DNA from: Candidatus Woesebacteria bacterium
Lineage (GTDB): Bacteria > Patescibacteriota > Microgenomatia > UBA8517
Length of the DNA stretch: 64,000 nt
Reading direction: 5' to 3'
Assembly (NCBI GenBank): GCA_016700095.1
Contig: CP065002.1
Coordinates: 432,463-496,462 of the forward strand
Below the pieces are notes generated by a model. The model was given only the letters and a program-made list of their open reading frames with translations. It had not been told where the DNA came from and did no database searches. Positions 1 to 64,000 of this stretch are shown in pieces. Position 1 is the first letter of the stretch; the number at the start of each line of letters is the position of its first letter. The position numbers and the translations under genes are program-made.

Positions 1-451
1 AGATCTTTTAGCATATTGCTTAATGCCAAATCACTTTCATTTGTTGCTAAGACAAAAGGTTGACGGAGGTATCTCGAAGTATGTAGGTGACTTCCAAAAC
101 AGCTACACAAAATATTTTAATAAAAAACACAATAGACGAGGAGGTTTATTGTCGCAAAGATTTAGGGCTGTCTTAATTAAATCGCATGAGCAACTACTTC
201 ATCTGACGAGATATATACACCTAAACCCATACGCGTCAGGTGGTATTAAGGACTTTGATGAACTTTTTTGTTTTCCTTATTCCTCGATAAGAAGTTATCT
301 GGGAACAAAAGAAGACGAGTTGGTAAATAATAAGCTGATTTATGACCTGTTTGAGACGGGAGATGGATATTGTGAGTTTATGAAAGAGCGAGGTGATTAT
401 CAAAAAGAATTAAGTAAGATAAAAAAGTCATTGGATCTGCATGAAAAATAA
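1..451 (+). mobile_element. IS200/IS605-family (HUH, Y1) transposase TnpA / REP-associated tyrosine transposase (RAYT)-like, 5'-truncated by window edge
   Basis: The reading frame is open from the window start (…DLLAYCLMPNHFHLLLRQ…), giving the classic 'YxLMPNHvHLL' HUH motif. Size and REP-like palindromes downstream fit a RAYT. Confidence 0.6.
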
Positions 452-480
452 AATAAAGAAATGCTTATTCTTTTAATTCC

Positions 481-527
481 AACCCCGGGGGTTAGAATAG
501 CCTCAAAACAACCCCGGGGGTTGGAAA
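481..527. repeat. Two copies of the near-palindromic 13-mer AACCCCGGGGGTT, 21 nt apart (REP-like hairpins)
   Basis: Direct reading: aaccccgggggttagaa…aaccccgggggttggaa. Each copy is self-complementary and they lie immediately 3' of the RAYT-like ORF. Confidence 0.6.
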
Positions 528-542
528 AGAAGGTTGCCACTA

Positions 543-592
543 AAAAACCCGCTTGGTAATCTTTGTTGTGTTCAAAACTACAAGCGGGTTTA
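543..592 (-). terminator. Probable intrinsic terminator downstream of rplL (stem AAACCCGCTTG/CAAGCGGGTTT with flanking A/T runs; usable from both strands)
   Basis: An 8–11 bp GC-rich inverted repeat at 548-558/579-590, followed on the minus-strand transcript by a U-run. The loop is long (~20 nt), so this is moderate. Confidence 0.45.
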
Positions 593-615
593 AGTATTTG
601 TTAAAGATAAAGTGA

Positions 616-1035
616 TTACTTCATCTCAACTGTTGCACCGACTGCTCTTAATTTTTCAGCAGCTTCTTTAGCTGCATCCGGTTTAGCATCTTTTACGATT
701 TCTGCCGGAAGATTTTCAGTCATTGCTTTAGCGTCAGGAAGAGTAATGTTTTGGTTAATTTCCCTGATGGCTTTTATGGTCGGGACCTTGTCTTTCACCG
801 CTGTTAAAATTACGGTTCCACCTCCACCCGAACCTTCGCTTGCACCTGCTTCGGCACCTTGTTGGCTTGCAACGGGAGCCGCTGCTTGTGCAACCGGCAT
901 CGCCGATACGCCAAGTTTGTCTTGCAGAGCGTTTACTAGATCTGACAATTCCATTACGGAAAGTTTACTGATGTCCTCAACTAGTTTTTCGACGTTTTTG
1001 CTTAACGCTTTATCTTCTTTTTTCTCGTCTGTCAT
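616..1035 (-). CDS. rplL: 50S ribosomal protein L7/L12
   Basis: Ala/Glu-rich hinge and a C-terminal 'KAIREI…LPDAK…AEKLRAVGATVEMK' domain. ATG start and 4-nt overlap with rplJ. Confidence 0.95.
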   Translation of the reverse strand: MTDEKKEDKALSKNVEKLVEDISKLSVMELSDLVNALQDKLGVSAMPVAQAAAPVASQQGAEAGASEGSGGGGTVILTAVKDKVPTIKAIREINQNITLPDAKAMTENLPAEIVKDAKPDAAKEAAEKLRAVGATVEMK

Positions 1036-1559
1036 GAATTGTCACCACCTTTCGCCGCTTCACTTAATACATATACTAATTTCTGCATGGGGGCATTTAA
1101 TGTACCAACAATTCCATAAAGTGGTGCGGCGATAGCACCGAGAGCTTGGGCAAAAAGAGCATCTTTTCCAGGAAGCGTGCTCAGTTTCAACAATGTTTCA
1201 CTGTTTTGGAATACGTTTTCAACAATTCCAATTTTAAACTGAGGAAGTTCGTTGACCTTGGAAAATTTGCCTAGTACCTGCAAAGGTGCAATCGGGTCAC
1301 CCGTTGTAATAACCATAGCTGTCGGTCCCACTAGTGCTGTATCGGTTGTCTCTTTTGGTGCATCGGCTTTTTCGGCGGCTAATTTAAACAAAGTATTTTT
1401 GACAACTACCATCGTAGCATTTACTTTAGATAGTTCGGATTTTAAAGCTTGCTGAAGTTTGACGGTTAAACCCATATAGTCAACCAACACAACACAGCTG
1501 GCTGCTTTTATTTCTTTGGCGAGGTCGCTTACAAATTTTTCTTTGGATACTTTATTCAT
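1032..1559 (-). CDS. rplJ: 50S ribosomal protein L10
   Basis: L10 family sequence (MNKVSKEKF…VVLVDYMGLTV…) immediately upstream of rplL. Confidence 0.9.
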   Translation of the reverse strand: MNKVSKEKFVSDLAKEIKAASCVVLVDYMGLTVKLQQALKSELSKVNATMVVVKNTLFKLAAEKADAPKETTDTALVGPTAMVITTGDPIAPLQVLGKFSKVNELPQFKIGIVENVFQNSETLLKLSTLPGKDALFAQALGAIAAPLYGIVGTLNAPMQKLVYVLSEAAKGGDNS

Positions 1560-2172
1560 GTAAATTAAACAAAAAAAAGACGCTTCGAAGCGTCAATTTA
1601 ATCAAACAAAAATGATTATAAAATTCGCCTCGGTAGGACTTACAAATCGCCTACTGTCTTTGGACTTAAGGTATTATATGTAAATAGTTGCATTAGGTCA
1701 AGATAGACAGTTTAATAAACTCGAAAGTAAGTAGGGCATGTTTTCCGCACCTAATTTCCCCCGTACTATCAAAAACTTTGGGAGAATTCCGAAGGTGTAG
1801 ATTTCCCTAAGAAGTAAATCAGAGCTTAGAAAGATGTATGAGGAAAAATAGGCTGTGAGACGGGGATAAGTAGTCCTACACAGCTTAACTTTTCAACAAT
1901 TGAATTGCCGCTAAGCGAAATATCACTATTTCATTTGTGCCAATAAAAAATCGCGAGACATTGTTTATGTTTTATAAATAGATCTATATTATAAGGTCAT
2001 GTGAATAAGTGGAAGTAAGTATTTTGGGCGAATCGAAGCTATGTTTCTTATCTACATATTGTTTATTAATTATTTTTTTTATTAACCATTAAATGATTCG
2101 CTTACTATTAAAAAAGACATAGGGAAAATTTATAATTAGCTAAAACAATAGACATCCTTGGGGTGATACACA

Positions 2173-4185
2173 CTAATTACTATTGATCCTTTGCAATACA
2201 CGTCCGGCTGTTAGGGCGGCGAGATGATACAAAATAAAAGCGCTTGTAACATCACTTGCTCCTTCCGCAGTAATTTTCTGATTACTTAAAGCGTATGACA
2301 TCAACCAATCCGCATCGATTTCAACTAAAGTTGTGCCCTCGTCAACCTCAACTTTGGCGCTACGTACCGCTTGGGAATCGTACAACGCGTGTTCACCGAT
2401 TGTAAACCCTTTCTCTAAAATAATGTCGGTTGGAACTCCATCTACATTTTTCCCAACTCCTGTAATTTGCACCGCGCCCGTACGGACAAAATACAATTTT
2501 CCGTTTGCCGGTGAACCTTGGTGATAGAGGACTTGTTTTCTGTCAAACTGTCTTACGGTAAGTGGGGAATCAGGATCTGATTCGTGTTGATTAATGGCAT
2601 CATTAATAATTGCAGAAAACTTATTAGGATCGTAAAAATTTGACAGAGGGTTGTTGTCTACAATCTTGTCGTGTAGCTCAACGGGATTGGGAGAACTGGT
2701 ATATTTTGATATTTCACCAAGCGTTTGTACCATTGTGTAGGGGAGTTGTGTAAGAAGAATATGTAGTGCTTTTGCTTCTTTTGATTTAATTTTTCCTGAG
2801 AATAGTTCATTAGCCAAAGCGGGGTAGCTAAGAATATTTCTAATTGCCTCACCCCTAATCATCATAAATTCGGTTTCACTGGTTGTTGTGACGGTTGCGG
2901 TTGCATTTTTTTCCTCGCTCGACAAAGCCTGAAACGCACCGACAATTCTACCAGGTTCTATGTTTCTTGTTATTACTTGTTGATTCTGATATGTAGCGGA
3001 AACGTTAAGAGGAGGATTTTTGTTCCCATCCTTTTTATTAAAGGGGACAACGTAAAGATTGTCGTTATTTTCTCCAGCTGTTGTTAAGGTGGTATTTTCA
3101 TTTACCGTTTCGTAACTAACTCCGCTGTCAAGAGCAGATAAAGATTCAACCAACAAATAATTTGATAGCGCTCTGAAGGCGTCTTCATTTCCGTGTTTTT
3201 TGTCTGCGTTCAATAGTGCCGAATCGGTAAGTATACTTCCAACTACCCGTGAGCGAAATCCGGTAGATGTCGGACTTTTTGTTGTTCGCACTTTGCCTGC
3301 TTCCTCCAATAAACTTTTTTCTTCATCGGATAATGATTTATCGTTGTCAATAACAAGCTGGGCTAATTTTTCATCAGGACTAATACCTTGTTCAAGAGCA
3401 CTCCTGACTGCTGAGGCGTAATCATTTTTAAGTTTAGTTAAACTTCGTTTGTTGGTTTCGGCAATTAGTTTCCCAAGCTTTATTCGAACTAAATATTTTG
3501 CCAATTTTGCATCCGATAACGCGCGGAATTCATCTTCGCTACCTGCGTGAACATAATCGTGTACAAATTCAGCGATATAAAGATTAGCAAATCCGACACC
3601 ACCTTGTTGAGTGAGGTTAATATTACTAAGAGCTTCGTTACCAATTTCGCTTGGTTTAGTATGTCCTTCGTCGTCGAAATCCCGCATCGATGAGGCAAGA
3701 TAAACAGCCAGCCCCGTATAGTAATCGTTATTGTCACCAAGAATAATACTCGCCGTTTCGGGATCGTAACCTTTTTCGGCGATAAACTCGCCTGATTTTC
3801 TGGCCGTAACTGCTTCTTTGAATCCACCATGTACAAATTCATTTTTATCGGAAAAAAAGACTTCCGAATTAAGGCCATAACCACTTATTAATTCAAGCAC
3901 GCGGGTTCTTTCGTCGTCTGTCAGATCGGAATTGGTAAATATTCTTAAATCGTGATCATTTCCACCTTTTTCGATAGGAGTTCCAACTTCGTTTATAGTG
4001 TGATATTTATCTCCCATAATTTCTTTGAGCTTTGGTTTTACCTCTTTGCAAAACGTGTGTCTTTTCGTGATACGATCTTGTTGAGAGTCTTTTAGTAATA
4101 ATACCGCCATTGTGTCCGTTTTTTTAGCTGGAGGTTGTTCGGGGTTTTGGACAGTGGGTATAGTACTATGTGTATCTTCGGTCAT
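2173..4185 (-). CDS. Large cytoplasmic protein with ~380-aa N-terminal region of unknown function and two tandem C-terminal cyclic-nucleotide-binding (CNB/cNMP) domains
   Basis: Two CAP/PKA-R-like segments: '…IVGAFQALSSEEKNATATVTTTSETEFMMIRGEAIRNIL' and '…FTIGEHALYDSQAVRSAKVEVDEGTTLVEIDADWL'. Both carry the GExAL…R(S/A)A(T/K)V signature. ATG start. Confidence 0.65.
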   Translation of the reverse strand: MTEDTHSTIPTVQNPEQPPAKKTDTMAVLLLKDSQQDRITKRHTFCKEVKPKLKEIMGDKYHTINEVGTPIEKGGNDHDLRIFTNSDLTDDERTRVLELISGYGLNSEVFFSDKNEFVHGGFKEAVTARKSGEFIAEKGYDPETASIILGDNNDYYTGLAVYLASSMRDFDDEGHTKPSEIGNEALSNINLTQQGGVGFANLYIAEFVHDYVHAGSEDEFRALSDAKLAKYLVRIKLGKLIAETNKRSLTKLKNDYASAVRSALEQGISPDEKLAQLVIDNDKSLSDEEKSLLEEAGKVRTTKSPTSTGFRSRVVGSILTDSALLNADKKHGNEDAFRALSNYLLVESLSALDSGVSYETVNENTTLTTAGENNDNLYVVPFNKKDGNKNPPLNVSATYQNQQVITRNIEPGRIVGAFQALSSEEKNATATVTTTSETEFMMIRGEAIRNILSYPALANELFSGKIKSKEAKALHILLTQLPYTMVQTLGEISKYTSSPNPVELHDKIVDNNPLSNFYDPNKFSAIINDAINQHESDPDSPLTVRQFDRKQVLYHQGSPANGKLYFVRTGAVQITGVGKNVDGVPTDIILEKGFTIGEHALYDSQAVRSAKVEVDEGTTLVEIDADWLMSYALSNQKITAEGASDVTSAFILYHLAALTAGRVLQRINSN

Positions 4186-4473
4186 GTTTTGATTATAAAG
4201 GTACCCGGGTGTAATTACAGATTCAAAATATGTAACTTTTAGGTAGTTAGCTAATAACCTTAACTAATTTATTCAAAGAGGTGTGATATGGTGTTTACTA
4301 AAATTACGTACTTAATACTGCGGTTTAGTTAAAACAAAGAACATACTTTTTAAATTAATAAAAACTCATGAGATGAATTAATGATCGAACAATTATCCGG
4401 TAACAAGAACTTAATGATATTCGATTAACCCTTTCCAAATATATGTTTTGTTTTAGAAGTAGTAGAATTAGGT

Positions 4474-5625
4474 ATGTCGGAAGATGAAATTGAGCAAGTT
4501 CATACTAAAGCCGAGGAAAAACTGGGGACTCCGGATGGGCAAGTGTTAATTAAAGAAATTCGCCGGGATGTTTTCGATGAGTATGATCGGGCGTTTCTCG
4601 AGGGAACTATAAGTAGTAGGGAAGAGCTTGAGTTAAACAAAAAACACGTTGATTTGGTGGTTGTGTTAGCCAAAAAGTCTATTCAGGTACTTCGTGATAA
4701 CCGTATTGACGTGACACAGGCTCAGGAAGATTTAATTGTCATTGAAGCGCTTTTACATGATGCGATGAAATTGGTACCCGAAAGACAAGAGTTGCCAGAT
4801 GATGATAATCGTGAGCATTCAGGTAAATCGTCCAGAGTCGCAAGACTTCTTATGCACGGAGAAGACAGTGCATTGTGGAGCGAGCAGTTACTAAAAGACA
4901 GGGGTTTTGAGACGGCTACGATAAAAAAAGTAAAAAGCGATATTCGTGCACACATGGGTATGCCATATGTAGAAAGTGTGTTAAATAGTACCAAGCAAGA
5001 CACGCACGAAAGAAACACTTTCCCGAGGTATTTACGCAGATCAAAAGATAAGTCCGAATATCCTGAACCCAATAGTCTGGAAGGAATAGTACTTAGAACG
5101 AGCGACTTTCTCACGGCAGGCATTTTAGCAGGTGCGGATATTGATCGTGATCCTGCCGCCGGAAGTCTGGATAAGTATTTGGCTATCAATTATGCTATTT
5201 TGGTCGCAAGAAATGAGCCGGTTACCTTCGAAAAGATTTTTAATATGTCACAAGATAGCATTTCGCGTAATGCTAAAAAACTGTCAGAAAGTATTCAAAG
5301 AAGACGAGATGGGAAATTGAAAGAAGTGGAAGGTGTTTTGTATATAGAGATGGTTTTTGGCTTAACGCAAAAAATTGCCCACTTTTCATCGGCTATCGGA
5401 AACGGTGAATTGGTAAATAGGGAAGGTGAAAAAACGGGTGATGCAAGTGCTTTGGCGGGAAGTAATGACAGGGCAAATGGATGGAACGATTTAAACGTAT
5501 TAAAGTCTGATGGAGAAACATTAGATTTTGAGGCTAGTATGGACAAGTATTATCAAGCGGTCAAAGTATTCCGTGAACAAAGAGAAATAGGTGGTTATCC
5601 TGCAAGTGATGTCTTGAATTGGTAA
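4474..5625 (+). CDS. HD-domain metal-dependent phosphohydrolase family protein
   Basis: H…HD motif (KKHVDLVVV…EALLHDAMK) with downstream conserved H/D residues. The C-terminal half is unrecognised. Confidence 0.55.
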   Translation: MSEDEIEQVHTKAEEKLGTPDGQVLIKEIRRDVFDEYDRAFLEGTISSREELELNKKHVDLVVVLAKKSIQVLRDNRIDVTQAQEDLIVIEALLHDAMKLVPERQELPDDDNREHSGKSSRVARLLMHGEDSALWSEQLLKDRGFETATIKKVKSDIRAHMGMPYVESVLNSTKQDTHERNTFPRYLRRSKDKSEYPEPNSLEGIVLRTSDFLTAGILAGADIDRDPAAGSLDKYLAINYAILVARNEPVTFEKIFNMSQDSISRNAKKLSESIQRRRDGKLKEVEGVLYIEMVFGLTQKIAHFSSAIGNGELVNREGEKTGDASALAGSNDRANGWNDLNVLKSDGETLDFEASMDKYYQAVKVFREQREIGGYPASDVLNW

Positions 5626-5760
5626 ATAGTTTACTAAAACCAATTTTAATAACGGTGAGCAGGTCGCATTACCGATAGCTTTTTTCTGCGATTTCTTGGA
5701 AACATTGCAAAGAACTGACAAGAAAAAACTAATGTTAAAATAACAATACGAGGTGAAAAG

Positions 5761-6579
5761 TTATTTATTGACGTCGACTTTTACGCTGGGACCGATTGAG
5801 GCACAAATATAGGTTTTTGCAAATAAACTTTTACCGATAGCCTTAATGATGCTTTGCGCATTTGCTTCCAATTCTTTGTCGTCTTGGCTAACTTTGCCGA
5901 TTGTTGTATGTATTAGAGGTGCTTTCTTTTCGGTTTTTACTGTAATTGCACTAGCTGAAAACTTTTTTGCATCGTCTTTGGTTTTGATAACTGTTCCATT
6001 TTTGGGATTTGGCATTAATCCTCTGGGACCAAGAATTTTTGCAAAAGGTACAAGTTTGGGCATCATATCACCTGTGGCAAGGAGTACGTCAAAATCTACT
6101 TTTCCCGCTTTCAATTTCACCAAAGTATTGTCATCGGCAACTTCGATGACTTTCGTTTTCCCGGCGCTAAAAGGTAATTTTACTTGTGCGCTAACGTTTT
6201 CTTTTTTCAAAACAGCATGCATTTCAAGTGTTGCATCGAACTTGGCATAAGAAGATTCTTTGGCAATTCTTAGGGCTTCCGTAAGGGAGTAAAGCTTGGT
6301 TTTGTCGACTTTTGCCAACGACGTTTTGTATTTATTACCTCGTACTCTTAGACCTCTTTTGGCTTTGGGGGATTTACCTGCTGTGCTTTGAGTTTCGATA
6401 GTTTCGGTTGCATCTCCTCCAACGACTTTTACGCGTTCGCCGCCTTTTAGACCAACACCCTTAACGGCGCTTTTTTCGGTTTCGATCTTTTTTAGTTGTT
6501 TGAGTTTGTATTTTTCAGCTCCCGATATCACTTTCTTGTTGCCAAGATCGGCTACGAGCGCTGTTTTTGTTTTTCCCAT
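5761..6579 (-). CDS. rplA: 50S ribosomal protein L1 (with ~75-aa Lys-rich N-terminal extension or mis-set start)
   Basis: L1 core '…KYKTSLAKVDKTKLYSLTEALRIAKE…GPRGLMPNPKNGTV…'. The longest ORF starts at an ATG well upstream of the usual L1 N-terminus. Confidence 0.9.
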   Translation of the reverse strand: MGKTKTALVADLGNKKVISGAEKYKLKQLKKIETEKSAVKGVGLKGGERVKVVGGDATETIETQSTAGKSPKAKRGLRVRGNKYKTSLAKVDKTKLYSLTEALRIAKESSYAKFDATLEMHAVLKKENVSAQVKLPFSAGKTKVIEVADDNTLVKLKAGKVDFDVLLATGDMMPKLVPFAKILGPRGLMPNPKNGTVIKTKDDAKKFSASAITVKTEKKAPLIHTTIGKVSQDDKELEANAQSIIKAIGKSLFAKTYICASIGPSVKVDVNK

Positions 6580-6582
6580 AAA

Positions 6583-7008
6583 TTAATTTTTAATTTTTAC
6601 TCCCATTGATCGTGCAGTTCCTGCTACGATTTTTTTTGCGGATTCAAGATTGTCGGTATTTAAATCATCCATTTTTTCTTTGGCGATTTTTTCAACCTGC
6701 TCATTTGTCAATTCACCGACAATTTTACGATTTGGCTCTCCAGATCCACTTTGTAAATTAAGTTCCTTTTTTATAAATTCCGACATTGGAGCCTTTTTGA
6801 GTTCGAAAGTAAACGACCGATCTTCAAAGATGGTAATTACGGCTGGAACCATCTGGCCTTTCATCTCCGCGGTTTTGTCGTTGTAAGATTTAACAAAATC
6901 CATAATGGCAATACCATGTTGACCCAAAGCGGTTCCAACAGGAGGTGCAGGTGTTGCCATGCCACCTTGTAAATTGATTTTTACGACCGTTAATATTTTC
7001 TTTGCCAT
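6583..7008 (-). CDS. rplK: 50S ribosomal protein L11
   Basis: The sequence 'MAKKI…VKINLQGGMATPAPPVGTALGQHGI…' is canonical L11. Confidence 0.95.
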   Translation of the reverse strand: MAKKILTVVKINLQGGMATPAPPVGTALGQHGIAIMDFVKSYNDKTAEMKGQMVPAVITIFEDRSFTFELKKAPMSEFIKKELNLQSGSGEPNRKIVGELTNEQVEKIAKEKMDDLNTDNLESAKKIVAGTARSMGVKIKN

Positions 7009-7288
7009 ATATGTAACGAATACACGAAGACTTTACTTGAAGTTTTCGATTATTCATCTACCTCAAACAGTTAAAATACTGCTGAAGTACACATATTGTA
7101 GCTAGTGGGTTAGTGAATTGCAAGAGTTGGTTGGATTAAATAGAAGTTAGAAGTTTAATATATTTCAGCATAAAATATTGTTAGTAATTTCCCGTAAGTT
7201 ATATTGGGGTAAACAAAGACTGCAAAGTGGTGTGTTTACCATTTCGCCAAAAAGAATCTATTCTGGGTGATAATTTGATAACGTGTTG

Positions 7289-8041
7289 TTAAACTTTGGC
7301 TACCTGAAGTAAATCGAGCTCAACGGGAGTTTCGCGACCAAAGATAGAAACGAGGACGTTAACTTTACCTTTTTCTTCATCAATACTTTGAATTGTTCCC
7401 AAGAAATCGGAAAAAGGACCATCAGTTATTTTTACTGCCTCACCGTTAACGAATTTAGTTTTGAATCTTTTTGCCGGAGTTGATACGAACTTTTGGATAT
7501 TTGCCACTTCATTTTCGGAAAGTGGTGTCGGTTGGTTACCTGCACCAACAAAGCCGGTAATTCCTGGAGTTGTCCTTATCGCAAGCCAAGTAGCGTCATC
7601 AAGAATAATTTTAACAAGCATATATCCGGGAAATATTTTTTCTTTAATTGTTGCTTTTTTACCACCTCTAATTACAACTCTGTCTTGAGTGGGGACTAGT
7701 ATTTCAAAAACACTATCTTCTAGTCGCATTGTTTCAACTCTTTGTCTTAGTGTTTCTGCAACTCTGGCTTCATGTCCGCTGGTTGTATGGACGACAAACC
7801 ACTTGGCGTTCTCGTTGTCTGTTTTATTTATAATAACATGGCCTTTAATTTTTGCTTTGCCGGTACCGCGTTCGTCGACAGCACTTTGGTCATGTGCGCC
7901 TGAGTCATTGTCATTATCATCCAATATATCCGTGCCAATTTTGCCTGAAGTGTCAGCGGTTTGTGTAACGGAAACTTCTTCCTCAACCTTGGTTATGGTA
8001 TCGGAAGATTCTTTGCTTAATGGGTTTTTGTTATCAGACAT
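7289..8041 (-). CDS. nusG: Transcription termination/antitermination factor NusG with ~95-aa acidic N-terminal extension
   Basis: NGN domain 'KWFVVHTTSGHEARV…' and KOW domain '…FVNGEAVKITDGPFSDFLGTI…', in the secE-nusG-rplK context. Confidence 0.9.
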   Translation of the reverse strand: MSDNKNPLSKESSDTITKVEEEVSVTQTADTSGKIGTDILDDNDNDSGAHDQSAVDERGTGKAKIKGHVIINKTDNENAKWFVVHTTSGHEARVAETLRQRVETMRLEDSVFEILVPTQDRVVIRGGKKATIKEKIFPGYMLVKIILDDATWLAIRTTPGITGFVGAGNQPTPLSENEVANIQKFVSTPAKRFKTKFVNGEAVKITDGPFSDFLGTIQSIDEEKGKVNVLVSIFGRETPVELDLLQVAKV

Positions 8042-8049
8042 GTAAATAT

Positions 8050-8235
8050 TTAAATCGAAAGTAACGTTTCAATTAATTTTGTAAAAGCGTAATCAAGACC
8101 TCCTACATATAATCCTACTATAACCGATATCAAAACAACTACTGTGGTAAGTCTAATAACCTCGCTTCTACTTGGCCATATAACTTTTGAAAGCTCAAAT
8201 CTAACACCTTTCAAATAATGAGCCAAATTATTCAT
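8050..8235 (-). CDS. secE: Preprotein translocase subunit SecE
   Basis: A small protein with a single C-terminal TM and the 'ELSKVIWPSRSEV' motif. I set the start at the internal ATG (MNNLAHYL…) rather than the ORF-track start at 8274. Confidence 0.8.
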   Translation of the reverse strand: MNNLAHYLKGVRFELSKVIWPSRSEVIRLTTVVVLISVIVGLYVGGLDYAFTKLIETLLSI

Positions 8236-8484
8236 AACATTGGAAATTGTACCAGAGATAGAGAAAAGATACAATATTTTCTAATAATAAATGAAATTTT
8301 GCAAATACTTATTCATACCGATAGTAAAGCTGTAGACGATGTTGGTGGATGTATCAAATATATATGGTTGGCAATTGTCACGGGCAAATAGTTCTTATAT
8401 CCAATTTCTGATATATTATTAAGAGTGAGCGAAGATATTACAGGAGATAAAACCCAAGGAATAGAAAATTTTTGAATAGGTGGT

Positions 8485-9394
8485 GTGGTTGTTGTTGCGA
8501 AGCACGATTCGGAAATAAGCGAAAGAGTAGCTAGCAAAGTTGCGCAACGGGGTTCCGAAGATGTAACTATTGCAGGTGTCGACTTTGAAGAAGACGGTGC
8601 AGATCTATTGGGGGCTGCAGTATTTGTAAGAGCAACGATTCCACAAGGTGAAATATACGGCGTTGTGGCACCAGCTGCTCCATATCACACCATAAGCCTA
8701 TGGAGATACACTTGGATTTACCGTTAGACCTGCAAATGAAACAGTAATTGTCATGGCCGATGGTGTCTCGTATGGGAAAAAAGTTGCTGAAGGAGTGGAA
8801 ACAAGAATTGATTGTTTTAGTCCTATTAACAAAGCAGGTGAAATGTCACTAGAATTAACACGTCTTGTTTTGGATAAAGCAAAAGGTGATGGCGACATGA
8901 TGACAGTAATTAAAGAAGCCACTGAAGATGAGAGAATATGTCAATTTCACCGTGATGGTTTTTCGACCACATTGCAAGTACTTACGATTAAACTTGAAAG
9001 TAACGGTAAATATGAAGTTACCGTATGCGCTGTCGGAGTAAATGGGGATTTGGGTGGTATTTCGGTTTACAAACCCGGCGAAGAACGACTGCAGGAAACG
9101 CTGATTAGCAAAAATACGGTGAGGCAATTTGTTGGAAGTACCAGGCCGCTTGTGATAAGCGTGGTTGAGTTAACGATTGAACAAGGAGGAGAATTGTTTA
9201 TGAGTACCGATGGAGTAAATCGTGAAGTTGCAACATCTGCTTTATGCCATACGCAAATGAGACATGTTGTAAATGGAAATCGGGAGAGTGACAGCAGTGA
9301 AATTGGTAAATACGTGTTATTACAGGGTATTTTGCCGCAACGATTTGTACAGGATGATATGACACAAGTTCTTGTAAAATTTAGTAAGGACTAG
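8485..9394 (+). pseudogene. Hypothetical gene of unknown function, apparently frameshifted (ORFs 8485-8727 and 8753-9394 joinable by a +1 shift near 8696-8727); GC visibly higher than surroundings
   Basis: Frame 2 is open from 8696 and overlaps the end of the frame-1 ORF. Codon usage looks coding across both ORFs. I recognise no family. Confidence 0.4.
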
Positions 9395-9430
9395 AAGGAT
9401 GTAACTACACATGAATATCTTCACACCATA

Positions 9431-10078
9431 ATGGCAGATTTTACGTATGAAAATAAATTATGGACGAAAGGAGTCAAGTTGATTGGCGGTGTAGATGAGG
9501 TGGGGAGGGGAAGTTTTGCAGGACCCGTTGTTGCAGCATGTATCGGGTTTGATTCGGGAGTTAGGCTAAATGACGCAATTAGAATAAATGATAGCAAACA
9601 ACTTACCCAAAAGAATAGAGAAATGGCGTATCGATGGATTATAGATAAATGCCTAGTTATTGGAGTCGGTATCGTCAATTTAGAAGAAATTGACGAAAAC
9701 GGTATCGGTAAAGCAAGTATCGAAGCAATGCGTCGCGCGGTAAATTCTGCGTTAATATTACCAAATAAATATGCAGATATTTCACTTGAACACTTATTAA
9801 TTGACGCGTTCAATATTCCTCAACTTGTAAATTTCCCCAAAGAGAAACAAACTGCAATTATCAAGGGGGACACATTGTCGTTTTCAGTCGCTGCAGCAAG
9901 TATTATTGCGAAAGTATATCGGGACAAGATTATGAATGATTTATCGACTTTCAAAAAATATGAAAAATATGCATGGCACAAAAACAAAGGTTATGGTACC
10001 AAAGAACATATCGATGCTATCCGAAAACATGGCTTAACCAAACACCACAGAAAACTATTTGTGAGAAATTATATATAA
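9431..10078 (+). CDS. rnhB: Ribonuclease HII
   Basis: The 'GVDEVGRGSFAGPVV' catalytic motif, RNase HII length and conserved C-terminal K/H residues. Confidence 0.9.
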   Translation: MADFTYENKLWTKGVKLIGGVDEVGRGSFAGPVVAACIGFDSGVRLNDAIRINDSKQLTQKNREMAYRWIIDKCLVIGVGIVNLEEIDENGIGKASIEAMRRAVNSALILPNKYADISLEHLLIDAFNIPQLVNFPKEKQTAIIKGDTLSFSVAAASIIAKVYRDKIMNDLSTFKKYEKYAWHKNKGYGTKEHIDAIRKHGLTKHHRKLFVRNYI

Positions 10079-10174
10079 AAAAGCAATCGACTTATCTTTT
10101 AAATGTATATTTCATACATAAAAACATCAAAAGACAAAAACGAGTATTTGCAGAATTAATGAATTTTGATCGTA

Positions 10175-10369
10175 TTAATACTTTCTTTTCTTTTCCAATT
10201 CGATCAAATGTTTTATGCGGGCTTTTTTCTCTTTTCTTTTTTCCGCTTTTGTTATGTAATGCGATCTATCACGCGCTTCCTGAAGTAGACCAGAGTTCAA
10301 AACTTCCTTTTTGAAACGATTGATTAGTTTGTCGTCTGATTCTCCTTGTTGTTTTACGACTTTCACCAT
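10175..10369 (-). CDS. rpsU: 30S ribosomal protein S21
   Basis: A 64-aa basic protein, 'MVKVVKQQGESDDKLINRFKK…', typical of S21. Confidence 0.85.
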   Translation of the reverse strand: MVKVVKQQGESDDKLINRFKKEVLNSGLLQEARDRSHYITKAEKRKEKKARIKHLIELEKKRKY

Positions 10370-10481
10370 GGATTATCGCCTCCCTTCGTAATATGTATTT
10401 TATTAATTGTGTCATATACGATCACCTAAGCTATTGTATAACGAAAACACCAACTTTTCCATAAAAAGATAATTGCACACC

Positions 10482-12758
10482 TTAGTTAATTTTATGTTTT
10501 TGTGGCATCTTTTGTCTTAGTCTTAGCTGTTGTGCATTTCTCGTGTTGACGGGGGAAGATTCTCCGGTGTTATTGTCAACTCTAGTTACTTGCAATTTTG
10601 GGTTATTAATAAGTAAAGTTGTGATGAGTGCATTGACATCATTGCCCTCTATTACCCATATATCGAGAATGTATTTGCCTCCATTAAATTGGTTGGATTG
10701 AGGTGAGTTGTCAGGTGAAACAATCGGAACAAAGCTAATTCCGCATTTATCTGCACTTTCTCCAATTATTTTCATAACTCCCGCTTTTTCTTCGGTAACT
10801 ATGCGGAAGTGCGGGCATTCAAGTGTCCGATCAATTACATCGTCTACAAATCGGTCTGCCATAGCCAGCTGGGGGTTAAATCCATATAAATCATGCCATT
10901 CTTCCATGTAATGATCACTTTCGGTATTAATTGGCACATGAATCCCAACTTGATGCGCAATATCAGCAAACCCAGCATCCATTTTTTGGAATATTAATAT
11001 TGGTTCCTTTGGTAGATTGGGATTATCGCTTACTTTTCCTGAATAGGTTTTTTCAATCATTCGCGTTCCGCGAATAATTGCCCTAGTGCGAATTTCAGGA
11101 CCATATATCGCATCATCTGTTAGTTGTTCCAAACGCCTAGTTATATTGTTTATTGCTTTACCAGTTGTAACCATGTCAAGTCTATCTGGAAAAACGATAT
11201 TACGGCCCTTAGAACCTTCTGCGACTTCAAACCATACTTTGTCTCCTGGTTTAAGCGAGGTGTTTAACGGTAAACCTTCGTATTTATTGTTGCCTTGTAT
11301 TATAGTTACCTTCGTTGCATCATTTCCTAAGTTTCTTCCTATTGCATATGCGGCATCCAAAGCAGTAGCTCCGGATGCTACTGTCAATATTTCACCCGTA
11401 GGTGTTTCAATGTTGATAGTTCCTCTTCCCAAACCTTCGGTAAGTAACTCGATGTGCGGATCTCCGTTTTTTTGTAATTGATCGGTGTATCTTGCGATAT
11501 CTGCTAGCTTTTTCAGTGCACCTGTGGCTAAATCTGGATTGTTGGTATGTATACCTCTGAAATTATCTAAAGGATTTACTAGATCCTCCTGGTGAAAGAC
11601 ATGAACACGTAAGCGATGTGTTTTTCCCTCGTGAGAAAAAGGAAGACTTGGAGTTTCACCTTTGTGGGGTTTGAAACTTTCTTGCTCACCTAAATAATGT
11701 TTCCATTGGAGGACAGATGTTGTAGTATCACAAATTATATAAACTTCTGGAAGCATGTTTTCTTCTGTGGGGTTGTGATTGGCTAAGTAAACTTCTAGGG
11801 GAGTTTGTGTTTCAATTGCAATTGCCGAATACGGAATCCTCATATTGTCAACCCTCGCTGTACTAACCAATCGGTCAAGCTCATCATTTATTGATCCGAT
11901 TAAAGCATTGTCAACTATGTGTTGCATAGCCGTTAATCTCGCGTATTCCTGCGGGTTGAGCGACCTAAACGACGCGTTACCTATCAAATCGGCAGCATTA
12001 AATGCGCCCAGTCTTATGGCTAATTTGTAATACAATTCTACTGCGAGAGTCGCTTTTTCTATACTCTTATTTCTTGGTAAATGTTCGTAGGTGAGTGCGT
12101 TGTGAACAACATCTCCAACTGTTTTTATAATTACTGCGACTTGTTGCTCGGAGTTTAATGAGCCAAGAAGTTTAAATACGGTTTGTGTTTCTTCTTCGTT
12201 CCAATATGATATCTGAGTTTGTCGCGGTTTACCTTTTACATCTTCTTTTTTCCTGATTTTCGTTAGCGCGTCAACAATATTGCTAACATTTTTATTTGTT
12301 GCCTCCGTAATTTCGTCAAGAGAGGTATCCGTATCTTCGTAAATATCGTGTAGTACGGTTGCGCAAATTGCATCTTCGTCAGTGATGCCAAGTCGAAGTA
12401 AGTAATAAACCATCCACCAGTGGTGAGTTTGGGTTTCGTCATCACTTTTTCGTTTCTCTTTTCCTGCTTTTATTAATTTATCCTGTGCGAAGTCACCCGC
12501 CTGATTTAACTTATCAATTAGCTCGTCAGGATTGTCCACCTGCATACGAATATAAACGAAAGCTTTTTGTTTTATTTCTTCGGTAGTTATGCCAGTTGGC
12601 GGCAAAAGCGCTTCTTCGGGATAATCAAACGGACCCAAGTTTTCAAGATTAGATGAACTGCCCATTCTCGCAGCTTCGTTTAACAGCCGTCTCACATCAA
12701 TTTCGGTTGGTGATAGTTTTTTTTTGGCGCTGGGGGGAGCCGTTGATTCTGCCGTCAT
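10482..12758 (-). CDS. RelA/SpoT-family (p)ppGpp synthetase/hydrolase homolog (HD hydrolase domain, divergent synthetase region, TGS domain, C-terminal ACT-like region)
   Basis: HD region 'VLHDIYEDTDTSLDEI'. Synthetase-like segment 'DLIGNASFRSLNPQEYARL…RIPYSAIAI'. TGS 'IETPTGEILTVASGATALDAAYAIGRNLGNDATKVTIIQGNNK…LKPGDKV'. Confidence 0.75.
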   Translation of the reverse strand: MTAESTAPPSAKKKLSPTEIDVRRLLNEAARMGSSSNLENLGPFDYPEEALLPPTGITTEEIKQKAFVYIRMQVDNPDELIDKLNQAGDFAQDKLIKAGKEKRKSDDETQTHHWWMVYYLLRLGITDEDAICATVLHDIYEDTDTSLDEITEATNKNVSNIVDALTKIRKKEDVKGKPRQTQISYWNEEETQTVFKLLGSLNSEQQVAVIIKTVGDVVHNALTYEHLPRNKSIEKATLAVELYYKLAIRLGAFNAADLIGNASFRSLNPQEYARLTAMQHIVDNALIGSINDELDRLVSTARVDNMRIPYSAIAIETQTPLEVYLANHNPTEENMLPEVYIICDTTTSVLQWKHYLGEQESFKPHKGETPSLPFSHEGKTHRLRVHVFHQEDLVNPLDNFRGIHTNNPDLATGALKKLADIARYTDQLQKNGDPHIELLTEGLGRGTINIETPTGEILTVASGATALDAAYAIGRNLGNDATKVTIIQGNNKYEGLPLNTSLKPGDKVWFEVAEGSKGRNIVFPDRLDMVTTGKAINNITRRLEQLTDDAIYGPEIRTRAIIRGTRMIEKTYSGKVSDNPNLPKEPILIFQKMDAGFADIAHQVGIHVPINTESDHYMEEWHDLYGFNPQLAMADRFVDDVIDRTLECPHFRIVTEEKAGVMKIIGESADKCGISFVPIVSPDNSPQSNQFNGGKYILDIWVIEGNDVNALITTLLINNPKLQVTRVDNNTGESSPVNTRNAQQLRLRQKMPQKHKIN

Positions 12759-12820
12759 TACACTTTATCGGAGGGAATTGGAGAATTATAAATGATTATC
12801 AGAATTTGTGGTAGTAGTGT

Positions 12821-13678
12821 TTAATAATATTCGATTACCAACTGTGGTCTGTTGACTGAACCTTTTTGTTCAGAGGATATGAAATATACAAAATCTCCCG
12901 ATTTGTTTTCACCTAACGTTTCTTTCCCAAAATGAATTCTGAATTGACTTTGACCCCTGCCATTTGCAAAATCATCTCGCACGGCGTTAGTTACATCTGC
13001 TTCTTTCCAGCCGATATTTTTACTGGTTGAAATAGTAGCAAAATTGCTGACAAAAGCCGGCAGGGAATAGTCCTGGGCATCCAGACTATCTCCGTAGTTA
13101 AGGTGGTCCAATCTTAAATCACCAATTGTTGCGTAGGGATTTTCAGTAGTTTTAATTTGATAAAGCCTTAAAGAAGCCGCTTTAACAGTAACGCCTGTCG
13201 GAATAACTGTTAGATCAAAACTGACAAAACCGCGGGTAACACTCACACTATCTCGACCTATACGAATTTCTTTGTCGGAATAACCAATACCGTCGCTTGC
13301 CATGTAGCCGTCAAGATCTGCTTGTCCTAATACGATTTTGGTAACGGTCGGTTTTTCCGGAGCTTGGGTTAAGGGTATTTCCGTCCTGGTCGGTTTTGGT
13401 TGGGGCGTTAACCCTTGGGTTACCACTTCCACGGCGTCAGATTTTTCATCTTCTGTAATCCGTGCGTTTTTTCCTATTTGGGGTGCAGTTAACCTTCCGT
13501 AAGTGAATGACGCATAGGAGATGAGAATGATTACGATGATAATCGGGGTAATGATCAATATTTTGGAAAATTTGTTTTTCAATGTAACTTTGGTAGCCAT
13601 GGGCTTTGTTGTGGTTTCTAAATTCTGCGAAGAACTTTCTTTTTGAATATCCTGCGGTATATTGGATATATTGTCCAT
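12821..13678 (-). CDS. Hypothetical N-terminally membrane-anchored extracytoplasmic protein
   Basis: One TM segment near the N-terminus (ILIITPIIIVIILISY) followed by a ~220-aa soluble region. No recognised domain. Confidence 0.5.
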   Translation of the reverse strand: MDNISNIPQDIQKESSSQNLETTTKPMATKVTLKNKFSKILIITPIIIVIILISYASFTYGRLTAPQIGKNARITEDEKSDAVEVVTQGLTPQPKPTRTEIPLTQAPEKPTVTKIVLGQADLDGYMASDGIGYSDKEIRIGRDSVSVTRGFVSFDLTVIPTGVTVKAASLRLYQIKTTENPYATIGDLRLDHLNYGDSLDAQDYSLPAFVSNFATISTSKNIGWKEADVTNAVRDDFANGRGQSQFRIHFGKETLGENKSGDFVYFISSEQKGSVNRPQLVIEYY

Positions 13679-13814
13679 TGTCTAATGATAATATTATTCG
13701 AATTACCTTTGCAAATTCTTCCTGTCTAAAGCAGGGAAAAATTAACCAGTGAAATACTTACTTTTATTAACGATCTACACTACTTTCTAAACGATACACA
13801 GAAAACAAGAACAG

Positions 13815-14207
13815 TTAATAGGGGCGAAAATTAATATATAAAATTATTGAGAGTAGTAGTACGGATGTAAAAACAAGCAGAAGAACATAGCCATAAAGCG
13901 AATAAGCATATTTTTTATATTTCCAAAGACCGATCGCAAAGACAGTGAGAAATCCTGTTGATATAACCAGCAGGGCATGATACAGCTTTCTGGTTACATT
14001 TCCCATCGGAAAAGCAATATAGAAATCGTAATTAGCATCCGCTGTTGGTGTGAAGAATTGATACCATCTGTGGAGCAATAAAACTAAGGTTAGAATAAAA
14101 GTATAGACGGTAATTTTTTTTCTAACTTTTGGTTTAGCCGAATGCCATATCAAAGTAAAAGTTCCGATTAAGATCGCGGCAAAGGAAGAGGCAAAAAGTC
14201 TAAACAT
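13815..14207 (-). CDS. Hypothetical integral membrane protein (4 predicted TM helices)
   Basis: Hydrophobic segment pattern only. Confidence 0.45.
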   Translation of the reverse strand: MFRLFASSFAAILIGTFTLIWHSAKPKVRKKITVYTFILTLVLLLHRWYQFFTPTADANYDFYIAFPMGNVTRKLYHALLVISTGFLTVFAIGLWKYKKYAYSLYGYVLLLVFTSVLLLSIILYINFRPY

Positions 14208-14211
14208 CTAT

Positions 14212-14799
14212 TTATAATAGCACTTTGTTTTGGGCAATTGCAGTAAGCAATGTATCTATTTGAGTAAATAAATATTTTTTTCCTTTCGAATTTATCAATG
14301 TATAATCCGCCATCGCAATCGGTCCACCTTTCTCCAAATTTTCGATTTCAGCGATATCACGCTTGGCTGCTTCTTCTTTTGTAAAACTTCTGAATCGTGA
14401 TTGAGGATCGTTAATTGCTTTTCTCTCACTTATTCTTGTATATCTAACTTGCGGTGGTGCCCATACGGCTACAACGATGACCGTGTCCTTAAAATACTTC
14501 TTAATTATCTTATATTCAGTGAAACTATAAAGTCCGTCGGCTACGACATTGTTTTCCTTTAACATATTGTCGATCACGGGAATAATGCGCTTTGCCAAAA
14601 CACCCTTCCCGTGTTTTTCCCGTAAACCTTCCCTGATTTCTCTTTCAACCTTTTCCGACGGTATGAGATTGCGTTTCTTGACTTCATCAAGGACTACTTG
14701 ACCGAAACGGACAAATTTAAATCCCTTTCCCACTAAATAATCGGAGACGGTACTTTTGCCGCTTCCAGGCATGCCGGCAACACAAATAACTTTATGCAT
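14212..14799 (-). CDS. P-loop nucleotide/nucleoside kinase-like protein (adenylate-kinase/dephospho-CoA-kinase fold)
   Basis: Walker A 'VICVAGMPGSGKSTVSDYL' at the extreme N-terminus and a ~195-aa size. Confidence 0.5.
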   Translation of the reverse strand: MHKVICVAGMPGSGKSTVSDYLVGKGFKFVRFGQVVLDEVKKRNLIPSEKVEREIREGLREKHGKGVLAKRIIPVIDNMLKENNVVADGLYSFTEYKIIKKYFKDTVIVVAVWAPPQVRYTRISERKAINDPQSRFRSFTKEEAAKRDIAEIENLEKGGPIAMADYTLINSKGKKYLFTQIDTLLTAIAQNKVLL

Positions 14800-14882
14800 A
14801 TGTATATATAATTCCTCTTACATAATAGTGTCAATGCGTAATTACCGTAAATTGCCGATTTGTTGTATAATTAAGTATTCAA

Positions 14883-15404
14883 ATGTCCACAAAATTGGGG
14901 ACTATCTTTGTAGGTACTAAGCTTAAATCACATAAAAAAGCTCAAGGATCTTCTTTTGCCGGTGAAGACAGTATCAAACTTGATCGCCTTGAAAAAGTTG
15001 CCAACCATATAATTTTTGAAGTACAAACAGTTCCTATTATGGGGTTTATCAAAGGTGGAGATAAACTAACCATTTGCACAAACCGTATCGCGATAACCCG
15101 TCAGACGATGTTTTCTGATGAGGAACGGCCGATTGCGATCGAGAATATAACATGCGCCAGTGTTTATCGACATTTAATGTATGCTTCATTAAATATCGAC
15201 ACATTCGGTGTTCCCAAACCGGAACCGATAACGCGTTTAAAAATCCAAGACGCAAGACTTGCCAGACGTTATATTTTGGCGTTAATCGAATGTAAAAAAG
15301 CGGGGATAGATTTAACAAAATTTGAACTTGAAGAATTAAGAGAGCGCTTAAAAAATTTGGGTGCAGTGCGTTTTACTTCGGAGGAAAAATACCACGAACT
15401 CTAG
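14883..15404 (+). CDS. Hypothetical protein
   Basis: ATG start and coding-like composition. No domain recognised. Confidence 0.4.
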   Translation: MSTKLGTIFVGTKLKSHKKAQGSSFAGEDSIKLDRLEKVANHIIFEVQTVPIMGFIKGGDKLTICTNRIAITRQTMFSDEERPIAIENITCASVYRHLMYASLNIDTFGVPKPEPITRLKIQDARLARRYILALIECKKAGIDLTKFELEELRERLKNLGAVRFTSEEKYHEL

Positions 15405-15409
15405 AATAA

Positions 15410-15526
15410 GATGGTAGATGGTAGATGGTAGATGGTAGATGGTAGATGGTAGATGGTAGATGGTAGATGGTAGATGGTAGATGGTAGATGGTAGATGGTA
15501 GATGGTAGATGGTAGATGGTAGATGG
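15410..15526. repeat. Heptanucleotide microsatellite (GATGGTA)n, ~16 perfect copies ending in a degenerate GATGGGA
   Basis: Read directly. The antisense 'IYHLPST'n ORFs in the track are artefacts of this repeat. Confidence 0.95.
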
Positions 15527-15563
15527 GAGTGATTTTTAGATAGAATTGATTCATAATCAAAAT

Positions 15564-16163
15564 ATGTATTCCGATAGTCCGAAAGTTCCATATAGTTTCG
15601 TCAAAATACTATTTATATATTTAGAAGGAATTTTTACATCGTTACTATTTTTAATTTTGGTTGGTCTGACATATGTGGTTCTTACGGGCAATGAAATGGA
15701 AAATCTTATCCTTTTGTGGATTTCTTTTACTCCGTGGCTGGCACGGGAATTACGCAATAGCTATACGTTTGATGCAACTGACCTTGTTGCCTTTCTACTT
15801 GTTTGGGGAGCGGTGATAAGTGTTTTTAGCGAATTGGTTTTGCGAAAAACAAGGTTACAAAAGTATATCCCGATAATACTATTTGTTTTTGGCACGATCT
15901 TTTTCCCGACAACTTTAATCGTACTATCTTTACGTTTTGGAATTATTTTTGCACTTTTGTTTTTGGGTGTACCATTTGTTATTTACACTTTCTGCATGCT
16001 TATGCTTTTAGTATTTGCTGTTGCCAGGAGAAGGCGTGTGCAAAATAAGGCAGTTGAGAAAGTTATATCACTAGAAAGTCAAATACCATCCACCAACGAG
16101 TCGAAATTAGAAGCTGATTCTACCAACGCTCCCGATTCACAACTTACCAGGCACTGGGATTAA
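15564..16163 (+). CDS. Hypothetical integral membrane protein (≥5 TM helices, C-terminal cytoplasmic tail)
   Basis: The ORF-track start at 15546 is TTG. The first ATG is at 15564 (MYSDSPK…). Several hydrophobic stretches. Confidence 0.5.
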   Translation: MYSDSPKVPYSFVKILFIYLEGIFTSLLFLILVGLTYVVLTGNEMENLILLWISFTPWLARELRNSYTFDATDLVAFLLVWGAVISVFSELVLRKTRLQKYIPIILFVFGTIFFPTTLIVLSLRFGIIFALLFLGVPFVIYTFCMLMLLVFAVARRRRVQNKAVEKVISLESQIPSTNESKLEADSTNAPDSQLTRHWD

Positions 16164-16226
16164 CTAACCTGTATACGATTTTGGTTCTTCACAAAAAATA
16201 CAAAAAGATGATAATTTAATCAATCC

Positions 16227-16691
16227 ATGTTGAAAGTAAAGCCATTTAAACAAGAAACAGGTTATTGTGGTCCGGCGTCTCTTAAGATTGTATTGGATTA
16301 CTATGGTATTGAAGTAACAGAAAAAGAATTAGTTGATTCTACCGATTGTTCGGTGCAGATGGGTGTCGAAGCCGGAAGACTTCTTGAGGCAGCGTTGGAA
16401 TACGGTTTGGAAGGGTATATTAAAGATTTTGCCGATTTAACCGATATTAAAAATCAAGTTGTTGACAAACTCAGACCGGTTATTGTAGATTGGTTTTCCG
16501 AGGATGATGGTCATTATAGTGTTGTGGTAGATATCGACGATGAAAATATTTATTTACTCGATCCGGAAATGGGACACGTCAGAGCAATGCGACATACGAA
16601 ATTCTACCGCGTTTGGTTTGACTTTCCGGGTGATTACATTAAAGCAAAAGACGATCTTACAATCAGAAGGATGATAGTTGTATATAAATAA
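16227..16691 (+). CDS. Peptidase C39-like (papain-fold cysteine peptidase) domain protein, standalone
   Basis: N-terminal 'ETGYCGPASLKIVLDYYG' matches the C39 catalytic-Cys motif (xCGxAxLxMxxxYYG). Downstream His/Asp candidates are 'GHYSVVVDID' and 'GHV'. Confidence 0.6.
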   Translation: MLKVKPFKQETGYCGPASLKIVLDYYGIEVTEKELVDSTDCSVQMGVEAGRLLEAALEYGLEGYIKDFADLTDIKNQVVDKLRPVIVDWFSEDDGHYSVVVDIDDENIYLLDPEMGHVRAMRHTKFYRVWFDFPGDYIKAKDDLTIRRMIVVYK

Positions 16692-16701
16692 ATTCAAATA
16701 C

Positions 16702-17748
16702 ATGACACAAGACCCTGGCGGTAATAACAATTCTCACGATTTTCCCAATACGGTTGGAATACTCTATAGCGAAGTTAAAAGAGAATACTTTCCTACAGAA
16801 GATCAATACTTAACTGAAAAAGACGCCCTTCACGATGCTCAAGTGATTGCGACATATCTTGATAAACTTGGCTTAAAAACCTATCTTTACCCTGGGGTTC
16901 CGGATGTAATAAATAGTCTGAAAAAGGACAAACCGGACATGGTAATTAATTTGGTTGGCTCGGTAAATGGGCAGGAATATTTGTCCTCGACGATTCCGGG
17001 AATGTTGGAAAGTCTCGATATACCATATACCGGGGCGGGAATTCTGGGAGAGTCACTTGCGTATAACAAGTTTTTAATTAAAGAGCTTCTCAAAAGCCAC
17101 GGTATTCCTGTTCCAAATTTCCAATTATTACCTGATATTGCAACTCCGCTTAGTAGTGACCTTCGGTTTCCGCTAATTTCCAAATTAAACGAAATCCATG
17201 GTGGGGTAGAAATTACCAACGACTCGGTTTCAAATGATGAAAAGCACCTTCGTGAACGCGTGAAGTATTTAATTGGGACGTACAAACAGCCGGTTGTAGT
17301 CGAAGAGTTCATTGCCGGAAAAGAAGTAACTGCGATGTTACTGGAAGGATTGAACAAAAAGGTTTATATGGCAGAAAAAGTATTTAAAGATTATGGTAAT
17401 CCTAACGCGTTTGCAACTTTTGAAGATCAATGGTTGGAGTCGGGTAAAGATAGTTACCGATATGAAAAATTCAGTGACAGTAATTTATCTCATCTTGTTA
17501 AAAAAGCATTTGATGTGACGAGAATGAGTGATTATGGAAAGTTCGATGTGAGAATTGACCAGTCGGGCAGGTATTATTTTATTGATAGCAATAGTAATCC
17601 TGCCTTCGGGCCGAAAGAATTGTATTGTGCACTATCGCTTATTCTTGATTTATATGGAATAAACTTCGGCGAGATCGTTAAAAGATTGTTAATGAACACG
17701 ATGAGAGATGCCAGAGGTAAAGAGAAACTTTCTCCGGTAGAGGAGTAG
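16702..17748 (+). CDS. D-Ala–D-Ala-ligase-family ATP-grasp enzyme (ddl or Ddl-like amidoligase)
   Basis: Ddl N-domain '…MVINLVGSVNGQEYLSSTIPGMLESLDIPYTGAGILGESLAYNK…'. ATP-grasp C-domain '…VVVEEFIAGKEVTAMLLEG…FDVRIDQSGRYYFIDSNSNPAFGP'. The ORF-track start at 16678 is TTG. The first ATG is at 16702, 10 nt after the C39 stop. Confidence 0.65.
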   Translation: MTQDPGGNNNSHDFPNTVGILYSEVKREYFPTEDQYLTEKDALHDAQVIATYLDKLGLKTYLYPGVPDVINSLKKDKPDMVINLVGSVNGQEYLSSTIPGMLESLDIPYTGAGILGESLAYNKFLIKELLKSHGIPVPNFQLLPDIATPLSSDLRFPLISKLNEIHGGVEITNDSVSNDEKHLRERVKYLIGTYKQPVVVEEFIAGKEVTAMLLEGLNKKVYMAEKVFKDYGNPNAFATFEDQWLESGKDSYRYEKFSDSNLSHLVKKAFDVTRMSDYGKFDVRIDQSGRYYFIDSNSNPAFGPKELYCALSLILDLYGINFGEIVKRLLMNTMRDARGKEKLSPVEE

Positions 17749-17973
17749 TCTAAAATAAATCGTAGGCTATAAATTCTTCATACCGTCTTTTCGTAAGAAA
17801 TTCTCATTATTGGAAGTTGGTATGAAATATTGCGGTGTTAAATAGAGCACGGGTTGGTACGGCAATGATGCTTTGTGTGCAAAAAGTTTGTATGAACGTG
17901 CTTGGTGAAAAATTATTCTTAGCAATTGACAAGCAGAAGTTAAAGGAGAAAAATAAGACTCTGATTTAAATAC

Positions 17974-18438
17974 ATGGATTATTACAATTTGCCTGAAACA
18001 GTAACTTTTCTTGTTAGTCAAAAAGCGTTTATCGTCGAAAAAGGCAAATTACTTCTTCTTCGGTATCCCATCAAACCCAATCGTGAATATAGCGGATATT
18101 GGGCTCTACCGGGAGGGTTACTTGAAATCGATGAAAAATTAGATTCAGGATTACTGCGCGAAGTTAAAGAAGAAACGGGCCTTAGTGTTGAGATTGGAAA
18201 ATTGGTAGCGGTTGGGGATTCGTATTTTGAAAATTTTGTTTTTGCAAACAAAAAAGTAACAGATGTCAGAATCGTGCAAATTGGATATGAATGCACATTG
18301 GTCGGGAAGATAAAAGTTATAATTAGTGATGAACACATGGCTTTCAAATGGGAAAAGCTTGATAACCTTAAAGACAATAAATTTACCCCCGACTGCGTGG
18401 ATTTGATAAACAAATACACCAGCTTACACACGGACTAG
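17974..18438 (+). CDS. NUDIX hydrolase
   Basis: Nudix box 'GGLLEIDEKLDSGLLREVKEETGL'. Confidence 0.8.
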   Translation: MDYYNLPETVTFLVSQKAFIVEKGKLLLLRYPIKPNREYSGYWALPGGLLEIDEKLDSGLLREVKEETGLSVEIGKLVAVGDSYFENFVFANKKVTDVRIVQIGYECTLVGKIKVIISDEHMAFKWEKLDNLKDNKFTPDCVDLINKYTSLHTD

Positions 18439-19964
18439 CTTTCGAAATCCGCTAGATTTATGTTAACTGGAAAGTTTTGTCCTTGTGCACCCAGTTTTGC
18501 ATTATGAGCTCTTTGTTCTTTGTAATGCCAATGGAGTAGATGGCAGCTTGTAAACCCGTAAACCCTTTTTTGATCACCTTCACCAACTACAAGCAAAAAA
18601 GCTCTTGGTGATACAGTCTGAGTTTCAGGTGATGTACTTAAACCAATATTTCCTTCTAGATAAGTAGTGTCTAGCTCAATAACACCGTTACTGACATTTA
18701 GCGGTATCGGGTCGACGTCAAAATTCCATTTGAAATTATCATATCCCGTTTTTTCATCTAAAGTAGCCGGGTAGAGTCTGGCAGTTGATGCACCCGGTGA
18801 TCCGGTAAAAGTATATTTATCAGACAGCTCTCCTTTTATAAATGGATCATCCCAAAAACTCATCTGTGATTCGAGAGGGCTTGCCATATTTTCGTCCCCA
18901 AATACAGATCTATGTACGACAAGTTCCTCTTGCGGAGATAAAGGGCTTTCACCACTAAAATAATATTTCCAGTCACTCAAGTGGTGGGATAACAAGTGTT
19001 TCTGCGATTGCGACAACTTCCAGAGCATAATATTGCCTGAGCCAATGTTTTCGGTTCGGGGCATTGTAGGATAGGATGTCCAGTTTTCGAGTCTTAGGTA
19101 ATAATTTAACAAATGATAATTATTGTAAAGTGTATGATGTGTTTGTTCGTGGATTAATCCCGTGTCGACGACTTTTCCTGAATCAGGATCTTTTGCTAAA
19201 AATCCTCCGGAAGTCGGATTATATGTTTTGGGGATTAAGTATCTTGCATACACATCTTTCGAATTGTGAATTGAAGTTACTGATCCATAAGGAGCACCGG
19301 GATAATTTTGTAACCACTGCTCATCAACGACGATGACTTTAATTGGATGATTACTGTTATCCATTCTTATACCATTTATTCCGTTTTCGGGTCTTGTTCC
19401 GGCAAGGAGTTTATTTGGTAAAGCTCTAAAATGATATTCAAGAAACGGTAATAGTTGTTCTCCATCTGCATTTAATCCATCCTGCCACATTTTAAAAGCC
19501 TCATGACCAACAAATATTTCCGGAGTCCTAACACTATTTTCAGGTAAATCTGTTTCCTTGCGACTATTAATGTAGATTTCTAGTTCGTGTGGTTTGAGAG
19601 GCGTTTTCCAACCAAGCGTGTGAACAAAAGTGTCCACCCCCTCACGGCTGACGAAATGTGTTTCCTGGAGATTATTAAATTCTTTCGATTCGGTTGTGTA
19701 TCTAGTGTCAGGAGTAGCCGTCGGTAAGATCAAGCCTTTATCGGCATTTGCAACAGGGGCTGGAGTTGGAAATACGGTTTCGTCACCACACGCCGCTAAA
19801 ACAACTGCTGCACCAACAGAAGGTAAAAATTGCAAGAACCTCCTTCTTCCTGGGTAAGGTACCCCTTGTTGTATAAGTTTCTTTCTTTCGCCTTCGGGGA
19901 CATTAAGAATGTTTTCTTCAGTAATATCTGCCATGTCTATATTTTGATTTAATATCTTAACCAA
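18435..19964 (-). CDS. Tat-signal lipoprotein, putative secreted zinc metallopeptidase-like (HExxH: 'LIHEQTHH')
   Basis: Twin-arginine motif 'PGRRRFLQF' plus lipobox 'LAAC'. One HEQTH motif. The track start is TTG and the first ATG (MADITEEN…) is at 19934. Confidence 0.5.
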   Translation of the reverse strand: MVKILNQNIDMADITEENILNVPEGERKKLIQQGVPYPGRRRFLQFLPSVGAAVVLAACGDETVFPTPAPVANADKGLILPTATPDTRYTTESKEFNNLQETHFVSREGVDTFVHTLGWKTPLKPHELEIYINSRKETDLPENSVRTPEIFVGHEAFKMWQDGLNADGEQLLPFLEYHFRALPNKLLAGTRPENGINGIRMDNSNHPIKVIVVDEQWLQNYPGAPYGSVTSIHNSKDVYARYLIPKTYNPTSGGFLAKDPDSGKVVDTGLIHEQTHHTLYNNYHLLNYYLRLENWTSYPTMPRTENIGSGNIMLWKLSQSQKHLLSHHLSDWKYYFSGESPLSPQEELVVHRSVFGDENMASPLESQMSFWDDPFIKGELSDKYTFTGSPGASTARLYPATLDEKTGYDNFKWNFDVDPIPLNVSNGVIELDTTYLEGNIGLSTSPETQTVSPRAFLLVVGEGDQKRVYGFTSCHLLHWHYKEQRAHNAKLGAQGQNFPVNINLADFES

Positions 19965-20058
19965 GGCAAGTGGTTAGTGTGATGAGTTACGGAAATTTAA
20001 ATGTTCCAAATAATTCTGCCTGAAAACTTGATGAAAGTAAGTTGTTTACTCATTAACA
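19850..20058. repeat. Copy 1 of a ~200-bp duplicated promoter + 5'-CDS module (partner at 20943-21140)
   Basis: Near-identical DNA: 'cttgttgtataagtttctttctttcgccttcggggacattaagaatgttttcttcagtaatatctg(c/t)catgtctatattttgatttaatatcttaaccaaggcaagtggttagtgt' and, farther upstream, 'gaaaacttgatgaaagta'. Confidence 0.85.
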
Positions 20059-21057
20059 TTATGCACCATGTGCAATTCTAATATTGTCGGCTAAATTTTC
20101 CAAAGCCTTTTGTTTCATTCCATCAATGTCCCTTAGTGGTTTAATATAGCCCTCATTTACTCCTGTACTTGCTATCATTGCCACAGCTTTTCCTGAGTCG
20201 TTAACTACTAGTGCACCACTAAAACCCGTTGTGAACGGAATGCTCGTTTTTATTACTTCACCTTCTTGCCTGGCTGTAAATGTCTTGGGTGAAACACCAT
20301 TGCTTTTTCTCGCGGCTTCTGTATATCCTATTGTGTGTAGATTTTCACTGGGATTTGGCACCCAATTAGTTGCAATGTCGCTAGTTGGGAACGGAGCGAA
20401 AGAAATAGCGTTAACGTCTTCCATTTTTATGGCAATAACAGCTTGATCAGATGGTTGATAAGCTTCCGTTGAAGAATCGTATTTTTTATCGACCGGGTAA
20501 GTGCTACTAAAGCCTATAAATAACGGTGTTACGGGTAAGTTTAATCCGGTGTGGATTTGATTCAAGTTAGTCTGTGCTTGGTGGGGTGGAAGGTCCGTTA
20601 TATTGTTAGCGGCGTGTCCTGCGGTCAGGATGTATGCAATGTTGTTTTCACTATCAACTTCCAGCAAAGTTGCGGTAGAAAATATTGGACTTTTTCCCTC
20701 ACCCATATGCATTTCCAGTCGAAAAGTAGATCGTTTCAAATTGACAGGTATTTGATCCAACTGTTCTTCAAATTCTTGCGGCGTCATTGCTTCCGAAGTT
20801 GCCGATATTGACGCTTGAGTTGTTGGAACAACGTCTTCGGCTGTTATTACAAGTCCCGGTGATGGTGTAATTTTTCTACCACACGCCGTTAAAGCAGTTG
20901 CTGTACCAACAGAAAATAAGATTTTCAGTATCTCCCTTCTTCCTGGTTTAGATACCCCTTGTTGTATAAGTTTCTTTCTTTCGCCTTCGGGGACATTAAG
21001 AATGTTTTCTTCAGTAATATCTGTCATGTCTATATTTTGATTTAATATCTTAACCAA
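20059..21057 (-). CDS. Tat-signal lipoprotein, trypsin-like (S1/chymotrypsin-fold) serine peptidase
   Basis: 'GRREILKIL' plus lipobox 'LTAC'. His motif 'YILTAGHAANN'. Ser motif 'GFSGALVVNDSG'. The N-terminal 35 aa are identical to the preceding gene. The likely ATG is at 21027. Confidence 0.55.
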   Translation of the reverse strand: MVKILNQNIDMTDITEENILNVPEGERKKLIQQGVSKPGRREILKILFSVGTATALTACGRKITPSPGLVITAEDVVPTTQASISATSEAMTPQEFEEQLDQIPVNLKRSTFRLEMHMGEGKSPIFSTATLLEVDSENNIAYILTAGHAANNITDLPPHQAQTNLNQIHTGLNLPVTPLFIGFSSTYPVDKKYDSSTEAYQPSDQAVIAIKMEDVNAISFAPFPTSDIATNWVPNPSENLHTIGYTEAARKSNGVSPKTFTARQEGEVIKTSIPFTTGFSGALVVNDSGKAVAMIASTGVNEGYIKPLRDIDGMKQKALENLADNIRIAHGA

Positions 21058-21140
21058 GGCAAGTGGTTAGTGTTATAAAGATGTCGCACATATCAAATAA
21101 TTACATATGAAAACTTGATGAAAGTAGTTGTGAGTGTATT
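20943..21140. repeat. Copy 2 of the duplicated promoter + 5'-CDS module
   Basis: See copy 1. Confidence 0.85.
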
Positions 21141-21170
21141 TAAGATGTAGAATTTCCGGTCACACACTTT

Positions 21171-22130
21171 TCACTTTGACTCATTTGCCAGTAAATTGTC
21201 ATACGCTTTTTGTTTCAAGTCCGGTATGTTGGTTAGATATCGAAAGGTCGTTTCGTTGGTATCAGATCTTGTGATAATACCTACACCGTTTCCTTGATCA
21301 TTTACGACAAGTGATCCGCTGCAACCACCCGAAACTGTAGATCCGAAAAAAGCTTTATTTTCTCCGGTTCTCGAAACATGTAAATTTATCGGGAAAATGC
21401 TATCTTGATGAAAAGCTGCAGAAGTGAAAGTGAGAGCATGTAGTTTTTCGCCTACGTTTGAGATTTGACCTGATATTAATTTTTCCATACCAAAAGGAGG
21501 GATATTTAATTCACCTTCGTATCTAATGGCAATAACTGCCTGATCGGGATTATTCATATCAATTGGTTCCTTCTCAAGACCAAGCGGTAGAGTAGATGCA
21601 TAGCCGTGTGAAACTTCTTCCACTTTTTCCCCGCAGTGGTTTTGAGTCAATTGTATTGTCGAATTTTCCTTAGATAACGAGTTTGCAATGTGCCCGTTTG
21701 TAAGTACATATACAATTTTATTTTGAGTATCAACTTCTATAACTGTTCCTGAGCCTTTCATTTCAGTTACCTTGTTTGATTCCGTGTCGAGATAGGGTGT
21801 AGTTATTTCTACACGAACGGCAGAGTTTACTAAGTTGGGTGGAATTTCCCGCATTTCTGCTTGATATATTTCCGGAGTGCGAGCTTCAGAGGTAGCGTTA
21901 ATAGCTGCGGTACGTGTGGTTTGTAACGCCTGGGAAGTTGCCTGTACTTGACCTGTGTTATCAGGCTCTGCGCAAGCGATAAGTAAAGATGGTGGTAGCG
22001 AAACGACGATCGCACATTTCGTTAGTACACCAAGCAATTTTCTTCTACCGGGGTTTATTACACCCCAACCTGCCAATGCCAGTGCTTTTTCATAGGGGAT
22101 ATATAAAATATCGGATTCGTTGTCAACCAT
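21171..22130 (-). CDS. Tat-signal lipoprotein, trypsin-like serine peptidase paralog
   Basis: 'GRRKLLGVL…LIAC'. His motif 'YVLTNGHIANS'. Ser motif 'GGCSGSLVVNDQG'. Confidence 0.55.
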   Translation of the reverse strand: MVDNESDILYIPYEKALALAGWGVINPGRRKLLGVLTKCAIVVSLPPSLLIACAEPDNTGQVQATSQALQTTRTAAINATSEARTPEIYQAEMREIPPNLVNSAVRVEITTPYLDTESNKVTEMKGSGTVIEVDTQNKIVYVLTNGHIANSLSKENSTIQLTQNHCGEKVEEVSHGYASTLPLGLEKEPIDMNNPDQAVIAIRYEGELNIPPFGMEKLISGQISNVGEKLHALTFTSAAFHQDSIFPINLHVSRTGENKAFFGSTVSGGCSGSLVVNDQGNGVGIITRSDTNETTFRYLTNIPDLKQKAYDNLLANESK

Positions 22131-22215
22131 GGTTATATTTTACTCTGCGCACGGCAACAAAGTTAGTATAATTTAAAAATACACAGTGCGTTATAATACA
22201 AAGGTTATATTCTTT

Positions 22216-23988
22216 ATGAAAAATATTTATAAAATAGTAAAGCTTTCTAAACCACAGCATAGTTGGATAATTTTTGTCTCACTTATTATTACCGTTCAGG
22301 CAATTTTGCAACAGGCGACACCCGTGACGCTCCGTTTTGTTGTCGACGAGTTATCAAACCAAATTAATGATACAAGTGGTGATTACCAAAAACTGGTTTC
22401 TTTGTTTCTTTTAATCTTAGTTATAAATATCACAGGCGTAATATTAAGCACGCTAAATCAAAGAATTGGGGATCACATCTCGTCACGTTTGGGAAAATAT
22501 TTGACCGAGGTGTATTACCGTAAAGTATTTACACTTCCTCAGAAATACTTTGACTCGGAAATTTCCGGCCAAATGGTCAATCAGCTTAATCGCGGAATTA
22601 ACTCGATCAGGGAGTTTGTTGGGGCAGCTACGAATTTTATTATGCCATCTTTGTTGCAAGCGATTTTCGGTATCGGCATATTACTTTACTATGATAAAAC
22701 AATCGGTCTTTTGGCGCTAAGCGTTTTTCCCGTTTATATTGCCATTTCTTCATATTCGACTACAAGATGGGGGAAACTTCAGGAAGAAAAAAATGTTCAC
22801 GAGGATCAAACCAGGGGGAGAATTCAGGAAGTAATAAGTAATATTAAACTCGTAAAAACTTACAACACGCAAATGAGTGAATGGAAATATGTCTCAGATA
22901 AATACAAAACTATAAATAAAATATATGACAAACAATCTACTCAATACCATATATTAAACTTCATCCGGGAATTCGGCTTGGAGATTTCTTTTGTGGCAAT
23001 TTTGTTTCTAGTTTTTCGAAAAACATTTTACGGAGAATTAAGTTTAGGAGAGATGGTTTTAATAATTCAACTTATGGGCCAACTAAGGTGGCCTTTGTAT
23101 GGTATGAGTTATATATTGGAGCGAATTCAACGCGCTGAAGCGGACTCGAAAGCGTTTTTTGAAGTACTTGCATTACAAGGAAGCGAAAAATTTATCGTAG
23201 GTAATATACAACGTGTCTTGAGAGATCCGGAAATTGAATTTACTAACGTCAGCTTTTCTTATGACGAGCAAGGAAAAGATGTTTTACATGATCTAAATTT
23301 AAAATTAGAAAAACGCCAGAAAGTGGCATTGGTTGGTCATTCCGGATCGGGAAAAACGACGCTTATTAATTTAATACTTAAGCTTTACGATCCGACTCAA
23401 GGATCGATAAAGATGTCGAGAAAAGATTATAGAAAAATTAATCACACAGTTATTCGAAACAATATCGCTCTTGTGTTTCAGGAAAACGAATTATTTTCAT
23501 CCACCATTCGCGAAAATGTAGCATATGGAATTAAAAATGCTACCGATAAACAGGTCATAAAAGCTTTGATTCAAGCAAACGCGTATAGTTTTGTAAAAAA
23601 ATATAAAGAAGGACTTGATGCAAAAATTGGTGAACGGGGAGTGAAATTATCAGGTGGGCAAAAGCAAAGAATTCAAATTGCCAGGGCAATACTACACGAC
23701 AAACCGATTTTAATTTTAGATGAAGCAACAAGTAGCCTAGATAGTAAATCGGAAAAATACGTGCAGGACGCACTGGAAAAATTAATGAAAAACAGGCTTG
23801 TAATCATTATTGCTCACCGTTTTTCGACAATTCAAAACGTCGATAGAGTTGTTGTTCTAAACAAAGGAAGAATTGTGGATAGCGGAAAACCTAAAGAACT
23901 GGCAGGAAGAAAGGGAATCTATTCGGAACTATTAAGGTATCAAATGGAAGGCAACAAGAAACTTCTAAGCGAATATGAATTGACGTGA
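22216..23988 (+). CDS. ABC transporter, fused permease/ATP-binding exporter (MsbA/ABCB-type)
   Basis: Six-TM N-domain. Walker A 'GHSGSGKTT', signature 'LSGGQKQRIQIARAIL', Walker B 'ILILDEATSSLD'. The track start at 22186 is GTG and the first ATG is at 22216. Confidence 0.85.
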   Translation: MKNIYKIVKLSKPQHSWIIFVSLIITVQAILQQATPVTLRFVVDELSNQINDTSGDYQKLVSLFLLILVINITGVILSTLNQRIGDHISSRLGKYLTEVYYRKVFTLPQKYFDSEISGQMVNQLNRGINSIREFVGAATNFIMPSLLQAIFGIGILLYYDKTIGLLALSVFPVYIAISSYSTTRWGKLQEEKNVHEDQTRGRIQEVISNIKLVKTYNTQMSEWKYVSDKYKTINKIYDKQSTQYHILNFIREFGLEISFVAILFLVFRKTFYGELSLGEMVLIIQLMGQLRWPLYGMSYILERIQRAEADSKAFFEVLALQGSEKFIVGNIQRVLRDPEIEFTNVSFSYDEQGKDVLHDLNLKLEKRQKVALVGHSGSGKTTLINLILKLYDPTQGSIKMSRKDYRKINHTVIRNNIALVFQENELFSSTIRENVAYGIKNATDKQVIKALIQANAYSFVKKYKEGLDAKIGERGVKLSGGQKQRIQIARAILHDKPILILDEATSSLDSKSEKYVQDALEKLMKNRLVIIIAHRFSTIQNVDRVVVLNKGRIVDSGKPKELAGRKGIYSELLRYQMEGNKKLLSEYELT

Positions 23989-24185
23989 TAACTTTCTTGA
24001 TTACGTTTTTTTAGTAATTCCACACGATTTAACGTGTTAATTAAGATTTGTCTTACCGCTGAAGGCGGAAAACACTGTAGCGCGTAAAGTATCAGCGTGT
24101 AAAATAAATTTCGGCGAGTAACAGGTAGGTGTATCATACCTTAGATTGTCACGTATTGTTTGCAAAGTAATGGTATAGTGTGAAT

Positions 24186-25085
24186 ATGAACCCGGAACGC
24201 AGCGGGTTAGTTAAGGTAAGAAATATTTCACTTACACTACTTTTCGGATTAACTTCTCTTGCGGGAGATACGGCTAATAATACTGTTTATTCTAATGAAG
24301 TCGGTACGCGTGCCACGTTAAGTGACGGAATAAATTATAAACAGGAAATAGTAGACAGCCCAAGCACTCTTCGTATCCATACGATTGAAATACCCGACAT
24401 TTCCAGAGTGGGGTTTTTGGTTACGCCCCCTCAAACAATTAACGGTTGGGAAACGTCGGCGCAAACACTGGTTGACCAGATAGGGGGAGTAGTTGATAGA
24501 TTTAAGGTGGTAGTAGCGGTTAATGCTAATTTTTTTGAACCGTTTGAATCCGGCATCTATCCTAACTACGGCGATGGTATTAATATTTTAGGACAGGCAG
24601 TATCACAAGGAATTGAATTCTCGCCTCCCCAGGAAAAATACCCTGTATTGTGTATCGGCGATATTTTGTCGGTAGACGAAAGTGCTTGTCCAACGGAAAC
24701 TGAAAATGTGATTGCGGGTAACGTGCTTCTAATTAACGAGGGTGAAATTGCCGATTTTTATGATGATAACGAAAAACATCCCCGAACCGCGATGGGAATT
24801 AGTGAAGACGGAAAAAGCTTGTGGATCGTCGTTGTTGACGGACGCCAGAAGAAAAGTGAAGGAGTAACACTTACAAAATTGTCAGAGATACTTCTTAGAT
24901 ATAACGTCTATCAAGCGATTAACTTTGATGGCGGAGGATCTTGCACGCTCATTTTTGTTGATGAAAATGGCAACATCAAGTTACTAAATATTCCGGTGAA
25001 TAAACCGTCGGCGTATTCACCAGGTCGTATGGGATTGACTAGAAACATAGGCGATAGTTTGATGATAGGAAATAGTAAGGAGTAA
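24186..25085 (+). CDS. Secreted phosphodiester-glycosidase-family (NAGPA/DUF2233-like) protein
   Basis: Signal-peptide-like N-terminus and C-terminal 'NFDGGGSCTLIF' (family motif NxDGGGS(S/T)). Confidence 0.5.
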   Translation: MNPERSGLVKVRNISLTLLFGLTSLAGDTANNTVYSNEVGTRATLSDGINYKQEIVDSPSTLRIHTIEIPDISRVGFLVTPPQTINGWETSAQTLVDQIGGVVDRFKVVVAVNANFFEPFESGIYPNYGDGINILGQAVSQGIEFSPPQEKYPVLCIGDILSVDESACPTETENVIAGNVLLINEGEIADFYDDNEKHPRTAMGISEDGKSLWIVVVDGRQKKSEGVTLTKLSEILLRYNVYQAINFDGGGSCTLIFVDENGNIKLLNIPVNKPSAYSPGRMGLTRNIGDSLMIGNSKE

Positions 25086-25161
25086 TTTAGATAGGGGAGG
25101 CTTGCACTTTGGTACACATTGACCATGAAATGACGCTTGGGTAACATGCTAAAATAAATTC

Positions 25162-25833
25162 ATGGAAAATATTACATACTACAAAAATAAACTGATAATG
25201 CCCCTTTTCATTATTATCAGCTTTGTGTTGTCTATCATTCTTCAAATGATTACCGTCATTTCACTCTTGCGATATATATGGTTATCACTTACTGTTATTC
25301 TCGTTTCGGCCGGTGTGTTTTTCATCACTCAAAAATTATCCAAAAGAAAAACGCACATTACACGTTTCGGGCAAGATGACTTTGTTCAATTCTCCTTTGT
25401 ATTTTTAGTAGTTTACTTGGGACTTTTTTTCTTTGATCAGGTATTCAAATTTAGCGGTGGTTACTTTGATATCGGTACGGAATTAATTAATTTTAGTTTA
25501 GGATTGCTCTCGGGAGTTTTTTACATATTGATACTTTATCTTGCAATGAACCATGCTCTTTTTGGATTAGTTAAAAAAATTTCCGGTGTGAAAAATATGG
25601 GAGATAAAAAAGATGACAAAATTAGTTTATTAATCGCTATTTCAAGCGTAATACCATTTTTATTTATTCTTTTTGTAATTTCCAAAGGTTTTAGTTATTG
25701 GACTGGTGTTTTGCATATAGAAGGGAACACACTTTCTGTTTTGATGACAGGATGTGTTATCGGTCCACCATTTTATTTATATATTGATATTGTCAGAAAT
25801 GACTGGAGAAGTTATAAAAAAAGATCACTCTGA
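25162..25833 (+). CDS. Hypothetical integral membrane protein (~6 TM)
   Basis: Hydrophobicity pattern and ATG start. Confidence 0.45.
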   Translation: MENITYYKNKLIMPLFIIISFVLSIILQMITVISLLRYIWLSLTVILVSAGVFFITQKLSKRKTHITRFGQDDFVQFSFVFLVVYLGLFFFDQVFKFSGGYFDIGTELINFSLGLLSGVFYILILYLAMNHALFGLVKKISGVKNMGDKKDDKISLLIAISSVIPFLFILFVISKGFSYWTGVLHIEGNTLSVLMTGCVIGPPFYLYIDIVRNDWRSYKKRSL

Positions 25834-26154
25834 TTGTTTTCCGGGTGAAAACTTCCATACACAATCAGAAATGCCATCTTCCGTGCCGAAGGTGTCGGTT
25901 GCCTTTTTGTAGATATCTACACTTTCGCACTCAGTTCTCGTTTTTTCGTAAAAGCATGCTTTCTCAAAAACTTCACTGTCATTAAGCCCTGAATTTTTGA
26001 CCACGGTAAATTTCGCACCACAACTCCACAGAGGTGCGGGTTTGGCAATATAGAGTACTAAAATTATACCGCCAAAAAAAAGAAGTACGAAGAAGAATAT
26101 TTTATTTACGTCGGCTATCACTTCCTTAGTATAACAAATTATTTTATCGAACAA
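25825..26154 (-). CDS. Hypothetical small membrane-anchored protein
   Basis: One TM (FFFVLLFFGGIILVLYI) followed by a Cys-containing soluble tail. TTG start in the track. Confidence 0.3.
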   Translation of the reverse strand: MFDKIICYTKEVIADVNKIFFFVLLFFGGIILVLYIAKPAPLWSCGAKFTVVKNSGLNDSEVFEKACFYEKTRTECESVDIYKKATDTFGTEDGISDCVWKFSPGKQSE

Positions 26155-26238
26155 TACTTAGACTAAAGGTAAAAGTATCGACAATGTACTGGCTAACTGA
26201 CAATGCGAACTGTCTGCGGGGGTGTTGAGACAATTATC

Positions 26239-26526
26239 TTACTTAGTTAGACTAAACGTCTGAGTAAACTTACGACAGTAATCGTAGTCGGTAAAATTGC
26301 CGGACTGTTGGGTTAGTAATTGGGTACAGCGCTTATGTTCTTCCAAAACCAGATCATAAGTATTTTTGGATTTCTCATACATTACTCTTTTGTCTAACGT
26401 ATTTTTGTAGTAGAGATAGAAAACCCCCGCTAACGATAAAATTATCAAAATTAAAAGGATGATCACTCGCGTCTTTAAACCCATTTTCACCTTTTTTTCT
26501 TTTGGAGAATTTTGTTTTTCTTCCAT
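26239..26526 (-). CDS. Hypothetical small membrane-anchored protein
   Basis: One TM (VIILLILIILSLAGVFYLYY) and an ATG start. Confidence 0.35.
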   Translation of the reverse strand: MEEKQNSPKEKKVKMGLKTRVIILLILIILSLAGVFYLYYKNTLDKRVMYEKSKNTYDLVLEEHKRCTQLLTQQSGNFTDYDYCRKFTQTFSLTK

Positions 26527-26583
26527 AAACCAATAATACCAGATGACGACAAGAAGCTGAAGTAGACGATCAGCGCATTTGTC

Positions 26584-27546
26584 ATGAAAAAGATCAGAAA
26601 AATAATATACAATCCATTTATGAAAATTGCAGTTATCGACATCGGAACGCTGAAAGTTAAAATGCTCATGGGGAATGTAACTTCTTCAAATAAATTCGAA
26701 ACACTTTATCAGTCAAATACACTAACATGCTTGGGTGTCAGAATGACCGAAAATAATAACCGTCCCCAGGAAAAAAATCTTAACCAAACCTTGGAGGAAT
26801 TGAAAAGGTGCGAGAAGTTATTAAGACAGGCGAAGGTTGAGAAAGTTAGAGTCGTATCTACCCATGCATTAAGGGAAATGGGCGAGGTTGGTAATGAGAT
26901 AGCAAACAAGATACGTAAAGAAGTTGGTATGAAGATTGAAATAATAAGCCAAGACGAAGAAGCGCAATTATTTTTCAACGCTGTGATGAGAGATTTTAAA
27001 ACCGATAGTGATTTCACGGTGGTTGATGTTGGAGGTGGGAGTGTGCAGATTCTTATTGGCAATAAACATAAATTGAAACATAAATACCTCTTGAAAACCG
27101 GAGCACAATACTTATTTGACAATTTCACACCGCGCCATACCGGTAGTGATTTTCCGACACGAGAAGAAATCAGAAATATGCAAGATTATGTGATTCGTGA
27201 ACTCGCACCCGTTCCCAAAGCAATTGAAACACCCGTCATATACGGTTCTTCCTGCATCATTGATGTTTTCAAACAAATCGGTCTTAACATGCAAAAATAT
27301 TATTTGTCGAAGTCTCATCCATTCAGGGCAGACGTTAACGAACTTGAAAAATTTTCCGAGAAAATTACACCCATACCTTACGACGAGAGAGAAAAAAATT
27401 ATCAGCTGGATCAGAAATATTATTTATGGGGAATAGAGAAAGCGTTTATAAACATTTTGGAAATTTGCAAAAAGGAACGATCGCCGTTTATAATCCCCAG
27501 TAATTCAAACATAAACGACGGGCTTGTTATGAGTATGCGTGAATAA
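26584..27546 (+). CDS. Ppx/GppA-family phosphatase (exopolyphosphatase / pppGpp 5'-phosphohydrolase-like)
   Basis: The actin-like ATPase motifs of the family: 'IAVIDIGTLKVKMLMG' and 'VVDVGGGSVQILIGN'. Confidence 0.7.
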   Translation: MKKIRKIIYNPFMKIAVIDIGTLKVKMLMGNVTSSNKFETLYQSNTLTCLGVRMTENNNRPQEKNLNQTLEELKRCEKLLRQAKVEKVRVVSTHALREMGEVGNEIANKIRKEVGMKIEIISQDEEAQLFFNAVMRDFKTDSDFTVVDVGGGSVQILIGNKHKLKHKYLLKTGAQYLFDNFTPRHTGSDFPTREEIRNMQDYVIRELAPVPKAIETPVIYGSSCIIDVFKQIGLNMQKYYLSKSHPFRADVNELEKFSEKITPIPYDEREKNYQLDQKYYLWGIEKAFINILEICKKERSPFIIPSNSNINDGLVMSMRE

Positions 27547-27573
27547 TAGAAGCAGTACCCCTATTTAACTAAT

Positions 27574-28344
27574 ATGGGAAAAGAATATGGCATATTTGAT
27601 GGTGAAAGAATTGATCCTTCTATGCTTTCTTTGTCATATTTATTAAATCAACCTGAACCTAAGTATGGTCATAAACATACTCCATGGGGCATGTGGCATA
27701 CCCTGGAAATTCACCAAGAGCGATACAGATTTGTTAATTCGTTGGGGGATCTGGGACAAATTTTAGATGTGGCTTGTGGGACGGGGTACGGAGAACGGTT
27801 AATTAAATCTTCAAATTATGTCGTCGGAGTTGATCTTAGTTACGATGCCTTAGTATTTGGTCGGGGAATGGGTTCAGGTCGTCAATATGCGGTAAATGCA
27901 AACGCGACATCGCTACCGTTTGGTAATGATACTTTTGATACTGTTGTAAGTTTCGAAACGATGGAACACATACCGCTAGATCAGGTGCCACACTATCTGA
28001 GTGAAGTACAAAGAGTTCTTGGTAATTCTGGACGATTTGTAGTTTCTGTCCCCAACAGAGTGTTTAATAATCCCGGTACAAGCATAGATGGCTCTCCTGT
28101 CAACCCATATCATTTTTTTGAACCAACGATTGAAGACTTTCAGGATTTATTATCTCCACATTTTCAACACATTGATTATTATTATCAAACGGGCAAAATA
28201 TTTACGCCTCGAAATAGCGTTCTGGGGAAAATGGCTAAATTACCAAGAGTTTTACAGGGAAGATATGCACGAGTTAACCCCTTATCAGATTTAAACGAGG
28301 GCCTTGAAATTCCTTCGACTTTTATTGCAGTTTGTAGAAATTAA
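27574..28344 (+). CDS. Class I SAM-dependent methyltransferase
   Basis: Motif I 'ILDVACGTGYGERLI' and 'TFDTVVSFETMEHI'. Confidence 0.7.
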   Translation: MGKEYGIFDGERIDPSMLSLSYLLNQPEPKYGHKHTPWGMWHTLEIHQERYRFVNSLGDLGQILDVACGTGYGERLIKSSNYVVGVDLSYDALVFGRGMGSGRQYAVNANATSLPFGNDTFDTVVSFETMEHIPLDQVPHYLSEVQRVLGNSGRFVVSVPNRVFNNPGTSIDGSPVNPYHFFEPTIEDFQDLLSPHFQHIDYYYQTGKIFTPRNSVLGKMAKLPRVLQGRYARVNPLSDLNEGLEIPSTFIAVCRN

Positions 28345-28453
28345 TTTATACTGATTAAAACTACTTGTGATTGTATGACAAGTAAATAAAATATAAAAGG
28401 CGATAAAGGAAAGGTGAGTGAAGCCTAATTGGAGAGTTGTTAATTTTAAGCAC

Positions 28454-29155
28454 ATGGAACTAAAGGAAAAAACAATACTTATCACGGGATCCACAGATGG
28501 GCTGGGAAAACTGTTGGCACAGCATTTTTCCGATAAAGGGTTAAGGGTAATTATCCACGGAAAAAACAAAGAAAAAGTACACTTAGTTAAAAAACAAATC
28601 AATGCATACGATACTGTTGTGTGTGATTTCAACAAACCATCAACGGTAAAAAGTGCTTTTGTGAAATTGGGTGAGTTGGATATTTTAATTAATAACGCCG
28701 GTGTATGGTTGGAGGGAAATACACTTGAGATGCAACACGAAAAAATTATTGAAAATATTAATGTAAATTTACTCTCGCATTTACTGGTAACAAGAACACT
28801 ATTGCCGAAACTTGTTAAGTCAAAATTTGCTCAAATATTAAATGTTGTAAGTGTCGCGGGTATCGAAATACCGTTTGATTATTATCATACGATTTATACT
28901 GCGGCGAAATATGGCATGCAGGGCTTTAGTGAAGGCTTGGAAAAAGAATTTGATAATAAAAATATTCGCGTTATGGGTTTTTACCCCGGAGGTATGAATA
29001 CCAAGTTATTTAAGAAAGCAGGGATGGTTTACAAAGTAAACGAGCCTTGGATGTTTGATATTGCGGAAGCGGTTGAAGCGATTGACTTCATGTTAACCAG
29101 ATCACCCAAAATAAATATTAAAAGGATGGATTTGATAAATCATTTACAAAAGTAA
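28454..29155 (+). CDS. Short-chain dehydrogenase/reductase (SDR) family oxidoreductase
   Basis: 'ILITGSTDGLGKLLA' Rossmann motif and 'YTAAKYGMQGF' catalytic YxxxK. The track start at 28418 is GTG and the ATG is at 28454. Confidence 0.8.
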   Translation: MELKEKTILITGSTDGLGKLLAQHFSDKGLRVIIHGKNKEKVHLVKKQINAYDTVVCDFNKPSTVKSAFVKLGELDILINNAGVWLEGNTLEMQHEKIIENINVNLLSHLLVTRTLLPKLVKSKFAQILNVVSVAGIEIPFDYYHTIYTAAKYGMQGFSEGLEKEFDNKNIRVMGFYPGGMNTKLFKKAGMVYKVNEPWMFDIAEAVEAIDFMLTRSPKINIKRMDLINHLQK

Positions 29156-29314
29156 GTAATGCTTCGGGTTGGCGCAAAGTTTAACTAACCATCTTTTTAT
29201 GAAAGTAGAATGGCTAACACTAAAGACTGTTGGCGAAGGACGAGAAATCACTTATTATTAATTACCACTCTAGCCGGTACTGTGGCACGCATCAGGCAAT
29301 TATAATTAAAATAT

Positions 29315-29926
29315 ATGACAAGTATTATATTTGGTACGACAAATGAAGCTAAAATAAAGCAACTTCAAAGTGTGTTGTCGGTCGATCGAATTGAAGTTGT
29401 CGGAATTGAGGACAAAAGCAAAATTCCAGAAATAGTTGAAAATGGTGAAACCGCTTTAGATAACGCCAGAATAAAATCCTTTGCTTACGCCAAAGCCTTG
29501 GGTAAAACGGTTTTTTCGATGGATAACGCGTTGTATCTTTCGGGTTTAACACAAGAGAAACAGCCGGGTGTTAATGTGCGAAGGATACATGGCATGTCTC
29601 AACGCCCGACAGATGAACAGATGCGAGATTACTATTCTAAACTGATCGACAAATTGGGAGGGAAAGTAAACGGGTATTGGGAGTATGGAGTTTGTATCGC
29701 CAACGAAAAAGGTGAATACAAAGAAACGGTGATAAGATCACCCAGGGTATTTGTTGGTAAACCGAGCGCTATTTTGGTCGATGGATATCCGCTTGAATCG
29801 CTTCAGATCGATCCGGAAACCGGACGCTACATTTCAGAAATGACGCGTGAGGAGCAAGATATATTTTGGCGACAAACAATTGGCCAGCAACTACTTATGT
29901 TTTTTCGGTCTGTAAAGTTTGCGTAA
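29315..29926 (+). CDS. Ham1/RdgB-family non-canonical purine NTP pyrophosphatase-like protein
   Basis: 'IIFGTTNEAKIKQLQSVL' (family consensus 'lATgNkgKlrEf') and 'SMDNALYLSGLTQEKQPGVNVRR'. Confidence 0.55.
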   Translation: MTSIIFGTTNEAKIKQLQSVLSVDRIEVVGIEDKSKIPEIVENGETALDNARIKSFAYAKALGKTVFSMDNALYLSGLTQEKQPGVNVRRIHGMSQRPTDEQMRDYYSKLIDKLGGKVNGYWEYGVCIANEKGEYKETVIRSPRVFVGKPSAILVDGYPLESLQIDPETGRYISEMTREEQDIFWRQTIGQQLLMFFRSVKFA

Positions 29927-30253
29927 TAGTTATTAATCCTACCAGTCTACGTTTAGTGCAAACAATATTTTCAACGTCAGAATAATTACTTTATTCAACA
30001 ATTGCGAAATCTGTGAACTAGAAGCCCGCGGATGAAGTAAAGTATTGAACAAACTTTTATTAGTTTGTAGAAAAACCGCTGACTTTTATATCGTGGTTAA
30101 TTATTGTGATTTGTCCGGTAATAGAGGGTACTTTCGTAATGAGTATCTGTTGACTTTATTCATTATTATTATTAACTTAATTCTCCTTAATCATGTTAGA
30201 ATTGGAAAAATTTACAGACCGGATTACGAATTAGTAGGAATTATTTAAATAAA

Positions 30254-30556
30254 ATGGAAAATGATCGACTGCCGAAATATTTATTAGAAGGTAGAGACAG
30301 TTTTAATTGTCAGCCGTGTAAAAACGGACCGCTTGTTACCGTGACAATAGCTCCTAATTATGATCGAGAAGGTACCCCAATAGAATACTTTCTCGGGTGT
30401 CCTTTAAGAAAACCGAAAAGTATGTGTCACGCGAGAAGAAATGACCGATATGTAAAGAATAGAAGATGTTGTTATTGGAAAGGTGACGGACTTGATTATC
30501 AAATAATTGGCCCGGGAATGGACCGTAAGCTCCCAGATGATAAGGAGTGGGTCTAG
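30254..30556 (+). CDS. Hypothetical small Cys-rich protein (7 Cys incl. CxxC and CC)
   Basis: ATG start. Cysteine pattern 'NCQPC…GCP…MCH…RRCCYW'. Confidence 0.35.
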   Translation: MENDRLPKYLLEGRDSFNCQPCKNGPLVTVTIAPNYDREGTPIEYFLGCPLRKPKSMCHARRNDRYVKNRRCCYWKGDGLDYQIIGPGMDRKLPDDKEWV

Positions 30557-30763
30557 CAAAGACTGTCGCAATCGTGTGTAGGAGACACTAGAGCAGTTTC
30601 ACTTCGTTACAGGCAGTTGATTAAAATGCAGTTAGAACTGCTTGGAAGAATATAATTATAATTGTTTGCTCGCTTAGTGTGTAACTACATCGAAGTCGGT
30701 TTCAAAGTAAGAAGTTCAAGTGCGTCTTTGCCGATAGTCTATTAAGCAATATAATATTGCCAT

Positions 30764-31363
30764 ATGGATATCGAATGGGAAGCGAAATTTTCCGATATAA
30801 ATAAAAATGAAATACGAAGTCGGTTGGCAGTAAGTGGTGCACAATTGGTTAAACCGGAATTTCTCCAGAAAAGAGTCACCTTTAATTTACCGACAGGACA
30901 TGAATTGGAAGGTGCTTGGGTTAGGGTGCGTGATGAAGGTGACAAATTCACAATGAGTTTGAAAATCGTTAGTGGTGACAAAATTCAAGACCAAAAAGAG
31001 ATTGCATTACAAATAGATAATTTTGAAAACGCACGTACTTTGCTAACAACCATCGGTTGCGACGAAAAATCTTATCAGGAAAATAAACGGGAATTGTGGA
31101 TTCTCGATGGTGTGGAAATTACACTTGACGAATGGCCGTATCTTGAACCGTTTGTTGAAATTGAAGGAAAATCGGAAGCCGAAGTTAGAAGAATTAGTGA
31201 AGAATTAGGCTTCGATTGGTCAAAGGCGATATTTGGCTCTACACATTTTCTGACAAGTAGAAAATATCATATTCCGGAGAGTAATTTAAACAACGAAATT
31301 CCACGAATAGTATTCAATGAACCAAACCCTTATGTGAAGTGGTTAGAAAAAAATAAAAGATAA
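30764..31363 (+). CDS. CYTH-domain (triphosphate tunnel metalloenzyme; CyaB/thiamine-triphosphatase-like) protein
   Basis: N-terminal 'DIEWEAKF' (ExExK signature), later 'EIE' acidic motifs, and a ~190-aa size. Confidence 0.55.
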   Translation: MDIEWEAKFSDINKNEIRSRLAVSGAQLVKPEFLQKRVTFNLPTGHELEGAWVRVRDEGDKFTMSLKIVSGDKIQDQKEIALQIDNFENARTLLTTIGCDEKSYQENKRELWILDGVEITLDEWPYLEPFVEIEGKSEAEVRRISEELGFDWSKAIFGSTHFLTSRKYHIPESNLNNEIPRIVFNEPNPYVKWLEKNKR

Positions 31364-31459
31364 AGATAAATCATTAAACACAATATTTATTAAAGAATTT
31401 CCATTTCCGAATCTCCATCCACACCAATCTAAATTCTGGTAAAATAACTTCAGATTGAT

Positions 31460-32107
31460 ATGAATATACTACCAAATGCCACAAGAATTTTGTGTTTTGG
31501 GGATAGTAACACTTGGGGTTATATTCCAGCTTCAGGGAAAAGGTATCCAGTTGGTGTCAGATGGACAAGTTTACTTCAAGAAAAATTAGGAAATGATTTT
31601 GAAATTATTGAAGAAGGCCTTAACAGTAGAGCTACTGATATAGATGACCCAAAGCATATCGGTAAAAACGGCTTAACTTACTTCAGACCTTGTTTGGAAA
31701 CCCACCACCCGATTGATTTAATAATTCTTATGCTTGGGACAAATGATATGAAGGAAAGATTTAATAGAACTCCCGAGCGAATTACCAAAGGAGTAGAAAA
31801 CCTCTTGTTGTCAGTAAAAGAATTTATAGAGGAGGAAGAAACCATAATGCCAAAGATTGTTGTTGTTTCACCTCCATTAGTTGATGAGGAAGTTGAAGGA
31901 GTAAAAGAAAAATATTTGGGTGCAGGTGAAAAATCAAAGCATTTGGGCTCGCTTTATGAAGTTATTGCGAAAAAATACAACTGTGAATTTATTGATATTG
32001 CAAAACTGGTTTCGCCAAGTAAAAAAGACGGTTACCACCTTGAACCCGAAGATCATAAGAAAATTGCTGATTATTTTTACGGTTTAATCTTAGAGGCAGA
32101 ATTATGA
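31460..32107 (+). CDS. SGNH/GDSL-family hydrolase (esterase/lipase)
   Basis: Block I 'ILCFGDSNTWGY', block III 'LGTND', block V 'DGYHLEPEDH'. Confidence 0.75.
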   Translation: MNILPNATRILCFGDSNTWGYIPASGKRYPVGVRWTSLLQEKLGNDFEIIEEGLNSRATDIDDPKHIGKNGLTYFRPCLETHHPIDLIILMLGTNDMKERFNRTPERITKGVENLLLSVKEFIEEEETIMPKIVVVSPPLVDEEVEGVKEKYLGAGEKSKHLGSLYEVIAKKYNCEFIDIAKLVSPSKKDGYHLEPEDHKKIADYFYGLILEAEL

Positions 32108-32673
32108 TTACGAAAACTTTAATAAAAAAAGTTGAAAAAATTGTATATGAAGATATAGAGAAGTATGGTGCTCCTTCAAAATTTCAAGTAGATTACACAA
32201 ATGAAAAAGGGCAATGGTTAGCCAATAAGTTAGGTGCTGATAAGAAAATAGTGCTATTAGGAACATTATTGATGGATAGCAAGTTGGGACAGGCTTACAA
32301 AGAAGGAAGGCTGAAAGACCATATTGAAATGAGTAGGAAGTTGGCAGATGAATTCTTGTCTGTGAGTAGTGAAATTACCGATACCGAAAAAGAAAACATC
32401 TTACATTGTGTTTTACAACATCACGGAGTAAAAAAATTTTACTCACTGGAAGCAGAGATATGTTGTAATGCAGATTGTTACAAATTCGCTTCAGTAAAAG
32501 GGGTTATCGGAAGCATAAAAAATCTGAGAGATATGCCACTGGAGGATTTAGTTAAACTTTTTATTGAAAAGGCAGAAGAAAAATGGAATGCATTAAGTTT
32601 GGGTATTTGCAGGAAGGAACTTAAACCACAATACGAAGCGATAGTAAATTTGTTAAAAGCATATCAAAACTAA
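32104..32673 (+). CDS. Hypothetical protein (possibly HD-superfamily-like)
   Basis: ATG start overlapping the upstream stop (ATGA). His-rich 'LHCVLQHHG'. Weak. Confidence 0.35.
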   Translation: MITKTLIKKVEKIVYEDIEKYGAPSKFQVDYTNEKGQWLANKLGADKKIVLLGTLLMDSKLGQAYKEGRLKDHIEMSRKLADEFLSVSSEITDTEKENILHCVLQHHGVKKFYSLEAEICCNADCYKFASVKGVIGSIKNLRDMPLEDLVKLFIEKAEEKWNALSLGICRKELKPQYEAIVNLLKAYQN

Positions 32674-32677
32674 GATT

Positions 32678-33223
32678 ATGAAACTATATAGATTTAGTCC
32701 CATAAAAAACGAGAAAGAGCTCTTAGACGCCATTAAGCATACTCATTTTGAGTGTTATAAACTTAGCAAGCAATCTTTTGGAAGATATTTACCAAATGCA
32801 GGAAACATTGGGATATTTTGTCATTACGATGATGAGTTTGAACGCTTGATCAAAATTCGTGAAAGACTTACCGAAAAATCAGATAATTATAATCAGAAGT
32901 ATTTCAGATTACATAAACCGATTACCATACCTCAAAAGGGAGATGTTCCGGAAACTATTTACACCTATCTTTATATTAGAAGGCCTGATCCGTATCGTTC
33001 ACAAGTGGGAGATGTGGATTTTTATTTGCAGCCAGAAAAATACAATAAACTAAAGACAGAAATGTTGAAAGGAAAAAAAGTAAAAGGGGCAAGAGTCTTT
33101 GATAGACCTGATTTGGATATGATCGAGCTTTATGATCCGGATAGCGACGCTCTTGGGTATGTGAGCACTGAAAAGATGTCTGAATTGGTGAGAGTTAAAT
33201 TATCAGAACATACCAAGTTGTGA
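32678..33223 (+). CDS. Hypothetical protein
   Basis: ATG start 4 nt after the previous gene. No domain recognised. Confidence 0.35.
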   Translation: MKLYRFSPIKNEKELLDAIKHTHFECYKLSKQSFGRYLPNAGNIGIFCHYDDEFERLIKIRERLTEKSDNYNQKYFRLHKPITIPQKGDVPETIYTYLYIRRPDPYRSQVGDVDFYLQPEKYNKLKTEMLKGKKVKGARVFDRPDLDMIELYDPDSDALGYVSTEKMSELVRVKLSEHTKL

Positions 33224-33435
33224 TTTGGTGTGTTCGGGAATGACCTGTGTAATATGTAAATAAAGATATACCAAACTTATTCATCGATTCCGGTATGTGA
33301 TTTTTACAACAAAGCTACAGATAATCAAGTAAAATAGTATTTATCCGCTAGACATCACTTATTAAGTTAGTCTAAACTCACTACGCAGCAAGTTTTTTCT
33401 ACGACCATTAGTGATTATTAAAGTACGATATCATC

Positions 33436-34629
33436 ATGAAAGACAAAAGAATCTGGATTATTTTTTTGATTATTTTTGTAAACCTACTTGGCTTTGGAAT
33501 TATTTTGCCTCTCCTTCCTTATTATGTTGAAAGTTTCGGCGCCGGCCCTTTGACTATCGGGCTAATATTTGCCTCTTATTCTTTTTTCCAGATAATTTCG
33601 GCACCGATTTTGGGGGAGCTGTCGGATAAATTTGGCAGACGACCGGTTTTGTTATTCTCGATTTTCGGAACCGCAGTATCCTTTGGTTTACTGGGTATCG
33701 CAAATTCAATTCCGCTTTTATTTCTGTCGCGCATAATTGATGGAGCAACAGGTGGAAATATTTCAACGGCTCAGGCTTACATTGCCGACATAACTACCAA
33801 AGAAAATAGAACCCAGGGAATGGGAATAATGATGGCAGCTTTTAGTTTGGGTTTTATAATAGGGCCTGCATTAGGCGGCTTGTTATCGGTATATGGATAT
33901 GCAGTCCCTGCTTTTGTAGCAGGGATAGTTGCACTTGGGGCAACTTTACTTACATATTTCTTTTTACCGGAATCACTCAAACGGGATGCGAATTCTATAA
34001 AAGTTAAGGGAAAAAGACGGCCAATATTTAGTGTTAAAGATTTCTATGATGCCTTGACTCATCCCGAAGTGGGATTGATGCTCAGCATTTCTTTTATGAC
34101 TATGTTTGCATTTTCTCTCATGCAGGGTACGTTTGCCTTATTTACCGAGCATAGCCTTAGTTTGACTGCACAGACGAATGGGTTTATTTTTGCGTACCTT
34201 GGCTTTATCGGAATAATTGTCCAGGTATTTTTGCTAAAGCGAATTTTGAAATTATTACCCGAACACAGAATAGTCACTATCGCGATTGCTTCACTTGCAG
34301 TCTCGCTTGCCCTGATTGCCCTAAGTACCAATCTAATTATGCTTGTTATTGCAATTACAATTCTTGCTATAGCAAACGGAGTTTCAGGGCCGGTAATCGC
34401 GGGATATATATCGAAATTAACACCCGACAATGAACAGGGAAATATTGCCGGAATGAATCAATCGGTCGGCGGTGTTGCGCGATTATTTGGTCCGTTGCTT
34501 GGAACATTTTTTTACAGCCAAATAGGTATGAGATCACCATACTTTATTGCAACTGGGATTTTGTTATTAACGTGCATTTATGGAATTAAAAAATTAAAAC
34601 CCGTAAAGGAAGTTGTCACGCCAATGTAA
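33436..34629 (+). CDS. MFS transporter (TetA/multidrug-efflux-like, 12 TM)
   Basis: 'GELSDKFGRRPVLL' MFS motif A and a 12-TM profile. Confidence 0.8.
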   Translation: MKDKRIWIIFLIIFVNLLGFGIILPLLPYYVESFGAGPLTIGLIFASYSFFQIISAPILGELSDKFGRRPVLLFSIFGTAVSFGLLGIANSIPLLFLSRIIDGATGGNISTAQAYIADITTKENRTQGMGIMMAAFSLGFIIGPALGGLLSVYGYAVPAFVAGIVALGATLLTYFFLPESLKRDANSIKVKGKRRPIFSVKDFYDALTHPEVGLMLSISFMTMFAFSLMQGTFALFTEHSLSLTAQTNGFIFAYLGFIGIIVQVFLLKRILKLLPEHRIVTIAIASLAVSLALIALSTNLIMLVIAITILAIANGVSGPVIAGYISKLTPDNEQGNIAGMNQSVGGVARLFGPLLGTFFYSQIGMRSPYFIATGILLLTCIYGIKKLKPVKEVVTPM

Positions 34630-34763
34630 TAAAAGTAAGTTGGTAACAAGTTTCTTTAAGAAAACTAACCGGGTTTGCAGCAATTCTTCGGAATATTTAA
34701 TCTAAGAAGTTTTTGGATCTTGGATAAGTGTAACAATAATTTAATCTACAATTTGCAATACAA

Positions 34764-35552
34764 TTACTTTTTGGCTCTAGCTATTACTTTTACAAAAGCT
34801 GATTTATCACCGTAAAATACTTCTTCTCCACTTTCAATTTTCTCTATTCTAAAATTATTACTCACAAGTGACCCAGCATAACTTTCGCTGAAAAAGTGCC
34901 GTACGTGTCCGCGGTGCTCGAACATATCTTTTTCTATCTCAGTGCCGATACCGTATAGCGGATCACGTGTAGATTTACAGATGAAGCAAAGATAGCCGTT
35001 AGGTTTTAATAATTTATGTATATCATCAATAATCCTGCGAGTAACTTTGTCAGTAAAGTAATGGAGTGATAAGCGGGCGTAAACAACATCAAACATATCG
35101 GAGAAAAAAATCCGCTTATTCATGTCTGCCACCGTAAAAATTAAATTGGGTACGTTTCTAAATCTTTCGGTGTTTTTCGCAATTGCAACACCGGAAAAAT
35201 CCGTAGCAATAACACTGTGGCCGGCATTCGCCAATGCGACGGAGTCATTGCCGGCTCCACATCCTAATTCCAATATTTTCGAATTTGGATCAATAAATTT
35301 TATTATTTCCCGGGCAAAGTCAGTCGGCTTATCTGAATAGTGATCAATATTACCTTTTTTGTGTAACGTGTCCCAATGGTGTTGTTGATTACTCACATTT
35401 GAATTATAACAGAGGTTAAGGAATTTGGATGATTGATTGGTAGCGCGGAAGTGGTGAACTATGTCAGGGCCTGTGCAGGCATTAACAAGCGACCTTCGAA
35501 CGGAAAAATTAGTCAGTTTGATCTTCAGCGACTCGCAGTTTTTCGGTCCCAA
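34764..35552 (-). CDS. SAM-dependent methyltransferase (TehB/thiopurine-MT-like); true start uncertain (track start is TTG)
   Basis: 'ILELGCGAGNDSVALANAGHSVIATDFS' and 'LKPNGYLCF'. Confidence 0.65.
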   Translation of the reverse strand: MGPKNCESLKIKLTNFSVRRSLVNACTGPDIVHHFRATNQSSKFLNLCYNSNVSNQQHHWDTLHKKGNIDHYSDKPTDFAREIIKFIDPNSKILELGCGAGNDSVALANAGHSVIATDFSGVAIAKNTERFRNVPNLIFTVADMNKRIFFSDMFDVVYARLSLHYFTDKVTRRIIDDIHKLLKPNGYLCFICKSTRDPLYGIGTEIEKDMFEHRGHVRHFFSESYAGSLVSNNFRIEKIESGEEVFYGDKSAFVKVIARAKK

Positions 35553-36179
35553 CCTGTATATGCAATTCGATAGTGAAATCGGTATTTTGGCTTATTATAA
35601 AGTATAATTGTGTGTTTATGAGCGAAGGAATGTTTCATCCAGAATCGGCAAGACAAGGAGAAATCACTACAAGAGAAAGAGAGCGAGTTGCAGAAGTTGT
35701 ACAAACTCCAGAACCGGTGGTAACAATTTCTGGCGAACAATTAAGAGAGTCACAGACAGGCTTTGCCATAGGTAGGGGATTCGAAAAGTTTGAGGATATG
35801 CCTCCGATAGAAAGGGCAGTTTTTTTGGACTATTGAAAACGGGGTAGCAAACAATCATTTGAAAGCAGAAAAGGCAGCGGTTGAGGCTGGACTAGACCGA
35901 AAAGAGCAACTTGATTATATGATTAAGGCTTTGGAGGCTCGAATGCGTGCATTATCGCGATCTCTCAACAAGGCTGATATTATAGAGTTTCAGTCTTTGG
36001 ATAATATTGGTCAGAGTTTAAGACAAGAACATGCTAAATTAAAATAGACCTTATTGACATTCAAAGACTTCAGGAATTTCTTATTCATAGTTATTTTCAT
36101 TTGGAGCTTCACTTGGAATAGCTTGATTTTCAGAGCTATCATTCCCCAACACTGATCTTAACCTTTCAAGTGTATCTTC

Positions 36180-36413
36180 GAAGTTGATTTTTTACTTCTG
36201 AAAATATCTCCGGGAACTTTTGAAAATGGGGCAAAAGGCTGGTTGCTTTATTTTGTGTCAAAAAGAGCGATTGAGGATTTGACGGTGGGGTTAGCAGAAG
36301 AGTCGAAAGATAATGAGATAAGGGTGAATTGTGTTTCGCCGTCAGATACGGCTACTGAGGAATATATTAAATGCTTTCCCAAAGACGCTAAGTCGCTGAT
36401 GCGCCAGAACTAG
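36180..36413 (+). pseudogene. C-terminal fragment of an SDR oxidoreductase gene (remnant)
   Basis: Translates to '…LYFVSKRAIEDLTVGLAEESKDNEIRVNCVSPSDTATEEY…', i.e. the YxxSK catalytic site plus the 'IRVNxVxPG' segment, with no intact upstream Rossmann region. Confidence 0.5.
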
Positions 36414-36512
36414 TTGCGCGTCTTATGTTTGAAGTATCCAAGAAACATGAGACAAGACAGTATTGGGAAATTAAAAAAGGTTTAGTTTCAAAAGTCTGTT
36501 ATCATAAATAAT

Positions 36513-37370
36513 ATGGAATGGTTTTGGCTTACATTGGTTTACCTATGCTTCATGGTCATAGCTGCACTTATAAACAAAAAAAGTTTGTCGATAAATGGTA
36601 TTGACGAGCTTGTCTTTGGTTCATCCGTGCAACTTATTACAGGAATAATTTGTCTAGTTCTTGCATTAGTGACTGGTTGGAGTTTCACTTTCGATTCGAA
36701 ATCAATCTTGATGATTGTTTTGATGATTGGTACATATACTCTGGCTGTGACTTGTTATTACACAGGACTGAAAAGAGTTGATTTGTCTGAGGAAACAATA
36801 TTAAGTTCGACAGGCGCGATCTGGAGTCTAATACTTGGTGTTTTGATTATAAATGAGAGCTTTGGTTGGTCGAAAATAGTAGGAGTTTTGTTCATCCTAA
36901 TTGCCAACACAATACTTTTCTGGGGACCGTCAATTCTTCGGTTCGGCAAATACGAGAAAATAATTCTATTTTCTACAATTTTCTACGCCCAAGGTGCAGT
37001 ATGGGACAAACTTCTAAGTGGCTACGGTAATTCACTAAGCTATGTCGCCATATCCTTTGGTTTGACCGGATTATTTATGCTTACTTTTTATCACAAAAGG
37101 ACAATTAGAGCGGTTAAGGGGACCTTTCTTTTGAAGGCATACTGGAAGGGAGTGTTGACAAACGGCTTATTGTATTCCTTTGCTTTTTGGGCGTTGTTTA
37201 GCGCTTATCTAAAAGGAGGGGAAGTGTCGCGAATGTTCCCGATGACACTATCAACGTCAGTATTGGTTCCAATTTTTGGGATTGTAATCCTCAAAGAATA
37301 CAAAGGAATGCAAAGAAAACTAATTGCATCGGCTGTACTAATTTTTGGTATGTTTATGATCGGGAGATAG
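36513..37370 (+). CDS. EamA/DMT-superfamily membrane transporter
   Basis: Ten hydrophobic helices in two halves, typical EamA architecture. Confidence 0.55.
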   Translation: MEWFWLTLVYLCFMVIAALINKKSLSINGIDELVFGSSVQLITGIICLVLALVTGWSFTFDSKSILMIVLMIGTYTLAVTCYYTGLKRVDLSEETILSSTGAIWSLILGVLIINESFGWSKIVGVLFILIANTILFWGPSILRFGKYEKIILFSTIFYAQGAVWDKLLSGYGNSLSYVAISFGLTGLFMLTFYHKRTIRAVKGTFLLKAYWKGVLTNGLLYSFAFWALFSAYLKGGEVSRMFPMTLSTSVLVPIFGIVILKEYKGMQRKLIASAVLIFGMFMIGR

Positions 37371-37989
37371 TGTAGGGTGGGGGTTCATGAACTTCTTGTT
37401 AGATTTCATTACGAATTAAAGATTGGAAATTTTGATTTTTTGGTAGATTGGTATTACCTGTTGCGTCAATTATTTCGTGCCTTACTAGTGTTACTGTGGT
37501 TTGAGAGTCCGACGAGAAAAGAACATAAAATTTATCACACTCAAAACCTGCCGAATTAATATGTGTGTTGTAATTTCGCCTCATTGTTTGGATCAATCGT
37601 CTTAATACCTGGATATGCGCGTGGACTGGAGGCTTCGTCAAGTGTGTCGGTAATAAGTACAACTATACCGTTATTAAAAGCATACCGTTTGTTATTGTTA
37701 AAATTTAGAATATATAAATAAATATAAACAAACTATTGGTAAAATAAAAATATGGATGAAGAAGGTAGGTACTTGTCATGCCATCTATAGCAAAATTGTA
37801 GTCTAGTCCCAACATTCCATTACAGTAGGTTACTTCATGGAAGTAAGCCAATTCTTAATGTGATTTGCCAAATAACTATTAATGATATAAAAATACATGC
37901 AATCACGAAGGTCAATTTTTACGTAAATAATTAAATATTATTTACTACCGTTTGTTTGTAGAAGTTGGTATCCTTTGCAAAAAATATTC

Positions 37990-38316
37990 TTAGTGTGAAA
38001 TGGGTTCAAGTTGTAGATGATTTTCGATTCTTTCAACTCTTTCGAGTAGTCGAATGAACTCTCTGTCTAAGAAATTAATTGCTTTATCGAGCTTTCTGTC
38101 TAACTTATCTATTCTTTGGTTTAGTCTCTTTTCCAAATCAATGATCTCTTTATGGACAATTTTTCCAGTTTCCACTTGAACAATCTTTGTAGTTTCGTCA
38201 TGCACAATCTTTCTCGTTTCCGCCTGAACAATTTTGGGAGTTTCCGTTTGTACAATCTTAGTCGTTTGTTCTTGAACAATCTTTGCTATCTGATTAAGAT
38301 CTGTCTTTGTTAACAT
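37990..38316 (-). CDS. Hypothetical coiled-coil protein with 8-aa tandem repeats (ETxKIVQ/H)x6
   Basis: 'KIVQTETPKIVQAETRKIVHDETTKIVQVETGKIVHKEI', from a 24-bp DNA periodicity (ACAATCTT core). Confidence 0.45.
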   Translation of the reverse strand: MLTKTDLNQIAKIVQEQTTKIVQTETPKIVQAETRKIVHDETTKIVQVETGKIVHKEIIDLEKRLNQRIDKLDRKLDKAINFLDREFIRLLERVERIENHLQLEPISH

Positions 38317-38472
38317 AAGTAGAATATATTATTATTTCCTGCTATTTTCAAGAATTCAAACTGTATCAGTGATTAGAAAAGGTTTATTGTGCTAACCTAA
38401 AAAGTTTGTCACCGTCCAAATTTTTTTGTGCAAATGTGACACAAATAAAAGTGCTGAATAGGTTTTGTGTGC

Positions 38473-38823
38473 CTACCACAAGGGTAATTCGATCCCGGGT
38501 TGTGAGAACATAACAAATATTAGTAACTCGATAGGCCACCAAAATTTGTCAAACAGCCAGGAAATAAAGTATTCACTCCCGAAATGTCCGCAATTCGTGG
38601 TACCTCCGTATTTAAATGGACAATAATAAGCTGTTCTAATTACAAATACTTCCAATAGTATTCCCGTGGCAAGGTATATAAATAATCCCAAACTGCCTAT
38701 AAAAATAACTTTATTTAATCTTCGCGAAAACCGCAGACGAAGGGAAGTATTGGAAAAATTCTTTATAGTATTGCGAGAAACTCCCGCACATTTGGGTGTT
38801 GGTGGTGTATTATTTTTTTTCAT
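38473..38823 (-). CDS. Hypothetical membrane protein (2-3 TM)
   Basis: ATG start and hydrophobic segments. Confidence 0.4.
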   Translation of the reverse strand: MKKNNTPPTPKCAGVSRNTIKNFSNTSLRLRFSRRLNKVIFIGSLGLFIYLATGILLEVFVIRTAYYCPFKYGGTTNCGHFGSEYFISWLFDKFWWPIELLIFVMFSQPGIELPLW

Positions 38824-39257
38824 TAGTTAATAATAACAAAATAATAATAGGTTATTTAAGAAGGTAAATGGTTATCAGAAAGCTAAAAGAGAAAGATTTC
38901 TTATTTTTACTATGAAGGATTTCTCTTTGGCAGAATTTGTCCTTTATGGGTTTTTAAATAGCCATAACTGATTGAGATACGAAATATTATGAAACTTATG
39001 GCACTCTTAAGGCCGCAAATGATGAGATTGCCTTGGGAAAATCCGTTCTGTAATTATTTTTTTCGATACTTACTTTTTCAAGCAATTATTACAGTTCTAT
39101 ATCTGAAATGGTCAAAATAATTGATCAGGTACCCTTTTCAAATTAACGGTAAGTGGGTATTTGTTAACAAAGTATTAATTGTCATACATGGTATACACAA
39201 TAAAATTAAGATGAAATTCATCTGTTGTACCATTATAGTTATTGGTAAAATATAAGC

Positions 39258-39983
39258 ATGGATGAAGAAAGCCCATATCTTGAAACACATAGATTTCAAA
39301 TAAATGAAACCAGCAAAGTAAAGCTGCGTAAATTCAGAAAATTATTAACCGAAACACAAACCAAGCATCCTGAAATAATTGCTGCAACAGTTTTTGGTTC
39401 GCAAATAATTGGTAAGGCGACCGATATAAGTGATATTGACGCTGTTGTTTTTGTAGATGTAAATAAAGCTGGACTAAGTGACAAACCGGACGCATTGTTT
39501 TCAGACACGCGAGGAGACCAAAATTGGGAACAGGTGAATGGACAGATCGGGGATGTCTTTAGGAATAAAGCCTCAAAGTTATTGCCCAGCGCAGAAGCTA
39601 AACAAGGTATCAAATTACGCTTGATATCTGAAGCGCGAATAAATAATGAAATGGACAATCTCATTAACTATCAGCAACAAATAGATGCAAAGAAAGCGGA
39701 TGGTGGAATATCAAGTGTTGTCGAAAGATCCAGGTCTGATATACATTATTTATTTCATCTGCAAATTGGAGGTAGTGATTTGGAGAAGTACCGGTGCATT
39801 GTGTTAGACAGATTAGCTGCGCTTGGGGAATTGGGTGATGAAATTTGGCGTGATCGTATAGTATTTGGTGTACAGTTTGATGAGAATGCAAGGTTAGGAG
39901 AAGTTGATCGCACATCAAATGAACTTTTTCCGCTGTCTATCGAGAAAGCAAGAGAAAAATTTGGTACATATCCTTCTAATTAA
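39258..39983 (+). CDS. Polβ-superfamily nucleotidyltransferase-domain protein
   Basis: 'TVFGSQIIGKATDISDIDAVVFVD' (GS…DxD NTase motif). Helical C-terminal half. Confidence 0.6.
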   Translation: MDEESPYLETHRFQINETSKVKLRKFRKLLTETQTKHPEIIAATVFGSQIIGKATDISDIDAVVFVDVNKAGLSDKPDALFSDTRGDQNWEQVNGQIGDVFRNKASKLLPSAEAKQGIKLRLISEARINNEMDNLINYQQQIDAKKADGGISSVVERSRSDIHYLFHLQIGGSDLEKYRCIVLDRLAALGELGDEIWRDRIVFGVQFDENARLGEVDRTSNELFPLSIEKAREKFGTYPSN

Positions 39984-40132
39984 TTGGTGAGAATTAAATT
40001 CGCGTAAAGTTAGAAAATATGAGACTTCCTTGTTCCCAGGGTACCTATATTAAAAATTGAACACCCTAATCTCATATAATCATTGTCGATTTTTCGCATG
40101 TAGCATCACAAGGGATGCTATAATTCGCCATC

Positions 40133-40732
40133 ATGAGGGTAGAAATAGAGCCGCCATGTCCGTTGCTTCATTTTGGTGTTGAGAGTGTAACCTTTGAATT
40201 GTCTTCAGTAGCCGTATGGGTAATAGTTTATAAAGAGGGGGTTCCGGCTTATTTTCTTACTGTGCAACAGGCAGATAAACCGGGTAATCCCTGGGGTGTC
40301 CCAGCGGGAAAAGTAATTAAGAGCGATAATACACCTCAAGAAGCGGGTGTTAGAGAGTTGCGAGAAGAAACAGGAATAATAGTACAGACTGATGATCTAC
40401 GATATTTAACTTGGAGCTGGGAGCACCCTGATGCTAAATCCGGCCACTTAATGTATGGTGTAGAGATAGACATTAGTCAACTAGACACTAAGGAGCCTCA
40501 GGTTTTAGATGGTGGAACAATAATATTTGAACCTCCAGCTAGTGTAGATAAACAAGAAATATCGTTCTTAGCATTGGTTCCTGTAGAGTTAGCGTTTAAG
40601 CCAAACGTACTAAATGACAAGCCTTATCATTTCCAAGAAACATATCGCGGATTAGCATCGTTGCGAAGAGTGGGAATAATTAGCGGAAATTATGGCTTTG
40701 AAAAAGATCCTTATTTATTTGATGATGAATAA
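40133..40732 (+). CDS. NUDIX hydrolase
   Basis: Nudix box 'GKVIKSDNTPQEAGVRELREETGI'. Confidence 0.7.
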   Translation: MRVEIEPPCPLLHFGVESVTFELSSVAVWVIVYKEGVPAYFLTVQQADKPGNPWGVPAGKVIKSDNTPQEAGVRELREETGIIVQTDDLRYLTWSWEHPDAKSGHLMYGVEIDISQLDTKEPQVLDGGTIIFEPPASVDKQEISFLALVPVELAFKPNVLNDKPYHFQETYRGLASLRRVGIISGNYGFEKDPYLFDDE

Positions 40733-40888
40733 TTGGTGGTAAGCTAAATGTGGTGCGCTTTAATCACTAAACTTCGAACAATTTGGTGCAAAATTAGTCA
40801 GTTTAATCTCCATAGATGGCAGAAGTTCACAACTTTGTAGTCAGCTATAAGCTTTGTCTAATTTTTGATAAGATACTCTCATACGGCA

Positions 40889-41404
40889 ATGAAAATTATT
40901 CTTACAATGGCAGTTTCAGCTAATGGAATTATTGCTTCAAAATCAGGAAGTGAAGATTTTCTCTCACATACTAACTGGTTACAGTTCGTTAGGTTAGCAA
41001 AGAGAGTTGGTTGCTTCATGTGGGGAAGAAAAACATACGAAGCAGTTATTAAATGGGAAGGAGATTACATCAAAGATCTCGATGGAGTTAAAAAAGTAAT
41101 TGTTTCTCAATCAAATCTCGATCTTAAAGAGGGATTTGTATCTGTTAACTCTCCAGAAAACGCATTAGAAATGCTTAATGCTGATGGCTTTACAGAAGCA
41201 ATAATTACAGGAGGTTCCACCCTGAACAGTGCATTTGCTGAAAAAGGACTGATTGATGAAGTTATCCTTGATGTTAACCCTTCTATTTTAGGAGAAGGCA
41301 TACCAGTGTTTAATCCCTCTGACTTCCTGCTGACCTTAGATTTAATCGATGTTGAAAGAATCAACGATGGAATTGTTGAAATGCATTATAGAGTAATAAA
41401 ATAA
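40889..41404 (+). CDS. RibD C-terminal-domain / dihydrofolate-reductase-fold family protein
   Basis: 'MKIILTMAVSANGII…' and 'AIITGGSTLNSAF…LIDEVILDVNPSILGEGIPVF'. The track start at 40865 is TTG and the ATG is at 40889. Confidence 0.6.
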   Translation: MKIILTMAVSANGIIASKSGSEDFLSHTNWLQFVRLAKRVGCFMWGRKTYEAVIKWEGDYIKDLDGVKKVIVSQSNLDLKEGFVSVNSPENALEMLNADGFTEAIITGGSTLNSAFAEKGLIDEVILDVNPSILGEGIPVFNPSDFLLTLDLIDVERINDGIVEMHYRVIK

Positions 41405-41444
41405 TCTCCCAAAGATATGGAAGTCGAGATTAGTTCAGTGAGGC

Positions 41445-41465
41445 TTGGCAGGGGTGGAGGGAATC
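41445..41465 (-). repeat. 21-bp direct repeat of the tRNA-Trp 3' end (att-like scar)
   Basis: 'cttggcaggggtggagggaatc' at 41445-41465 equals 41556-41576 (tRNA 3' acceptor/T-stem plus 2 nt). Confidence 0.8.
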
Positions 41466-41557
41466 CCTTCGACACCTTTTACTTGCTCAGGGTAAACTTC
41501 TCATCCCTGCAATATTAATAACCAAAAATTCCAGATCTACGACCGGGAATTATTACT

Positions 41558-41631
41558 TGGCAGGGGTGGAGGGAATCGAACCCCCAATAGCGGTTTTGGA
41601 GACCGCTGTTATACCATTTAACTACACCCCT
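41558..41631 (-). tRNA. tRNA-Trp (anticodon CCA)
   Basis: Reverse complement AGGGGTGTAGTTAAATGGTATAACAGCGGTCTCCAAAACCGCTATTGGGGGTTCGATTCCCTCCACCCCTGCCA. 7-bp acceptor, anticodon loop CUCCAAA, GGTTCGATTCC T-loop, encoded CCA. Confidence 0.9.
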
Positions 41632-41635
41632 ATAT

Positions 41636-41800
41636 AACAAACAACAAACAACAACCAACACCCAACCTTCCAGCAAACAACAACCAACCCCCAACAAACA
41701 ACAAACAACAACCAACACCCAACCTTCCAGCAAACAACAAACAACCCCCAACAAACAACATACAACAACCAACCTTCCAACAAACAACTTCTTTAGGTTG
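41636..41800. repeat. CA-rich tandem repeat (~57-bp unit, ~2.5 copies, built from ACAAACAAC motifs)
   Basis: 'aacaaacaacaaccaacacccaaccttccagcaaacaaca…' occurs twice plus a partial third copy. The antisense 'VVCCLL' ORF is an artefact. Confidence 0.85.
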
Positions 41801-41940
41801 ACATCCAACTTCCGAGTAAAAAAATTAACTTCTAATTAACTACAATCATCAATGGTTAAATATTGACAACTTACGGGATACTGGAATGTTGGGTTGTTAC
41901 AAGCAATTATACAATACGTGTGAAATTATCGCAGAGAAGA

Positions 41941-42651
41941 TTATTGTGCTATTACTTTTCCGTCAAATTTCATTGTTTGAAATACGGTGTTAACAAATTT
42001 TTCGGCTTCTGCGGAGTACTTGTAGTAGTAAACGTTCATTAAAAAATAATCATTTGTCACAGGGTGTGTGAGCTGATAAATTGAGAATGCATGTCCATCC
42101 TTAAATATATGCAGAGTACTATCCCATTCATATCCGCCGTAGTTATACTTATTATTTACTGAAAAATCGAGGTTTGTGTCATCCCCACTTCTGCCACCCT
42201 CTGTTGGCTTTATCTCAATAATATTGTTACTGAAAGTACAGGAAAGGTATTTATTCACCGAATACTCCTTGTTAACTAATTCGCATATTGGGGGAATATC
42301 AAGTGTGAATGACAACGAATCCGTGAGATTATAAGAAGAAATAAACTGATTATCTTTTAGGCTATATTCATTAACCTTTGGAATCGTTTTGGTGGGATAG
42401 GGTTTTGGATATTCCCATCCATTTGATGTGATGCATATTTTAGGATCATTTGGGTCACCTTTGAATGTATGACCCTTTTCAGATAAACAATCTTCGTATG
42501 AAGGTACGCTTGGAGGGCAGTACTTGGTATGAGTGGATCTGCAAATTTCGTCAGATTGGTTTATTCTTCGCGTGCTTATAACAAATAAACTAATGAGGAT
42601 AAACGCTACGGTTGAAGCAAGTAATAATAAATTTCTTCGGAAAACTTTCAT
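41941..42651 (-). CDS. Hypothetical secreted/membrane-anchored Cys-containing protein
   Basis: N-terminal signal/TM 'LLLLASTVAFILISLFVIS'. No domain recognised. Confidence 0.45.
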   Translation of the reverse strand: MKVFRRNLLLLASTVAFILISLFVISTRRINQSDEICRSTHTKYCPPSVPSYEDCLSEKGHTFKGDPNDPKICITSNGWEYPKPYPTKTIPKVNEYSLKDNQFISSYNLTDSLSFTLDIPPICELVNKEYSVNKYLSCTFSNNIIEIKPTEGGRSGDDTNLDFSVNNKYNYGGYEWDSTLHIFKDGHAFSIYQLTHPVTNDYFLMNVYYYKYSAEAEKFVNTVFQTMKFDGKVIAQ

Positions 42652-42711
42652 GGTAATATGATACCACTAAGAGTATAAGTTGGAGAATAGGTGTAAAAAA
42701 ACAGCGAGAGA

Positions 42712-42885
42712 TTACTTCAATTTTGTGGTTTCTTTGTGCTCAGTTTGTTTCTTGCACAGTTTACAAAACTTACTTAATTTAAGTTTTTCTTCCATATTTA
42801 ACTTGTTACGCGTTGTAACGTAATTTTGCGATTTACAAATTGCACAAATCATAGCGACTATTTCTGATTTTGATTTTCTTGCCAT
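42712..42885 (-). CDS. rpmG: 50S ribosomal protein L33
   Basis: 'MARKSKSEIVAMICAICKSQNYVTTRNKLNMEEKLKLSKFCKLCKKQTEHKE' follows the L33 zinc-ribbon pattern (C-x2-C…C-x2-C). I set the start to the internal ATG. Confidence 0.8.
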   Translation of the reverse strand: MARKSKSEIVAMICAICKSQNYVTTRNKLNMEEKLKLSKFCKLCKKQTEHKETTKLK

Positions 42886-43117
42886 AGATATTCTAAATGC
42901 TAAAGACTTCTTGGGAAACAAAAAGTTTCTTCGTAAGTTCTTCGCATTGTAGCACAACTTTTTGTTGGTATAAAGTATACAAGTTGTTGGTAAGACTTAG
43001 CTTATCTAAAACTGGCTTTAACTTGGCAACCAGTGATTACTTATATAAGTTATGTGAGTTTTGGATAAAAGTACTCGTGAATTGACATACGTCCTTTTAT
43101 AAATTAATAATAAATAT

Positions 43118-43417
43118 ATGACTATAGATGATTTTTTAGAGGAGTGGTCAAGCGTTCCGGGAGTGACTCCTCCCAACGATAAAGTTAAAACAGAATTTAA
43201 AAAGAAACATCAAGGAAATAATGGTAAGGATAAAAGGGGAAATAAAGGTAAGGTCGAACAAGCTGTACCAAGAAATCCTTCTTTGCCAATCCCGGGTAAT
43301 CCTGATACATTTAAAGCTTTACTGAGAGATGAATGGGACGAGTTGGCTGAATCAGGTCAGGTAAAACCAAGAGGTCCGAAAGATGATCACTGGTTGAGCA
43401 GGAAACGCAGTACGTAA
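43118..43417 (+). CDS. Hypothetical basic protein
   Basis: ATG start. Lys/Arg-rich. No domain. Confidence 0.35.
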   Translation: MTIDDFLEEWSSVPGVTPPNDKVKTEFKKKHQGNNGKDKRGNKGKVEQAVPRNPSLPIPGNPDTFKALLRDEWDELAESGQVKPRGPKDDHWLSRKRST

Positions 43418-43526
43418 AACAAGAAAATACTCTAGAAGATGCGGGAAGGTGCCTGAGTATTAAAAGGATCTCTTGAATCTCTTTTGATCTATTCTTGAGC
43501 GCCGCGCGAGTGAGCTTAAAATCAGG

Positions 43527-43596
43527 AGCCTGAGGAGGGGATTGAACCCTCGACCTAATTCTTGTGATTTATCATGCGACAGCTGCAAGAATGCGC
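43527..43596 (-). pseudogene. 5'-truncated pseudo-copy of tRNA-Thr(GGU) with a ~21-nt insertion in the anticodon loop, preceded by a duplicated 28-nt flank
   Basis: 43499-43592 repeats the unit [gcgccgcgcgagtgagcttaaaatcagg + tRNA 3' portion] of 43593-43692. The anticodon stem 'cattcttg[tgatttatcatgcgacagctg]caagaatg' is interrupted. The D-arm and 5' acceptor are missing. Confidence 0.8.
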
Positions 43597-43620
43597 CGCG
43601 CGAGTGAGCTTAAAATCAGG

Positions 43621-43692
43621 AGCCTGAGGAGGGGATTGAACCCTCGACCTCATTCTTACCAAGAATGCGCTCTACCACTGAGCTACCCAGGC
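43621..43692 (-). tRNA. tRNA-Thr (anticodon GGU)
   Basis: Reverse complement GCCTGGGTAGCTCAGTGGTAGAGCGCATTCTTGGTAAGAATGAGGTCGAGGGTTCAATCCCCTCCTCAGGCT. Cloverleaf with anticodon loop UUGGUAA. Confidence 0.85.
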
Positions 43693-44012
43693 ACATCGAA
43701 ATAACTTGCGCTTATGTCAAACCGCTAACTTCACGACAACCGCTCCTTTGTTTTTTTCTCTTCAAATTCTTCAGAAGAATTTGAATGAGTACATTTGTTC
43801 ATTGACAATTTTTGCAATAATCTGTGAGCTATGAACCTGTAAATTAGTAATATGCATTATTAAAAATTATAATTTGATGCCGTTTTTGTGATCAAATAAA
43901 CTTCCTGCAATTATCACAGGAATGTAAGTAAACACAACGTGCTTAGAGATTATACCAAATTTGTTTTAATCAAACTAACACTTGCAAATGTATTTGATAA
44001 GGTGTTTAAATT

Positions 44013-44828
44013 ATGTATATGGATCCGAAGAAAGTTGCCGTTACCGCTCTCGTTCTTGTCGTTGGACTTGGTGGAATTGTCTCAGGTGCTTTACTACTTC
44101 GCAGAAATACGGAAATTAGAGATCAAGCTGCGGTTCCCGGCGGAAGGGGATCGGTAAAAATTCTTCCCAATTCGGGATCGTATAACGTGAGTGACAACAT
44201 TCCCGTCAGTGTTTATTTCAACACTGATGGTGTCCCTGTTTCGGGAGTTTCGGTGAGAATTAGTTATCCCTTTTCGGGTACTACTCCCGAGGTTACAGTA
44301 AGTAATGTTGTAATTAATCCGGCTTTAACTTCCAATGCCGACTGGAGTTGCCCTACCAAAAACGTTGCCGAAGTTGGAGGTAATATAAATGTCGATGTCG
44401 CATGCGCAAATCTTGGCGCTGCCGGTTTTTCGTCAACCACCGACACGCTGTTGGCTTCCTTTAATTTAACAATTGCGAGAACTCCTTCGGCTTTGCCTTT
44501 TTCTGTGAAGGTTGATCCGATTTCTACGATTACCCAAAAATCAAATGGTGAGGATATATTGGCTAGTGACGCCACTACAACCGCCGTTTATACGATAGGC
44601 GGAACAGTCTCGCCAACTACGGCTCTTTCGGTTACCCCAACCTCAGCTGTCAAAACGACTCTTACCCCGACGGGAAAACTGACAACGACACCGACAAAAA
44701 TCCCTACTGCCACAAAAGCGGCTACGGGATCGGCGATGCTTCCTGATGCCGGCATTGCTACACCAACATTTGCCGTTATGGTGGTTGGTCTGATTGCTGT
44801 ATTTGCTTCACTAGCGCTTGCTTTGTAA
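44013..44828 (+). CDS. Surface protein with N-terminal signal/TM and C-terminal LPxTG-like (LPDAG) motif + hydrophobic anchor; Thr/Pro-rich stalk
   Basis: '…GSAMLPDAGIATPTFAVMVVGLIAVFASLALAL' at the C-terminus, a 'TPT' repeat stalk, and N-terminal TM 'VAVTALVLVVGLGGIVSGALLL'. Confidence 0.5.
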   Translation: MYMDPKKVAVTALVLVVGLGGIVSGALLLRRNTEIRDQAAVPGGRGSVKILPNSGSYNVSDNIPVSVYFNTDGVPVSGVSVRISYPFSGTTPEVTVSNVVINPALTSNADWSCPTKNVAEVGGNINVDVACANLGAAGFSSTTDTLLASFNLTIARTPSALPFSVKVDPISTITQKSNGEDILASDATTTAVYTIGGTVSPTTALSVTPTSAVKTTLTPTGKLTTTPTKIPTATKAATGSAMLPDAGIATPTFAVMVVGLIAVFASLALAL

Positions 44829-45000
44829 CCTTAGTTGCGTTTTATATCTTTATAAGTTTTTGTCTTAAATTTGTGACGACACATTACTTTTACGTAGATT
44901 AGCTATTGCTCAAAGCGGAGAATGATCAAATTACTTAAAAAAACCACAACCTAATAAGGTTAAGGTTATTTATCGAAGTCGTAACGTAGTAAATAATTGT

Positions 45001-45085
45001 GTGCTGAGGGAGGGATTCGAACCCCCGTAGCCCGTTCGGGCGCGAGATTTACAGTCTCGTGCGATTGGCCGCTCCGCCACCTCAG
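45001..45085 (-). tRNA. tRNA-Tyr (anticodon GUA, long variable arm)
   Basis: Reverse complement GCTGAGGTGGCGGAGCGGCCAATCGCACGAGACTGTAAATCTCGCGCCCGAACGGGCTACGGGGGTTCGAATCCCTCCCTCAGCA. Type II variable arm. Confidence 0.85.
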
Positions 45086-45193
45086 CTTAAGATTCACTAA
45101 AATACATTTGACCCCGAAAACGTGAATATTTAATTCTTACAAAATATTGTTAGCGATACAATACGATACTTTCAATACTGTGTATGTGATTTG

Positions 45194-45266
45194 AGCCGAA
45201 GGTGGGAGTCGAACCCACGACCTGCTGGTTACAAAACAGCTGCTCTGGCCACTGAGCTACTTCGGC
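45194..45266 (-). tRNA. tRNA-Thr (anticodon UGU)
   Basis: Reverse complement GCCGAAGTAGCTCAGTGGCCAGAGCAGCTGTTTTGTAACCAGCAGGTCGTGGGTTCGACTCCCACCTTCGGCT. Anticodon loop UUUGUAA. One U·C mismatch closes the anticodon stem. Confidence 0.75.
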
Positions 45267-46048
45267 GCAAATGAAATTATATCAAATATTCTTTGTAAGC
45301 CAAAAAAATCGACCCTGCAAAAGACGAGGAATTCTTTCCTGGAATGATCCAGGTGGGAAGGCTGCCATAATTACCAAGGTAAAGACGGACTTGCCACAAG
45401 GTCCGAACGAGTCGGACTCCCAGAAAATAGTTGGTCAGGAAAGTAACTTCCTACTATCCTCACAGGGTCTAACCCATTATAGCTAGTTTAAAAACAAATG
45501 TCATTTTCAATTTTAGTCATGCTAATTACTAAGACCTGGGGGTAACTTGAAAGATGACAGATGATGCTATTTGATTGCCTGATTAGCAAAAAGCACTCTG
45601 TGCCGTTGGAAGGTGCGAAATTCACATAAACGAAATACCTGTCCTTGTGACTGGAATCTTTACATTTGGGTTGATAAATAATACTTAAACACATAAATTC
45701 TCGTTACCGTTAAACAATTTATACCAGCACAACTGATACGCCTTGTATTTTCTTTATGGTACTTCCACGCGATTTGTCGTTTGGATAAAAAAAGTTTCCA
45801 CATCGAAAGCGTAAAAAAATACTACGGACTTTAGTCCGTCGAGTATCGTTCCGGCTAATCGAAAAGTCGGGAAAATTCAGAAGATGAAGATTGCCCGAAA
45901 GTGACAAAAAGTATGCGAAGTGCGTTAGAGTAAAAGGGAAGCTATGGGTGTAAGTATCACCCTTGAGTCTCACTTTGTATGAATACATGTAAATAACCAA
46001 AACAGGAGGAAAAAAATACTTTGGTAAGTATAATTGTTGCGACTACTT

Positions 46049-46702
46049 TCAAATCAATGCAGGGCCGGGGAGCAAAATTCCGAGAATCAAATTAAGCAAA
46101 GGTCCAAGAAACGCAGTCAAGGGAGACGAACCGTTGACGGAAGCAAAAATCAGAAAGAAAAGAATTATCATACCGTAGCGATTGAGAAAAAGGTCGGCAT
46201 CGGCCGCCTCACGTGCCGGCAATAGCGCTATAAAAATCTTGCCTCCATCCAGAGGATGAATGGGCAATAAATTAAACACAGCAAGCAAAACATTTAAATA
46301 TATTAACGGTAATAAAAAAATGGTTAGCATTCCAAAGGGAGAAAACGGCGCGATAGCAAGTCTAATCAAAATGGATGCAATAACGGCGATTAGTAAATTT
46401 GACACTGGTCCTGCAAGGGCAATCAGAGCCGAATCACGACGAGGATACTTTAGATTATATGGATCAAATCGAACCGGCTTTGCCCAACCAAAGGGGATTA
46501 CCGGAAAATGAAACGCATGTAGTATTACGAGTATCAATAAAATACTTGTGCCGATTGGGTCATAATGAACGATTGGGTTAAGCGACAATCTTCCCATGAG
46601 CCTCGCTGTCGGGTCACCGAGTTTGTCTGCCATCCAAGCGTGAGCCGCTTCATGAAAGGTGATCGCGATAATAAAAGCTACAATCGAGGCGAGTATTTCC
46701 AT
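46049..46702 (-). CDS. Site-2-protease-family (peptidase M50) membrane zinc metalloprotease
   Basis: 'HEAAHAWMADKLGD' HExxH in TM1, 'LNPIVHYDPIGT', and 'NLLPIHPLDGGK' (LDG motif). Confidence 0.8.
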   Translation of the reverse strand: MEILASIVAFIIAITFHEAAHAWMADKLGDPTARLMGRLSLNPIVHYDPIGTSILLILVILHAFHFPVIPFGWAKPVRFDPYNLKYPRRDSALIALAGPVSNLLIAVIASILIRLAIAPFSPFGMLTIFLLPLIYLNVLLAVFNLLPIHPLDGGKIFIALLPAREAADADLFLNRYGMIILFFLIFASVNGSSPLTAFLGPLLNLILGILLPGPALI

Positions 46703-46827
46703 ATTTTATGTTTATGTTAGAATAATCCTGGTTAAATTATTATCTTTGAAAAAAGAAACTTTTAATAGTATAATTCACAAGGTATCATTAATCAAAGGAT
46801 AAGTTTGTAGTACCTTTTATAAATCCA

Positions 46828-47079
46828 ATGTCATACATTTGCGAAATTTGCGGAAAGAAATCAGCTGTAGGCAGAAGCCAACAGCATAAACGAGGCGTTG
46901 CCGGTAAGCGGTGGAGAAAACGTGCACAAGAAACTGCGCGTGTATTTAAACCCAACTTGCAGAAGAAAACTTTTGTCGTGTCAGGCGAAAACATCCAAAT
47001 GCGTGCGTGCACGAAATGTATCAAAGCCGCAAAGAAATTCGGTAAAGTAAAAGACTATAAATCAATCTCCGTCTTGTAA
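46828..47079 (+). CDS. rpmB: 50S ribosomal protein L28
   Basis: 'MSYICEICGKKSAVGRSQQHKRG…KPNLQKK', L28 family. Confidence 0.8.
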   Translation: MSYICEICGKKSAVGRSQQHKRGVAGKRWRKRAQETARVFKPNLQKKTFVVSGENIQMRACTKCIKAAKKFGKVKDYKSISVL

Positions 47080-47155
47080 CGTCTTCAGACACTATTGGAA
47101 CTAAACCCAAGAAAGCTAAATTGCCCAATTTGGGAATGTTACTTGGCAAAAAAAG

Positions 47156-48079
47156 TTACACAACTTTGTATACTTCCAGGAATTGTTTCCAAGAAACGGG
47201 GTTTTTGCCTTCTAACTGAACAGTAATGATTTCAAGATTGTCATTATGTGCTTTAACTTCGAGAATTTTAAGCCGTTTACCGGTTTTTCCAATTTCCAGT
47301 TTTGTCCAAGCTCCCGGCCAAGGTGTAAGTGCCCGTACGAAACGGTCAATGTTTATAGGTGTGGGTTTAATTTGGTAGTTTTTTATGTATGGTATATCCC
47401 ACACATAATCGGTTGGTTCGCCTGTAATGGCGGATTTTAAAAATTTCCAATCAACGAAACCATCGTCTCTTTTTATGAGTCGGGTGAAAGTTGCTAACTC
47501 ATGATCTTGTGGTTTGAGATTTACCTTGCCTTTGATGTATGCGGGTAAAAGGGTTTTGATGACCTCGGCGCTTTTTTCAAATAGTCGGACCCGAAGGGTT
47601 GCGAGTGTATCGTTTTCTTCCAGTGTATCCTTAAACTGCGTCACGATGGGTCCGTGATCCATTTTCTCATCTAACTTAATTATCGTAACTCCACAATCTT
47701 CACCTATTGTAAGTGTCGATTGAACCGGCGAAGCTCCGCGTAATTTGGGTAGTAAGGATGGGTGAACGTTTAAAATACCATAGGGGAAATAATTTATAAC
47801 GTCGTTTGGGATAATAGCACCGTAGGCGGCAAGTATAGCAATATCGGCAGGAACTTTTTCTCTTAGGACGTCTTGCGGAGTATAAAGTCTGGGAATAGAT
47901 TTTTTGTACGCCCAATTATCGACTGCCGAAAAAGTATTAATCTTTTGTCTACCTGTCGGTTGCGGTGGTTGTGTTACAACGGCTTTGATACATGATCCGT
48001 CAACGGAGCTGAACGTTTTATGTAAAACATTTAGTACTGGAATTACGTTGTCGGGTGTTCCAAAAAAAACTATTTTCAT
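47156..48079 (-). CDS. fmt: Methionyl-tRNA formyltransferase
   Basis: 'MKIVFFGTPDNVIPVL…', formyltransferase core 'NVHPSLLPKLRGASPVQ', C-terminal domain, and def-fmt operon context. Confidence 0.9.
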   Translation of the reverse strand: MKIVFFGTPDNVIPVLNVLHKTFSSVDGSCIKAVVTQPPQPTGRQKINTFSAVDNWAYKKSIPRLYTPQDVLREKVPADIAILAAYGAIIPNDVINYFPYGILNVHPSLLPKLRGASPVQSTLTIGEDCGVTIIKLDEKMDHGPIVTQFKDTLEENDTLATLRVRLFEKSAEVIKTLLPAYIKGKVNLKPQDHELATFTRLIKRDDGFVDWKFLKSAITGEPTDYVWDIPYIKNYQIKPTPINIDRFVRALTPWPGAWTKLEIGKTGKRLKILEVKAHNDNLEIITVQLEGKNPVSWKQFLEVYKVV

Positions 48080-48633
48080 GTAAGTTCAACTTCTTTCCAA
48101 CGATCTGCTTTGTATTCATATAACGGTTGTCCTTGTTCCAACAATCTGTCTACGAATAGTATGCCGTTCAAGTGATCGATTTCATGTAGGACAATTTGTG
48201 CCGGTAAATTAGAAAACGTTTGAATTCTTTTTTCACCATTTTCATCAAGATAATTTATTGTAACTTTACTTGAACGAACCAGTGGTCCGTAGTAATGGGG
48301 TAAAGATAAACAACCCTCGAGTATTTCCCGTTTTTTGGTGAGTTCTTGTTTTGTCACCTTGTCAACTTTGACGATTTGCGGATTTATAACAACTTTGATG
48401 AGACTTTGTTCATTTAATTCTTTTGCATCTTTTGTAGTTAATTTCATTAAAAATATTTGCAGGTTTTTACCGATCTGAGGTGCCGCAAGACCGATACCTT
48501 CAGGATCCTTTTGTGAAACCAAAGTTTCTTCCATATCCCTGATCAAGTCTTTAATTTTTTTGTCGACTTTTTTAACAGGAAGTGAAATCCTACGTAAGGA
48601 CGGGTCTTTTACGCCAACAATTTTTCTAATCAT
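48076..48633 (-). CDS. def: Peptide deformylase
   Basis: Motifs 'EGCLSLP' and 'HEIDHLNG'. 4-nt overlap with fmt. Confidence 0.9.
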   Translation of the reverse strand: MIRKIVGVKDPSLRRISLPVKKVDKKIKDLIRDMEETLVSQKDPEGIGLAAPQIGKNLQIFLMKLTTKDAKELNEQSLIKVVINPQIVKVDKVTKQELTKKREILEGCLSLPHYYGPLVRSSKVTINYLDENGEKRIQTFSNLPAQIVLHEIDHLNGILFVDRLLEQGQPLYEYKADRWKEVELT

Positions 48634-48813
48634 CTTGAGAATTATAAGCTGTGGTGGTGGGTAGATGCAACCGTTTATGTAACGATGTTAATTTTGACAG
48701 TTATTTCAATTTATACAAAAAATATTCTTGGAAAAGTAGTTTATTTTTCATGCTTTATCTGGACCACAAATATTGTATTGGTCAAACAAATCGGCCAGAT
48801 AATCCACGAAAAT

Positions 48814-50955
48814 TCACTCCAGCTCTTTAATTTTGGTGTTAACGTTTACGTCTGTTTGGTCGATGTTGTTGTAAATATACTGTAAGTGATATTGCGCTTT
48901 TAGGATCTCACCTTGGTCGATATAGAGAATTGCCGCCGCCAATCTCGGCTCTTTGTAATTAGGTTTAATTACAATTGTTTTTTCAAATGTCTTTAGAGCC
49001 AAGTCGCTTTGATTTGTTCTAACAAGAGTAAGTCCGTAGTTATAAAGTAGTTCTGCATCATTTGGTGCATACGTGATCGCATCGTGTAAAACATCGCTTG
49101 CAACATTCATAAACAACGGTTCAATTCCCGACAAGGATATAAATAGATACGCCTGGCGCATTTTCAGATTGACGTTATATTTGGATAAATTAACAGCGTT
49201 AGTTGATTCGGCAACTGTCGAGGAAACATAATTTTCTATTAAGTCGGTTTCATTCGATGAAGTGTTTATGGCAAGATCTGCTGCTGTTTCTGCAAGGAGC
49301 ATGTGATAGTAAGGTTCCCTGGGTTGTATATTAAGTGCTTTCGTAATTAAACGTCTTGCTTCGTGTGCATTACCTCGTGACAAGTAAGATTTTGCGCTTT
49401 CTGCAAGTTTGTCTGCTTGCCAATACATACAAATATTGTAAATGGCAAAAACACCGAGTGTAATAACCGGTATAACAAATAGCAATTGTAATTTACCGAC
49501 TGTATTTTTTTGTGCAACCTTAATGCCAACATTACTAGACAATGACTTGGACATCGCCGGATAAAGAAAGAAGATAAGAGACGTAACAGTTACCGAAAAA
49601 CCGACAATGTTAGTGATGAGTAAGGTAATAAAACCGACAAATAAACCAAGGTGTAGTAGTCGTATACCATTTGGATGATTTGTAGATCGAATGTTATTTA
49701 TAAACAAATAGAAAAAACTTCCAATGACGGTTATGTAAGAAACCAATCCGACCAAGCCAGTGTTTGCAAGTATATTTAAATACTCATTGTGAGCTTTGTT
49801 AAACAAAAAATTCCACTCCGAAGTAAGATTGTGTACAACCGGTTGATAACCCGAATACGTATAACCGAAAGTTTCCACACCGCTTCCAAAAATTGGATGT
49901 GCTCGCCAAATATTTAGTGCACCTTCCCATACAATTTTTCTAATCGCGAAAGTATCTGTGATTGTCTCGCCTTTGTTCCGGGAAATACTTAAGGTTGTTT
50001 TTTGCAAAAAAGAATGTGAGAAAAGTAAAACCGCAATCAAAAGAATTACCATAACGCCAACAATGCTTGATCGCATGTGCTTTATTGAATACTTTTCTTG
50101 CAGTTTAATTATGAATAAAACGGCAAGGAATAATATTAACCCGAGGAGGAAAGCAATTAAGCCCGACCTGGATTTTGTAAAAATTACAACCAGAGTAAAA
50201 GTGATGGATAATGCGATTAAACAAAGATTTGTAAGTGTTGTTACAACTTTTAATGAAGTCGCATTGCGCAATTTAATAAACAAAGAATCGGAACCACAAT
50301 TAAATACAAACGACCATGTGACGGGAATGAGTGCGACCATCCATGCGGCAAGCCAATTGGGTTGACCGATGGTCGAAAATACGCGTTCACTAAAATTTTG
50401 TACCCAGCAGGCGGGATCAAAACTTGATTGGAGCGATGAAAAATAACTTGCAGGATTAGTGTAAGGCAAAGCTACTGCGCTGACAATTAGACATGTCGGA
50501 CTTACTCCAAAGTGTTCGAATACGGCGATGATAGATACGATTAATCCCGAGACGACTAAGATTTTAAGTATTTTCAATGTATCTTTTTTGTCGACGTTTG
50601 CCAGGTAGATCCAATAAAGCAGACAGTACGAAATACTGGAAAACAATCCGCCATTATATCTGCCATAGTAACCAAGAAGTGAAGTTCGCACATCAAGCGA
50701 CAAATATGTTGAAATTACCCCAGAAACCAAAAACAGAATTAGCGGAATGTCTGCTGCCGACTTTGTAAATAAAATTTTTTTGTTGATTATAATTCTAATA
50801 ATGTGAAGGGTCGTAACACTCGATGCCACAAGATATATAAAGACGATTTTGGAGAACTCAAATATTTCACCCGTTTGGGGATAGACGATTAAAGGCGTAA
50901 AAAAAAATAAAGCCGAGAAGATCCCGACAATAAGCTGTCTAATTTTCTGATCCAT
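48814..50955 (-). CDS. O-antigen-ligase/Wzy-like polytopic membrane protein with C-terminal TPR repeats
   Basis: About 12 TM helices with a large periplasmic loop, plus C-terminal TPR-like helices ('…YYHMLLAETAADLA…GNAHEARRLITKALNIQP…'). Confidence 0.55.
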   Translation of the reverse strand: MDQKIRQLIVGIFSALFFFTPLIVYPQTGEIFEFSKIVFIYLVASSVTTLHIIRIIINKKILFTKSAADIPLILFLVSGVISTYLSLDVRTSLLGYYGRYNGGLFSSISYCLLYWIYLANVDKKDTLKILKILVVSGLIVSIIAVFEHFGVSPTCLIVSAVALPYTNPASYFSSLQSSFDPACWVQNFSERVFSTIGQPNWLAAWMVALIPVTWSFVFNCGSDSLFIKLRNATSLKVVTTLTNLCLIALSITFTLVVIFTKSRSGLIAFLLGLILFLAVLFIIKLQEKYSIKHMRSSIVGVMVILLIAVLLFSHSFLQKTTLSISRNKGETITDTFAIRKIVWEGALNIWRAHPIFGSGVETFGYTYSGYQPVVHNLTSEWNFLFNKAHNEYLNILANTGLVGLVSYITVIGSFFYLFINNIRSTNHPNGIRLLHLGLFVGFITLLITNIVGFSVTVTSLIFFLYPAMSKSLSSNVGIKVAQKNTVGKLQLLFVIPVITLGVFAIYNICMYWQADKLAESAKSYLSRGNAHEARRLITKALNIQPREPYYHMLLAETAADLAINTSSNETDLIENYVSSTVAESTNAVNLSKYNVNLKMRQAYLFISLSGIEPLFMNVASDVLHDAITYAPNDAELLYNYGLTLVRTNQSDLALKTFEKTIVIKPNYKEPRLAAAILYIDQGEILKAQYHLQYIYNNIDQTDVNVNTKIKELE

Positions 50956-51274
50956 AAATCTATTCTATGTGAAATAGTCAAATTCGACAAAACGTATTAC
51001 TTTAATTTTTTACTCCCAACCCTGAAACCTGAGTTATCGCGTAAATTTTTTTCTCTAATTAAATATTGGTAATTGGTTGACATATTTTTCAGCATACTAA
51101 AATCCAAAAAAGGTCGAGTAGACATACCGCAATAACAAAGTTGAAAAATAGTGTTGTCTAACCGGGTTGGTCAAACATTAGCTATTCTTGTCTTTCGCAC
51201 ACGACAATTATTTGAAGTGTCTTTGTTATACTCTTTTAAACATTATAAACTAAGGTTATACTGGGCTGCACAAT

Positions 51275-52372
51275 ATGAAATTAAGAGTTACTACGTTAAA
51301 AAGATTTTTACCCAGTTTTACGATCAATAAACTGCTGGGAACTTTCTCGCATGATGTGGGCATTGACTTGGGAACAGCAAATACCCTTGTTTGGGTCAAA
51401 GACAAAGGAATAGTCATCAGGGAACCGTCGGTGGTTGCCAGAAATCGGAAAACAAAAGAAGTATTGGCAATCGGATCATCAGCCAAGAGAATGTTGGGTC
51501 GAGCTCCTTCAACACTCGAAATTATTAGGCCGCTTCGCGATGGGGTAATTGCCGATTTTGATGCAACCGCATCGATGCTTGATCATTACGTAAAAAAAGT
51601 TCATGAATCAGGTGGAGTAATTCCTAAAATTCCACGTCCTCGGATCGTGATTGGAATACCATCGGGAGTAACGGAAGTCGAACGGCGTGCGGTTGCGGAT
51701 GCTGCCGTTTCAGCAGGTGCAAGAGAAGCACATTTGGTCGAAGAACCGATGGCTGCAGCGATTGGTGCCGGTTTGCCGATCGAAAAACCCGAAGGTTTGT
51801 TTGTTGTTGATATTGGTGGTGGCACGAGTGAAATTGCCGTAATAAGTTTGGGCGGCGTAGTCGTGGGTGGGTCGATCCGTGTTGCCGGTGACGAGATGAA
51901 CGATGCAATTGTAAACTACGTGCGTTTGAAATATTCATTATTATTGGGAGAATCTACGGCAGAAAAAGTTAAAATTGATATCGGCAGTGCAACTCAGGTT
52001 AAAAAAGAACTTTTTTCGGTTGTACGGGGAAGAGACTTGGAGACCGGATTGCCGAAATCGGTCAAATTATCAAGTACGGAAGTGCGTGAAGCTCTTGCGC
52101 CAATTGTTCGAGAAATTGTAAAAAGCATTTCAAACACGCTTGAAGAAACCCCTCCAGAGCTTGTTTCGGACATTATGAAACGCGGGATTATAATTGCCGG
52201 TGGAGGAGCGTTGTTAACCGGAATTGATGAGGTGATTTCCGAGCAAACTAAAATGCCTGCGTTTATTGCTGATGATCCGTTAACTGCCGTTGTTCGCGGG
52301 TGTGGTGCGATATTAAATGATATAGGGTTACTTGGCCGAATTAATATGACTGAAAAAATGAATGAAAATTAA
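51275..52372 (+). CDS. mreB: Rod-shape-determining actin homolog MreB
   Basis: 'VGIDLGTANTLVWV', 'VVDIGGGTSEIAVISLGG', 'DDPLTAVVRG'. The annotated ATG gives a ~25-aa longer N-terminus than usual. Confidence 0.9.
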   Translation: MKLRVTTLKRFLPSFTINKLLGTFSHDVGIDLGTANTLVWVKDKGIVIREPSVVARNRKTKEVLAIGSSAKRMLGRAPSTLEIIRPLRDGVIADFDATASMLDHYVKKVHESGGVIPKIPRPRIVIGIPSGVTEVERRAVADAAVSAGAREAHLVEEPMAAAIGAGLPIEKPEGLFVVDIGGGTSEIAVISLGGVVVGGSIRVAGDEMNDAIVNYVRLKYSLLLGESTAEKVKIDIGSATQVKKELFSVVRGRDLETGLPKSVKLSSTEVREALAPIVREIVKSISNTLEETPPELVSDIMKRGIIIAGGGALLTGIDEVISEQTKMPAFIADDPLTAVVRGCGAILNDIGLLGRINMTEKMNEN

Positions 52373-52380
52373 CTAGCTTA

Positions 52381-54126
52381 ATGGAAACTCTGTCGCAATC
52401 ACGTTCGCAAAGTTGGTTATCTTGGTTTTACCGAGGTGTGTTGATTTTAGGTTTTTTAATCCTTGTAGGGAGGTTGTTTGATTTGCAGATTATCCGTGGT
52501 GCGTACTTCCGATCACTTGCCGAGGGAAACAGAATTCGTCGCGTTCCAATTACTGCTGCCCGAGGTGAAATATTGGCACGGGGAGGCGAATTGTTGGTTG
52601 GAAATACTAAAGTTAAAAAACATGTTACTTTCAGCCCCACTGAAGGATATGAAAAAACGCTTGATATTAATAACGCTCCGGATGAAGAAATAATTGACGA
52701 ATACGTCAGAGATTATAAATTAGGATCTTCGTTTGCGCACGTAAGTGGCTATCTGGGATTAGTTAATGAGGATGAAGTGGGAAAAGTTAATGCGGGATGT
52801 TTGAGCCATGGACCCAGGAAGTTTGATTCGCTTACCGGCAGAACCGGTTTAGAACAATATTATGAATGCACTTTGATGGGGCATGATGGTGAGGAATTGG
52901 TAGAGGTAGATGTTTTGGGGAATAGAGTCCGAACTTTGGGTAGAAAGCAACCGATTTCCGGACGGGAAATTCGTACAACCATAGACTACGGATTACAAAT
53001 TCATGTTGCCGACATATTTAGCGGTAAGAAAGATTTTGCGCGCGGGGACATTCCCGAAGGTCTAATCAAAGGAGCCGTGGTTATATCAGATACAAAGGGA
53101 GAAATTCTTGCGCTGTATTCATCGCCTTCATATGATCCAAATATTTTTGTCAAAAAAGATAAGTCGCAAGATATCGAAAACCTTTTCACTAATACAGAAC
53201 TTCCGTTGTATAACCGCGCAACCGGTGGGACATATCACCCGGGCTCTGTATTTAAACCGGTTGTCGTACTTGCTTCATTGGAAACACGAACAATTGATGA
53301 TGACTACACATACGAAGACACGGGGTCGATTGTGTTAAATACTGACTATGGAGTTTATACGTATAACAATTGGTATTGGACACAATACGGTGGACAAGAA
53401 GGTGTAATTGGCATAAAAAAAGCACTGGCTAGATCAACGGATACACTGTTTTATAAAATCGGAGAATTAACCGGAATTGATAATCTGGTTTTATGGGCAG
53501 AAAAGTTCGGATTTGGTGTCCCGACAGGGATTGATTTACCGGGTGAGGTTAGCGGATTATTACCTAATCCCGAATGGAAAAAATTGGCAAAAGCCGAACG
53601 ATGGTTTTTGGGTAATACATATCATTTTTCAATTGGCCAAGGCGATACGGCGCTTACACCGATTCAGATTAACCGTGCAATCGCAGCAATTGCCGCCGAT
53701 GGGAAAATTTGTAAACCACATCTTGTTGGTGGGGTCGAATGTAGTGATTTGGAAATAGACAAAGACAACTTGGAAATTGTGCGTGAAGGTATGTTTCAAG
53801 CATGCTCACCGGAGGGAACCGGTTTTACTTTTTTTGATATCAATGGGTCAAACGATGAGAAATTTGCGAATAAAAAAGTTGCGTGCAAAACCGGAACGGC
53901 GGAAACTTCGACTGATAAAAATCCGCATGCTTGGTTTACTTTTTTTACTCCGTTTTCAACCGATGAAAATACAGAGTTGATAAAACCCGAAATTGTCGTT
54001 ACAGTTTTGGTAGAAGAAGGTGGAGAAGGTTCAAAAATTGCGGGGCCGATTGCCAGAAGTATATATAATTATTGGTACAATTTTCCCGAATCAAAACCTG
54101 CAAGTGTTCCAGTTGCCACCGAATAA
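52381..54126 (+). CDS. mrdA: Penicillin-binding protein 2 / peptidoglycan D,D-transpeptidase
   Basis: N-terminal TM, dimerisation domain, and transpeptidase motifs 'GSVFKP' (SxxK) and 'CKTGTAE' (KTG). Confidence 0.85.
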   Translation: METLSQSRSQSWLSWFYRGVLILGFLILVGRLFDLQIIRGAYFRSLAEGNRIRRVPITAARGEILARGGELLVGNTKVKKHVTFSPTEGYEKTLDINNAPDEEIIDEYVRDYKLGSSFAHVSGYLGLVNEDEVGKVNAGCLSHGPRKFDSLTGRTGLEQYYECTLMGHDGEELVEVDVLGNRVRTLGRKQPISGREIRTTIDYGLQIHVADIFSGKKDFARGDIPEGLIKGAVVISDTKGEILALYSSPSYDPNIFVKKDKSQDIENLFTNTELPLYNRATGGTYHPGSVFKPVVVLASLETRTIDDDYTYEDTGSIVLNTDYGVYTYNNWYWTQYGGQEGVIGIKKALARSTDTLFYKIGELTGIDNLVLWAEKFGFGVPTGIDLPGEVSGLLPNPEWKKLAKAERWFLGNTYHFSIGQGDTALTPIQINRAIAAIAADGKICKPHLVGGVECSDLEIDKDNLEIVREGMFQACSPEGTGFTFFDINGSNDEKFANKKVACKTGTAETSTDKNPHAWFTFFTPFSTDENTELIKPEIVVTVLVEEGGEGSKIAGPIARSIYNYWYNFPESKPASVPVATE

Positions 54127-54156
54127 CCAAAGAGCCAAAGCTTAGCTTTGAAATAC

Positions 54157-55242
54157 ATGACGGAAAATGATTTTTTAGTGTGCATATCAACCTATGTTGG
54201 ATTCGGACCGGTGCGGTTGACGTTACTGAAAAATTATTTCGGAACATATGAAAATATCTGGAAATTAAGTAAAAAAGAACTTAAAGAAGTTAATCTATCC
54301 GACAAGTTGATTGACGGGTTTGTCGAACACAGGAAGAATTTTGACTTTGATAAATATCAACTGAAGTTAGCAAAGTTAGCAATTGGCATTATTACTCATT
54401 CCGACGCTAATTATCCGTCAAATTTAAGTGAATTATCAAACGCTCCACAGGTTTTATATATCAAGGGGGAACTTTGTCAAAACGACTCGAATGCCATTGC
54501 GATTGTAGGAAGCAGGAAAATGACACATTACGGCAGGGAGGTGGCAGCTAAATTCGCCGGCGAGCTTTCCGATTTTGGCGTCACAATTGTATCGGGTTTG
54601 GCACTTGGAATCGATGCAGTTGCCCACAACGCGTGTTTGGCAAGTGGTGGCAGAAGTATCGCGGTACTTGCAAGCGGACTTGATACGATTACGCCGCAAC
54701 AAAATTACTACATCGCCAAAAAAATATTCGACGGGAAAAAGGGTGCTATCGTATCCGAATATCCGCTTGGAACACCTGCTCTTAAAACCAATTTTGCCAA
54801 CAGAAATCGAATAATATCGGGATTATCAAAAGCAGTAATCGTGGTTGAGGGTCAACATAAAAGCGGGACACTGCTTACTGCTCGTGCTGCGGCGGAGCAG
54901 GGGAGGACGGTGTTTGCGGTTCCGGGACAAATTACTTCTCCCATGAGTGAGGCGCCTTTGTATTTGATTGAAAATGGAGCGCGCTTGGCAACAAGTACCC
55001 GAGTTGTTTTAGAAGAAATGAATATGCAATTCAAGGTAGATAAAAAGCAGGTCGAAAAAATCATGCCGACTGATGAACTGGAAAGAAAAATTTACATACT
55101 ACTGAAAAACGAGGCAAAACACATTGATGAAATTGCACGGGAGATTAAGCTGGATATTGGTAAACTGCAGTCAAAGCTTTCGATGATGGAGTTAAAGGGC
55201 TTGGTTAATTGCGACGATGGACTATATCGGGTTAGGAATTAG
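54157..55242 (+). CDS. dprA: DNA-processing protein DprA (Smf)
   Basis: 'IAIVGSRKMTHYGREVAAKFAGELSDFGVTIVSGLALGIDAVAHNACL' Rossmann-like DprA core and a C-terminal winged-helix tail. The track start at 54148 is TTG and the ATG is at 54157. Confidence 0.85.
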   Translation: MTENDFLVCISTYVGFGPVRLTLLKNYFGTYENIWKLSKKELKEVNLSDKLIDGFVEHRKNFDFDKYQLKLAKLAIGIITHSDANYPSNLSELSNAPQVLYIKGELCQNDSNAIAIVGSRKMTHYGREVAAKFAGELSDFGVTIVSGLALGIDAVAHNACLASGGRSIAVLASGLDTITPQQNYYIAKKIFDGKKGAIVSEYPLGTPALKTNFANRNRIISGLSKAVIVVEGQHKSGTLLTARAAAEQGRTVFAVPGQITSPMSEAPLYLIENGARLATSTRVVLEEMNMQFKVDKKQVEKIMPTDELERKIYILLKNEAKHIDEIAREIKLDIGKLQSKLSMMELKGLVNCDDGLYRVRN

Positions 55243-55246
55243 TATC

Positions 55247-55486
55247 CTATTCTGTTTCTGTCAAAGACATATCTTCAAATCTAGCAGCATCTCTCAATCT
55301 CTCTTCGCATCGTTTGTGGTTTCCCGCACGATCATATGCCAAAGCCTCTTCAAATGTCTTCAATGCCAATTCACCTGCACGCTTTTTTGCTTGATCTAAC
55401 TGTTCTCGCGATATTTCTGCTGCCATAAATTTATTAATCTGATTTGGGGGTTTTGGGCGTTGGTGTACTATTGGTGGTAGGAACAT
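55247..55486 (-). CDS. Hypothetical small protein; a second unlisted ~50-aa ORF (55487-55612, minus strand, 'MSENEDTSRNKLEEAQRRFEQTQYMQAAIKAG…') lies just upstream
   Basis: Coding-like composition. No domains. The likely real start is the internal 'MAAEISREQLDQAKK'. Confidence 0.3.
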   Translation of the reverse strand: MFLPPIVHQRPKPPNQINKFMAAEISREQLDQAKKRAGELALKTFEEALAYDRAGNHKRCEERLRDAARFEDMSLTETE

Positions 55487-55747
55487 TTGGTCTTTCGGGA
55501 AGTGGTTTTGGTTTAGCGCCTGCTTTTATTGCAGCCTGCATATATTGTGTTTGCTCAAATCTACGCTGGGCTTCTTCCAGCTTATTCCTGGAGGTATCTT
55601 CGTTTTCAGACATGTTTTAATTATACGTGGAATATATATTATTTCAATACAACTTTCGAAATTATTGACATTGCTGTTACAATTTCATCCTGGGATGTTG
55701 ACATTAGTTGCATTTTCCTGTTTTACTGATAACTGTTTATCTAAAGT

Positions 55748-57751
55748 ATGAATTTAATAATTGTAGAAAGTCCAACAAAAGCAAAAACACTAAATCGGTT
55801 TCTCGGGAAAGATTATTCGGTTGAGGCGACAATGGGACACATCAAAGATTTACCTAAAAGTAAATTGAGTGTCGATGTGGAAAATGATTTTCAGCCTGAT
55901 TACCAGTTGGTCGAGACGAGAAAAAAAGAAATTGCAAAGTTAGTAAAGCAAGCAAAAAAAGCCAAGAAAGTTTATTTAGCAACCGATCCGGATCGTGAGG
56001 GAGAAGCAATTGCTTTGCATGTTCATGAGATTATTGGTAAGACAGATTACGCAAGAATTACCTTTCATGAGATAACCAAAGAAGCGGTCGAAGAAGCAAT
56101 CGCTCATCCTGCAAAAATTGACGATAATTTAGTGAATGCCCAAATTGCCCGGCGTGTACTCGATCGACTAGTGGGCTATAAATTGTCACCTGTCATTTGG
56201 AAAAAAATCCGGCGCGGTTTGTCGGCAGGGAGAGTGCAAACGGTAGTTGTCCGTTTGATTGTCGAGCGTGAACGCGAGATTGAAAAGTTTGTTAAAAAAG
56301 AGTATTGGGAAATTGCTTGTGACGTAAAGCAACAAGAAAAGGGGAAAATTTTCAGAGTAAATCTTTTAAAAGTAGATAACAAAGTATTGAGTGTTGCAAA
56401 TGGAAATGAAGCCAAAAAACTTAAAGATGATCTTGAAAAAGCCATTTTCAGCGTTAAAGATGTCAGGTCAAAAGAAGTAAGAAAAAAACCATTCCCTCCA
56501 TACACGACATCAACGCTTACCCAAGCGGGTGCTAATGTATATGGTTGGTCATCAAAAAAAACCATGAGTATTGCCCAAAAACTGTATGAAGAAGGGCTGA
56601 TTACTTATCACAGAACCGATTCCACCAATCTGTCAGTACAAGCGGTGGAAAAAGTACGTACATTTATCGCAAAAACATATGGGGACAAATATGTACCGGC
56701 AAACGCTTTAATTTATAAAACCAAAGCAAAATCGGCTCAGCAAGCACACGAAGCTATACGACCGACCGATATTAAAATCCAAGGTGACTTGGCAGTACAT
56801 GTAAAGATCAAATTAGATGCAGAGAAACTTTACAGTTTGATCTGGAGAAGATTTGTGGCGTGTCAAATGGAAATGGCGATTTATGATGTGACCACGATAG
56901 ATGTAAACGCAGATGGTAATAATAATTATTTACTTAGGACTACCGGAAATGTAGAAATATTTGATGGGTGGAGAAAGGTAATACCAACCAAGGAAAAAGA
57001 CGAGTTGATTTTACCGAAAGTAAACGCAGGTGAAAAATTAGATGTTAAACAAGTAATTAGTGAACAGAAGTTTACCCAACCTCCCGCCAGATTTAATGAA
57101 GCATCGTTAATTAAAACGTTGGAGAAATTGGGGATAGGTAGACCATCAACTTATGCTCCAACCATCTCGACCATCCAAACAAGGCAATATGTTGAAAAAC
57201 TTGATAAAAAGTTTTACCCGACACCTGTCGGGATTGCCGTTACTGATTTTATGGTGACTAATTTTGATGAAATCTTTGATTATTCATTTACGGCAGGCAT
57301 GGAAAACGACCTCGACGAAGTTGCCAAAGGAAATAAAGATTGGGTGACAATGATGAAGGATTTTTACAAACCTTTTGAGAAAAAGGTGTTAGATGTCGAG
57401 AAAAACGCGGTGAGAGTTGCCGTACCTGTTGAGAAAACCGGAAGAAAATGCCCGACATGCAAAAAGGAAAAAAGAGTTGGTGATAAACAAGGTGATTTAG
57501 TGATTAGAACCGGAAGATTTGGGAAATTTATTTCCTGTTCAAACTTCCCGGATTGTAAACACACGGAAAAATTAGTTGTTAAAGTTGACATGAAATGCCT
57601 ACGTTGTTTGGAAGAAGGAAGAGATAAAGAAAGTCAAGGAGATATCATTGTTAAAAAAACCAGAACGGGAAGAATATTTTATGGATGTTCCAAATACCCC
57701 GAGTGTGAATATGCAAGTTGGGTAAACCCGGCACAGGCAAAAGACAACTAG
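55748..57751 (+). CDS. topA: DNA topoisomerase I
   Basis: Toprim 'MNLIIVESPTKAKTL', 'ATDPDREGEAIA', and C-terminal C4 zinc ribbons (CPTCKK…, CLRCLEEG…). Confidence 0.9.
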   Translation: MNLIIVESPTKAKTLNRFLGKDYSVEATMGHIKDLPKSKLSVDVENDFQPDYQLVETRKKEIAKLVKQAKKAKKVYLATDPDREGEAIALHVHEIIGKTDYARITFHEITKEAVEEAIAHPAKIDDNLVNAQIARRVLDRLVGYKLSPVIWKKIRRGLSAGRVQTVVVRLIVEREREIEKFVKKEYWEIACDVKQQEKGKIFRVNLLKVDNKVLSVANGNEAKKLKDDLEKAIFSVKDVRSKEVRKKPFPPYTTSTLTQAGANVYGWSSKKTMSIAQKLYEEGLITYHRTDSTNLSVQAVEKVRTFIAKTYGDKYVPANALIYKTKAKSAQQAHEAIRPTDIKIQGDLAVHVKIKLDAEKLYSLIWRRFVACQMEMAIYDVTTIDVNADGNNNYLLRTTGNVEIFDGWRKVIPTKEKDELILPKVNAGEKLDVKQVISEQKFTQPPARFNEASLIKTLEKLGIGRPSTYAPTISTIQTRQYVEKLDKKFYPTPVGIAVTDFMVTNFDEIFDYSFTAGMENDLDEVAKGNKDWVTMMKDFYKPFEKKVLDVEKNAVRVAVPVEKTGRKCPTCKKEKRVGDKQGDLVIRTGRFGKFISCSNFPDCKHTEKLVVKVDMKCLRCLEEGRDKESQGDIIVKKTRTGRIFYGCSKYPECEYASWVNPAQAKDN

Positions 57752-57757
57752 ATGTGT

Positions 57758-58237
57758 TTACACCTTATTATAAACGTTGAAAGAATATTTCAGACCGTTT
57801 TCTTCGCTTTCTAGAATTTCTTTTCGTTTATACTTAGTTTTATCAAACCTTGGGAAATACGTATCTCCTTCAAACGCTTTATCAATTTCGGTTAAGTACA
57901 ATTTATCTGCAAGGGACAAAAATAATTTATAAATTTGGCCGCCACCTGCAATAAATATTTCACCACTTTCTGTGTTAATTAATTTAAGTGCGTCTTCAAG
58001 TGAATGAACAACAACACATCCGTATGCCTCAAAGTTTTTATCTTTCGACATGACAATTATCTTTCTATCGGGAAGTGGTTTACCGATCGACTTGAAAGTT
58101 GCCTCTCCCATAATTACCGTATGTCCCAGAGTTAACTTTTTAAAATATTTAAAATCCTCTGAAATATGCCAGGGTATCCGGCCTTTGTTTCCGATAACGA
58201 AGTTTTTTGATAAGGCTGCAATAATTGATATTTTCAT
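57758..58237 (-). CDS. folA: Dihydrofolate reductase
   Basis: 'MKISIIAALSKNFVIGNKGRIPWHISEDFKYFKKLTLGHTVIMG', the canonical DHFR N-terminus. 4-nt overlap with thyA. Confidence 0.9.
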   Translation of the reverse strand: MKISIIAALSKNFVIGNKGRIPWHISEDFKYFKKLTLGHTVIMGEATFKSIGKPLPDRKIIVMSKDKNFEAYGCVVVHSLEDALKLINTESGEIFIAGGGQIYKLFLSLADKLYLTEIDKAFEGDTYFPRFDKTKYKRKEILESEENGLKYSFNVYNKV

Positions 58238-59133
58238 ACTGAAATTTTTGCTTTTATTGGTGGGTGATATTGGTAGTTCATTAGAGTGAAGTCCTCATAT
58301 TTAAATCTAAACAATGATTTTACATCCTTATTAAGTTTCATTGTCGGAAGTGTATATGGTTTTCTCTTTACAATTTCTTTTGCTTGGTCAATATGATTTA
58401 AATAAATGTGTGTATCTGCCAGACTCAAAACTAACTCACCGGGTTTTAGATTAGTGACATGGGCGATCATCATGGTAAGAAGTGCGTAACTTGCGATATT
58501 AAATGGTAATCCTAAAAATGTATCAACCGATCTTTGCGTCATGAGGCATGACAATTTATTATTACTTACACTAAATTGATACATAACGTGGCATGGTGGA
58601 AGTGCCATGGTGTCAACACGTGATGCGTTCCATGCATTGACAATTAACCGCCTACTTCCCGGATTATTTTTGATTTCTCTTACTACCCACTTTAATTGAT
58701 CAAAGCCGTCGAAATTTCTCCATTGTGCACCATAAACCGGACCAAGGTTTCCCCATTTTTCAGCAAACTTTTTATCGGACTTAATTTTCTCCACATACTC
58801 GATCATTTTCTCTTGCCATGTACTGGAGTACATCGGGTATCTTTTGTCCAACTTATTAGCCTTAAGATAATTTTGAAATGGCCATTCGTTCCAGATTCTT
58901 ACATTGTTTTTGGCAAGATATCTTAAGTTTGTATCTCCTTTGATAAACCAAAGTAGTTCGTGAATAATTGCTTTTAGATACATTTGCTTTGTTGTAAGAA
59001 GTGGAAAGCCTTGGGATAAATCAAATCGAACCATGCGGCCAAAAACTTTTTTCGTTCCGGTGCCTGTTCGTTCGTTTTTTTCAACCACACCGTTTTTCAG
59101 GATATCGTTAAGTAGATCGTGATAAACTTTCAT
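58234..59133 (-). CDS. thyA: Thymidylate synthase (ThyA type)
   Basis: 'RRLIVNAWNASRVDTMALPPCHVMYQF' active-site Cys region. Confidence 0.9.
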   Translation of the reverse strand: MKVYHDLLNDILKNGVVEKNERTGTGTKKVFGRMVRFDLSQGFPLLTTKQMYLKAIIHELLWFIKGDTNLRYLAKNNVRIWNEWPFQNYLKANKLDKRYPMYSSTWQEKMIEYVEKIKSDKKFAEKWGNLGPVYGAQWRNFDGFDQLKWVVREIKNNPGSRRLIVNAWNASRVDTMALPPCHVMYQFSVSNNKLSCLMTQRSVDTFLGLPFNIASYALLTMMIAHVTNLKPGELVLSLADTHIYLNHIDQAKEIVKRKPYTLPTMKLNKDVKSLFRFKYEDFTLMNYQYHPPIKAKISV

Positions 59134-59242
59134 TGTTGACTAACCTTCTTGCCAGCATAAATTATATGACAATAAATTTCCAGTGGAGAAAAAAGATAAT
59201 GGATAATTTTCAAAAAGCATGCTACATTTTTGGTGTAAATCA

Positions 59243-59950
59243 ATGATTAATAAATCGCCATTCATTGTTATCGAAGGTCCCGATGGAAGCGGAAAAGGTA
59301 CACAGCATGCGTTGTTAATTGAAAAACTCAAGGAAAATGAAAGAAAGGTTTTTCCTGTAGATTTCCCCCAATATTACAATCATGAGGGATATTTTGGTCC
59401 GATGATTGGAAGGATGCTTAAGGGTGACTTTGGACCAATGGACATTATTGATCCGAGGCTTGCGTCGGTGTTATTTGCAATGGATCGTTGGGAGGCAAGT
59501 GAAAACATTAGAACAGCTCAAAGAAATGGATTAATTGTAGTTGGGAATAGATACACACTTTCAAATGAAGCACATCAAGTGGCCAGAATGCCCCCAAGCG
59601 AAAGAGATGGTTTTTTGGCGGATTTGAGAAAAATGGAATATGACATACTAAAAATCCCGCGTCCAGATTTATACCTATTTTTGTCCGTTCCATTTGAAAT
59701 AAGTCAAAAACTTATTGAAAAGAAAGCGGGGAGAAATTATTTGGGGGGGGCACAAAAGGATGGTCTGGAGAAAGACGTTGAACATCAGTTATCAGCTACC
59801 AGATTGTATGGAGAATTAGCTAAGAATGATTCTGGCATAGTTGTTGTTGATTGCGCGAGCGAAAGTGGGACATTGATGTCAATTGAGGAGGTTCATGGAA
59901 AGGTTTGGAAGGAAGTAGACAGATTTATACATCAATATGAGGAAGGATAG
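59243..59950 (+). CDS. tmk: Thymidylate (dTMP) kinase
   Basis: P-loop 'FIVIEGPDGSGKGTQ', 'FAMDRWE', and lid region. Confidence 0.8.
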   Translation: MINKSPFIVIEGPDGSGKGTQHALLIEKLKENERKVFPVDFPQYYNHEGYFGPMIGRMLKGDFGPMDIIDPRLASVLFAMDRWEASENIRTAQRNGLIVVGNRYTLSNEAHQVARMPPSERDGFLADLRKMEYDILKIPRPDLYLFLSVPFEISQKLIEKKAGRNYLGGAQKDGLEKDVEHQLSATRLYGELAKNDSGIVVVDCASESGTLMSIEEVHGKVWKEVDRFIHQYEEG

Positions 59951-60008
59951 GTTGTCGGTGAAAGACAGAAGTAACATTTGAATATTTTTAAATAAGCAAT
60001 ATACTGGG

Positions 60009-61325
60009 ATGGTGGATAAAATATTTTCATTAATTGACCAAGAGGCAAAAAGGCAGAAAGAAACGCTGATGATGATTCCGTCAGAAAACTATACTTACCC
60101 GGAAGTAAGAAGCGCTGTCGGAAGTATTCTGATGCATAAGTATGCGGAAGGTGATCCGGGAAGGCGGTATTATCAGGGAAATGAATTTGTTGACCAAGTG
60201 GAAGCAACCGCGGAAGGAAGAGTTCTGGAATGTTTTAATCTAAACCCTGAGGATTGGCATGTAAATGTGCAACCTCATTCCGGGTGTGAAGCAAACTTGG
60301 CGGTTTACAATGCAATTTTAGATCCGGGTGACAAAATCATGTCTATGTTTTTGCCCGACGGTGGGCATCTCTCGCATGGTTGGCATATGGGCGACAACAA
60401 AATTACATTAGTCTCTAAAATTTTTAACGTAAGTTTTTATAACGTCGATCCCGAAAAAGAGATTTTTGATTTTGCCAAAATTGCACTATTGGCAACTCAA
60501 ATAAAACCTAAACTAATAATTTCCGGCGGTACTGCTTATCCTCGGGATATTGATTATAAACGCATGGCAAAAATCGCCCATAGGGTAGGGGCGTATTATA
60601 TGGCTGATGTGGCACACGAGGCGGGACTTATTATTGCCGGTGCCAATAATTCACCTTTTCCACACGCCGATTTTGTTACTTTTACGACCCACAAAACGCT
60701 TCGAGGACCAAGAGGAGCAGTTATTGTTGCAAGAAAAGAATACGGCGAGAAAATTGACAGATCGATTATTCCCGGTCTTCAGGGAGGTCCGCATCTTCAT
60801 TCCATCGCTGGAATTGCAGTAGCACTTGAAAAAGCTAAAACACCAAAATTTAAACGATATGGTGCGCAGACAGTTGAAAACGCCAAATATTTAGCTCAGC
60901 TCCTTAAATCAAAGGGATTACACATTGTAAGTGGTGGAACAGATAAGCACTTGGTTTTAATTGATTTGAGAGAGCAAAAAACAAACGGTTGGTTTGCGGC
61001 ATGGGCGTTGGAATATGCAGGTATTATTGCAAACAGAAATACAGTCCCGAGTGACACGGGGTCGCCGTTTTATCCCTCGGGTCTAAGGTTGGGGACTCCG
61101 GCAATTACGGTTAGAGGAATGAAAGAACGCGAAATGAAAAAAATTGCGGATTGGATTCATGAAGTGATCGAGATTGTTGCCGGTCAAACTATTCCCGCCG
61201 ACAAAGAAGAAAGAAATCAATTCCTAAAAGCTTTTAGAGTTGGGATTGCAAAGAATGAACGCATACTTAAAATAAACAAAGAAGTAAAAATGTTGTGTAA
61301 AGAATTCCCCATTGATTTTGAATAA
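60009..61325 (+). CDS. glyA: Serine hydroxymethyltransferase
   Basis: The PLP-lysine motif 'TFTTHKTLRGPRGA' and the conserved N-terminal 'IPSENYTYPEV'. Confidence 0.95.
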   Translation: MVDKIFSLIDQEAKRQKETLMMIPSENYTYPEVRSAVGSILMHKYAEGDPGRRYYQGNEFVDQVEATAEGRVLECFNLNPEDWHVNVQPHSGCEANLAVYNAILDPGDKIMSMFLPDGGHLSHGWHMGDNKITLVSKIFNVSFYNVDPEKEIFDFAKIALLATQIKPKLIISGGTAYPRDIDYKRMAKIAHRVGAYYMADVAHEAGLIIAGANNSPFPHADFVTFTTHKTLRGPRGAVIVARKEYGEKIDRSIIPGLQGGPHLHSIAGIAVALEKAKTPKFKRYGAQTVENAKYLAQLLKSKGLHIVSGGTDKHLVLIDLREQKTNGWFAAWALEYAGIIANRNTVPSDTGSPFYPSGLRLGTPAITVRGMKEREMKKIADWIHEVIEIVAGQTIPADKEERNQFLKAFRVGIAKNERILKINKEVKMLCKEFPIDFE

Positions 61326-61445
61326 CACTTCTGCCTTTTGAAAATATATTTTGATACGAATAGTTTTTTAGGAATTTTCTTACTATGCGAAGATGTGACG
61401 CTTTTCGTAATATTTGTTACCGTACTAAATTTAGCATAAAATAAC

Positions 61446-62264
61446 ATGATGATAAGTTTTGATGGCAGAAAATATTCCGACGAGAAGCTTCTGGTTCTAA
61501 AAAAACAAGTTGATAATCTAAAAGCGCGAGGTATTAATTTAAAGCTTGCCAGTATTTATGTATCAACTGATCCCGGAAGTGTTCTTTATACTAAACTCAA
61601 GAAAAGCAAAGCTGAAAGTATTGGCATAGCTTTCGTTGCGTACGAAATGGACAATATCGACAAAGAAGGTGTGATTGAGGTGATCACAAGATTAAACGGC
61701 GATGAAGGTACAACCGGGATATTGGTTCAAAAACCGTCTGGTGACAAGCAATACGATAAAGAAAGTTGGGCGGAAATTGTATCGGTTATTGACCCCGCCA
61801 AAGACGTCGATGGATTAACACCTCACAATTTAGGTTTACTAAGCATGGGGACGCCGAAGTTTATCCCCGCAACCGTTAAAGCAGTGATGTCTGTTCTAGC
61901 AAGCTGGCAGATAGAGTTAGCGGGAAAAAACATTGTCATAATCGGAGCGAGTGAAATACTGGGAAAACCGCTTACTATGTTAATGACACAAATGGATGCA
62001 ACAGTCAGTTTACTTCACTCCAAAACGGAAAACATCAAAAAGTACACATTAAATTGCGATATTTTAATCAGTGCTACAGGCGTTCCCAATTTAATTACGC
62101 AAGACATGGTTAGACATGGAAGTATTATGATTGATGTCGGGGCTCCAAGGGGGGATATCGACAAAGCAACTTACCAAAAAGCAGCGTACGTCTCGGGTGT
62201 TCCCGGAGGTGTCGGACCAGTGACAATCGTTTCCCTTTTAGAGAATTTAGTTGTATTCAAATAG
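61446..62264 (+). CDS. folD: Bifunctional 5,10-methylene-THF dehydrogenase / methenyl-THF cyclohydrolase
   Basis: 'LASIYVSTDPGSVLYTKLKKSKAESIGI…', 'VIIGASEILGKPLTMLM', and 'DVGAPRG…GGVGPVTIVSLLEN'. Confidence 0.85.
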   Translation: MMISFDGRKYSDEKLLVLKKQVDNLKARGINLKLASIYVSTDPGSVLYTKLKKSKAESIGIAFVAYEMDNIDKEGVIEVITRLNGDEGTTGILVQKPSGDKQYDKESWAEIVSVIDPAKDVDGLTPHNLGLLSMGTPKFIPATVKAVMSVLASWQIELAGKNIVIIGASEILGKPLTMLMTQMDATVSLLHSKTENIKKYTLNCDILISATGVPNLITQDMVRHGSIMIDVGAPRGDIDKATYQKAAYVSGVPGGVGPVTIVSLLENLVVFK

Positions 62265-62468
62265 AAAATATAAGGTGTTTTGTGATATCAATTTCTAACC
62301 TGTGGGTTTAAATTAATCAGCCAACTCATAACTTTACTTCGTTAATTACGCACTATTGTGCACCAGAGATACTTTTGTTATAATACTTCAACGCATACTT
62401 AAGGAATGCATTCCTGAAGAAAAAAACTTCGCCTTAAGTAGAGGATTAAGGAATGTAAAAGTTATAAT

Positions 62469-63272
62469 ATGACTGAAGTTTCCGCACAAAAACTAATTGA
62501 ATCAGGTGCCCATTATGGACATCAAACAAGACGTTGGAATCCGAAAATGGCAAAATATATCCACAGCCATGTCGACGGAGTCCATATTTTTGATTTGATA
62601 AAAACAAAAAAGGCATTAGAAGAAGCTCTCAAAGTAATTAGTAAAGTTGCAAGTGAAAAGAAAAATATTCTGATATTGGGAACCAAAAAACAAGCCAAGG
62701 AAAAGGTTGCAGAGATAGCCCAAAGAACACAAGTCTTTTATGTGAATGAAAGGTGGCTTGGAGGAACACTCTCGAATTTTTCCCAGATCAAAAAATCGCT
62801 CAATAAACTAAATACCATGCGTGATAAACTTGCCGCAGGTGAGTACAAGAAATTTACGAAAAAGGAAAGACTTCTGATTGAACGAGAGATTGCACGTTTG
62901 GAAAGATTTTTCGGAGGGTTGTATGGTATGGAAAAAACACCCGATCTAATTATCATTATCGATCTCAAAAGGGAACAAGGTGCCATCAAAGAAGCACGAA
63001 CAGCAGGTGTTGAAACAGTGGGGATAGTTGATACAAACTGTGATCCGGATGGAGTTACATATCCGATTCCGATGAACGACGACGCAACACGCGCACTTGA
63101 TTATGTACTTGATCTGATTGCCGAGGCGATAACTGAAGGAAAAAATAATTCAAAGAAATTAGAAGCAAAACCGGAAACTCCCCAAAAACAGGTTAAAGTT
63201 GCAAAGGGCAAGAATATTAAAACTTCACCAAGGAAAGTTAAGGAAAAGAAAAGCAAGGTGTCTAAAAAATAA
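62469..63272 (+). CDS. rpsB: 30S ribosomal protein S2
   Basis: 'GAHYGHQTRRWNPKMAKYI', canonical S2. Confidence 0.95.
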   Translation: MTEVSAQKLIESGAHYGHQTRRWNPKMAKYIHSHVDGVHIFDLIKTKKALEEALKVISKVASEKKNILILGTKKQAKEKVAEIAQRTQVFYVNERWLGGTLSNFSQIKKSLNKLNTMRDKLAAGEYKKFTKKERLLIEREIARLERFFGGLYGMEKTPDLIIIIDLKREQGAIKEARTAGVETVGIVDTNCDPDGVTYPIPMNDDATRALDYVLDLIAEAITEGKNNSKKLEAKPETPQKQVKVAKGKNIKTSPRKVKEKKSKVSKK

Positions 63273-63273
63273 C

Positions 63274-63735
63274 ATGGCAAAGATTGATGTCAAGACAATC
63301 CGAAAACTAAGAGATGAAACGGGGGCTTCAATTGTGCGTATCACAAAAGTTCTTGACGAAGTGGGTGGGGATGAAGGCAAGGCATGCGAAATTCTGAAAA
63401 AAGAAGGTTTTGAAAAAGCCGCGAAACGTAGCGATCGTGAGACCAACCAAGGTGTACTTAAAACTTATGTTCATCACTCAGGAAAATTGGTGTCAATTGT
63501 CGAACTTCTTTGCGAAACTGATTTTGTAGCCAAAAATGATTTATTTATAACATTGGCAAATGACCTTGCGATGCAAGTTGCCTCTATGGGTGCAAATAGC
63601 GTTGATGACTTGATTGCTCAGGATTTTATCAAAGACCCGAGCAAAAAAGTTGAGAATCTGGTAAGAGATGTTATTGCAAAAACCGGTGAGAATGTTCGCA
63701 TTGGAAGAATTTTTCGTGTAGAATTAGGAAAGTAA
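63274..63735 (+). CDS. tsf: Elongation factor Ts (short form, 153 aa)
   Basis: 'MAKIDVKTIRKLRDETGASIVRITKVL' EF-Ts N-terminal UBA-like domain. The ATG is 1 nt after the rpsB stop. The short length is typical of streamlined genomes. Confidence 0.85.
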   Translation: MAKIDVKTIRKLRDETGASIVRITKVLDEVGGDEGKACEILKKEGFEKAAKRSDRETNQGVLKTYVHHSGKLVSIVELLCETDFVAKNDLFITLANDLAMQVASMGANSVDDLIAQDFIKDPSKKVENLVRDVIAKTGENVRIGRIFRVELGK

Positions 63736-64000
63736 TGAACGAATCTTCAGTACGCTCTAAACTAAGTGAAGTGTTGGATCTTGTTGTTTCGGATGTGAAT
63801 ACGGTTAGGACGGGACGTGCTAAACCCAGTTTGGTTGAGGATCTCACAGTCGTGGTTTATGGTGGTACAACAAAACTTAGAATTCAAGAAGTGGCAACCG
63901 TAAGTTCGCCTGATCCTGAGAGTATTGTCATTTCCCCCTACGATAAATCGATAATCGGTGAAATAAAAAAGGGAATAGAAGCGGCAAACATCGGTTTCTC
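63735..64000 (+). CDS. frr: Ribosome-recycling factor (3'-truncated by window)
   Basis: '…VRTGRAKPSLVEDLTVVVYGGTTKLRIQEVATVS…' matches the RRF N-terminus. The ATG overlaps the tsf stop. pyrH is absent between tsf and frr. Confidence 0.75.
   Translation, partial: MNESSVRSKLSEVLDLVVSDVNTVRTGRAKPSLVEDLTVVVYGGTTKLRIQEVATVSSPDPESIVISPYDKSIIGEIKKGIEAANIGF

Follow-up and report, generated by a model that had tools for sequence, protein, structure and literature searches.

Partial copies of tRNA-Thr(GGU) behind the intact gene at a recombination hot spot of a Candidatus Woesebacteria genome

Integrated islands and prophages can carry displaced fragments of tRNA genes at their ends (Reiter 1989; Williams 2002; Islander database), as reviewed in PMC9897764, where Williams (2002) is credited with an anticodon-loop class of tRNA att sites. 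The array at the present locus shares with such fragments a repeat of the 3′ part of a tRNA downstream of an intact gene, an identity block that starts in a loop and the non-functional state of the fragment. It differs from them in that there is neither an island nor an integrase, the gap between the tRNA and the first repeat being 55 nt, in that the repeat extends 26 nt beyond the tRNA, and in that the fragments are in tandem with the sole extra gene outside them. Work on ICESt1 and the CIMEs of Streptococcus thermophilus has reportedly documented the tandem accretion of integrative elements and cis-mobilisable remnants at one site. Serial att-like repeats beside one target gene and an interior without recombination genes are common to CIMEs and the array, but CIMEs are kilobases long with recognisable att arms, whereas the units of the array are 77–94 nt long and contain no demonstrable recombinase site. 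Tandem paralog arrays, the products of unequal crossing-over and gene conversion, among them tRNA pseudogenes that arose by tandem duplication, offer a further comparison: in them, too, the copies stand head-to-tail and the period is near the length of one gene, and they too contain hybrid units with the junction in residual homology and have one part kept identical while the rest has decayed. Unlike them, the array has a 22-nt replacement in an anticodon loop, and similar inserts are found in distant lineages. Intron-containing tRNAs (bacterial group I, archaeal bulge-helix-bulge) also carry extra nucleotides inside the anticodon loop; in the array, however, the insert is in the wrong position and of the wrong size for group I, anticodon bases are lost, and the unit concerned is without the 5′ half of the tRNA and is missed by tRNA finders. 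The array is best classed with tRNA-gene remnants at a recombination hot spot.

The DNA analysed here, called the window, is a stretch of 64,000 nt from Candidatus Woesebacteria (Patescibacteria/CPR), and the whole tRNA array lies on its minus strand. The features to which the text refers are, in window coordinates:

41558–41631, minus: tRNA-Trp (ARAGORN, Rfam in agreement)
42712–42885, minus: rpmG, ribosomal protein L33 (Pfam PF00471)
43082–43111: promoter-like site of ORF99, matching at 11 of 12 positions
43118–43417, plus: ORF99, 99 aa, convergent with the tRNA, no family match in Pfam or PHROGs
43448–43524, minus: unit U2, 77 nt, a flank and a strongly decayed 3′ half that ends in CTCAGGCACC
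43448–43498, minus: degenerate remainder of U2, from alignment to the tRNA 3′ half
43499–43524, minus: flank F2, the 5′ part of U2, the same as F1 (26/26)
43525–43618, minus: unit U1, 94 nt, or 74 nt (the tRNA length) without the 22-nt segment
43525–43563, minus: 3′ half of U1 (AAGAATTAGGTCGAGGGTTCAATCCCCTCCTCAGGCTCC), 38/39 against the tRNA (repeat search, BLAST)
43564–43585, minus: 22-nt segment CAGCTGTCGCATGATAAATCAC in U1, in place of anticodon bases 2–3
43586–43592, minus: ATTCTTG, the 5′ arm of the anticodon stem with the first anticodon base, kept in U1 (repeat search)
43593–43618, minus: flank F1, the 5′ part of U1, TGATTTTAAGCTCACTCGCGCGGCGC on the tRNA strand
43619–43692, minus: intact tRNA-Thr(GGU) (ARAGORN; Rfam RF00005, 68 bits, full model)
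43658–43660, minus: anticodon GGT of tRNA-Thr(GGU)
45001–45086, minus: tRNA-Tyr (ARAGORN, Rfam in agreement)
45193–45266, minus: tRNA-Thr(UGU) (ARAGORN, Rfam in agreement)

The functional tRNA-Thr(GGU) gene is 74 nt long, sits upstream of U1 and U2 on its own strand and is unaffected by the array. The two partial copies follow it head-to-tail, directly at its 3′ end in the orientation of the gene; the initial annotation had called them upstream, which is correct in plus-strand coordinates but not in the orientation of the tRNA itself. Its basic observation is borne out by ARAGORN, Rfam and the repeat search: an intact tRNA-Thr(GGU) is accompanied by a truncated copy whose anticodon loop has gained nucleotides and by one more remnant. 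The start that it gave to the array, 43470, has to be moved 22 nt farther, to 43448. Past the array on the tRNA strand come ORF99, rpmG, an orphan ORF of 236 aa and tRNA-Trp, and U1, U2 and ORF99 are the sole content of the segment of ~620 bp between tRNA-Thr(GGU) and rpmG. A secreted-type ORF of 271 aa lies between tRNA-Tyr and tRNA-Thr(GGU). Every junction of the tRNA cluster in the window holds an orphan ORF (271, 99 and 236 aa) without family match, and the only database match of the 236-aa ORF is the hypothetical protein IPM62_02305 of the source genome itself.

The central element of the array is a direct repeat of 65 nt (43499–43563 and 43593–43657), which the repeat search found with 64/65 identity and a spacing of 94 nt. 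It is composed of a non-tRNA flank of 26 nt and 39 nt of the 3′ part of the tRNA; beyond the insertion the tRNA and U1 have 11 more nt (GCGCATTCTTG) in common. This self-alignment confirms the duplication that had been proposed; the proposed unit of 94 bp, made of 28 + 66 nt, is right in its spacing, but the exact block is 26 + 39 nt. The 3′ half of U1 covers the tRNA from the first base behind the anticodon through the 3′ end, and the lone mismatch is a G-to-T change in the last pair of the anticodon stem. Between the repeats U1 has 29 unique nt, which include the 22-nt segment. The latter, earlier estimated at about 21 extra nucleotides, does lie in the anticodon loop, but it replaces GT, bases 2 and 3 of the anticodon, for a net gain of 20 nt, and no second copy with up to 3 mismatches is present in the window. 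U1 has neither a 5′ acceptor strand nor D-stem pairing, in keeping with the earlier description of the truncated copy.

What had been recorded as a third fragment exists, but it belongs to a whole third unit at 43448–43524, with a perfect copy of the flank and a degenerate 3′ half. On the tRNA strand U2 reads TGATTTTAAGCTCACTCGCGCGGCGC, T, CAAGAAT, AGATC, AAAAG AGATTCAAGAGATC CTTTT, AATA and CTCAGGC ACC. CAAGAAT is the 3′ arm of the anticodon stem, the 5′ arm and the loop being absent, and AAAAG with CTTTT forms a hairpin of 5 bp with a 14-nt loop at the site of the former T-stem. The 3′ half of U2 is only about half identical to that of the tRNA, its flank being a perfect copy, and the score of its global alignment to the tRNA 3′ half was matched by 0 of 2000 shuffles. 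The 18-nt core of the flank occurs twice in the window and in no shuffle of it; since no shuffle yields even one match to this core, the repeat is not a product of chance.

The flank resembles a decayed acceptor/D-arm when set against the tRNA sequence, with 12 of 18 positions identical to tRNA nt 9–26 (AGCTCA........GCGC). F1 and F2 both end in GCGC, which corresponds to tRNA nt 23–26, and have AGCTCA in common upstream of it; U1 and U2 both align to the tRNA from the D-arm region through the 3′ end. The D-arm likeness of the flank and the similarity of U2 argue that both units are best seen as whole decayed copies of the tRNA with a period of about one tRNA length. The units stand head-to-tail as in a tandem array, their period is near the gene length, the similarity covers the whole unit, and the junction of the younger unit falls in sequence common to both parent copies.

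The extra nucleotides inside the anticodon loop, together with the intact T-arm and 3′ acceptor strand, might suggest that U1 is a real tRNA gene with a short anticodon-loop intron, a reading to which we give virtually no credence. U1 lacks a 5′ acceptor strand and D-arm pairing; its 22-nt segment replaces anticodon bases and does not lie 3′ of position 37, so its position differs from the canonical intron site; and 22 nt is far below the size of bacterial group I introns, which are much longer. ARAGORN reported no tRNA in U1 or U2 in its default, intron, pseudogene and tmRNA modes, nor did it report one in U1 after the 22 nt had been swapped for GT in silico, and over the array the real tRNA alone was recognised as a tRNA by Rfam at E ≤ 10. 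An intron-containing tRNA is ruled out by the intron and pseudogene modes of ARAGORN, the in-silico repair and Rfam. The tRNA finder with pseudogene option that had been recommended as a check thus calls the intact gene (ARAGORN) but makes no call on U1 or U2. tmRNA and other tRNA-like families of Rfam were considered as well; none reached the gathering threshold, and at E ≤ 10 there were weak chance matches (Plastid-ycf2, TLS-PK3). The literature was searched for introns or fragments of tRNAs in CPR bacteria, with no specific result.

The best explanation of this anatomy, to which we attach about even confidence, is that the array is a non-functional recombination scar, consisting of two decayed head-to-tail partial copies of tRNA-Thr(GGU) that arose in two steps. 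In the first step an older tRNA-Thr-like copy, the present U2, would have become placed directly behind the 3′ end of the gene, at a period of ~74–77 nt. Its decay would have removed the acceptor/D-arm pairing and the 5′ arm and loop of the anticodon, and eroded the T-arm. In the second step, suggested by the anatomy of the units, misaligned homologous recombination or replication slippage between the gene and U2, with the crossover probably in the residual D-arm homology AGCTCA...GCGC, would have produced U1 as a hybrid of the decayed 5′ part of U2, the tRNA from the 3′ strand of the D-stem to the 3′ end, and the same 26-nt flank. A filler of 22 nt may then have replaced two anticodon bases in U1, as a third step, and gene conversion from the functional gene would thereafter reach only up to this 22-nt heterology, that is, the 3′ half.

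If U1 is such a hybrid of the gene and U2, this would account for the perfect repetition of the flank, for the near identity of the U1 3′ half with the gene and for the lack of a 5′ acceptor strand in U1 from the start. The inclusion of the non-tRNA flank in the repeat points to tandem duplication rather than to an att core. A point against the scar model is that U2 combines a perfect flank with a 3′ half that is only about half identical, so that the history needs at least two events in addition to a separate 22-nt replacement. On this reading, recombination at a tRNA gene has left the array as an ordinary by-product, which is of practical use mainly to annotators: neither U1 nor U2 should be annotated as a tRNA gene or taken as an island boundary.

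The comparison with orthologous loci, also recommended as a check, shows comparable remnants in some distant loci and no array in most relatives. The formyltransferase of the window is at most 52% identical to those of Woesebacteria MAGs, and the neighbouring proteins are absent from the collections searched or match the source genome only. No close relative of this genome is present in these collections. The Woesebacteria-like loci L001–L023 keep one gene order, fmt ... Thr(UGU)-Tyr-(variable)-Thr(GGU)-(variable)-rpmG-Trp. The spacers of this tRNA cluster range from 3 nt (L018, Tyr-Thr) to 4.4 kb, the first two tRNAs are often inverted, and split clusters have 0.3–4.4 kb of unrelated genes between the tRNAs. 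In these small CPR genomes the Thr-Tyr-Thr-rpmG-Trp cluster is a hot spot for inversions and insertions as well as for partial duplications. rpmG directly follows tRNA-Thr(GGU) in L004, L005, L007, L009, L015, L016, L018, L020 and L081, and the array is therefore dispensable and lineage-specific. The gap between the two genes is ~45–60 nt in most relatives, and the ~620 bp with U1, U2 and ORF99 is therefore a lineage-specific insertion. L081, the sole metagenome contig with the same tRNA 3′ end, is without the array.

Among the loci with remnants, L006 has after its tRNA-Thr(GGU) a decayed 5′ part, CTTCTTG, an insert of 23 nt and a 3′ half of 38 nt that equals its own tRNA. The layout in L001 is similar, with an insert of 26 nt and a 3′ half that does not pair with the resident 5′ acceptor strand; some 200 nt farther downstream lies a second fragment, which terminates with the resident 3′ end. 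The loop insertion of U1 is not as unusual as had been supposed, inserts of 23–26 nt being found at the same place in L001 and L006. The inserts of these two loci share a 9-mer, a match that 54 of 3000 shuffles reach, and the 22-nt insert of the window has no significant similarity to either by shuffling. Fragments after tRNA-Thr(GGU) in L040 and L042 have their break in the T-loop. tRNA-Thr-like fragments in L001 (13925–13999) and L028 (downstream of 16282, minus) have the same 18-nt 3′ end, ATTCCCATCGTCGGCTCA, which matches the resident tRNA-Thr(GGU) of neither locus; its occurrence in two distant lineages suggests that these are horizontally delivered tRNA fragments.

The source of the window is a MAG and its only database match is the genome itself, as could be the case for an assembly artefact in which a short repeat was spuriously expanded. 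Such an artefact is very improbable, for the units differ from one another (the repeats are separated by 29 unique nt and differ by one substitution, and the third unit has diverged heavily), and comparable structures are present in the independently assembled L001, L006, L028 and L040. With regard to the preferred scar model, the similar remnants after tRNA-Thr(GGU) in other Microgenomates would fit the older layer represented by U2, and that layer also fits recombination with foreign DNA anchored in conserved tRNA loop sequences. The recurrence of 23–26 nt inserts at the same loop position in L001 and L006 is not well explained by independent fillers.

Partial copies of tRNAs are more widespread than the array. 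Exact partial copies of at least 15 nt within 300 nt accompany 12 of 88 tRNAs in Microgenomates-like loci, compared with 1 of 28 in others. Without exception in the Microgenomates-like loci, 5′ pieces lie upstream of the tRNA and 3′ pieces downstream of it, and the copies break in one of three loops, the D-loop (at nt 20/21), that of the anticodon or the T-loop.

The window itself contains another remnant, behind tRNA-Trp. The last 20 nt of this tRNA (GATTCCCTCCACCCCTGCCA, a T-loop break) are repeated 92 nt downstream (41446–41465, minus), and just 5′ of the fragment is a block of ~47 nt (~41466–41512), block B, which reads GGGATGAGAAGTTTACCCTGAGCAAG...GTCGAAGG and has the motif form GGGATGAG..GTTTAYCCTGAGCAAG..GTCGAAGG. 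Block B is clearly homologous to the tRNA-Thr(GGU) trailer in the Levybacteria locus L040 (15607–15650), with a score that 0 of 3000 shuffles reach; it is also found in L010 (6448–6491) and weakly in L006. The Thr flank of the window resembles the first part of the same L040 trailer (AAGCTCAC...TCGCG; 10 of 3000 shuffles), and the motif form of flank F, or block A, is TGGATTCGACAAGCTCAC...TCGCG. The proteins of the lineages that share these flank motifs are 35–50% identical. Non-coding similarity at such a distance is not expected for purely neutral old relics, and the shared flank motifs point to mobility or selection, at least for the older layer. Inspection by eye also led to the rejection of block B as a hammerhead-like RNA, of which the catalytic core bases are absent, and as a coding sequence, since the reading frame is not conserved between copies.

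Serial integrase-mediated insertion and excision at one att site had been the mechanism first proposed for the array. Under this reading U1 and U2 would be attR-like displaced tRNA 3′ fragments from successive integrations of one type of element, with the crossover in the anticodon loop, the interior of the element almost wholly deleted and the 26-nt flank as the element arm beside the core; we regard both the att-like origin and these particulars as possible but doubtful. The identity block (38/39) of the direct repeat begins inside the anticodon loop and reaches the 3′ end of the tRNA, as at att sites of the anticodon-loop class. The strict polarity and the D-, anticodon- and T-loop breaks of the partial copies at 12 of 88 Microgenomates tRNAs agree with it, as do the foreign 3′ end ATTCCCATCGTCGGCTCA common to L001 and L028, which implies horizontal delivery, the flank motifs common to different lineages and tRNAs (Trp in the window, Thr in L040), and the highly variable gene content between these tRNAs in a cluster that is a hot spot of recombination and insertion in relatives.

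Other features of the locus speak against integration. Neither element DNA nor an integrase lies between the gene and the fragment, a gap of 55 nt that leaves no island, and ORF99 is located beyond the fragments and not between them. The identity block is not confined to a core, as the repeat continues 26 nt past the tRNA 3′ end. A tyrosine-recombinase core needs a spacer of ~7 bp; the arms of the anticodon stem in U1 are 22 nt apart and do not form a usable core. The 30 window ORFs scanned with Pfam between 24 and 58 kb, 3 of them also with PHROGs, are housekeeping or accessory enzymes and transporters, with no integrase, recombinase, phage or other mobile-element gene among them; none was found either beside the remnants of L001 and L006 among 10 ORFs (Pfam) and 2 ORFs (PHROGs). 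Scans of viral contigs in IMG/VR yielded no attP-like site: there were 0 matches to the tRNA 3′ core and 0 to the D-loop-type motif, a single match to the flank 18-mer (L082), which has no tRNA context and is taken as chance, and 8 matches to block B, which are chance-like and inside other sequence. Viruses and plasmids of CPR bacteria are presumably poorly sampled. With no integrase among the scanned ORFs, no island and the 26-nt non-tRNA flank included in the repeat, the serial att-site explanation has little direct support and ranks below the recombination scar. A genomic island bounded by a distant fragment was rejected, as the ends of the four tRNAs have no additional copies in the window at up to 3 mismatches, and none beside rpmG.

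Selection would be at work if the tRNA 3′ portion were kept identical as a functional non-coding element that acts in RNA or single-stranded DNA, which we consider distinctly unlikely. Such an element might act on the 5′ half of the tRNA as a competitor or decoy, or it might signal processing or termination where the transcripts of the tRNA and ORF99 converge; transcribed from the other strand, as part of the 3′ UTR of ORF99, it might be antisense to the tRNA 3′ half. The 3′ part is identical to the resident tRNA although the tRNAs differ (38/39 in the window, 38/38 in L006 and 17/17 in L040), the flank motifs are conserved over deep divergence, every pair of the anticodon-like stem can form in the window, in L001 and in L006 though the sequences differ, and U2 retains the 5-bp AAAAG/CTTTT hairpin at the former T-stem. 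Most relatives are, however, without the element, including L081 with the most similar tRNA, and the 3′ part mismatches the resident tRNA in L001 and L028. T-arms are broken in several remnants (L040, L042 and the Trp trailer), which argues against a conserved tRNA-like fold. Compensatory changes could be compared in few homologues (window, L001, L006, L028, L040 and L042), several of which have broken T-arms, and the stem pairings in them are inherited from tRNA stems and so do not represent independent covariation. There is no Rfam match, no terminator-like site and no excess folding stability, the fold of the whole array against shuffled sequence giving z = −0.28 and the z-scores over all tests lying between −0.3 and −1.9. 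Two narrower candidates were rejected: the array as an intrinsic terminator, with no terminator-like site within it, and the idea that the 22-nt insert is the flank copied in inverse orientation, for which the complementarity is marginal only (134 of 5000 shuffles reach it; fold z = −1.6).

Recurrence across lineages could also reflect tiny non-coding elements of about 50–200 nt that insert into tRNA loops in Microgenomates and duplicate the adjacent 5′ or 3′ part of the tRNA, or functional mimics of tRNA halves, an idea that we hold to be unlikely. Such elements may leave the tRNA intact on insertion and may cover Woesebacteria, Levybacteria and Curtissbacteria; U1, U2 and the 20-nt tRNA-Trp fragment with block B may then be copies of an element and not random scars. 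If a mobile or functional element were real, it would give tiny non-coding DNA a newly described means of exploiting tRNA genes, in a bacterial radiation that has received little study, and would help to explain how accessory genes enter between conserved tRNAs.

Besides these fragments, relatives contain copies of tRNA nt 1–20, with the break in the D-loop, 30–70 nt upstream of Thr(UGU) or Thr(GGU) (L003 12601–12634, L006 12774–12793, L012 12938–12957, L022 12181–12211, L023 13264–13327 and L008 ~12846). After the copies come a constant core, TAAGCAAAGCTTGG, and the D-arm in inverted orientation (CCACTGAGC). The TAAGCAAAGCTTGG core is also found off tRNAs in tandem arrays of 30 nt with variable short hairpins between (L002 8498–8571, L003 15192–15235). 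The repeats with this core look like a REP-like family of small repeats, which is absent from the window.

Some minor observations concern the surroundings of tRNA-Trp. Directly upstream of this gene a tandem repeat of 57 nt (41636–41773, TRF) has 2.4 copies with 97% match and is G/T-rich on the tRNA strand. tRNA-Trp is usually linked in the order tRNA-Trp-secE-nusG-rplKAJL. Downstream of it on its strand the window has convergent genes for RibD_C, NUDIX and nucleotidyltransferase proteins, not secE/nusG, and the ribosomal protein L10 leader (RF00557, 1563–1681, minus, 47.7 bits) is ~40 kb away from tRNA-Trp. The usual linkage seems to be broken here.
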